NCBI GenBank assembly: GCA_903824515.1 | Contig: CAIJXA010000074.1 | Span: forward strand, 1 to 16,687 | Length of the DNA stretch: 16,687 bases | Direction of reading: 5' to 3' | Origin: an uncultured bacterium | GTDB taxonomy: Bacteria > Patescibacteriota > Minisyncoccia > Moranbacterales > GWC2-37-73 | Part shown: piece by piece, positions 1 to 16,687 of the stretch | Layout of the letters: every line of letters starts with the position of its first letter | Numbering within the stretch: position 1 is the stretch's first letter | The notes under the pieces: generated by a model | Seen by the model: the letters and a program-made list of their open reading frames with translations, nothing else | Databases searched by the model: none | What the model was told of the DNA's origin: nothing | Translations under genes and position numbers: made by a program

Positions 1-3
1 AAA

Positions 4-29
4 CCGACATCAAAAATGTCGGTTTTTTT
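4..29 (+). terminator. Intrinsic terminator of an upstream (off-window) + strand gene
   Basis: Hairpin CCGACAT / loop CAAAA / ATGTCGG (4-22) followed by a T7 run (23-29). Confidence 0.6.
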
Positions 30-53
30 GTTGCCAAAATTTTAGTCAAAAAA

Positions 54-139
54 TCGCAATTGCGACAAATTGACCAACGCTGTGGCAAAAAAGCCGGCCA
101 GCAACATTGCAACCATATGCATATGACTCAATTTGCAAT
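54..139. promoter_or_regulatory. Cluster of perfect palindromes (candidate operator sites) in the long upstream region of the SPFH-like gene
   Basis: TCGCAATTGCGA (54-65) is a perfect 12-bp palindrome. CATATGCATATG (114-125) is a perfect 12-bp palindrome flanked by inverted ATTGCAA (106-112) / TTGCAAT (133-139). Confidence 0.3.
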
Positions 140-319
140 GTCTGGTGAAAATTTTATTTTTCGCCGCAAATTTTAAAAATAATTTTGGCTTATTTTAAGT
201 ACTTTTTGGCATTTTTGAATGCATTTTTGGGTGCAAAAACTTGACAAAAGCTTGAAAGTGTGCAATGCTCAAGTTTAAGTTTCTTGACAATCCATTTGTT
301 TGACGCTCTGCTTTTTGCT

Positions 320-366
320 GACCGCATTTTCATTGGAACGAGCTTCGCTCCTGTGAAAATGCGGTC
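320..366. promoter_or_regulatory. 13-bp perfect inverted repeat (GACCGCATTTTCA ... TGAAAATGCGGTC) with 21-nt spacer, about 50 nt upstream of the start codon at 414
   Basis: Read directly from the sequence. No T-run follows, so it is not a terminator. Candidate regulator-binding site or 5'-UTR stem-loop. Confidence 0.35.
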
Positions 367-413
367 ATAGTGATCGCAGGAATGCAAACAAACAATAAAC
401 AAGTGAGGTAAAT

Positions 414-1625
414 GTGAAAAAAAATGTGCTTTGGCGTGTGGTTTTGTCAGTACTTGTCTTCATTCTTTATGGATGGACAAATTATCTGGCGACACCAATC
501 GGAACGATTGCATCAGGAAACATTGCGGGAAAACAATTTGACAACAGCGATGCTGCCTATGTTACAACCCTTGTCGGAATGGACATGTTCAGCAATCTGC
601 ACGTACCATTTTTTCTCGTGCTTTTGGTCTTGATGGCGATCTGGTGGAAACCAGCCGCAAATCTGATTCGGAAATCAGGAGTCACGGCGATCCCGATTAT
701 TCTATTGTCATTAATGAGCTTTGCACCTAAAAACGCAAGTGCTTATTACGACAAACAGAACTGGGCGGAACCTATTTTTATCCTGCCAAATGAGTCGGCT
801 TTCTTTCTTAAAGAAGTTGGTGAAAACAGGGGGAATCAGACTCGTCTGAACTCAGAAGCATATCTTGCACAGAACGAGATCGCTGCAAAGCGTTACAACA
901 TTCCGCATGCAAAACTTCCGAACTCAGCATGGCTTGGTGACTTCTATGTGCCAACTGGTCGCTTAATAATTCTCGACAGGACTCCGTATACTCGCGAATG
1001 GGTCAAGGATGCCATGCGTGGAACGTCCAAACGCGATGAGTCATTCCACATGCAAACGAGAGACGGAATGAACTCAACAGTTGGCCTGGCCGTTGGGGCT
1101 TCTATAGACCCAGCAAATGCTCCTGGCTTTCTGTATCGTTTTGGGGTTAACGCTCCAGCAGGTTCCCGTACTGATCCGAAGGTAATTTTTACTTCAGTTT
1201 ATTACGGACGTAGTCTGGCTCAAATCATGGACACTGTGGTGAGAAACAAAGTCCAGCAATTGTTGAGTGCTCAGTATTCGAAGCGCACCTTTGACGAAGC
1301 AAATGCACAACTGCCAGAAATTATTGCCTCGGTTGAAAAAGACTTGCAAATCTGGGCAAAAACCATTGGTATCACCATTGATTTCCTCGGTTTGGCCGAT
1401 ACAGTGGAGTTTGATCCTGATGTGCAACAAGCGATCAACCGCGCTTATGTAGCAAAAACGCTTGCCCCAGGAGTTGGTACATTGGAACGCATGGCCGTAA
1501 TCAATGCAATGGAACATCGCTGGAACGGATGGCTTCCATGGACGCCATCGAGCCTTGGGGATATTTTCCGCAACATTTTCGGAATTAAATCCACGGCTCC
1601 AGCACCAGCCAAGGTAAGAAAGTAA
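414..1625 (+). CDS. Membrane protein with SPFH/band-7 (stomatin/prohibitin/HflK-C)-like domain
   Basis: 403-aa ORF with GTG start 5 nt after GAGG (405-408). Two N-terminal hydrophobic helices. The C-terminal region ITIDFLGLADTVEFDPDVQQAINRAYVAK resembles the SPFH pattern (GI.I..v.i.di..P.eVq.Ai....A). Family call is from motif reading only. Confidence 0.5.
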   Translation: MKKNVLWRVVLSVLVFILYGWTNYLATPIGTIASGNIAGKQFDNSDAAYVTTLVGMDMFSNLHVPFFLVLLVLMAIWWKPAANLIRKSGVTAIPIILLSLMSFAPKNASAYYDKQNWAEPIFILPNESAFFLKEVGENRGNQTRLNSEAYLAQNEIAAKRYNIPHAKLPNSAWLGDFYVPTGRLIILDRTPYTREWVKDAMRGTSKRDESFHMQTRDGMNSTVGLAVGASIDPANAPGFLYRFGVNAPAGSRTDPKVIFTSVYYGRSLAQIMDTVVRNKVQQLLSAQYSKRTFDEANAQLPEIIASVEKDLQIWAKTIGITIDFLGLADTVEFDPDVQQAINRAYVAKTLAPGVGTLERMAVINAMEHRWNGWLPWTPSSLGDIFRNIFGIKSTAPAPAKVRK

Positions 1626-1652
1626 AGAAGTAAAAAGCTACATTAACCCAAG

Positions 1653-1692
1653 AGGGCTCTCATTATCTGATGCAGAGCCCTTTAACCTTTTT
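1653..1692 (+). terminator. Intrinsic terminator after the SPFH-like gene
   Basis: 8-bp stem AGGGCTCT (1653-1660) / AGAGCCCT (1674-1681) with a 13-nt loop, followed by TTAACCTTTTT. Confidence 0.5.
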
Positions 1693-1877
1693 AGGGGACA
1701 AAAATGCTAGAAATAATTTTCAATATTCCCTCTTTTCCAAAACTATGCTACAATCAAAATACTAAGATATCTTGCAAAACCCAATGGCTGAGTCCCTGGG
1801 GGATGAAGATACTAAAACCATGAAAACTATTGATTCTACAATTATTACTGTGCGTATTTTATAGCCCGCTATTTATA

Positions 1878-2023
1878 GTGTGGTTTTTTAATTTTCAATT
1901 TTAAATTTAAAATTTTTAAACAATTCTCAAATATCAAATTTTAAAATTTTTAATTTCAGCTAAGGGCTGATCCGCCGAGGGCGGACATTTCAAATTTCAA
2001 ATTAAAAATTTCAAATTAATTTT
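1878..2023 (+). promoter_or_regulatory. AT-rich repeated-motif leader upstream of dnaE; shares AATTTTCAATTTTAAAT and AAATTTCAAATTTCAAATT motifs with the thrS upstream region
   Basis: Motifs at 1881-1900 and 1993-2016 recur in the same order at 10990-11012 and 11072-11092. A small GC hairpin TCCGCC-GAG-GGCGGA (about 1961-1975) is embedded. No SD precedes the dnaE ATG. Confidence 0.4.
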
Positions 2024-5000
2024 ATGAAATATACTCATCTCCACGTTCACTCCCACTATTCCCTGCTTGACGGCTTGGGGAAGATTGACGATTTAATGGA
2101 TCGCGCCAAAGAGCTAGGCATGGATTCGATTGCGCTGACTGATCACGGGGTGATGTATGGGGCGGTGGAACTTTTTATTAAAGCGAAGGAAAAAGGGATT
2201 AAGCCAATTATTGGCTGCGAGATGTATATTACGCCGAACGATTTGCATAGTAAAAATCCGATTGCCGAAGACCGCAAACGTCATCATTTAATTTTACTGG
2301 TTAAAAACGAGGAAGGTTATCATAATTTAATGAAGCTCGTTTCTATCGCGCATTTAGAAGGCTTTTACTATAAACCGCGCATCGACCGCAAAGTTTTGCG
2401 TCAATATGCCAAAGGTCTCATTGGACTTTCCGCTTGCGTGGAAGGAGAAATTCCTTCGCAAATTGTGATGGGAAATTATGACAAAGCCAAGCAGCTGGCT
2501 TTGGAATATCAGGATATTTTTGACAAAGATGGTTTTTTCTTGGAAGTTCAAAGTCACACCAAATTTTCCAATCAAGCCATTGCTAACGAAGGAATTTTCA
2601 AACTGGGAAAAGAATTGAACATTCCGGTCGTGGCAACTTGCGACGTGCACTATGTCAACAAAGAAGACGCCAGCGCTCAGGACATTTTGCTTTGCGTGCA
2701 AACTAATCGCAAAGTGGATGAAGTTGATCGCATGAATTTGATGGACTTTGATTTATCCTTGCGCAGCCCCGAGGAAGTCCTGGCGGGTTTTCCAGAAAAC
2801 CCAGAGGTGCTTTCAAACACGCAACTCGTGGTTGATCAATGTGATTTCAAATTGAAACTCGGCGAAACCCAACTCCCTCATTTTGATGTGCCTGAAGGTC
2901 ACACTGCAACATCATATTTGGTTGAACTTTGCGAAAAAGGTTTGAAGAAAAAATACAAAGTTGAAGAAATCACCGATGTGCATCGCGAGCGCATGGCCTA
3001 TGAACTTTCCGTGATTGAAAAATGCGGTTACGCTTCTTACTTTTTAATTGTGCAGGATTTCGTTAATTGGGCTAAGGACAACGGCATCATTGTTGGACCT
3101 GGACGCGGAAGTGCGGCCGGCAGTTTCATTTCCTATCTCACGGGAATCACCAACGTTGATCCAATTGAATATAATTTACTGTTCGAAAGATTCCTCAATC
3201 CAGAACGAGTCTCCATGCCTGATGTTGATATGGACTTTGCGGATAATCGTCGCGACGACGTGCTGAATTATGTTCGCCAAAAATATGGCAATGACCACGT
3301 TTCCCAAATTATTACCTTTGGAACCATGGCTGCCCGGGCTGCCATTCGCGACACTGGACGCGCCTTGGGATTTCCTTACGATTTTTGCAATAAAACTTCG
3401 CAGATGATTCCGATGTTCACTTCCATCAAAAAAGCCATTGAAGAAGTCCCCGAATTTAAAGAGCTTTATCACAATAACAAGGATGGAAAAAAATTAATTG
3501 ATAGTGCTATGCGTTTAGAGGGCGTTATTCGTCATGCTGGGATGCATGCTTGCGGAGTCGTGATTACGAAAGAACCCGTGACCTATTATTCCCCGATTCA
3601 GAATATCACCGGCTCGCGCGAAGGCACGGTAACGCAATACTCTTCTTCGACTAAATCTTCTTACGTGGAAAAAATTGGCCTGCTTAAGATGGACTTTTTA
3701 GGGCTCAAGAATCTCACCATTATTCAAGACACCCTGCGGATTGCTAAAAAAATTCATGGCGTTGACATTGATATTGATACCATTCCCATTGATGATCCGG
3801 AGGCTTTTAAGCTCCTCCAAGAAGCCCGCACGACCGGCGTTTTTCAATTAGAAAGTTCCGGCATGAAGCGTTATTTAAAATTATTGAAGCCAACCGTGAT
3901 TGAAGATATTATCGCAATGGTAGCGCTTTATCGCCCAGGACCAATGGATTGGATTCCAGATTTCATCTCTGGCAAGCACGGACGCAAAATCAAATATGTG
4001 CATCCAAAACTAGAACCAATTCTAGCCAATACTTACGGCGTCGCCGTTTATCAAGAACAAGTTATGCAAATTGCGCGCGACCTAGCCGGCTTTACCATGG
4101 GCGAAGCTGACGTCTTGCGTAAGGCAATGGGTAAGAAAATTTTTGAACTGATCAAAGAACAAAAAATTAAATTTGTCGAAGGATGCATCACTAACGGCAG
4201 CACAAAAGAAATTGCCGAAAAAGTTTTTTCTTTCATCGAACCTTTTGCGGGCTATGGTTTCAACCGCTCCCATGCTGCTTGCTATGCAATTATTGGTTAT
4301 CAAACTGCCTATCTCAAAGCCCACTATCCAGCTGCCTTCATGGCTGCGTTGCTGACCTCTGACCAGGACAACATTGACCGCATTGCCATTGAAGCAAGCG
4401 AGTGTCGAGAAATGGGCATCCAAGTTTTGGCACCAGATGTCAACGAAAGTTTTGAAGATTTTGCTGTGATTACTGAAGAAGATGGTTCTCAAAGAATTAG
4501 ATTCGGATTCAATGCCATCAAAAACGTGGGGCATGTCATTGCGCACGAAATTGTGGAAGAAAGAAAACGTGGTGGCAAATTCAAATCCTTGGCTGATTTT
4601 CTCACTAGAGTTGAAACGAAGGATCTCAACAAAAAATCCATTGACGCACTCGCCAAAGTTGGTGCACTCGACGAGCTCGGAGAACGAAATCAAATCATTG
4701 AAAGTATGGAACAAATTTTGATGTTCACCAAAAGCATGCAAAAACAAAAAAATTCCAACCAAGTCAGTCTATTTGGACAAGCAATTTTGGAAACTCCAAC
4801 CGTACCCTTGATTGAAACCCAGCCGGCCAGCAAACGCCAACAATTGCGTTGGGAAAAAGAATTGCTTGGTCTTTATGTTAGCGGACATCCAGCTCAGGAA
4901 TATCAGGGCTACATTGAAAAAGTGGCCGTGCCTTTGGACAAACTTTCCAAAGAAATGGTTGGTCAAAAAATTGCAGTCGGCGGTGTCATCCAAAAAGTGC

Positions 5001-5638
5001 AAAAGATTCTGACCAAGCGCCAAGAAACCATGCTCTTTGTGATGCTGGAGGACATGAAAGGCAAAATCGAAATTTTGGTTTTTCCAAAAGTGTTGGAAAA
5101 AATGGGCAGCGCTTGGGAAGAAGAAAAAATGATTATCGCTGAAGGAAAACTTTCCGACAAAGACGGCGCTTATAAATTAATTTGCGACGAAGTCCGTAAT
5201 CTTGACCGCAATGAAATCGAAAATTATTTGCGCGTTGAGGCCACCAAAAAAACTTACGCCAATAAAAATGATGATGAAAATCCTCACGGCGGAGCTGGCG
5301 TGGTCAATGACCAACATAGTTCAGTAATCAGTAACCAGTCATCAGTAACTAGTCACCAGAATTCAACAAACAATAATCCAGCACTTCTAGAGGCTGAGCC
5401 CCTAAAAGCTAGCGAAGCTAAAAGCTATAAGCTAATTGTGACCCTTCCCCAGGATGCCAATTCTGAAATGATTAGCAAGCTTTCCAAAACTTTCAATACT
5501 TGCCCATCAGGGCAGTGTAAAGTTTTTTTGCATCACCAAGCCAACAAACTTGAAACGCCTTTTTCTATCGAAAGCCAACCAAATATTCTCGATGAAATCA
5601 AAAACATTATTGCCGGAGGAACGGTTGAATTGATTTAA
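2024..5638 (+). CDS. dnaE: DNA polymerase III alpha subunit (DnaE), with C-terminal extension
   Basis: 1204-aa ORF. N-terminal PHP domain HLHVHSHYSLLDG, polymerase core motifs (e.g. GCITNGSTKEIAEKVFSFIEPFAGYGFNRSHAACYAIIGYQTAYLKAHYP) and an OB-fold region near aa 980-1060. About 145 extra residues lie after the OB fold. Confidence 0.95.
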   Translation: MKYTHLHVHSHYSLLDGLGKIDDLMDRAKELGMDSIALTDHGVMYGAVELFIKAKEKGIKPIIGCEMYITPNDLHSKNPIAEDRKRHHLILLVKNEEGYHNLMKLVSIAHLEGFYYKPRIDRKVLRQYAKGLIGLSACVEGEIPSQIVMGNYDKAKQLALEYQDIFDKDGFFLEVQSHTKFSNQAIANEGIFKLGKELNIPVVATCDVHYVNKEDASAQDILLCVQTNRKVDEVDRMNLMDFDLSLRSPEEVLAGFPENPEVLSNTQLVVDQCDFKLKLGETQLPHFDVPEGHTATSYLVELCEKGLKKKYKVEEITDVHRERMAYELSVIEKCGYASYFLIVQDFVNWAKDNGIIVGPGRGSAAGSFISYLTGITNVDPIEYNLLFERFLNPERVSMPDVDMDFADNRRDDVLNYVRQKYGNDHVSQIITFGTMAARAAIRDTGRALGFPYDFCNKTSQMIPMFTSIKKAIEEVPEFKELYHNNKDGKKLIDSAMRLEGVIRHAGMHACGVVITKEPVTYYSPIQNITGSREGTVTQYSSSTKSSYVEKIGLLKMDFLGLKNLTIIQDTLRIAKKIHGVDIDIDTIPIDDPEAFKLLQEARTTGVFQLESSGMKRYLKLLKPTVIEDIIAMVALYRPGPMDWIPDFISGKHGRKIKYVHPKLEPILANTYGVAVYQEQVMQIARDLAGFTMGEADVLRKAMGKKIFELIKEQKIKFVEGCITNGSTKEIAEKVFSFIEPFAGYGFNRSHAACYAIIGYQTAYLKAHYPAAFMAALLTSDQDNIDRIAIEASECREMGIQVLAPDVNESFEDFAVITEEDGSQRIRFGFNAIKNVGHVIAHEIVEERKRGGKFKSLADFLTRVETKDLNKKSIDALAKVGALDELGERNQIIESMEQILMFTKSMQKQKNSNQVSLFGQAILETPTVPLIETQPASKRQQLRWEKELLGLYVSGHPAQEYQGYIEKVAVPLDKLSKEMVGQKIAVGGVIQKVQKILTKRQETMLFVMLEDMKGKIEILVFPKVLEKMGSAWEEEKMIIAEGKLSDKDGAYKLICDEVRNLDRNEIENYLRVEATKKTYANKNDDENPHGGAGVVNDQHSSVISNQSSVTSHQNSTNNNPALLEAEPLKASEAKSYKLIVTLPQDANSEMISKLSKTFNTCPSGQCKVFLHHQANKLETPFSIESQPNILDEIKNIIAGGTVELI
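5317..5365 (+). repeat. Seven tandem heptamers (TAGTTCA GTAATCA GTAACCA GTCATCA GTAACTA GTCACCA GAATTCA) inside the dnaE 3' region
   Basis: Read directly from the sequence. Encodes the low-complexity stretch HSSVISNQSSVTSHQNS in the DnaE C-terminal extension. Confidence 0.7.
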
Positions 5639-5673
5639 ATAGCTAGCTTATTAGCTTTTCAGGAGAATAAAGA

Positions 5674-5712
5674 ATAAAAAAAATCACCACAATTTGAAGT
5701 GGTGATTTTTGA
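5674..5712. terminator. Bidirectional intrinsic terminator between convergent dnaE (+) and the 5720-6784 (-) gene
   Basis: A-run 5674-5683, then 9-bp stem AATCACCAC (5682-5690) / GTGGTGATT (5699-5707) with loop AATTTGAA, then a T5 run. Confidence 0.7.
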
Positions 5713-5719
5713 TTTAACA

Positions 5720-6784
5720 TTAATAGGTAGCTAACCGTTCTTTATCTTTAGAATCTGACCCGTCACCTAACCCATCCGTACATGGCATTCCTTTTCCTAT
5801 TTTCCGAGATTCAAGAATCGAACATTGAATCAAACCGGAATAGGGTTTTGATATCACCTCTGCTTTTTTCCCATCGAAATAATAATATGATGGATCAGTT
5901 GTTAGCCTATAAACAGTATGATCTGGACTGACATCTAAAATAGTCATCTCATCTCGCTCTGGGTATTTAGCTGCGGAAGGATTTGCCTTGAAATTCATAA
6001 CATCATAAAACTTATCATACCAGCTACTGGCTTTTCCACAGGTAAGCGTGACATTTCCAGACCCTTGAGAACCACCGCCATTTTCAGCGCTATTCAAGGA
6101 AATAAGATAAAATCCGTTTTCGCTCTTTAGAGAGAAAGAGCCAATAGTATCTTCAATCGGCACTAGCAATCGCGAATCGTATATTGATTGAAACGGCATG
6201 GTATTCAATGTATCTGTAACTAGACCAAGTTTTTCTGCTTCATCTTTTATTGATTTACCAATATTATCAGCATCCTTTTTCATGATTGACTTGTAAGATT
6301 CATAAGATTCACGGTGATCCACCGAAACAGGGTCATAAGGGTCATAAGTATCGTACTCAAACGTCCAGCTAGCTACACCTGGATAACCCACAAAAGGTTC
6401 ACTAGCCTTTCTTTTCCACCACAATAATTTAGGAGTACCTGCCGGATAGCTCCATTGACCATCATAAAGATTCCATTTACCGTCAGGTGTAACAATGTTC
6501 CTCAAAACATATTCTTTAATTGCTTCAAAATCTTTGCACGTTCCTGGTTCCACGGCAGGTTTGATATTTGAAACATCCGTAGTCACCGTTTGAAGATTTT
6601 GCTGATTGCTACTTTCTGGAGAACTATTCTCCACTGACTGTTCACTTGTTTGCGCAACTGACGCAGCGGGTTGATTTATCGGCGCTGGCGCTTTTTTCAG
6701 AAAAATATTTTCAAACACAACTCCTGTCGCCACAAGAATCAAAATAATGATTGCAATCTCAATGGTTTTTTTGTTGATGCTCAT
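5720..6784 (-). CDS. Hypothetical membrane-anchored or secreted protein (N-terminal signal-anchor helix, S/Q/N-rich linker, Cys-containing globular domain)
   Basis: 354-aa ORF. N-terminus KKTIEIAIIILILVATGVVF is hydrophobic, followed by a low-complexity linker. No recognisable family. A TATAAT-like box (TCGGTATAATG on the minus strand) lies about 35 nt upstream of the ATG. Confidence 0.6.
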   Translation of the reverse strand: MSINKKTIEIAIIILILVATGVVFENIFLKKAPAPINQPAASVAQTSEQSVENSSPESSNQQNLQTVTTDVSNIKPAVEPGTCKDFEAIKEYVLRNIVTPDGKWNLYDGQWSYPAGTPKLLWWKRKASEPFVGYPGVASWTFEYDTYDPYDPVSVDHRESYESYKSIMKKDADNIGKSIKDEAEKLGLVTDTLNTMPFQSIYDSRLLVPIEDTIGSFSLKSENGFYLISLNSAENGGGSQGSGNVTLTCGKASSWYDKFYDVMNFKANPSAAKYPERDEMTILDVSPDHTVYRLTTDPSYYYFDGKKAEVISKPYSGLIQCSILESRKIGKGMPCTDGLGDGSDSKDKERLATY

Positions 6785-6818
6785 TTTTGTTTTTTAAGAT
6801 TTATACAAACATTATACC

Positions 6819-6836
6819 GAGAAGAAGAAGAAGAAG
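6819..6836. repeat. (GAA)n trinucleotide microsatellite in the 6785-6901 intergenic region
   Basis: GAGAAGAAGAAGAAGAAG read directly from the sequence. Confidence 0.8.
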
Positions 6837-6857
6837 TTATCCACAACTCCAAAAATT

Positions 6858-6901
6858 AAAAAAACCACAAATCATACGACCGCTAGTAATTTGGTATTTT
6901 C
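6858..6901 (-). repeat. Copy 1 of a 44-bp direct repeat (AAAAAACCACAAATCATACGACCGCT(A/G)GTA-TTTGGT-TTTT), immediately 3' of the PaaX-like gene; terminator-like on the minus strand
   Basis: A 26-nt core is identical to 7485-7510. On the minus strand it folds as ACCAAAT...ATTTGTGGT (bulged stem) followed by TTTTTTT. Confidence 0.6.
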
Positions 6902-7465
6902 TTATTTTAACTTCAATTTAAAGTGCAGACACAATCCTGCTTCGTTTGTGAGATTCATTGCATCTCCGCACCTGACAAATCTGCGAATTTCATAAAACTC
7001 AACAATAAAGTTTATTTCATCTAGGCATGGATAAGGATGCACAAAAACAGATTTTTGAAGTTCAAAAAAATTTAACTCTTTCAGTTTTTCTCGTAGTACG
7101 TCCCGCCTATATTTCAGTTTTTCTGGGACATCAAACATAACGAGTCGCCACTTCCCGTCCCAATGAGATGGCTTCTTTATTTTTATTTGATGAATATGAA
7201 AATCCAAAATTTTCTTTTTGCCTTTCTCGGTGATCACAATCTTCACCGAGCCATCGGAGTTTTTGATGCCCCTAACTAATCTTTGTTGATAAAATTCCCG
7301 CACTGTGCGACGAAGATAATTTTCATCGATTGATTTCCAATCGCGCTTGGCAATTTTCAGCACCCGAAAATATTGCCTTGGCGATCCAGCTAGCCCAAGC
7401 GCAACGCCCGCTCCTAATAATAAAAGAATTTTTTGTTTTATCGGACTCTGAATTTTTCTACTCAT
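6902..7465 (-). CDS. Short PaaX-family transcriptional regulator (N-terminal wHTH plus PaaX middle/Cas2-like domain, no C-terminal domain)
   Basis: 187-aa ORF. The WDGKWRLVMFDVPEKLKYRRDVLREKLKELNFFELQKSVFVHP segment matches the PaaX WDGKW motif region (E. coli PaaX PAWDGKWLLLLSEGLD...GFGALAPS, quoted from memory). The N-terminus (ILLLLGAGVALGLAGSP...YLRRTVREF...DGSVKIVITEKGKK) looks like a winged helix. Confidence 0.65.
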   Translation of the reverse strand: MSRKIQSPIKQKILLLLGAGVALGLAGSPRQYFRVLKIAKRDWKSIDENYLRRTVREFYQQRLVRGIKNSDGSVKIVITEKGKKKILDFHIHQIKIKKPSHWDGKWRLVMFDVPEKLKYRRDVLREKLKELNFFELQKSVFVHPYPCLDEINFIVEFYEIRRFVRCGDAMNLTNEAGLCLHFKLKLK

Positions 7466-7484
7466 AACAAAAGTATTTTTTTAT

Positions 7485-7527
7485 AAAAAACCACAAATCA
7501 TACGACCGCTGGTATTTTGGTTTTTTC
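7485..7527 (-). repeat. Copy 2 of the 44-bp direct repeat, about 65 nt 3' of the 7592-8791 gene and 20 nt 5' of the PaaX-like start; terminator-like on the minus strand
   Basis: See copy 1. On the minus strand: ACCAAAATACC...ATTTGTGGT followed by TTTTTTAT. Confidence 0.6.
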
Positions 7528-7591
7528 TGTTTTTTATTTTTCTTTTAGCTTAGGCGCTAGTTTCAATTTTCTTAATTATTTCCAAAAAATT

Positions 7592-8791
7592 TTAATTCGT
7601 CACATATGGAAAAGCGTCCGCAAGCTCGCCGGAATAATAAAATTCATAAGCTAACGAGCCAAAAGTATATTTTGCGGAATCAACTTCAATGTTGCTGCCA
7701 CCAACTTTTGGATTTGGATTAGGCCGCGATTGCGGGAAGCCAACATTAAAAAGCGTGCCAATTATTTCCGGGCGATAATCCATATTAAAACCAGCATTTT
7801 TCCATTGAGTCATCATTTCTTTCAAATAAAGCGCGCCATAAAGATAAGAATAGTAATGATTTTTTTCATCAGTCAGACGTTGATAGCGTTGGCTGGCTGG
7901 GTCTCCCTCGGCAAAATCCAAAGCACTCGAAAGCTGCGGCCCCAAGAAATAAGGAGACGAAGAATCTTTCAAATGCTGCTCGGTTTCAATGGCAGTGTTC
8001 TCTTTGACCCCCATCACCCCCAAAGAAATCTTGTTTGAATTGCCTAGAATTTTGAGCGGTTCAAAGAATTTCTTGAAAAGTTCTCGCTGAGAATTGAACA
8101 ATCTGACTTGCTCTACAATTGCGCAAGAGACAAGCAAGCGAGGTTCAATCCCAGCAATCGTCGAAGCTCTGTCAATCAAATCCTTGTCTTTTACAATCGC
8201 CTCTTTAATTGTCGCCCACTGTTCATTGCCCATCCAAGGAAAAATTGTTTCGCTCTGTGCTTCAAGATATTTCTTGGCAATCGCACTATCATTTATTTGG
8301 ATATTTTCCTTGTCACAGTTATCAAAAACACTACTGTTGTTGTTTTTTTCTTCAATCCGCAGCCTGGCCGCCAAAATCATTTTCGAGGCTAGCATATCGG
8401 AATCCAGCAATTGATAGTTTTGAATTATTTTCCAAGCTGCACCCGGCGCAAATGCTCCAATCACATCAATAGCGCAATAATTTTTTACTTTCAATTCTTT
8501 TTCCTGCGCAAGTTGCTTGATTTGAAAGTCCAAGGCATTAATTGAGGTTGCAACTTTTTCAGTTTTTTGACTCTCGGCTCCTAAAACTTGAGCTTGAGCA
8601 ACAATCTTGCTGCCAAGCAAAGTTTTTCCAAAACGATCTGAGTTTGCATCCACCATTCCAGCCACATCCGTCAAATGAAACCGTACCGCAAAAAAACCGC
8701 AGACCAACACAAAACCGATTGCAGCAAAAACATGCAGCCCAACTTTATAGCCCCAATAAAAAAATAGACGGAAGCGCTCGTTCATATACAA
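7592..8791 (-). CDS. Membrane-anchored hypothetical protein; weak resemblance to a lytic transglycosylase (SLT) catalytic motif
   Basis: 399-aa ORF with an N-terminal hydrophobic helix. AGIEPRLLVSCAIVEQVRLFNS aligns with the SLT pattern G.DP.LL.AI...ES.FNP.A, and ISLGVMGVKENTA lies about 20 aa later where GLMQ..P.TA is expected. The spacer is longer than usual. The reported start is TTG; an ATG two codons in is more likely the true start. Confidence 0.55.
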   Translation of the reverse strand: MYMNERFRLFFYWGYKVGLHVFAAIGFVLVCGFFAVRFHLTDVAGMVDANSDRFGKTLLGSKIVAQAQVLGAESQKTEKVATSINALDFQIKQLAQEKELKVKNYCAIDVIGAFAPGAAWKIIQNYQLLDSDMLASKMILAARLRIEEKNNNSSVFDNCDKENIQINDSAIAKKYLEAQSETIFPWMGNEQWATIKEAIVKDKDLIDRASTIAGIEPRLLVSCAIVEQVRLFNSQRELFKKFFEPLKILGNSNKISLGVMGVKENTAIETEQHLKDSSSPYFLGPQLSSALDFAEGDPASQRYQRLTDEKNHYYSYLYGALYLKEMMTQWKNAGFNMDYRPEIIGTLFNVGFPQSRPNPNPKVGGSNIEVDSAKYTFGSLAYEFYYSGELADAFPYVTN

Positions 8792-8792
8792 A

Positions 8793-8821
8793 TATTATAG
8801 CGCATTTTCCATAATGTTCGA
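8793..8821 (-). promoter_or_regulatory. Sigma70-like promoter (TTCGAA - 17 nt - TATAAT) directly upstream of the 7592-8791 gene; implies a leaderless or very short-leader mRNA
   Basis: On the minus strand: TTCGAA (8816-8821), 17-nt spacer, TATAAT (8793-8798). The start codon follows within about 7 nt. Confidence 0.5.
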
Positions 8822-8837
8822 AATTCATATAAAATAC

Positions 8838-8975
8838 CCCGGGGCAAGCCCCACACCCTACGGGCTCACGAGGCAAGACATGTCACTCGTGAGCGACGTG
8901 TCAAGCCTCGTAGGCAAGATACCTTTTGCTGCGTCGCTCGCTGTGAAATGAAAGAGTGCTTTCATTTCACTCACT
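8838..8975. other. GC-rich (about 58%) 140-nt island of nested and mutually exclusive hairpins; candidate structured ncRNA or cis-element of unknown class
   Basis: GGGGCAAGCCCC hairpin (8841-8852). 9-bp stem GCTCACGAG / CTCGTGAGC (8864-8872 / 8886-8894). Competing 8-bp stem GAGCGACG / CGTCGCTC (8891-8898 / 8932-8939), which shares GAGC with the previous stem. Outer CCTACG / CGTAGG pairing (8857-8862 / 8909-8914). Perfect 12-bp hairpin GTGAAATGAAAG-AGTG-CTTTCATTTCAC (8944-8971). GGCAAG occurs three times. No tRNA T-loop or SRP domain IV motif was found. Confidence 0.35.
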
Positions 8976-8987
8976 TTACTAGATAAC

Positions 8988-9021
8988 AAAAAAAGTCATC
9001 CCGGAAATAAACGGAATGACT
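8988..9021 (-). terminator. Intrinsic terminator of the 9042-9851 gene
   Basis: On the minus strand: stem AGUCAUUCCG / CGGGAUGACU (10 bp, one G-U pair), loop UUUAUUU, then UUUUUUUG (+ strand A7 at 8988-8994). Confidence 0.75.
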
Positions 9022-9041
9022 CAAAAGATCCAAAGACCACA

Positions 9042-9851
9042 TCAACTTGCACTGAAACAAAATTTTTCCTGTAAAATCGCTGATCGAAAGTAGAGACTTT
9101 GACCAAACAAGTCAGGCTTATATTTATCGACAGTGATACTTGTACCGTCGTAACCCATACCAATAACTTCACGACTTGCATTATTAACATATGTTTCGGT
9201 CAAGGTGACGCTATACCGATCCAGGGGCAATCCGGTAAACCAATAAATAAACAAATTAAGAATTCGCAATTCACAAAATCTCAACACCCTAATTCTTTGA
9301 TTTGCAATATCATTAGCAGACTTAGACCTCAATTCGCCATCGGCTTCAAAAGTCAATGGGGTCAGAACGATATACTTACTTACTCCAGATAAGTCGCGAT
9401 TGCTCCTTTCAATTTTTCCAAACGCAGCCAATTCCGCATTAAGATTATTATGAATTGTTCTTAAATTTAACAATTTTTCATCATCTTTATCCACATAAGT
9501 AATATCAGCAGAAATCAAATAACTAACTGGCATACATATTGGAAAAAGATTAGCATCGGCTGCTGGCATTGTTGGCAATAAACTCCTTGGAAAAGAAAGT
9601 TCCCTTTTAAAAACATCTTTATAAAAAACTGAATAAAGTCTTAGCACCTCATTCATATTTAGCGACAGTAAATCTATTTGATTAACTGACTTTTCACTAA
9701 AAATAGGCATGCTTTTTTTGAGGAGAACTTCTTCTTTTTTTATTAGAGTCCTTCTATGCATAGTACTACCTCCTATATAAGTTTTAAAGGTTCTGTTGAT
9801 AAAAATACGTTCATCAAGCTCCATTGCGAGTTGGATATAATTATTAACCAA
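9042..9851 (-). CDS. Hypothetical protein, paralog of the 9973-10635 product (family unknown)
   Basis: 269-aa ORF as tracked from a TTG start. The internal ATG at 9824 (MELDERIF...) fits the upstream promoter better, giving 260 aa. Clear paralogy with the next gene: LRLYSVFYKDVFKRELSFPRSLLP vs IAFYEMFFRDVFGIKISFSRELLP, and YIVLTPLTFEAD...ILNLFIYWFTG vs YILCAAAASANV...ILWLFHQWLSG. Confidence 0.6.
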   Translation of the reverse strand: MVNNYIQLAMELDERIFINRTFKTYIGGSTMHRRTLIKKEEVLLKKSMPIFSEKSVNQIDLLSLNMNEVLRLYSVFYKDVFKRELSFPRSLLPTMPAADANLFPICMPVSYLISADITYVDKDDEKLLNLRTIHNNLNAELAAFGKIERSNRDLSGVSKYIVLTPLTFEADGELRSKSANDIANQRIRVLRFCELRILNLFIYWFTGLPLDRYSVTLTETYVNNASREVIGMGYDGTSITVDKYKPDLFGQSLYFRSAILQEKFCFSAS

Positions 9852-9868
9852 AACGTCGAAATTGTCAA
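9840..9868 (-). promoter_or_regulatory. Sigma70-like promoter (TTGACA - 17 nt - AATAAT) for the 9042-9824 gene
   Basis: On the minus strand: TTGACA (9863-9868), spacer 9846-9862, AATAAT (9840-9845). The ATG at 9824 follows about 15 nt after the -10 box, so the leader is very short. Confidence 0.4.
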
Positions 9869-9918
9869 GGCTAGAAAGTGTTCATCAACTAAATTCAAAA
9901 AATGCGCCAAGGCAAGGC

Positions 9919-9955
9919 AAAAAAATGCACCGCCAACTGTTAAGCATTGGCGGTG
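9919..9955 (-). terminator. Intrinsic terminator of the 9973-10635 gene
   Basis: Stem CACCGCCAA (9928-9936) / TTGGCGGTG (9947-9955) with a 10-nt loop. On the minus strand it is followed by UUUUUUUG (+ strand A7 at 9919-9925). Confidence 0.75.
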
Positions 9956-9972
9956 TAAAAAATAATTTAAAT

Positions 9973-10635
9973 TTAACCGAATGGAAGAAACGGAACTTTT
10001 TTATAGGTAACTTCTCGCACGCGAAAAGTGTCTATATCTGTATCCGAATCGCAAAAGAGGCGGCTATAAATTTCAAACCTTAAGCAATCAATGATGACTA
10101 GGTCACCCTTGGAATCGTGCGAGCTAGTGATCAAAACTGAATCTGATTCTAAGTTTGAACCTGAAAGCCATTGATGGAATAACCACAGAATTGATAACTC
10201 CATGAACTCCATGAACTGCGATTGTCTTTTCATAACATACTTAACTGAATTAACGTTCGCTGATGCAGCCGCTGCGCACAGGATGTAATCTCCCTTAATG
10301 AATCTTTTTCTACCCTTGAATCTATCAAGTTCAACCAAGGGATCAATCTTAAAAAAACCACCCAGCTCGCGATAAATAATTTCGCTAGCCAGCCGCACCT
10401 CGGAAGGGATGCACACAACAAGACTAAGCTCCCCTGCTGATTCGGGCAACAGCTCTCTTGAAAAGGAAATCTTGATTCCAAAAACATCCCGAAAGAACAT
10501 TTCATAAAATGCAATTGTTTCCGGGATGGTTAATCTGAGAATTTTTTCTCTGGGAACTTTCCCGATTCTAAACCTGGCCCGCAAGATAGTCTCATTGACT
10601 TTGCTTAAATTTAATAGATTGTTGTGCATAGCCAT
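9973..10635 (-). CDS. Hypothetical protein, paralog of the 9042-9851 product (family unknown)
   Basis: 220-aa ORF. AGGAAA Shine-Dalgarno-like sequence 5 nt upstream of the ATG. Paralogy with the preceding gene as described there. Confidence 0.6.
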   Translation of the reverse strand: MAMHNNLLNLSKVNETILRARFRIGKVPREKILRLTIPETIAFYEMFFRDVFGIKISFSRELLPESAGELSLVVCIPSEVRLASEIIYRELGGFFKIDPLVELDRFKGRKRFIKGDYILCAAAASANVNSVKYVMKRQSQFMEFMELSILWLFHQWLSGSNLESDSVLITSSHDSKGDLVIIDCLRFEIYSRLFCDSDTDIDTFRVREVTYKKVPFLPFG

Positions 10636-10727
10636 TGTTTCCTTTTTCTTTTTTTATTGTCAAGATACTGCTTACTAATATTTCTGGTTTGACTGCCTTG
10701 CAATCAATACGACATTAAACACCCAGA

Positions 10728-10756
10728 TTGCAAAATTGTCAATCTTGCCATATAAT
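10728..10756 (+). promoter_or_regulatory. Strong sigma70-like promoter (TTGCAA - 17 nt - TATAAT) driving the thrS leader
   Basis: TTGCAA (10728-10733), 17-nt spacer, TATAAT (10751-10756). A divergent minus-strand promoter for the 9973-10635 gene may overlap (TTGACA is the reverse complement of 10734-10739). Confidence 0.6.
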
Positions 10757-10763
10757 ACAAATA

Positions 10764-10955
10764 AGCTTATATTAAAAGGACAATTTAATGAGATTGCCGG
10801 CCACCAACCGGCTCGATTTAGAGTCAAAATCTCCGCTTAAGCAGCTTGCGAAAAAGCGCACAAAGTGCCCAAATAATCCGGGAAATCGAGTGGAACCGCC
10901 CTTGGTGAAAATCAAGAGCCTCGATATGGAAAATTCTTTTTCCACCCTATTTTGT
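10764..10955 (+). promoter_or_regulatory. Probable T-box riboswitch leader (Thr-specific) for thrS, with a reduced Stem I
   Basis: AAATCGAGTGGAACCGCCC (10883-10901) matches the T-box core (AANNNGGGUGGNACCGCG), in which UGGN pairs with the tRNA NCCA end. A terminator alternative pairs AATCGAGTGGAA (10885-10896) with TTCCACCCTATT (10940-10951) and is followed by TTTTGTTT. Candidate Stem I: GAGATT / AAATCTC outer helix with GCCGG-CCACCAA-CCGGC (10796-10813) presenting ACC (Thr codon) followed by A. It lies immediately upstream of an aminoacyl-tRNA synthetase gene. Confidence 0.55.
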
Positions 10956-10959
10956 TTGA

Positions 10960-11122
10960 GCCTTTTATTTTTGCAAATTTTAAATTTGAAATTTTCAATT
11001 TTAAATGAAATCTAAATGATTCAATGTTTAAAAATTTATTATTGAAAAATTAAGAAATTGATTAAAAATTTTAAATTTCAAATTTCAAATTTTTTTAATT
11101 AAACATAAGCAACTAAACTATT
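10960..11122 (+). promoter_or_regulatory. AT-rich repeated-motif block between the T-box terminator and the thrS start; shares motifs with the dnaE upstream region
   Basis: GAAATTTTCAATTTTAAAT (10990-11012) and TTTCAAATTTCAAATTTTTTT (11072-11092) parallel 1881-1900 and 1993-2016. No SD precedes the ATG. Confidence 0.4.
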
Positions 11123-12883
11123 ATGACAAACGAAAAAAATAATCTCGAGCTGCTAAAACATTCCACTGCCCACATCCTGGCTGGAGCTGTTTTGGAAATG
11201 TTTCCCGAAGCAAAATTTGGCATCGGACCGGCGATTGAAAATGGCTTTTACTATGACTTCCAGCTTCCGCGAACCCTGATTCCGGAAGACCTGCCATTGC
11301 TCGAAGAAAAAATGAGAGAAATCATCAAAGCTAATCACCCTTTTGAAAAAGCGGAAATTTCAATCAAGGAGGCGCTTGAACATTTTGAAAAAGTAAACCA
11401 ACCATTGAAAGTGGAACTCATCAGTGACCTGCAAAAAGCTGGAAATGAAACAGTCACGATTTACAAATCAGGCAACTTGGTTGACTTGTGCGCTGGTCCG
11501 CACATCGAATCAACCGGGAAAATAAACTTCAAAGCTTTTGCCCTAACCAAAATTTCTGGCGCTTATTGGAAAGGCGACGAAAAAAATCAGCAACTGCAAA
11601 GAATTTATGGCGTGGTTTTTGAAGATAAAGAAGGTCTCAAAAACTATTTACATTTGGTCGAAGAAGCTGCCAAAAGAGATCATCGAAAACTTGGCAAAGA
11701 ATTGGATTTGTTTTGTTTTTCAGATTTGGTTGGCCCAGGACTTCCCCTTTTCACGCCAAATGGAACCATCATCAAAGATGAACTGCAAAAACACATTGAA
11801 AAAGTTTGTCGAGGTTATGGCTTTCAAAAAGTTTCGACTCCTCATCTTGCCAAAATAGACCTCTATGAAAAATCAGGCCATGCTCAAAAATTCGGCGCAG
11901 AACTTTTTCAAGTGACTTCTCACTACAAACAAAACTATGTCCTGAAACCTGTGCAATGCCCGCATCAAACTCAGATTTTTGCTTCCAAGCCACGCTCATA
12001 CCGAGACCTGCCAATTCGCTATATGGAATCAGAAAAGCAATATCGCGATGAAAAGCCTGGAGAAATCGGGGGCTTGCAACGCGTGATTGCAATCACCGTT
12101 GAAGACGGCCATTCTTTTTGCACCGTTGATCAAGTCAAACAAGAAGTGAAAAACATGGTAGAAATTATTCAAAATTTTTACACCTCGCTTGGACTCTGGG
12201 AAAATCATTGGATTTCACTTTCTGTCAGAGATTATGCACATCCGGAAAAATATATTGGAGATGCTGCCGATTGGGATGAATGCGAAAAAATACTCCAGGA
12301 TGTTTCCGCTGAAATGGGTCTTGGCGCAATCAAACATGAAGGTGAAGCAGCTCTTTATGGACCGAAACTGGATTTCATGTTCCGCGACGCCCTAGGCAAA
12401 GAAATTCAAATTCCAACCGTGCAATTGGATTTTGCAACTCCAAAAAGATTCGAATTAGAATACACCAACAACGAAGGCGGCAAATCATCGCCAGTCATGG
12501 TTCATCGGGCAATCCTTGGATCATATGAAAGATTCATTGCGCTTTTGATTGAGCATTTTGCTGGAGCTTTCCCACTTTGGCTTTCGCCGGTTCAGGTTGC
12601 CGTTTTGCCTATTTCAGAAAAATTTGCGCAGTATGCCGCTGAGGTGAAAAGCAAACTTTTAGTAGCCGACATCCGCGTGGAAATGAATGATAAAGCCGAG
12701 TCGCTTGGCAAAAGAATTTCCGAAACTGAAAAACAAAAAACTCCATATATCATCGTAGTCGGAGAAAAAGAGGTTGCCGACAAAACCGTCGCCGTTCGCA
12801 CTCATGGGGTCAAGGAGCAGCAAACTTTGCCACTGGATGAATTTATTGAGAAAATCATGAAAGAGATTATTAATAAGAAGTAA
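11123..12883 (+). CDS. thrS: Threonyl-tRNA synthetase lacking the N-terminal TGS domain
   Basis: 586-aa ORF. Begins at the editing (N2) domain with HSTAHILAG. Class II catalytic core and a C-terminal anticodon-binding domain (YIIVVGEKEVADKTVAVR). About 60 aa shorter at the N-terminus than E. coli ThrRS. Confidence 0.95.
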   Translation: MTNEKNNLELLKHSTAHILAGAVLEMFPEAKFGIGPAIENGFYYDFQLPRTLIPEDLPLLEEKMREIIKANHPFEKAEISIKEALEHFEKVNQPLKVELISDLQKAGNETVTIYKSGNLVDLCAGPHIESTGKINFKAFALTKISGAYWKGDEKNQQLQRIYGVVFEDKEGLKNYLHLVEEAAKRDHRKLGKELDLFCFSDLVGPGLPLFTPNGTIIKDELQKHIEKVCRGYGFQKVSTPHLAKIDLYEKSGHAQKFGAELFQVTSHYKQNYVLKPVQCPHQTQIFASKPRSYRDLPIRYMESEKQYRDEKPGEIGGLQRVIAITVEDGHSFCTVDQVKQEVKNMVEIIQNFYTSLGLWENHWISLSVRDYAHPEKYIGDAADWDECEKILQDVSAEMGLGAIKHEGEAALYGPKLDFMFRDALGKEIQIPTVQLDFATPKRFELEYTNNEGGKSSPVMVHRAILGSYERFIALLIEHFAGAFPLWLSPVQVAVLPISEKFAQYAAEVKSKLLVADIRVEMNDKAESLGKRISETEKQKTPYIIVVGEKEVADKTVAVRTHGVKEQQTLPLDEFIEKIMKEIINKK

Positions 12884-12936
12884 TTTCCAACGAGCCGATA
12901 CGAAACCATGAAACAGATAAGAAGCTACGAACAACC

Positions 12937-14382
12937 ATGAAATACTACATCAAAACCTTCGGTTGCCAAATGAACGTTTCAGACAGCCAGCGCTTAGCCA
13001 CCTTTTTGGAAGCGCAAGGTTTTTCGCAGAGCACTGAAATGGGTAGTGCGGAACTGGTCATCTTCAACACTTGCGGAGTCAAGCAAACCGCTGAGAATAG
13101 AGCTTACAGCCTGATTAATAACTTACGCAAAGCTGAAAAAGCATCCCGCTTAAAAGCTAAAAACTTTAAACTAACAGCTATCATCATGACGGGTTGCCTT
13201 GCCAATCGCACCGACGTACAAAAAAGAATGGAGACAAAAGTTGATTTATTTTGCGAAATCAAAAACTTTCCGCAAGATTTTCAAAAACTAAATTTTTGTC
13301 ATCTTGAGCGAAATTCTTCTGATGAAAATCAGAAAAATGAAGTCGAAGGATCTGAGTCTAATACTAATTACGACAACATAAGATTTCTCGACTTCGCTCG
13401 AAATGACAACAGTCGCGACTATCTCAGCATAGTTCCCAAACATCAAAATAGTTTTGAGGCCTACGTCCCAATCATGACGGGCTGCAACAATTTCTGCACT
13501 TATTGTGTGGTGCCAAATGCCCGTGGCCGTGAAGTTTCTCGTCCAGCTGAGGAAATCATCACTGAAGTCAAAAAACTCGTTTCCAAGGGTTATAAAAATA
13601 TTATTTTACTCGGGCAGAATGTAAATTCATATCGTGGAACGTGGAGCGTGGAGCGTGGAGCGTTAAATGCAAAAGCTAAAGAAAAAATTGTGACCTTTTC
13701 AACCCTTCTCAAGAAAATAAACGCTATTTCGGGCAAATTTTGGATTCAATTTGTTTCATCTCACCCAAAGGATATGAGCGACGAACTGATTGAAGTAATG
13801 ACAAAGTGCCAAAAAGTTTGTGAAAATATTCATTTACCCGTGCAAGCTGGCGACGATGAGATTCTGCAAAAAATGAACCGGCACTACACCCAGAAACACT
13901 ATCTTAATCTCATCAAGCAAATTAACCAAGCTTTCGAGAAAAATAAACCTGGAAAAATATTTTCAATTTCATCAGACATCATCGTCGGTTTCCCAGGCGA
14001 AACTCGCAAAAAATTTTTACAGTCAGCTGAGGTGATGGAAAAAGCAAAATTCGACATGGTTTTCTTCGGACAATTTTCACCCCGGCCTGAAACCGCCGCT
14101 TGGAAAATGAAAGACAATGTTTCTCAAAAAGAAAAAACCCGTCGCGAACAATATCTAAATGAAATTCTCAAAAGAACTGCATTTGAAAATAATCAAAAAT
14201 ATCTCAATCAAACAGTTGAAGTGCTGATCGAACAACAAAAAGAAGCTTCTTATTTCGGCAAAACCAGGACACTGAAAAACGTTAAGATCGCAACGAGCGA
14301 GAAAGATTTGCTCGGAAAAATCGTGAAAGTTAAGATTACTAAGGCCAACGTTTGGAATTTAGAAGGAGAAGCTTTAAAGTAG
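12937..14382 (+). CDS. miaB: tRNA-2-methylthio-N6-dimethylallyladenosine synthase (MiaB-type radical-SAM methylthiotransferase)
   Basis: 481-aa ORF. N-terminal MTTase domain (IKTFGCQMNVSDS...NTCGVKQTAEN), radical SAM CNNFCTYCVVP, C-terminal TRAM domain. Adjacent to miaA. The linker between MTTase and radical SAM domains is unusually long and low-complexity. Confidence 0.85.
   Translation: MKYYIKTFGCQMNVSDSQRLATFLEAQGFSQSTEMGSAELVIFNTCGVKQTAENRAYSLINNLRKAEKASRLKAKNFKLTAIIMTGCLANRTDVQKRMETKVDLFCEIKNFPQDFQKLNFCHLERNSSDENQKNEVEGSESNTNYDNIRFLDFARNDNSRDYLSIVPKHQNSFEAYVPIMTGCNNFCTYCVVPNARGREVSRPAEEIITEVKKLVSKGYKNIILLGQNVNSYRGTWSVERGALNAKAKEKIVTFSTLLKKINAISGKFWIQFVSSHPKDMSDELIEVMTKCQKVCENIHLPVQAGDDEILQKMNRHYTQKHYLNLIKQINQAFEKNKPGKIFSISSDIIVGFPGETRKKFLQSAEVMEKAKFDMVFFGQFSPRPETAAWKMKDNVSQKEKTRREQYLNEILKRTAFENNQKYLNQTVEVLIEQQKEASYFGKTRTLKNVKIATSEKDLLGKIVKVKITKANVWNLEGEALK
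13633..13663 (+). repeat. In-frame heptamer tandem array (CGTGGAA CGTGGAG CGTGGAG CGTGGAG CGT) inside miaB
   Basis: Read directly from the sequence. Encodes GTWSVERGA at a position where E. coli MiaB has a shorter loop (NVNAWRGENYDG...). Confidence 0.8.
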
Positions 14383-14607
14383 ATTTTAGATTTCTGATTT
14401 TGGAATTTTTGTATTTTGTGTTTGCATCTTGTATTTCTCCTGCACCATATGAAGTACGTAGGCGAAAAACAAGTGATGAGCGTTAAGAAATTTTCAGCGA
14501 GCTTTGTCAGCAGACAAAGTGCAGCGGGAATTTTAGCGAAGAATGCAGTTTTTGCCACAGTATCTTCATCCGGTGCGAGTTTTTCTTTCCTCCAGGTTTC
14601 TTTTTGC

Positions 14608-14674
14608 GGAAAAAAGAAATGTGGAAATGAAAATTTTTCCTTTTTGTAACTTTTCTTAGCTAAAAAGAAAAGTT
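14608..14674 (+). promoter_or_regulatory. Two hairpins in the 312-nt miaB-miaA spacer: a weak AU-rich terminator-like hairpin with T5 run (14608-14645) and a 10-bp perfect hairpin AACTTTTCTT-AGCTAAA-AAGAAAAGTT (14648-14674) 20 nt before the miaA ATG
   Basis: GGAAAAA (14608-14614) / TTTTTCC (14634-14640) then TTTTT. The second hairpin was read directly from the sequence. Function unknown (attenuator, or masking of the translation initiation region). Confidence 0.35.
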
Positions 14675-14694
14675 AGCTCCTGAATTTAAAAACT

Positions 14695-15693
14695 ATGGAA
14701 AAAAACAAACCAAAAATAATAGTCATCATGGGTCCCACTGCCTCAGGCAAATCAGGCGTGGCAATTAAACTTGCGCAGAAATTCGACGGCGAAATCATCT
14801 CCGCTGACAGTCGACAAATATACAAAGGACTCGACATTGGCTCAGGCAAAGTTTGTGGAGCGTGGAGCGTGGAGCGTGGAGCCTTTATTTCAGAAGGCAT
14901 CCCCCATCATTTGATTGATGTGGCTAAGCCTCAAGAAGATTTTAATGTAAGCCACTTCAAGAAACTGGCGCAAGAAAAAATTGGGGAAATTCTCAGTCGC
15001 AAAAAAGTTCCCATCATCTGCGGAGGAACGGCTTTTTGGATTGACACCTTGACTAAAAATTCCAACATTCCAGAAGTTGCCCCCAATGAAAAATTGCGAG
15101 CCAGACTTGCCAAGAAAAGTGTTGAGCAACTTTTTACCCAGCTTAAAAAACTCGATCCAGTCAGAGCAAGCGACATCGATGGTCAAAATAAGGTACGCCT
15201 CATTCGCGCAATTGAAATTTGCAAGGTGTTGGGCCATGTTCCAAAACGTGAAACGTGGAACGTGGAACGTGGAACGGAAAATACAAAATACGAGATACAA
15301 AATACAAAATACAACTTTCTAGAAATTGGAATTGAGGTGCCCAGGGAAATCCTGAACGCCAAAATCAAAAAACGTTTGGATGAACGTTTTGCCGAAGGCA
15401 TGACCCAAGAAGTTGAAAACCTGAATGAAAAGGGCGTTTCATGGCAGTGGTTGGAGCGCATCGGCTTGGAATATCGCTGGATTTCCAGATTTTTGCAAGG
15501 CAAAATAGAACTAGGAGAAATGTCCACCCAAGGCGTATGCACTTCGGGCGCAAAACAAAAATTATATTTTGACAGCATTCACTATGCCAAACGTCAAATG
15601 ACTTGGCTACAAAGAAACAAAAGTATTATTTGGCACAGCGATTATGAAGAAATTGAAAAAGAAGTTGAAAATTTCTTAGAACAAAATACTTAA
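14695..15693 (+). CDS. miaA: tRNA dimethylallyltransferase (MiaA)
   Basis: 332-aa ORF with P-loop GPTASGKSGVA and the signature DSRQIYKGLDIGSGK. Two insertions relative to canonical MiaA coincide with heptamer arrays. Confidence 0.9.
   Translation: MEKNKPKIIVIMGPTASGKSGVAIKLAQKFDGEIISADSRQIYKGLDIGSGKVCGAWSVERGAFISEGIPHHLIDVAKPQEDFNVSHFKKLAQEKIGEILSRKKVPIICGGTAFWIDTLTKNSNIPEVAPNEKLRARLAKKSVEQLFTQLKKLDPVRASDIDGQNKVRLIRAIEICKVLGHVPKRETWNVERGTENTKYEIQNTKYNFLEIGIEVPREILNAKIKKRLDERFAEGMTQEVENLNEKGVSWQWLERIGLEYRWISRFLQGKIELGEMSTQGVCTSGAKQKLYFDSIHYAKRQMTWLQRNKSIIWHSDYEEIEKEVENFLEQNT
14854..14881 (+). repeat. In-frame heptamer tandem array (TGTGGAG CGTGGAG CGTGGAG CGTGGAG) inside miaA (site 1)
   Basis: Encodes CGAWSVERGA between DIGSGKV and ISEGIPHHLID. 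It has the same unit as the miaB array. Confidence 0.8.
15247..15312 (+). repeat. Composite in-frame array inside miaA (site 2): 4 x CGTGRAA (15247-15274) immediately followed by 5 x AAAATAC/GAGATAC (15278-15312)
   Basis: Nine heptamers total 63 nt (21 codons) and encode ETWNVERGTENTKYEIQNTKYN, an insertion relative to E. coli MiaA. Confidence 0.8.
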
Positions 15694-15913
15694 AACCAAA
15701 ATTGAAAATTAAAAACCACCTATAGGAGAGTTAATAGTCAATTAATGTTGGTAAAAACATCGTTTCTGCACTAAGCTAAGCGGATAATCAATATGAAAGT
15801 TAAACTGGTTCATTCCGAATTTTCCGAACAACAAAAATCCGCTTCGACGTGTTCGTATGCCGCTCGGCTCAGGACACGGACCTGAGGTAATGAAGGGGTC
15901 GGACGCATGCGGA

Positions 15914-16687
15914 TCAGTTCTTCACGCATCGTACGGGAAGTCCGAATGCCCGGTTATTATAATTCGCAGGATTTACACCGGAAGAACTATAACTAAGCAG
16001 GTAGGCGGAGGAACCGGTAACGGTACTCGACCAACAATATCCTGCGGTTCCCTGATAATAAAGAGAAGCATCGTAATAATTCCGACCACCCGACAACGAA
16101 AGTTTAAGGGTCGAACTGAGCGCAGTGGCTGGATTCGTGATACCGGCCGCGGAGACAAGGGTGGACCATTCCGCCTGAGTCGGCACACGGAATCCAGACG
16201 GGCACGGATTGTTCGTTCCGGAAACTCCCTGCCATAGACTGTTGTTCTGCCCGCTTCTCCAGTCATTTGGTGAACTCGGGGCCATGATAAATTTCACATG
16301 TCCCGGAGTGTCCGAGGAACTCAGGGTCGAAGTCGTGCTACTGGTCATGGTCTGATGCCCATCGGTGTTCCTACCCCACTGGTAAAGCCACCCATACGAG
16401 AGCGAATCCGTAGTCGATATGGCCACCTGCGGAGCGCCGAGATTTCGATCCAACCAGATCTTACCGTCAGCCCCGGTGACCGCCCCGTAGGTAAGTCCGC
16501 CGAAAACGCATGTCTGCCCGGCAATCAGAGTCGCATCACACGTTGAAGTCACAATCGCAGGGCCAACACCCGAAGAAAAGGTTATAGAACCCGAACCGAC
16601 GTTGATCCATTTGTATATTTTATAGCCACCAGTATTAGTGAAGGTCGGTGAACCAGTTGTTGAAGCTGCATCAGCATAGGTATCTGG
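15914..16687 (-). CDS. Protein with C-terminal Fibrobacter succinogenes major paralogous (TIGR02145-like) domain; 5'-partial, continuing beyond the window end
   Basis: C-terminus ...KIWLDRNLGA...GWLYQWGRNTDG...CPSGFRVPTQAEWSTL...GYCWSST...AFGLPVRCVKN matches the FISUMP domain pattern. The frame stays open upstream of the tracked GTG at 16552 to the window edge (...PDTYADAASTTGSPTFTNTGGYKIYKWINVGSGS...). The region is about 55-60% GC versus about 38% elsewhere. Confidence 0.75.
   Translation of the reverse strand, partial: PDTYADAASTTGSPTFTNTGGYKIYKWINVGSGSITFSSGVGPAIVTSTCDATLIAGQTCVFGGLTYGAVTGADGKIWLDRNLGAPQVAISTTDSLSYGWLYQWGRNTDGHQTMTSSTTSTLSSSDTPGHVKFIMAPSSPNDWRSGQNNSLWQGVSGTNNPCPSGFRVPTQAEWSTLVSAAGITNPATALSSTLKLSLSGGRNYYDASLYYQGTAGYCWSSTVTGSSAYLLSYSSSGVNPANYNNRAFGLPVRCVKN

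What the first reader, a model, noticed from the sequence alone, without database searches (positions are those of the whole stretch)
8838..8975. GC-rich 140-nt island with competing hairpins between a terminator and a promoter: candidate novel structured RNA or cis-element
This segment is about 58% GC in a 38% GC genome. It holds at least five stems, two of which (8864-8894 and 8891-8939) are mutually exclusive, plus a perfect 12-bp hairpin. It sits between the terminator of the 9042 gene and the promoter of the 7592 gene and lies outside any ORF. On the + strand a TTCCAT-17-TAAAAT promoter-like sequence (8808-8836) would start transcription right at its 5' edge. It does not look like tRNA, SRP, 6S or RNase P RNA.
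Basis: seen in the sequence. Interest (0 to 1): 0.55.

Follow-up and report, generated by a model that had tools for sequence, protein, structure and literature searches.

The report
Candidate small RNA in Moranbacteria
The GC-rich island is a real, hairpin-rich, non-coding element of about 150 bases. It is kept under selection in three related lineages of an uncultured Moranbacteria (CPR) bacterium and is most likely a small RNA read from the strand opposite to the one first proposed; one hairpin is nearly identical to a "REP" repeat that is common in unrelated bacteria.

Summary
Window 8838-8975 is 55.8% GC against 40.6% for the window, folds far better than shuffles (z about -5), lies between a terminator and a promoter, has no ORF, and matches no Rfam family or tRNA.

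The window is a Candidatus Moranbacteria (CPR) contig. The same element sits upstream of the same 397-aa gene in two other lineages (93% and 79% protein identity). It is missing at that site in every other relative examined. Where present it is 78-83% identical, while four-fold degenerate sites of the adjacent gene are about 45-47% identical, so it is under selection.

Fold energies, wobble pairs, CUUG loops and a terminator-like hairpin with a U-run in all three lineages favour the minus strand, not the plus strand. The "competing hairpins" come from a 28-nt insert found only in this window. The plus-strand promoter is not above chance and is not conserved.

Bases 8841-8862 match, at 21 of 22 positions (24/24 in the 93% relative), the core of a GTAG-type REP/REPIN repeat that is multi-copy in Hymenobacter and also present in other phyla.

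Best reading: a lineage-restricted small RNA that carries a REP-like hairpin. Expression, promoter and target are untested.

The parts
8834..8986 (-). The whole conserved element (candidate small RNA), read 8986 -> 8834. It starts at the conserved TTATCTAG and ends at the terminator-like hairpin and U-run.
   Evidence: An nhmmer profile of the three versions matches window 8983-8834 on the minus strand (E 6e-38), L003 3815-3935 and L080 2833-2954. Alignment A2. Core identity is 83% and 78% to L080, against 47% and 45% at four-fold sites.
8979..8986 (-). TTATCTAG, invariant at the 5' edge in all three lineages. Its role is unknown and it is not a recognisable -10 box.
   Evidence: Invariant columns in A2. 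No sigma-70-like site was found here in the window, L003 or L080.
8943..8970 (-). P1: AT-rich hairpin. The stem is 12 bp in the window. A 10-bp core, GAAATGAAAG/CTTTCATTTC, is invariant in all three lineages, and the 4-nt loop varies (CACT, CTTT, TACT).
   Evidence: Ten pairs never vary. L003 has one U.G, which is a valid pair only on the minus orientation.
8932..8940 (-). Invariant tract CGAGCGACG (minus-strand reading) between P1 and the 3' domain. It is unpaired in the P1-P4 model and is a candidate seed or protein-binding site.
   Evidence: Invariant in A2. Plus-strand CGTCGCTCG at 8932-8940.
8922..8928 (-). Invariant tract CAAAAGG (minus-strand reading). In the window and L003 it lies in the small hairpin 8914-8929. 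That hairpin is not kept in L080. In the L080 fold the tract pairs with CCUUUU of the terminator.
8857..8914 (-). P2: CCUAC (8914-8910) pairs with GUAGG (8861-8857). P2 encloses P3 and the 8-nt linker GUGAGCCC (8869-8862). In L080 it is kept as 4 pairs plus a bulged A, and GTAG has become GAAG.
   Evidence: helix 2: 100% of cells paired.
8870..8909 (-). P3: GAGG (8909-8906) pairs with CCUC (8873-8870) under a CUUG loop. L003 has AAGG/CCUU, a compensatory G-C to A-U change.
   Evidence: helix 3. Sequences.
8878..8905 (-). A 28-nt insert in the P3 loop, found only in this lineage and flanked by a duplicated CTTG. It carries CGTCGCTC and GCTCACGAG, which are inverted copies of the neighbouring conserved tracts, and it creates the 'mutually exclusive' stems. 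The contig in another sample (L002) breaks at the edge of this long hairpin (window about 8869).
   Evidence: Gap in L003 and L080 in A1 and A2. L002 starts at window about 8869. The complementarity is read.
8840..8853 (-). P4: (U)GGGG-CUUG-CCCC(G). L080 has CAGGG-CUUG-CUCUG, which adds one compensatory pair and one G.U.
   Evidence: helix 4.
8841..8862 (-). REP-like module CGTAGGGTGTGGGGCTTGCCCC. It matches 21 of 22 bases (24 of 24 in L003) of the core of a GTAG-type REP/REPIN repeat.
   Evidence: A genome-contig scan gave 66 loci and 68 matches, mostly multi-copy in Hymenobacter, and 45 of 68 have an inverted partner within 130 nt. BLAST similarity is limited to 8840-8866.
8830..8853 (-). 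Terminator-like 3' end on the minus strand: the P4 hairpin followed by GGGUAUUUUA. L003 and L080 have a separate hairpin here, GGGG(G)UAUUAAUA(U)CCC plus UUUUAUU; 16 nt of it are missing in the window.
   Evidence: Terminator scans (8853-8840; L003 3931-3948; L080 2948-2963).
8794..8822 (-). Promoter of the downstream 397-aa gene: -35 TTCGAA at 8822-8817, a 17-nt spacer, and -10 TATAAT at 8799-8794. The ATG is at 8785, so the mRNA is leaderless or nearly so. This is not part of the element and marks its downstream limit.
   Evidence: Sequence. A TATAAT box 6-9 nt before the ATG is kept in most orthologues examined, whether or not they carry the element; L078 has no clear match.
8993..9022 (-). 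Intrinsic terminator of the upstream gene (11-bp stem plus a T-run). This is not part of the element and marks its upstream limit in this lineage.
   Evidence: It is conserved, with compensatory changes, in L003.
8806..8835 (+). Judged to be chance.
   Evidence: One site found against 2.1 expected. Not detected in L003 or next to the element in L080.

Best explanation
The island is a lineage-restricted, selectively constrained non-coding element of about 150 nt. It is most likely a small RNA transcribed from the minus strand, in the same direction as the flanking genes.

Read 8986 -> 8834, it has these parts:
- an invariant TTATCTAG edge;
- an invariant AT-rich hairpin (P1);
- two invariant unpaired tracts, CGAGCGACG and CAAAAGG;
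- a GC-rich 3' domain that can form short CUUG-capped hairpins (P2/P3/P4);
- a terminator-like hairpin with a U-run that ends just before the promoter of the leaderless 397-aa gene.

The P2-P4 junction (8841-8862) has the sequence of a GTAG-type REP repeat. The domain was therefore probably built from, or shares ancestry with, such a palindromic element and was then retained.

Shown: conservation above neutral sites, structure beyond chance, absence of coding potential, preference for the minus strand, terminator-like 3' ends, and the REP identity.

Inferred: that it is transcribed, that the invariant unpaired tracts bind a target RNA or a protein, and that the REP-like part is an adopted repeat.
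For: 1. Orthologous copies sit upstream of the same gene in L003/L004/L005/L076 (93% protein identity) and in L080 (79%), although the upstream genes differ in L080.
2. Core identity is 100/120 (83%) for window-L080 and 94/120 (78%) for L003-L080. Four-fold sites of the adjacent gene give 54/116 and 53/119 (Fisher p 2.5e-9 and 8e-8). The 66 codons next to the element are not elevated (0.50 and 0.36), so a recent recombination tract is unlikely.
3. The four proposed helices are paired in 96% of cells, against 44-58% when partners are slid. Two pairs have compensatory G-C to A-U changes.
4. Strand:
- Single-sequence energies (minus / plus) are -64.2 / -58.8 for the window, -54.5 / -38.0 for L003 and -53.3 / -43.4 for L080.
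- Consensus fold energy is -38.3 (minus) against -30.9 (plus).
- Three wobble cells are valid only on the minus strand, against one valid only on the plus strand.
- The P3 and P4 loops are CUUG on the minus strand in all three lineages. CUUG closed by G-C is a known stable RNA tetraloop (my own knowledge).
5. Terminator-like sites lie at the 3' end on the minus orientation in all three lineages.
6. It is non-coding: indels of 28, 16 and 1 nt and only short ORFs.
7. No Rfam, tRNA or tmRNA match.
Against: - No sigma-70-like promoter was found upstream on the minus strand in any lineage. In the window and L003 the element directly follows a strong terminator.
- There are no expression data.
- Only three distinct sequences exist, so covariation is weak: 2 compensatory pairs, and 52 of 500 shuffles reach that count.
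- RNAalifold prefers a different, G.U-rich long hairpin for the 3' domain with no covariation, so the secondary structure is unsettled.
- Paired and unpaired columns are equally conserved (84% and 83%), and the P1 arms are invariant while the loop varies. That pattern also fits a protein-binding DNA palindrome.
- The z-score in the window itself is slightly better on the plus strand (-5.1 against -4.5).
- The element is dispensable. It is absent at the same site in L006 (87% relative) and in all more distant relatives examined.
Confidence: 0.5

Rival explanations
1. It is a cluster of REP-like palindromic DNA: a decayed or orphan GTAG-type REP, possibly a remnant of a miniature mobile element. 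It acts, if at all, at the DNA level, or only as a passive hairpin in read-through RNA. It is not a dedicated RNA gene.
For: - Bases 8841-8862 match the REP/REPIN core CGTAGGGTGCGGGGCTTGCCCC at 21 of 22 positions, and L003 matches 24 of 24.
- That core is multi-copy in Hymenobacter, mostly as inverted pairs (45 of 68).
- GTAG tags and GCTTGC loops are REP hallmarks (PMC3733652; PMC3116915; PMC2817692).
- REPs typically lie downstream of ORFs between genes transcribed in the same direction (PMC3733652 abstract), as here.
- Presence or absence varies among close relatives.
- A second GTAG on the other strand (8910-8913) faces the first, like a 'TT dimer' with a structured spacer.
- A contig in another sample breaks inside the element.
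Against: - No second copy was found anywhere. There is none in the 16.7-kb window or in about 700 kb of held loci, which include roughly 150 kb of Moranbacteria DNA.
- A JGI metagenome scan with the element-specific part found only the same syntenic locus.
- Similarity to REPs covers only 23-24 nt, and the 3' arm of the REP stem is missing, leaving a 4-5 bp stem.
- In L080 the tag is GAAG and the second 'REP' is absent.
- Conservation far above neutral sites over the whole 120 nt, including non-REP parts, is not expected for decaying junk.
- None of the 10 ORFs scanned has a Y1 transposase domain.
- The literature search listed no paper that links RAYT with Patescibacteria.
Confidence: 0.2
2. 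It is a DNA-level regulatory region for the downstream leaderless 397-aa gene. P1 would be an operator: a 10-bp inverted repeat with a variable 4-bp spacer, bound by a dimeric transcription factor. The invariant tracts would be further binding sites.
For: - The P1 arms are invariant in three lineages while the spacer varies. The stem core shows no covariation, as expected for a sequence-specific protein site.
- The element always sits directly upstream of the same gene's promoter, even where the upstream genes differ.
- Paired and unpaired columns are equally conserved.
Against: - P1 lies about 150-190 bp upstream of the -10 box, which is far for a bacterial operator.
- Orthologues without the element keep the same promoter.
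- The compensatory changes in P3 and P4, the strand asymmetry of the fold energies and the terminator-like 3' ends are not explained.
- No regulator gene co-varies with the element. The PaaX-like gene is present in the window and L003 but not in L080.
Confidence: 0.12
3. This is the first reader's model: a plus-strand structured RNA that starts at the TTTCCA-18-TAAAAT site and switches between competing hairpins, in the manner of a riboswitch.
For: - The promoter-like site exists.
- The plus strand of the window folds with z -5.1.
- Two hairpins in the window have G.U pairs on the plus strand that would be A.C on the minus strand (read).
Against: - The promoter count is below the chance expectation, and no such site is detected in L003 or next to the element in L080.
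- No plus-strand terminator was found.
- The competing stems need the 28-nt insert that only this window has.
- The plus strand folds much worse in L003 (z -1.9) and worse in L080, and the consensus fold is also worse.
- The two plus-favouring G.U pairs lie in hairpins that are not conserved in L080.
Confidence: 0.06
4. It is only a back-up terminator or insulator: a stack of hairpins that stops read-through from upstream and shields the leaderless promoter, with no function of its own as an RNA.
For: - It lies between a terminator and a promoter.
- Terminator-like ends are found in all three lineages.
- REPs are credited with roles in termination and mRNA stabilisation (PMC3733652 abstract).
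Against: - In L080 no gene is transcribed toward the element from upstream; thrS is divergent.
- Invariant unpaired tracts and an invariant AT-rich hairpin are not needed for termination.
- Relatives do without it.
Confidence: 0.1

Closest known systems
GTAG-type REP / REPIN repeats: the Hymenobacter family GTAGGGTGCGGGGCTTGCCCCCGCCCGTCGTTGAACG, and related Pseudomonas REPs with GGGGGCTTGCCCCC cores (PMC3116915, PMC2817692, PMC3733652)
   Same: - A 21/22 (window) or 24/24 (L003) identity to the repeat core.
- A GTAG tag 5' of a GC-rich stem with a CTTG loop.
- An intergenic position downstream of an ORF between genes transcribed in the same direction.
- Presence or absence varies among relatives.
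   Different: - It is single-copy as far as could be tested.
- The 3' arm of the REP stem and the inverted partner are missing.
- In L080 the tag is GAAG.
- The REP-like part is only about 15% of a larger conserved element, and the rest of that element matches no REP.
- No RAYT transposase was seen.
- The host is a CPR bacterium of about 40% GC, whereas the REP-bearing loci are 55-68% GC.
Bacterial small RNAs with an intrinsic terminator (generic class: 5' hairpin, unpaired seed, 3' hairpin plus U-run)
   Same: - Size of about 150 nt and an intergenic position.
- Conserved unpaired tracts flanked by hairpins.
- A terminator-like 3' end.
- Narrow phylogenetic range.
- Conservation above neutral sites.
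   Different: No recognisable promoter, no expression data, no predicted target, no known chaperone context in CPR bacteria, and no Rfam family.
Riboswitch / attenuator leaders (competing terminator and antiterminator hairpins)
   Same: In the window there are mutually exclusive stems next to a terminator-like hairpin.
   Different: - The competing stems are not conserved, because they depend on the window-only insert.
- The downstream gene's promoter lies after the element and the mRNA looks leaderless, so the element is not a 5' leader.
Non-autonomous IS200/IS605-type elements (PATEs) and other hairpin-ended MITEs
   Same: Length of about 150 nt with a hairpin near each end. Relatives have a clean empty site, and the same TTATC precedes the element in the window, L003 and L080.
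   Different: The left flank in L080 still resembles the window's T-run tail, which suggests orthology rather than a target site. No other copies and no transposase were seen. This comparison rests on my own knowledge of those elements and was not tested further.

Membership tests
GTAG-type REP / REPIN | Terminal GTAG (or a close variant) tag next to the stem-loop | tested here: met
   GTAG at 8861-8858 (minus strand), directly 5' of the P4 hairpin in the window and L003. It is degenerate (GAAG) in L080. Definition from PMC3733652.
GTAG-type REP / REPIN | Imperfect palindrome with a stem of about 6-13 bp (5 bp in one listed family) | tested here: not met
   Only GGGG/CCCC plus one wobble pairs, giving 4-5 bp. 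The left arm GTG(T/C) has no partner. In Stenotrophomonas the same core forms GTGCGGGG/CCCCGCAC.
GTAG-type REP / REPIN | Many dispersed copies in the same genome | tested here: inconclusive
   No other copy in the window, in about 150 kb of Moranbacteria loci, or among Moranbacteria species representatives in the genome scan. The element-specific pattern hit only the syntenic locus in JGI metagenomes. The complete genome of this organism could not be scanned.
GTAG-type REP / REPIN | An inverted partner REP 20-100 bp away (a dimer or REPIN) | tested here: not met
   No inverted copy of the 22-mer. The opposite-strand GTAG at 8910-8913 is followed by an unrelated AT-rich hairpin, and both are absent in L080.
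GTAG-type REP / REPIN | An associated RAYT (Y1 tyrosine transposase) gene in the genome | tested here: inconclusive
   No Y1_Tnp hit among the 10 ORFs of the window that were scanned. The rest of the genome is not available.
Any Rfam family (4227 models) | Score at or above the family's gathering threshold | tested here: not met
   No hits in the window at gathering score. The best local hits score 13-21 bits against thresholds of 40-218. Nothing covers the L080 copy apart from the edge of a chance-level T-box hit.
tRNA / tmRNA | Cloverleaf or tmRNA detected by ARAGORN | tested here: not met
   No genes in the window.
Terminator-ended bacterial small RNA (generic class) | Intrinsic terminator at the 3' end on the proposed strand | tested here: met
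   Terminator-like sites at window 8853-8840, L003 3931-3948 and L080 2948-2963, all on the same orientation.
Terminator-ended bacterial small RNA (generic class) | Own promoter upstream | tested here: not met
   No sigma-70-like site upstream on that strand in the window, L003 or L080. The scan covers only the TTGACA/TATAAT type.
Terminator-ended bacterial small RNA (generic class) | Sequence and structure conserved beyond neutral expectation | tested here: met
   78-83% identity against 45-47% at four-fold sites. 96% of cells paired and 2 compensatory pairs. Only three sequences are available.
Terminator-ended bacterial small RNA (generic class) | A discrete transcript | not testable with these tools
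Riboswitch / attenuator | Conserved alternative pairings, located in the 5' leader of the regulated gene | tested here: not met
   The alternative stems need the window-only 28-nt insert. The promoter of the downstream gene lies between the element and the ATG.

The most novel reading that the evidence does not exclude
A CPR (Patescibacteria) bacterium has taken a GTAG-type REP hairpin, a sequence otherwise found as a multi-copy selfish repeat in Bacteroidota, Chloroflexota and Proteobacteria, and built it into a new, selectively maintained small RNA. That would be the first REP-derived functional RNA and the first REP-like sequence reported in CPR. The near-identical 22-24-nt core would be a trace of DNA transfer between phyla, possibly from a host organism.
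Probability: 0.15. Interest if true: 0.6.

Novelty: new member of a known kind. Interest (0 to 1): 0.4.

Why it matters
Very little is known about regulatory RNAs in CPR/Patescibacteria, which have tiny genomes and cannot be grown alone. This is a concrete, selectively constrained candidate with defined parts: an invariant hairpin, two invariant unpaired tracts and a terminator-like end. It can be checked directly in existing metatranscriptomes.

The exact match of one hairpin to a REP/REPIN core shared by several phyla raises two further questions. One is how such repeat cores spread or recur. The other is whether streamlined symbionts recycle foreign palindromes into functional RNA. The range is narrow (three lineages) and the function is unknown, so the finding is of moderate interest, not major.

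Tried and rejected
1. Known RNA families. Rfam at gathering score on the whole window, and at E up to 10 on 8700-9100 and on the L080 copy, gave only chance-level hits. ARAGORN found nothing.

2. Multi-copy repeat.
- No copy elsewhere in the window.
- An nhmmer profile against all 87 held sequences (704 kb) found only the orthologous copies and the 23-nt REP core.
- The metagenome scan with AGCAAAAGGTATYTTGCCTAC found only the syntenic locus.
- Three viral-contig scans found nothing.
- blastn against plasmids and phages found nothing relevant.

3. 'Recent lineage-specific insertion.' This was my reading after L006 and L007 lacked the element. I dropped it when L080 (79% relative) turned out to carry a diverged copy.

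4. REP 'TT dimer' reading (two facing GTAGs). Rejected because the second GTAG and its hairpin are absent in L080.

5. Riboswitch-like switch. Rejected because the competing stems are specific to the insert.

6. Coding. Rejected because of indels that are not multiples of three and because only short ORFs are present.

7. Recent recombination as the cause of the high identity. Rejected because synonymous sites in the adjacent 66 codons are not elevated.

8. Self-target search. The complement of the invariant tract, CGTCGCTCG, occurs in the window only inside the element itself, apart from one-mismatch chance-level sites.

9. More homologues could not be fetched. P0004 had no DNA on file, although its 128-nt spacer is too short to hold the element. 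P0009 and P0011 have 9-nt and 77-nt spacers.

Full report
**Observation**

The segment 8838-8975 is 55.8% GC and its core 8838-8941 is 62.5%, in a window of 40.6%. It is the only intergenic 100-nt stretch at or above 58% GC in the window.

Both strands fold much better than dinucleotide shuffles. The plus strand gives -58.8 kcal/mol (z -5.1) and the minus strand -64.2 (z -4.5). The perfect 12-bp hairpin (8943-8970), the long hairpin (8868-8911) and both "mutually exclusive" pairings (8864-8872/8886-8894 and 8891-8898/8932-8939) are in the sequence.

The island lies between the intrinsic terminator of the upstream gene (9022-8993) and the promoter of the next gene, TTCGAA-17-TATAAT. That gene's real start is the ATG at 8785. 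There is no Rfam hit at gathering score, only chance-level hits at E up to 10, and no tRNA or tmRNA. The plus-strand promoter-like site exists but is not above chance: one site found against 2.1 expected.

**Source and relatives**

The 397-aa protein next to the element has hundreds of homologues, and where a source names them they are Candidatus Moranbacteria. The window is the same contig as an ENA metagenome contig (L001).

I fetched the orthologous locus from relatives.
- The 93% relative, seen in four independent assemblies (L003, L004, L005, L076), carries the element.
- The 87% relative (L006) and the 78% relative (L007-L009) have spacers of only 125 and 109 nt and lack it.
- The 79% relative (L080) carries a clearly homologous but diverged copy upstream of the same gene. 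Its two upstream genes are gone, and the neighbour is a divergent thrS.
- More distant relatives (L077-L079, L081-L086) lack the element. For P0004 no DNA was held, but its 128-nt spacer is too short.

The element therefore belongs to one small clade and has been lost at least once. P0003 is the outgroup to the window, P0001 and P0002.

**Selection**

Over the core, from TTATCTAG to P4 and leaving out the window-only insert, identity is as follows:

| Pair | Element core | Four-fold degenerate sites of the adjacent gene | Fisher p |
|---|---|---|---|
| window - L080 | 100/120 (83%) | 54/116 (47%) | 2.5e-9 |
| L003 - L080 | 94/120 (78%) | 53/119 (45%) | 8e-8 |

The 66 codons that abut the element are not elevated (0.50 and 0.36). 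A recent recombination tract therefore does not explain the identity. The element is under purifying selection wherever it is kept.

It is not coding. The versions differ by indels of 28, 16 and 1 nt, and only short ORFs overlap it.

**Anatomy (read on the minus strand, 8986 to 8834)**

- TTATCTAG is invariant.
- P1 is an AT-rich hairpin. Its 10-bp core is invariant and its loop varies.
- The invariant tracts CGAGCGACG and CAAAAGG follow.
- The GC-rich 3' domain comes next.
- A terminator-like hairpin with a U-run closes the element.

For the 3' domain I propose three helices: P2 (CCUAC/GUAGG), enclosing P3 (GAGG-CUUG-CCUC) and an 8-nt linker, followed by P4 (GGGG-CUUG-CCCC).

On alignment A2 these helices are paired in 96% of cells, against 44-58% when partners are slid. 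There are two compensatory G-C to A-U changes, in P3 of L003 and in P4 of L080. With three sequences this is suggestive only: 52 of 500 shuffles reach two compensatory pairs.

RNAalifold prefers one long G.U-rich hairpin for this domain. It has lower energy but no covariation. P1 is secure, and the 3' domain fold is not settled.

**Strand**

Every strand-sensitive measure favours the minus strand.
- Single-sequence energies (minus / plus) are -64.2 / -58.8 for the window, -54.5 / -38.0 for L003 and -53.3 / -43.4 for L080.
- With the insert removed, the minus strand is better by 7-16 kcal/mol in all three. The consensus fold is -38.3 against -30.9.
- Three wobble cells in the conserved helices are valid only on the minus strand, against one valid only on the plus strand.
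- Both conserved tetraloops read CUUG on the minus strand. CUUG closed by G-C is a known stable loop; this rests on my own knowledge.
- Terminator-like sites close the element on that orientation in the window, L003 and L080.

The weak point is the promoter. No sigma-70-like site precedes the element in any lineage. The RNA could arise by read-through and processing, or from a promoter type that the scan does not cover.

**The competing hairpins**

Both alternative stems need the 28-nt insert at 8878-8905. The insert sits in the P3 loop, is flanked by a duplicated CTTG, and exists only in this window's lineage.

The insert carries CGTCGCTC and GCTCACGAG. These are inverted copies of the two neighbouring conserved tracts. 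This is what template switching within a palindromic region would produce; that origin is my inference.

A contig from another sample breaks at the edge of this long hairpin, which fits an insert that varies within the population or a hairpin that assemblers handle badly. The switch idea is therefore not supported.

**The REP match**

A scan of one genome per species for CGTAGGGTGYGGGGCTTGCCCC (window 8841-8862) returned 66 loci.
- Nearly all are Hymenobacter, with several copies per genome.
- Some hits are in MAGs labelled Janthinobacterium and Rhodanobacter, and their flanks look like the Hymenobacter family.
- There is a distinct family in an Anaerolineaceae MAG.
- Single copies occur in Stenotrophomonas and in an unnamed MAG.
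- None is in a CPR genome.

All hits have the C variant, as L003 does. L003 matches 24 consecutive bases. In Hymenobacter the motif is the head of a classic REPIN, GTAGGGTGCGGGGCTTGCCCCCGCCCGTCGTTGAACG, followed by a spacer and an inverted copy. Of the 68 matches, 45 have the partner within 130 nt.

GTAG tags and GGGGCTTGCCCC-type cores are REP hallmarks (PMC3733652, PMC3116915, PMC2817692).

Similarity to the window stops after 23-24 nt. The REP's 3' stem arm and its inverted partner are missing. L080 has GAAG and 16 of 22 matches. Against the defining REP features, the element meets the tag, fails on stem length and on a partner, and is inconclusive on copy number and on a RAYT gene.

I therefore do not file the element as a REP. 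An exact 24-mer match to a high-copy repeat consensus is too unlikely to dismiss as chance. Shared ancestry, meaning an adopted or captured REP hairpin, is the most economical reading, and it remains unexplained.

**Verdict**

- Best explanation (confidence about 0.5): a lineage-restricted small RNA on the minus strand that contains a REP-like hairpin module.
- Rival (0.2): REP-like palindromic DNA with no dedicated RNA role.
- Rival (0.12): a DNA-level regulatory region, with P1 as an operator.
- Rival (0.1): a mere back-up terminator.

The element is a new candidate family of a known kind. Interest is moderate.

Noticed in passing
window 13634-13675 (in the miaB ORF), and 14855-14896 and 15248-15289 (in the miaA ORF): Three in-frame copies of a repeat of about 42 nt, built on (GTGGAGC)x3-4 and 81-86% alike. 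They encode G(T/A)WSVERGA and ETWNVERGT inside two different tRNA-modification enzymes. They look like in-frame mini-insertions or an expanded heptamer repeat.
   Followed up: partly
window 10841-10971 (inside a called 75-aa ORF at 10788-11015, upstream of thrS at 11123-12883); L080 2595-2725: This stretch is 82.7% identical over 133 nt between the window and L080, and lies upstream of thrS in both. That is far above the ~47% seen at four-fold sites. The protein-level match covers only 24 aa. It may be a conserved thrS leader RNA rather than a protein. Rfam gives only a sub-threshold T-box hit in L080 (14.6 bits, E 0.58) and none in the window.
   Followed up: partly
window 1885-2040 and 10964-11114: AT-rich direct and inverted repeats of the AAATTT(T/C)AAATTT type, in two intergenic regions about 9 kb apart, upstream of dnaE and of thrS.
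   Followed up: no
window 15836-16577, minus-strand ORF ending at 15914: Coding sequence of 58-65% GC in a 40% GC window. The C-terminal part has motifs that, from memory, resemble the Fibrobacter-type paralogous domain (GKIWLDRNLGA, YGWLYQWGR, VRCVK). It may be a foreign or fast-evolving surface protein.
   Followed up: no
window 8783-8799, and the orthologous sites in L006, L007, L077, L079 and L080: The 397-aa gene has a TATAAT box 6-9 nt before its ATG and no Shine-Dalgarno sequence in most orthologues examined. This suggests a leaderless mRNA.
   Followed up: partly
L021, L037, L047, L049, L056 (Anaerolineaceae MAG); L065 (Stenotrophomonas); L074 (unnamed MAG): The same 22-26-nt REP core, CGTAGGGTGCGGGGCTTGCCCC(CGCCC), occurs in repeat families with quite different flanks in several phyla. 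Hits in MAGs labelled Janthinobacterium and Rhodanobacter have Hymenobacter-type flanks and may be mis-binned contigs.
   Followed up: partly
window 6859-6913 and 7485-7539: A 55-nt direct repeat (87% identical), AAAAAACCACAAATCATACGACCGCT..GGT.TTTTC, follows two consecutive minus-strand genes. These are probably duplicated terminator regions.
   Followed up: no

What the first reader, a model, noticed from the sequence alone, without database searches (positions are those of the whole stretch)
13633..15275. The heptamer CGTGGAR recurs as 4-copy in-frame tandem arrays at three sites in two adjacent tRNA-modification genes
CGTGGAG/CGTGGAA x4 occurs at 13633-13663 (miaB), 14854-14881 (miaA) and 15247-15274 (miaA). 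Each lies at a surface-loop position where canonical MiaB/MiaA are shorter, and each yields a W(S/N)VERG peptide. A 7-nt unit preserves frame only in multiples of three, so these arrays are either slippage-prone (phase-variable) or maintained precisely in frame. Multiple insertions of the same short tandem array into essential genes recall in-frame invasion by palindromic elements (Rickettsia RPE-like), here with a microsatellite unit. I am not aware of this being described.
Basis: seen in the sequence. Interest (0 to 1): 0.7.

Follow-up and report, generated by a model that had tools for sequence, protein, structure and literature searches.

The report
Translated heptamer repeat arrays in tRNA-modification genes
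Three short runs of a repeated 7-base unit sit in frame inside two housekeeping genes of an uncultured Moranbacteria bacterium. They belong to the known but unexplained class of bacterial heptamer tandem repeats, here retained for a long time inside enzyme loops and not acting as on/off switches.

Summary
CGTGGAR arrays of about 4 units lie at 13633-13663 (miaB), 14855-14882 and 15244-15280 (miaA). All are in frame, all encode W(S/N)VERG, and all sit where solved MiaB/MiaA structures have 8-10-residue gaps.

They are not an isolated oddity or recent insertions. Period 7 is the only over-represented tandem period in the window, and it dominates 142 kb of related Moranbacteria DNA. Several unit families occur, about half the arrays are intergenic, and the rest lie in variable protein loops.

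Orthologous MiaA/MiaB loops in relatives carry the same array as (GGAGCGT)4, (GGAGCAT)3-4 or (GGAACGT)4. Others carry decayed copies of equal length, or other heptamer or palindromic inserts. Units change together while loop length stays fixed.

Copy number is identical in at least 11 contigs of this strain, so phase variation is not supported. Arrays have no fixed ends, so they are not cassette-like mobile elements.

Best reading: STRR-like heptanucleotide simple repeats, made and homogenised by slippage or conversion, and filtered by reading frame and loop tolerance. Heptamer repeats are known. This conserved, in-frame, concertedly evolving form in candidate phyla radiation (CPR) housekeeping enzymes appears undescribed. 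Recurrence of the unit and the cap near 4.6 units remain unexplained.

The parts
12937..14382 (+). miaB (tRNA methylthiotransferase), host gene of array 1
   Evidence: TIGR01574 scores 376 bits against a cutoff of 355. It aligns to solved MiaB 7mjv.
13633..13663 (+). Array 1: CGTGGAA CGTGGAG CGTGGAG CGTGGAG CGT, translated as RGTWSVERGA
   Evidence: There is a 10-residue gap in 7mjv immediately after the conserved NSYR. The orthologous loop holds equal-length decayed copies in L085 and L210, and other repeats in L083, L084, L207, L208, L209 and L211.
14695..15693 (+). miaA (tRNA dimethylallyltransferase), host gene of arrays 2 and 3
   Evidence: TIGR00174 scores 208 bits. It aligns to 2qgn, 3d3q and 2zm5. 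The AlphaFold model has mean pLDDT 81.
14855..14882 (+). Array 2: (GTGGAGC)x4.0, translated as CGAWSVERGA (MiaA loop 1)
   Evidence: There is an 8-residue gap in 2qgn. The array is identical over 28/28 nt in L084 and L085, although four-fold sites in the rest of the gene are only about 50% identical. L207 has (GGAGCAT)3 here and L208 has (GGAACGT)4.4.
15244..15280 (+). Array 3: AAACGTG AAACGTG GAACGTG GAACGTG GAACG, translated as KRETWNVERGT (MiaA loop 2)
   Evidence: There is a 10-residue gap in 2qgn and pLDDT is below 50 at residues 187-199. The window is a net 27 nt longer here than L083-L085. The same site holds (GGAGCAT)4.1 in L209, x3.4 in L210 and a decayed copy in L211.
15278..15314 (+). 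Adjacent second heptamer array (AAAATAC)x5.3, translated as ENTKYEIQNTKYN, in the same loop
   Evidence: Relatives have a heptamer-periodic stretch at the same position: AAAATAC AAGTAAC TAGTAAT CAGAAAC TAGTAAC TAAATAC.
14380..14436 (.). Intergenic heptamer arrays TAGATTT x3.1 and TTTTGTA x4.4 (the latter is the reverse complement of the AAAATAC family) just after the miaB stop codon
   Evidence: sequence.
5321..5435 (+). Two heptamer arrays in the dnaE C-terminal tail: TCAGTAA/CAGTCAT and CTAAAAG
   Evidence: They show that the phenomenon is not confined to miaA and miaB.
1885..2017 (.). AT-rich heptamer arrays (TTTTAAA x4.6, ATTTCAA x4.4) directly upstream of the dnaE start codon (2024)
   Evidence: They sit at the same place in L085 and L209. 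The L085 copy has 9.4 units against 4.6 here, so copy number varies in non-coding DNA.
10975..11092 (.). AT-rich heptamer arrays (AAATTTT x4.6, AAATTTC x3.9) upstream of the thrS start codon (11123)
   Evidence: They sit at the same place in L083.

Best explanation
The three arrays belong to a dispersed family (unit GGARCRT, the same as CGTGGAR) of heptanucleotide simple-sequence repeats. They are of the same kind as the cyanobacterial STRR sequences.

Mechanism:
- Inferred: a lineage-wide mutational process that favours 7-nt tandem duplication (replication slippage or template switching, with gene conversion) creates arrays of about 3-4.6 units all over these Moranbacteria genomes and keeps homogenising them.
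- Shown: the arrays are densest in intergenic DNA.
- Shown and arithmetical: inside genes only arrays that pass a filter survive. The net added length must be a multiple of 3. This happens, for example, with one seed unit plus three extra units (+21 nt), or through a compensating change in a neighbouring array, as with the net +27 nt at site 3. The array must also contain no stop codon, and its peptide must be tolerated in a surface loop. Because 7 and 3 share no factor, any frame of the array gives the same cyclic heptapeptide (R-G-A-W-S-V-E).
- Shown: once fixed, an array is translated as part of the loop. It persists through speciation at constant length. It then either decays by point mutation or stays perfectly periodic, with all units changing alike (concerted evolution).

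The arrays are passengers or structural filler of variable loops of MiaB and MiaA. They are not switches.
For: Period-7 excess:
- Six exact runs in the window against 0.03 expected.
- TRF finds 71 period-7 arrays against at most 20 for any other period in 142 kb from 8 Moranbacteria loci. 36 of the 71 lie outside long ORFs.
- In 1.42 Mb of Patescibacteria loci, 26 exact arrays of at least 3.1 units have period 7, against 0-3 for periods 5, 6 and 8-11.

Several unit families recur at several loci: GGARCRT, AAAATAC/AAGATAC, AGCTAAA, CAGTAAC/GTCAGTT, CAACAAT and AAATTTC.

No cassette structure. Among the GGARCRT arrays found in metagenome contigs and not cut by a contig end, start and end phases cover all seven positions, and 103/121 are pure for one unit variant.

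Orthologous arrays:
- Loop 1 holds (GGAGCGT)4 in the window, L084 and L085, (GGAGCAT)3 in L207 and (GGAACGT)4.4 in L208. It is decayed in L209 and L210. Loop length is the same in all of them.
- The array is 28/28 identical where four-fold sites are about 50% identical. L207 and L208 are 88.5% identical overall yet differ in every unit.

Non-coding arrays vary in copy number: 4.6 against 9.4 units upstream of dnaE.

Stability of the coding arrays: identical proteins in at least 11 contigs and identical DNA in two other samples.

The arrays map to gaps in solved structures and to low-pLDDT loops.

Literature. Heptanucleotide repeats are the most abundant long simple-sequence repeat class in many prokaryotes, and polymerase slippage has been proposed as their origin (Mrazek 2007, as summarised in PMC4679880 and PMC4692102). 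They are the most abundant tandem repeat in intergenic regions of 7,006 genomes, with no clue to function (10.1101/309039).
Against: - Plain slippage does not explain why the same unit family occupies three separate loops within 1.6 kb, and also loops of YchF, TatD, PriA, FemAB-like and PyrK proteins in other contigs.
- It does not explain why perfect arrays stop at about 4.6 units.
- It does not explain why GGARCRT arrays peak at 27-33 nt rather than at the 23-nt detection floor.
- Homogenisation at fixed in-frame length needs either steps of three units or conversion without length change. Neither was observed directly.
- These lineages are recombination mosaics. Some 'concerted' differences, and the 28/28 identity, could therefore reflect import of whole array alleles rather than in-array homogenisation.
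- No read-level data were available.
Confidence: 0.6

Rival explanations
1. Mobile micro-element. Pre-formed GGARCRT arrays of about 28 nt spread between sites and genomes by an active or homology-driven insertion or ectopic-conversion mechanism. This would be a microsatellite-type analogue of RPE in-frame invasion. Loops are where such insertions are tolerated.
For: - The same unit occurs at three loops within 1.6 kb, in an rplK-nusG spacer of L085, and in unrelated housekeeping genes of other contigs.
- Length peaks at 27-33 nt.
- Different repeat families replace each other at the same loop in close relatives.
- Mosaic boundaries between the window and L083 coincide with the two miaA loops.
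- Genuine palindromic in-frame elements are present in the same gene.
Against: - There are no fixed termini. Start and end phases are spread over all 7 positions, and no conserved flanks were seen.
- The arrays have no inverted repeats.
- The site-1 and miaB arrays are orthologous and old, not recent insertions.
- No associated enzyme was identified.
Confidence: 0.17
2. Functional nucleic-acid motif. The heptamer arrays, on DNA or mRNA, are bound by a protein (for example a cold-shock-type OB-fold protein that reads heptamers) or form a structure. They would tune replication, transcription, translation speed or mRNA stability. The roughly four-unit length and the nucleotide-level conservation would then be selected.
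For: - The array is conserved 28/28 at synonymous sites.
- The habit of about 4 units also holds in non-coding DNA.
- AT-rich arrays sit at fixed positions just upstream of the dnaE and thrS start codons in several genomes.
- The literature proposes regulatory roles and CspB binding of heptamer repeats (PMC4679880) and a four-unit preference in GGGAATC arrays (PMC4692102).
Against: - Many orthologues let the array decay or replace it with unrelated repeats without losing the gene.
- No G-quadruplex is predicted, and folding is only weak.
- No Rfam family matches.
- No binding factor was identified.
Confidence: 0.1
3. Peptide-level function. The W-S-V-E-R-G loop is selected as protein, for example as a tRNA or partner contact, and the DNA periodicity is secondary.
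For: - Trp is kept in most decayed site-1 and miaB copies, such as GAWSTEHKT, GIWSMKREV and HGIWNAECE.
- Loop length is constant, with 40 of 117 orthologues having a 17-residue loop 1.
- AlphaFold draws a weak beta-hairpin at residues 56-66.
Against: - Perfect periodicity at synonymous positions is not explained by selection on the peptide.
- Other orthologues have the canonical 9-residue loop or quite different inserts.
- pLDDT is low.
- The same peptide occurs in unrelated proteins and in both orientations.
Confidence: 0.08
4. Contingency locus. Slippage by one unit more or fewer switches miaB or miaA off and on (phase variation), modulating tRNA modification.
For: A 7-nt unit changes the frame with each unit gained or lost. 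Heptanucleotide phase variation exists in Haemophilus and in E. coli neuO (listed).
Against: - All assemblies of this strain (at least 11 contigs) and all orthologues are in frame with the same loop length.
- Four units is short for a high slippage rate.
- The genes are housekeeping genes, and one of them carries two arrays.
Confidence: 0.05

Closest known systems
Cyanobacterial STRR (short tandemly repeated repetitive) heptanucleotide sequences (Mazel et al. 1990, cited from my own knowledge and noted in PMC4692102). STRR also occur inside the RNase P RNA gene (Vioque 1997, title seen).
   Same: Several 7-nt unit families per genome. Arrays are short, tandem and dispersed, mostly intergenic, but also tolerated inside variable parts of functional genes. 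Origin and function are unknown.
   Different: The units are different and the phylum is different (CPR/Patescibacteria). Here the arrays lie in frame in catalytic-domain loops of protein enzymes, are retained across speciation and evolve in concert. Membership of a 'family' can only be by analogy, because STRR are defined descriptively.
TAACTGA direct repeats of Beggiatoaceae, Cyanobacteria and Bacteroidetes (MacGregor 2015, PMC4679880)
   Same: Unit-specific heptamer arrays of 2-6 copies, often just upstream of start codons. The reverse orientation is translatable (LSVISYQ). Strain differences come in 7-nt steps. No transfer mechanism is known. A related unit (GTCAGTT, giving LSVVSYE) fills MiaA loop 2 in L207 and L208.
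   Different: [quoted passage not shown] Here the arrays are internal to conserved enzymes and orthologously conserved.
GGGAATC / GGGGAYT repeats of Xanthomonas and Nostoc (Rehm 2015, PMC4692102)
   Same: [quoted passage not shown] The repeats are positionally conserved between relatives, with sequence and length variation.
   Different: [quoted passage not shown] GGARCRT has only GG tracts, no quadruplex is predicted, and the arrays studied here are coding.
Rickettsia palindromic elements (RPE) and other intragenic MITEs (PMC10969869)
   Same: Repeated DNA inserted in frame into unrelated housekeeping genes at positions compatible with the fold. A true analogue is present in miaB at 13296-13410.
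   Different: RPEs are about 100-150 bp palindromic elements of fixed sequence. The arrays are 28-37 nt direct tandem repeats without inverted repeats or fixed ends.
Phase-variable simple-sequence contingency loci (Haemophilus, Neisseria; PMC2651432, PMC3315296)
   Same: A tandem repeat within an ORF whose unit length is not a multiple of 3.
   Different: No copy-number variation was seen. The genes are housekeeping genes, the arrays are short, and they are conserved in frame across species.

Membership tests
Prokaryotic heptanucleotide SSR / STRR-like dispersed repeats | Head-to-tail tandem copies of a 7-nt unit | tested here: met
   TRF gives period 7 with 4.0-5.4 copies and 90-100% matches at all three sites.
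Prokaryotic heptanucleotide SSR / STRR-like dispersed repeats | The same unit is dispersed at many loci, and several unit families occur per genome | tested here: met
   There are three GGARCRT arrays in the window and further ones in relatives, including an intergenic one in L085. At least 6 recurrent unit families were found.
Prokaryotic heptanucleotide SSR / STRR-like dispersed repeats | Period 7 is over-represented relative to neighbouring periods | tested here: met
   6 against 0.03 expected; 26 against 0-3; 71 against at most 20.
Prokaryotic heptanucleotide SSR / STRR-like dispersed repeats | Enrichment in intergenic DNA | tested here: met
   36 of 71 arrays lie outside long ORFs in the 8 loci. 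The gene tables of these loci show short intergenic spacers, but the non-coding fraction was not computed. The three arrays of the finding are themselves coding.
Prokaryotic heptanucleotide SSR / STRR-like dispersed repeats | Copy-number differences in 7-nt steps between related genomes | tested here: inconclusive
   This was seen in non-coding arrays (4.6 against 9.4 units upstream of dnaE). It was not seen in the coding arrays, whose loop length is constant. Only a few loci were compared.
RPE / MITE-type in-frame palindromic elements | Terminal inverted repeats or palindromic structure | tested here: not met
   The inverted-repeat scan of 12900-15750 finds nothing at the arrays. Array folds are weak, at -8 to -17 kcal/mol including flanks.
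RPE / MITE-type in-frame palindromic elements | Defined element ends and conserved full-length sequence | tested here: not met
   Start and end phases of 121 arrays are spread over all 7 positions, and lengths range from 23 to 97 nt.
RPE / MITE-type in-frame palindromic elements | In-frame insertion into unrelated housekeeping genes at tolerated sites | tested here: met
   MiaB and MiaA here. YchF, TatD, PriA, FemAB-like and PyrK by my reading of conserved motifs in the translated ORFs; no family search was run on them. The sites are gaps against solved structures.
Phase-variable SSR contingency locus | Repeat-number polymorphism that shifts the reading frame within a population or between strains | tested here: not met
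   Proteins are identical in at least 11 contigs, DNA is identical in 2 other samples, and all orthologues are in frame. Read-level heterogeneity cannot be tested with these tools.
G-quadruplex-forming heptamer repeats (GGGNATC type) | Four G-tracts of at least 3 G that can form a G4 | tested here: not met
   The unit has only GG. ViennaRNA with G-quadruplex energies predicts hairpins and no G4.

The most novel reading that the evidence does not exclude
Heptamer arrays may be the product of a unit-specific, length-limited 'array-writing' or homogenising process. Candidates are templated synthesis, or ectopic conversion between dispersed arrays. Such a process would keep arrays of about 4 units of a few preferred units throughout the genome, including inside essential genes. 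That would make them a microsatellite-type selfish or domesticated element shared by very different bacteria. The orthologous, frame-locked arrays in CPR MiaA and MiaB would then be a natural time series for measuring that process, and so a handle on the unexplained 'prime-number periodicity' of prokaryotic DNA.
Probability: 0.15. Interest if true: 0.8.

Novelty: new variant of a known kind. Interest (0 to 1): 0.5.

Why it matters
Tandem heptamer repeats are reported as the most abundant short tandem repeat in prokaryotic intergenic DNA, yet their origin and function are unknown (10.1101/309039; PMC4692102).

Arrays locked inside conserved enzymes give something that intergenic arrays do not. 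They have unambiguous orthology, a hard length constraint from the reading frame, and a neutral yardstick in the synonymous sites of the same gene. Here these show that the arrays persist through speciation, change all units together, or decay.

This makes the rates of homogenisation, replacement and decay measurable. It also gives a direct test of slippage against conversion against selection on DNA.

The finding further shows that housekeeping proteins of candidate phyla radiation (CPR) bacteria carry hypervariable loops built from genomic repeat DNA: heptamer arrays and palindromic elements. This matters for annotation, for alignment-based phylogeny and for structure prediction in these lineages.

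Tried and rejected
- Assembly artefact: rejected. DNA is identical in other samples and the arrays are orthologous in 8 genomes.
- G-quadruplex: rejected. None is predicted.
- Known RNA family in the window: none at Rfam gathering thresholds.
- tRNA or tmRNA genes: none.
Closer relatives had to be fetched one at a time through the look-up of encoding contigs. Three places had no DNA on file.
- A search of the fetched loci for further copies of the miaB palindromic element found only the orthologous copy in L083. Its status as a dispersed repeat therefore rests on my recollection of similar peptides and on a second element type at the same site in L211.
- Literature searches for heptamer repeats in Patescibacteria, CPR or Moranbacteria found nothing in the held library. 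This is not proof of absence.
- Vioque 1997 could not be read.
- I ran no further search on the WSVERGA peptide, because the metagenome DNA scan had already shown a wide distribution.


Full report
**1. The observation**

The sequence shows CGTGGAA CGTGGAG CGTGGAG CGTGGAG CGT at 13633-13663. It shows t GTGGAGC GTGGAGC GTGGAGC GTGGAGC at 14855-14882. It shows AAACGTG AAACGTG GAACGTG GAACGTG GAACG at 15244-15280.

CGTGGAR occurs 16 times in the window against 2.6 expected, with a maximum of 7 in 200 dinucleotide shuffles.

The ORFs are intact. ORF 12937-14382 is MiaB (TIGR01574 above its cutoff) and ORF 14695-15693 is MiaA (TIGR00174). The arrays read RGTWSVERGA, CGAWSVERGA and RETWNVERGT.

Against solved structures each array falls in a gap. 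In MiaB it is 10 residues, directly after the conserved NSYR of 7mjv. In MiaA the gaps are 8 and 10 residues against 2qgn. In an AlphaFold model of MiaA (mean pLDDT 81) the two sites are the least confident parts, with residues 187-199 below 50.

One detail to add is that the first copy is imperfect at two of the sites.

**2. The arrays are part of something larger**

TRF on the window lists period-7 arrays at 12 places. Besides the three, these are:
- (AAAATAC)x5.3, directly abutting array 3 at 15278-15314
- two arrays in the dnaE C-terminal tail (5321-5435)
- two AT-rich arrays upstream of dnaE (1885-2017)
- two AT-rich arrays upstream of thrS (10975-11092)
- two arrays just after the miaB stop codon (14380-14436), one of which is the reverse complement of AAAATAC

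Exact period-7 runs number 6 against 0.03 expected. Periods 5, 6 and 8 give none.

MiaA homologues place the window in Candidatus Moranbacteria, within the CPR/Patescibacteria.

In 142 kb from eight Moranbacteria loci with the same thrS-miaB-miaA synteny, TRF finds 71 period-7 arrays. The next most frequent periods, 14 and 9, have 20 each. Thirty-five arrays lie in long ORFs and 36 outside them.

In 1.42 Mb of Patescibacteria loci, 26 exact arrays of at least 3.1 units have period 7, against 0-3 for periods 5, 6 and 8-11. None exceeds 4.6 units.

A handful of unit families recur: GGARCRT, AAAATAC/AAGATAC, AGCTAAA, CAGTAAC/GTCAGTT, CAACAAT and AAATTTC.

**3. Orthologous loops**

DNA of seven relatives was fetched and compared.

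MiaA loop 1:
- (GGAGCGT)4 in the window, L084 and L085
- (GGAGCAT)3 in L207
- (GGAACGT)4.4 in L208
- Decayed copies in L209 (GGAGCAT GGAGCAC TGAGCAT) and L210
- All of the above have exactly the same loop length
- L083 and L211 instead carry (AAGATAC)x3-4 plus further repeat-derived sequence

MiaA loop 2:
- GGAACGT array plus AAAATAC array in the window
- (GGAGCAT)4.1 in L209 and x3.4 in L210
- A decayed copy in L211
- A GTCAGTT-type array (LSVVSYE) in L207 and L208
- A mixed heptamer stretch in L083-L085

The window is a net 27 nt longer at loop 2 than L083-L085. By my count of the sequences, this is 34 nt of family-A array minus one 7-nt unit of the neighbouring array, which keeps the frame.

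MiaB loop:
- Family A in the window
- Equal-length decayed copies in L085 (CATGGAA TATGGAA CGCGGAA TGTGAAA) and L210
- (CAACAAT)x3.9 in L208
- A 9-mer x4 in L207
- A hairpin-rich insert in L083 and L084

Among 120 MiaA homologues, 3 have the canonical 9-residue loop 1. Forty have the 17-residue form derived from family A, intact or decayed. The rest have other inserts of up to 53 residues, many of them recognisably heptamer-derived (KIQDTRY, SSVISHQ) or derived from palindromic elements (CHPELVSGS...KQVQHD).

The arrays are therefore old and orthologous, and the loops are hypervariable sinks for repeat DNA.

**4. Concerted evolution and stability**

Between the window and L084 or L085, third positions of identical four-fold codons are only 49-52% identical. 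The 28-nt array, which contains six four-fold sites, is nevertheless identical in all three. L207 and L208 are 88.5% identical in miaA but differ at two positions of every unit.

In metagenome contigs, 103 of 121 GGARCRT arrays are pure for one of the four unit variants.

So units change together. This could come from in-array slippage or conversion, from conversion between arrays, or from import of whole alleles by recombination. I cannot separate these.

Recombination is real here. The window and L083 are 99-100% identical over 14887-15233 and 14159-14238 and 55-85% identical elsewhere. The block in miaA is bounded by the two repeat-filled loops.

At the level of assemblies the coding arrays are stable. 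The MiaA and MiaB proteins of this strain occur unchanged in at least 11 contigs, and two contigs from other samples are 100% identical in DNA.

Non-coding arrays do vary, with 4.6 against 9.4 units upstream of dnaE.

**5. Wider distribution and anatomy of the family**

- Of the 123 arrays not cut by a contig end, lengths peak at 27-33 nt (75 arrays). Only 15 fall at 23-26 nt, which is the detection floor.
- In low-GC contigs the arrays sit in frame in several other proteins: YchF, TatD, a FemAB-like protein and PriA in the sense orientation (peptide MEHGTWN), and PyrK in the antisense orientation (peptide STLHAPR). These protein names come from my reading of conserved motifs in the translated ORFs, not from a family search.

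**6. Mechanism**

The best-supported reading is that these are STRR-like heptanucleotide simple-sequence repeats.

Shown:
- Period-7 excess
- Several dispersed unit families
- Many arrays in non-coding DNA
- No fixed ends
- Homogeneity within arrays
- Orthologous persistence at fixed length
- Decay in some lineages
- Positions in loops
- In-frame status

Inferred: generation and homogenisation by replication slippage, template switching or gene conversion. The cited literature attributes the slippage idea for heptamers to Mrazek 2007 (PMC4679880, PMC4692102). Also inferred is a selective filter in genes, requiring net length divisible by 3, no stop codon, a tolerable peptide and a permissive loop.

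Because 7 and 3 share no factor, every frame of an array yields the same cyclic heptapeptide. This explains why all three sites read W(S/N)VERG without any need for a common frame.

Not explained by this model:
- Recurrence of one unit family in many loops
- The ceiling near 4.6 units and the 27-33-nt peak, which also hold outside genes, so '1+3 units' cannot be the whole story
- The way homogenisation proceeds without passing through out-of-frame states

G-quadruplex formation, which was proposed for the four-unit preference of GGGAATC repeats (PMC4692102), is not predicted here.

**7. Comparison with what is known**

Closest are three groups:
- Cyanobacterial STRR sequences, which also sit inside the RNase P RNA gene (title seen)
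- TAACTGA repeats (PMC4679880)
- GGGAATC/GGGGAYT repeats (PMC4692102)

A survey of 7,006 genomes states that tandem heptamers are the most abundant repeat in intergenic regions and that there is no clue to their function (10.1101/309039).

The arrays fail the defining tests for RPE/MITE elements (no palindrome, no fixed ends) and for contingency loci (no copy-number polymorphism). A genuine RPE-like element does lie in miaB at 13296-13410.

I found no report of heptamer arrays in CPR bacteria, or of orthologously conserved, concertedly evolving heptamer arrays inside housekeeping enzymes. The library is incomplete, so this is provisional.

**8. Verdict**

- Observation: confirmed.
- Interpretation: partly supported. 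A repeat-specific mutational process applies and the parallel with in-frame invasion holds. Recent insertion, phase variation and an undescribed class do not.
- Novelty: a new variant of a known kind.
- Interest: moderate (0.5). The class is known, but this setting offers a rare way to measure how heptamer arrays are made and maintained.

Noticed in passing
window 13296-13410 (inside miaB): An in-frame imperfect palindrome, TGTCATCTTGAGCGAA ... TTCGCTCGAAATGACA, with peptide CHLERNSS...RFLDFARNDN. It folds as one long hairpin (-40.8 kcal/mol, z = -4.5). It is present in L083 and absent in L084 and L085. L211 has a different palindromic element at the same site (peptide CHPELASGS...VRNDRK). This is the real RPE/MITE-like in-frame insertion in these genes.
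   Followed up: partly
window 15510-15553 (inside miaA): A third lineage-variable insert (STQGVCTSGAKQ). Solved MiaA 2qgn has gaps of 4 and 6 residues there, and pLDDT is below 50 at residues 280-282. It is present in only some orthologues (variants such as GEMSAQGGCASGAKE).
   Followed up: partly
window 14383-14694 (miaB-miaA spacer): The spacer is 312 nt long and largely unalignable to L083-L085. It folds better than shuffles (z = -3.1), with a long hairpin around 14440-14575. Contigs of the same strain from two other samples begin at 14542 and 14574, which suggests a repeat or heterogeneity there. There is no Rfam match.
   Followed up: partly
window 1987-2017 and 11066-11092: (ATTTCAA)x4.4 ends 7 nt before the dnaE ATG, and (AAATTTC)x3.9 ends 31 nt before the thrS ATG. 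The same arrays sit at the same places in L083, L085 and L209. This resembles the TAACTGA and TTCAAAA arrays just upstream of start codons in Beggiatoaceae and Nostoc, and may point to a 5'-UTR role.
   Followed up: partly
window 14159-14238 and 14887-15233 versus L083: The window and L083 form a recombination mosaic. They are 99-100% identical in these blocks and 55-85% identical elsewhere. The miaA block is bounded by the two repeat-filled loops.
   Followed up: partly
window 5321-5435 (dnaE C-terminal tail): Two more translated heptamer arrays: TCAGTAA/CAGTCAT gives SSVISNQSSVTSHQ, and CTAAAAG gives LKASEAKSYKL. The first unit differs by one base from the reverse complement of the TAACTGA repeat.
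   Followed up: no
L084 12605-14528: Genes for a reverse transcriptase (RVT_1) and a bAvd-like accessory protein, which looks like a diversity-generating retroelement. They lie 1.7 kb downstream of miaA in a close relative and are not present in the window.
   Followed up: no
L118 1391-1549 and L102, L158, L129 (metagenome contigs): Much longer or clustered GGARCRT arrays (up to 97 nt, and four arrays within 160 nt). They form ORFs made almost entirely of the WNVERGT heptapeptide, so the cap near 4.6 units is not universal.
   Followed up: no

What the first reader, a model, noticed from the sequence alone, without database searches (positions are those of the whole stretch)
15278..15312. A second heptamer family (AAAATAC x5) is fused directly to the CGTGRAA array in miaA
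Immediately 3' of the third CGTGRAA array lie five AAAATAC-type units (one GAGATAC variant). Together the nine units total 63 nt (21 codons) and are in frame. Two different heptamer families juxtaposed inside one essential gene suggest a general heptamer-expansion process rather than one element.
Basis: seen in the sequence. Interest (0 to 1): 0.55.

Follow-up and report, generated by a model that had tools for sequence, protein, structure and literature searches.

The report
In-frame heptamer microsatellite in miaA loop
Five 7-base repeats (AAAATAC) in the tRNA-modification gene miaA of an uncultured Moranbacteria bacterium are a real three-unit, frame-preserving expansion of a microsatellite that encodes a floppy protein loop, one of many such 7-base repeats in this lineage, and so an ordinary case of a known but unexplained bacterial phenomenon.

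Summary
Window 15278-15312 holds AAAATAC, AAAATAC, GAGATAC, AAAATAC, AAAATAC. These sit in the same 7-nt register as four GGAACGT-type units (15250-15277). The nine units are 63 nt and match codons 186-206 of miaA exactly.

It is neither chance nor an assembly artefact. No period-7 array reached TRF score 46 in 500 shuffles, against 60 observed. The same allele occurs on 11 contigs from several studies.

The organism is a Candidatus Moranbacteria (CPR) bacterium. In 159 kb from eleven related loci, period 7 dominates: 105 arrays against 6.4 expected, spread over many unit families.

The juxtaposition itself is old. A relative with 68% MiaA identity has four GGAGCAT units followed by AAAATGC AAAATAC at the same junction. 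The window differs by exactly +21 nt, or three units (2 to 5).

The tract encodes an unstructured, low-confidence loop. Relatives carry other heptamer families, or a palindromic mini-element, at the same site.

The most likely mechanism is slipped-strand expansion filtered for reading frame, with some ectopic copying between arrays. I found no sign of phase variation. This is a new lineage for a known kind of repeat, and interest is modest.

The parts
15278..15312 (+). The finding: five AARATAC-type heptamer units (AAAATAC x2, GAGATAC, AAAATAC x2). They encode residues 195-206 (ENTKYEIQNTKY) of MiaA. The last unit supplies the conserved Lys-Tyr before the beta-strand.
   Evidence: Y206 is nearly invariant in alignment A1. 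Three of the five units (21 nt) are extra relative to L092 and to all relatives with the same loop architecture.
15250..15277 (+). Four GGAACGT-type units (GAAACGT GGAACGT GGAACGT GGAACGG). This is the 'CGTGRAA' array read in the register shared with the AAAATAC block. It encodes ETWNVERGT(E).
   Evidence: L092 has GGAGCAT x3 + GGAGCAG at the same position with the same terminal G.
14695..15693 (+). miaA (tRNA dimethylallyltransferase), 332 aa, intact ORF that hosts three heptamer arrays.
   Evidence: Pfam IPPT, E = 2.6e-56. Best homologues are Candidatus Moranbacteria MiaA. PDB homologues include 2QGN, 3D3Q and 2ZM5.
14855..14882 (+). Perfect GTGGAGC x4 array (site 1 loop of MiaA, GAWSVERGA).
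   Evidence: TRF score 56. Identical in L085 and L090. Replaced by AAGATAC/AAAATAC arrays in L084, L087, L088, L091, L094 and L098.
13633..13663 (+). CGTGGAR x4.4 array in a hypervariable loop of the miaB-like radical-SAM methylthiotransferase (RGTWSVERGA).
14407..14436 (-). Degenerate intergenic array TTTTGTA x4.4. This is the reverse complement of the AAAATAC family and lies between miaB and miaA.
   Evidence: canonical unit AAAATAC, minus orientation.
14380..14401 (+). TAGATTT x3.1 array that overlaps the miaB stop codon and continues into the TTTTGTA tract.
5321..5359 (+). TCAGTAA/CAGTCAT array in the C-terminal linker of dnaE. The same family fills the MiaA site-2 loop in L087 and L091.
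   Evidence: There is a 42-nt (6-unit) length difference between L087/L091 and L088.
5402..5435 (+). CTAAAAG x4.6 array in dnaE.
   Evidence: conserved position in L087, L088 and L091.
1885..2019 (+). Intergenic TTTTAAA and ATTTCAA arrays upstream of dnaE.
10975..11092 (+). Intergenic AAATTTT and AAATTTC arrays upstream of thrS.

Best explanation
The AAAATAC x5 block is a heptanucleotide microsatellite. In this lineage it grew by three units (21 nt, 7 codons) from an older two-unit AAAATRC seed. That seed sits at the 3' end of a six-unit heptamer tract (four GGARCRT units plus two AAAATRC units) that encodes a surface loop of MiaA. The loop lies between the helix ending ...RAIEICKVLGxVP and the strand FLxIGI.

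Shown:
- The tract, its single 7-nt register and its exact fit to codons.
- The ancestral junction, and the length difference of exactly 21 nt.
- The strong period-7 excess in this Moranbacteria clade.
- Whole-unit indels between orthologous arrays.
- The unstructured, low-confidence nature of the encoded loop.

Inferred:
- The units are added by slipped-strand mispairing during replication or repair. This clade favours 7-nt slips for a reason not yet known.
- In coding DNA only changes of 3n units survive, or one unit plus a compensating indel. Because 7 and 3 share no factor, such a tract encodes the same cyclic heptapeptide (KIQNTKY) in every frame and is tolerated wherever a loop accepts a hydrophilic peptide.
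- The block has no function of its own. It is near-neutral filler in a loop that turns over rapidly.
For: Array reality:
- TRF gives period 7, score 60. None of 500 shuffles reached 46.
- The same allele is found in independent assemblies.

Ancestral seed and the +21 nt difference:
- L092 site 2 reads AAAAAT GGAGCAT x3 GGAGCAG AAAATGC AAAATAC AAT (51 nt).
- The window reads AAACGT GAAACGT GGAACGT x2 GGAACGG (AARATAC x5) AAC (72 nt).
- Seven relatives have 16 residues where the window has 23.
- The last unit encodes the conserved K-Y.

General process:
- Period-7 excess is 13 vs 0.46 in the window and 105 vs 6.35 in the clade.
- Perfect runs of at least 3 units number 15 for period 7 and 0-1 for periods 5, 6 and 8-12.
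- The clade has 6.6 arrays per 10 kb, against 1.1 per 10 kb in 1.28 Mb of other Patescibacteria.

Unit-wise indels in coding DNA: 21 nt (L088 vs L091, site 1), 42 nt (dnaE), and 7+20 or 28+20 nt as compensated pairs.

Concerted evolution inside arrays: all units are CGTGGAG in some lineages and CATGGAG in others.

Tolerance:
- In the AlphaFold2 model, residues 187-199 have pLDDT below 50 and residues 180-206 have no secondary structure.
- Solved MiaA structures are 10 residues shorter at this point.
- Relatives fill the same loop with AGTAACT, CAGTCAT or TCACAGT tracts or with a palindromic element.

No overlapping feature: nothing in Rfam, no promoter or terminator excess, RNA fold z-score -0.42, and no Pfam family for the antisense ORFs.

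Precedent: heptamer SSR over-representation in bacteria, with a polymerase-slippage hypothesis (PMC4692102, citing Mrazek et al. 2007).
Against: - The middle unit GAGATAC differs from its neighbours at two positions. It is identical to a unit in the site-1 array of L091, and GAGAAAC occurs in L090. Pure local slippage would give identical units, so an ectopic template is possible.
- Identical unit families (CGTGGAG, AARATAC, CAGTCAT) recur at unlinked sites. Local slippage alone does not explain this.
- No intermediate allele (3 or 4 units) and no population polymorphism was seen, so the slippage step itself is unobserved.
- The closest relative by nucleotide identity (L084, 88%) has a different family at this loop. 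The history therefore includes replacement or recombination, not only expansion.
- The period-7 excess was measured only on syntenic neighbourhoods totalling 159 kb, not on a whole genome.
Confidence: 0.68

Rival explanations
1. Ectopic copying. The three extra units were templated from another AARATAC array elsewhere in the genome, by gene conversion, template switching or a small mobile composite, rather than by local slippage.
For: - A composite of about 75 nt (AAGAWAC units + CAATAAC + the palindrome CCTGCCTACCGGCAGGCAGG + AAATTTC-type units) is present in miaA site 1 of L087 and in the miaB loop of L091. These genomes are about 95% identical elsewhere.
- The same families occur at several loci: CGTGGAG in miaB, both miaA sites and an L085 intergenic spacer; AARATAC in miaA sites 1 and 2 and reverse-complemented in spacers.
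- The GAGATAC variant unit is shared with the L091 site-1 array.
- Site-1 and site-2 arrays carry the same G or A variant within a lineage.
Against: - A two-unit seed already lies at exactly this junction in L092, and in relatives with the same loop architecture.
- The length change is a whole number of units in the existing register.
- No donor copy of the 21-35 nt block exists in the window. The only other family member, at 14407-14436, is degenerate and inverted.
Confidence: 0.2
2. Phase-variable contingency locus. Gain or loss of one heptamer shifts the miaA frame and switches tRNA i6A37 modification off and on, as the AAGACTC repeats do in E. coli K1 neuO.
For: A 7-nt unit inside a coding sequence gives full-length protein only for certain copy numbers. 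This is the arithmetic behind neuO phase variation (PMC13001214). Loss of miaA has global translational effects in model bacteria (my own knowledge).
Against: - The allele is identical on 11 contigs from several studies, and the 90% cluster has no length variant.
- Every orthologue examined is in frame.
- The tract is short and interrupted, with at most two perfect units in a row. neuO carries 3-53 repeats (PMC13001214).
- Similar arrays sit in dnaE, miaB and intergenic DNA, which argues against a locus-specific switch.
Confidence: 0.04
3. Selected protein feature. The extra heptapeptide (EIQNTKY) and the whole 21-residue loop were retained because they alter MiaA function, for example tRNA contact or partner binding.
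For: A GAWS(V/M)E(R/H)G-type peptide followed by xNxKY is kept at this loop in many relatives at 60-70% identity. The loop follows the last helix of the region that aligns with the helical insertion domain of solved MiaA structures.
Against: - Loop content is replaced wholesale between close relatives. L088 and L098 are 91% identical in miaA, yet one has a heptamer tract and the other a palindromic element.
- Conservation is at the DNA-repeat level, with concerted G/A change in all units, rather than at the peptide level.
- Model confidence is low and there is no secondary structure.
Confidence: 0.08
4. Sequencing or assembly artefact, or a chance low-complexity run.
For: Short repeats can be mis-assembled. 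The region is A-rich.
Against: - None of 500 shuffles reached the score.
- The sequence is identical in independent assemblies made with different assemblers and samples.
- The ORF is intact.
- Homologous tracts exist in relatives.
Confidence: 0.01

Closest known systems
Over-represented heptanucleotide simple sequence repeats in prokaryotic genomes (Mrazek, Guo & Shah 2007, as summarised in PMC4692102)
   Same: Tandem 7-nt units in strong excess over neighbouring periods. Length varies between relatives. Polymerase slippage is the proposed cause, and the reason for a period of 7 is unknown.
   Different: Described mainly for intergenic DNA in proteobacteria and cyanobacteria. Here the lineage is a Moranbacteria (CPR) clade, and several arrays lie in frame inside conserved housekeeping genes.
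Cyanobacterial STRR families (Calothrix/Nostoc/Anabaena short tandemly repeated repetitive sequences) and Xanthomonas/Nostoc GGGAATC-type repeats (PMC4692102)
   Same: Several distinct heptamer unit families, each dispersed at many loci in a genome, with array length and sequence varying between close relatives.
   Different: The unit sequences differ: STRR1-3 are CCCCAGT, TTGGTCA and CAACAGT (my own knowledge), and the G-rich ones can form quadruplexes. They are overwhelmingly intergenic, and no frame constraint has been discussed.
TAACTGA direct repeats of Beggiatoaceae, cyanobacteria and Bacteroidetes (MacGregor 2015, PMC4679880)
   Same: Heptamer direct repeats of 2-6 copies. A minority lie inside ORFs, where the reverse orientation reads as a repeating heptapeptide (LSVISYQ). 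The dispersal mechanism is unknown. The window's TCAGTAA family is one base away from TCAGTTA, the reverse complement of TAACTGA.
   Different: A single dominant unit, mostly just upstream of start codons, with a proposed role in translational regulation. Copies in ORFs are mostly at protein termini or in hypothetical proteins. Here there are many unit families, in internal loops of conserved enzymes.
neuO heptanucleotide (AAGACTC) phase variation in E. coli K1 (PMC13001214)
   Same: A 7-nt tandem repeat inside a coding sequence. The protein is full-length only when the count fits the frame. Slippage is the mechanism.
   Different: neuO tracts are long (3-53 units), perfect and polymorphic, with about two thirds of genomes out of frame. 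The miaA tract is short, interrupted, fixed and always in frame.
Rickettsia palindromic elements (in-frame selfish DNA in protein-coding genes; my own knowledge) and Borg amino-acid tandem repeats (PMC9879509)
   Same: Repetitive DNA is tolerated inside ORFs because it lands in surface or disordered regions. Rapid turnover creates new loops.
   Different: RPEs are 100-150-bp palindromic elements, not tandem heptamers. All Borg tandem repeats in ORFs have unit lengths divisible by three, whereas here the unit is not, so frame is kept by the number of units.

Membership tests
Heptanucleotide SSR (slipped-strand microsatellite) | At least 3 head-to-tail copies of a 7-nt unit, beyond chance | tested here: met
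   TRF gives 5.3 copies, score 60. In 500 shuffles the best period-7 score was 38.
Heptanucleotide SSR (slipped-strand microsatellite) | Orthologous arrays differ by whole units | tested here: met
   The window differs from L092-type loops by +21 nt, or 3 units. Elsewhere the differences are 21, 42, 7 and 28 nt.
Heptanucleotide SSR (slipped-strand microsatellite) | Copy-number polymorphism within a population | tested here: inconclusive
   Eleven contigs and three aligned assemblies carry the same 5-unit allele. Consensus assemblies cannot show minority alleles, and reads were not available.
Genome-wide heptamer excess (Mrazek-type) | Period 7 over-represented relative to periods 6 and 8 and to shuffled sequence | tested here: met
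   Period 7 gives 13 vs 0.46 in the window and 105 vs 6.35 in 159 kb of the clade, against 8 for period 6 and 36 for period 8. Perfect runs number 15 for period 7 and 0-1 for periods 5, 6 and 8-12. Only syntenic neighbourhoods were sampled.
STRR-like dispersed heptamer families | The same unit recurs at several unlinked loci | tested here: met
   AARATAC occurs in miaA sites 1 and 2, in the miaB loop and downstream of miaB, and inverted in spacers. CGTGGAG occurs in miaB, both miaA sites and L085:19676.
STRR-like dispersed heptamer families | Unit sequence is STRR1-3 (CCCCAGT, TTGGTCA, CAACAGT) | tested here: not met
   The units here are AAAATAC/GAGATAC and GGAACGT. The STRR unit sequences are recalled from memory (Mazel et al. 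1990), not checked in a paper.
neuO-type phase-variable coding repeat | Out-of-frame alleles among close relatives or populations | tested here: not met
   All alleles and orthologues are in frame. In neuO, 65.6% of genomes are out of frame (PMC13001214).
neuO-type phase-variable coding repeat | Long uninterrupted tract | tested here: not met
   The longest perfect run in the AAAATAC block is two units plus two bases, interrupted by GAGATAC.
RPE-like in-frame palindromic element | Inverted-repeat (hairpin) structure | tested here: not met
   RNA fold z-score is -0.42 and the AAAATAC block is unpaired. In contrast, the L098 insert at the same loop folds at -37 kcal/mol.
RPE-like in-frame palindromic element | Sits in a tolerant surface loop of a conserved protein | tested here: met
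   pLDDT is below 50 for residues 187-199, with no secondary structure in 180-206. There is a 10-residue gap in 2QGN and 3D3Q.
Borg-type amino-acid tandem repeats | Unit length divisible by three | tested here: not met
   The unit is 7 nt. Frame is kept by a total of nine units, or 63 nt. The Borg rule is taken from PMC9879509.

The most novel reading that the evidence does not exclude
This Moranbacteria clade may have a lineage-specific mutational system. It would generate 7-nt tandem duplications at high rate, whatever the sequence, and copy array segments between loci. Loops of housekeeping proteins (MiaA, MiaB, DnaE) would then be continually rewritten with 'frame-proof' heptamer tracts, since every frame gives the same heptapeptide. 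Because 7 is 1 modulo 3, the arrays could also act as frameshift buffers that rescue out-of-frame insertions of other mini-elements. The 20-nt palindrome paired with +7 or +28 nt in L087 miaA would be an example.
Probability: 0.2. Interest if true: 0.65.

Novelty: new member of a known kind. Interest (0 to 1): 0.38.

Why it matters
The excess of heptanucleotide repeats in bacteria has been known since 1990 and 2007, but it has no accepted mechanism. A small-genome CPR lineage would be a compact natural system for studying it. In this clade the excess is about 16-fold. Arrays grow by whole units, are homogenised within arrays, and are copied between genes. The frame filter (3 units, or 1 unit plus a compensating indel) can be read directly from orthologue comparisons.

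There is also a practical point. Many length differences and 'insertions' in CPR housekeeping proteins may be neutral repeat-derived loops rather than functional domains. This matters for annotation, for phylogenetic markers and for structure prediction. The array itself is unlikely to have a function.

Tried and rejected
1. Genome-contig scan with the MiaA alignment. These served as a 1.28-Mb Patescibacteria background but gave no close relatives.
2. Metagenome-contig scan with the protein. It returned only 4 loci, one a duplicate of L085.
3. Searches with synthetic heptapeptide repeats (KIQNTKY)x6 and (RGAWSVE)x6. They returned only 36-74-aa hypothetical ORFs laid over long arrays. One checked contig (L097) is an unrelated low-coding AT-rich sequence. 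These searches say nothing about host range or which genes carry the families.
4. DNA for P0002 and P0016, the relatives with the most similar loop (RETQNLERGAWNTKY), is not held. The 2-to-5-unit inference therefore rests on L092 DNA plus protein alignments.
5. Gap-length statistics from protein alignments of dnaE, thrS, miaB and miaA were too noisy in repetitive loops to test a 7-aa or 14-aa bias. TRF copy numbers do not differ between coding arrays (4.0-5.4) and intergenic arrays (2.1-4.6).
6. Rfam, promoter/terminator scan, RNA folding and Pfam on antisense ORFs found nothing overlapping the array.
7. The split dnaE in L087 looked like a possible heptamer frameshift. It is a 1-nt deletion in an A-run about 385 nt upstream of the array.
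8. Literature searches for heptamer repeats in CPR, Patescibacteria or Moranbacteria found no report.
Full report
**What is at the coordinates**

Window 15278-15312 reads AAAATAC AAAATAC GAGATAC AAAATAC AAAATAC. TRF calls 15278-15314 a period-7 array with 5.3 copies and score 60. The adjoining 15244-15280 is a period-7 array with 5.4 copies.

The block lies in the 332-aa ORF at 14695-15693. This is MiaA: Pfam IPPT at E = 2.6e-56, with solved homologues 2QGN, 3D3Q and 2ZM5.

In the register GAAACGT GGAACGT GGAACGT GGAACGG, the upstream family abuts the first AAAATAC with no spacer. The nine units span 15250-15312, which is 63 nt. They start at the first base of codon 186 and end at the third base of codon 206 (ETWNVERGTENTKYEIQNTKY).

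**Chance and artefact**

In 500 dinucleotide-preserving shuffles of the window, no period-7 array exceeded TRF score 38.

The exact MiaA protein is encoded on contigs from several independent ENA assemblies. Three of them (L001-L003) align to the window at 99.99-100% identity with no indel. The 90%-identity protein cluster holds only this sequence (7 contigs) and the same protein called from a later start (4 contigs). It contains no length variant.

The array is real. At consensus level its copy number is fixed.

**Organism and genomic background**

The best MiaA homologues, at 55-81% identity, are from Candidatus Moranbacteria MAGs. The window also carries a Band-7 gene, dnaE, a PaaX/Cas2-like gene, thrS and a miaB-like gene.

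Period counts in the window:

| Period | Observed | Expected from shuffles |
|---|---|---|
| 6 | 0 | 0.2 |
| 7 | 13 | 0.46 |
| 8 | 2 | 0.53 |
| 14 | 4 | 0.09 |

I fetched syntenic loci of relatives: L084, L085, L087, L088, L090, L091, L092, L094-L096 and L098. Period 7 is the most common TRF period in every one of them.

Pooled counts over 158.9 kb:

| Period | Observed | Expected |
|---|---|---|
| 6 | 8 | 2.55 |
| 7 | 105 | 6.35 |
| 8 | 36 | 6.8 |
| 9 | 31 | 6.75 |
| 14 | 25 | 1.25 |
| 21 | 5 | 0.25 |

Perfect runs of at least 3 units number 15 for period 7, 1 for period 6, and none for periods 5 and 8-12.

A background of 80 other Patescibacteria miaA neighbourhoods (1.28 Mb) has 1.1 period-7 arrays per 10 kb. 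The clade has 6.6 and the window 7.8. The background holds only 7 perfect runs.

More than 20 unit sequences are involved. Seven of the 13 arrays in the window are intergenic and six are in genes (dnaE x2, miaB, miaA x3). These loci are orthologous neighbourhoods, so the counts are not independent samples of whole genomes.

**History of this particular tract**

L092 has 68% MiaA identity with the window. Between the conserved Val-Pro and the FLxIGI strand the two sequences read as follows:

| Locus | Sequence | Length |
|---|---|---|
| L092 | AAAAAT GGAGCAT GGAGCAT GGAGCAT GGAGCAG AAAATGC AAAATAC AAT | 51 nt |
| Window | AAACGT GAAACGT GGAACGT GGAACGT GGAACGG AAAATAC AAAATAC GAGATAC AAAATAC AAAATAC AAC | 72 nt |

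The register is the same. There are four units of the first family in both, and the fourth unit ends in G in both. The two families share the same junction. The only length difference is 21 nt, or three AAAATAC-type units.

At protein level, seven relatives with this architecture have 16 residues where the window has 23. Examples are RETQNLERGAWNTKY, NGAWSMEHGAENAKY and HKTWSMEHGASNKEY. The final AAA TAC encodes Lys-Tyr, and the Tyr is nearly invariant.

So the juxtaposition of the two families is ancestral. The window-specific event is a 2-to-5-unit, frame-preserving expansion.

Other clade members have six units (42 nt) of different families at the same loop, always ending in AAAATAC or AAAATAT:
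- AGTAACT type in L084, L085, L090 and L094
- CAGTCAT type in L087 and L091
- TCACAGT type in L095

L098 is 91% identical to L088 in miaA. It instead has a 111-nt nested-palindrome insert with a predicted folding energy of -37 kcal/mol. The loop turns over quickly.

**Evidence for unit-wise change and for copying between arrays**

Between close relatives, coding arrays differ as follows:

| Comparison | Location | Difference |
|---|---|---|
| L087/L091 vs L088 | dnaE | 42 nt (6 units) |
| L088 vs L091 | miaA site 1 | 21 nt (3 units) |
| L087 vs L088 | miaA site 1 | +7 nt plus a 20-nt palindrome CCTGCCTACCGGCAGGCAGG (27 nt in all) |
| L087 vs L091 | miaA site 1 | +28 nt plus the same 20 nt (48 nt in all) |

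Single-unit and four-unit changes thus appear only where a second indel restores the frame.

Units within an array evolve in concert. All units are CGTGGAG in the window, L085 and L090, and all are CATGGAG in L092 and, judging from the peptides, in several others. The same variant is found at both MiaA loops of a lineage.

One composite of about 75 nt contains heptamer units, the palindrome and further heptamer units. It is present in miaA site 1 of L087 and in the miaB loop of L091 with two mismatches. Array segments are therefore copied between genes.

This may also explain why CGTGGAG occurs at three sites within 2 kb of the window. It could equally explain why the odd GAGATAC unit matches a unit in the site-1 array of L091.

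**Why the tract is tolerated**

An AlphaFold2 model built on a 32-sequence alignment has mean pLDDT 81.8. It shows no secondary structure for residues 180-206, and pLDDT is below 50 for residues 187-199. The next strand (207-213) starts immediately after the array.

Solved MiaA proteins are shorter by 8, 10 and 10 residues at the three variable loops.

Seven and three share no factor, so three heptamers read as the same cyclic heptapeptide in every frame. AAAATAC gives K-I-Q-N-T-K-Y and CGTGGAG gives R-G-A-W-S-V-E. Both are free of stop codons and hydrophilic. This follows directly from the sequence.

**Other features looked for**

- Rfam found no family in the window.
- Promoter-like and terminator-like sites are not in excess, and none overlaps the array.
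- The RNA fold is no better than shuffles (z = -0.42), and the AAAATAC block is unpaired.
- The antisense and alternative-frame ORFs match no Pfam family.

**Mechanism**

The best-supported reading is slipped-strand expansion of a heptanucleotide microsatellite, followed by selection for reading frame, in a lineage with a strong but unexplained bias towards 7-nt slips. The tract is near-neutral loop filler.

The repeat anatomy, the excess, the whole-unit indels, the ancestral seed and the disordered loop are shown. The slippage event itself, neutrality and the cause of the period-7 bias are inferred. The only published idea I found for the bias is that it reflects the polymerase footprint (PMC4692102, citing Mrazek et al. 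2007).

Ectopic copying is a serious alternative for the source of the three added units. A neuO-like phase switch (PMC13001214) is unlikely, because the tract is short, interrupted, fixed and always in frame. Only read-level data can exclude it.

**Comparison with known systems**

The tract works like a heptanucleotide SSR. The clade's repeat landscape resembles several known systems:
- cyanobacterial STRRs
- the Xanthomonas/Nostoc GGGAATC-type repeats (PMC4692102)
- the TAACTGA repeats of Beggiatoaceae, cyanobacteria and Bacteroidetes, some of which lie in ORFs and read as LSVISYQ (PMC4679880)

It differs from these in lineage (CPR), in unit sequences, and in sitting inside internal loops of conserved enzymes.

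It differs from Borg tandem repeats, whose units in ORFs are always divisible by three (PMC9879509). It also differs from palindromic in-frame elements of the Rickettsia RPE kind, although such palindromic mini-elements coexist with the arrays in these genes.

Three full-text searches found no report of heptamer repeats in CPR bacteria.

**Verdict**

This is a new lineage for a known, mechanistically unexplained kind of repeat. The array itself is ordinary and probably has no function. The clade-wide pattern is modestly interesting as a system for studying heptamer slippage and frame filtering.

Noticed in passing
L087:10208-10227 (miaA), L087:8581-8601 and L091:8383-8403 (miaB), L091:8912-8931 (miaB loop), L088:9856-9875, L085:158-178; also L041, L074, L077, L008: A 20-21-nt mini-palindrome CCTGCCTRYCGG(N)YAGGCAGG is dispersed in these Moranbacteria and in other Patescibacteria loci. 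It is often inside coding sequence, where it reads as PAYRQAG. In L087 miaA its 20 nt are paired with +7 or +28 nt of heptamer units, so the frame is kept.
   Followed up: partly
L098:10598-10708 (miaA site 2); by peptide also P0023, P0073, P0097 and P0105 in alignment A1: A nested-palindrome insert of about 90-110 nt (peptide CHPEL/F..SGS...KQV(R/Q)xD, MFE -37 kcal/mol) occupies the same MiaA loop in some relatives. It resembles an in-frame palindromic element of the Rickettsia RPE kind.
   Followed up: partly
window 13633-13695 and the orthologous miaB loops (L084:5202-5306, L091:8870-9109, L095:212-412, L096:3798-3878): The loop after GQNVNSY in the miaB-like methylthiotransferase is hypervariable, from 42 to 240 nt. 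It contains CGTGGAR-type arrays, AAGAAAC arrays and short palindromes (TCTTCTCC...GGAGAAGA; GTCCGGTACTCCGGAC).
   Followed up: partly
window 15520-15555 (MiaA residues 276-287, MSTQGVCTSGAK): A third insertion of about 10-12 residues in MiaA is present in only some lineages (MSTQGGCASGAK-type peptides in P0003, P0007, P0008, P0009, P0023 and P0043). It is not heptamer-periodic, and its origin is unknown.
   Followed up: no
window 14855-14882 vs 15250-15277; L092 miaA sites 1 and 2: The arrays at the two MiaA loops carry the same unit variant within a lineage (CGTGGAR in the window, CATGGAG in L092 and, by peptide, in P0009 and P0039). This suggests exchange or concerted evolution between arrays about 400 nt apart.
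   Followed up: partly
window 5321-5359 and 5402-5435 (dnaE C-terminal region): The replicative polymerase gene itself carries two heptamer arrays in a variable linker. Relatives differ there by 42 nt, and dnaE length ranges from 1200 to 1229 aa.
   Followed up: partly
L087:1938 (dnaE): dnaE is called as two ORFs in L087 because of a 1-nt deletion in an A-run relative to L091. This may be an assembly error or a real frameshift. It is unrelated to the heptamer arrays.
   Followed up: yes
L090:12605-14528: A diversity-generating-retroelement-like pair (reverse transcriptase RVT_1 plus bAvd-like accessory gene), with a Peptidase_S74-domain gene next to it, lies about 0.2-3.6 kb downstream of miaA in one relative.
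   Followed up: no
window 6902-7465 (- strand): A 187-aa protein with a PaaX central Cas2-like domain is conserved in L087, L088 and L098. No CRISPR array is evident in the window.
   Followed up: no
window 5321-5348 (TCAGTAA units): This unit is one base away from TCAGTTA, the reverse complement of the TAACTGA repeat described in Beggiatoaceae, cyanobacteria and Bacteroidetes. The L087 loop starts with CAACAGT, which is the STRR3 unit as I recall it. This could be coincidence.
   Followed up: no
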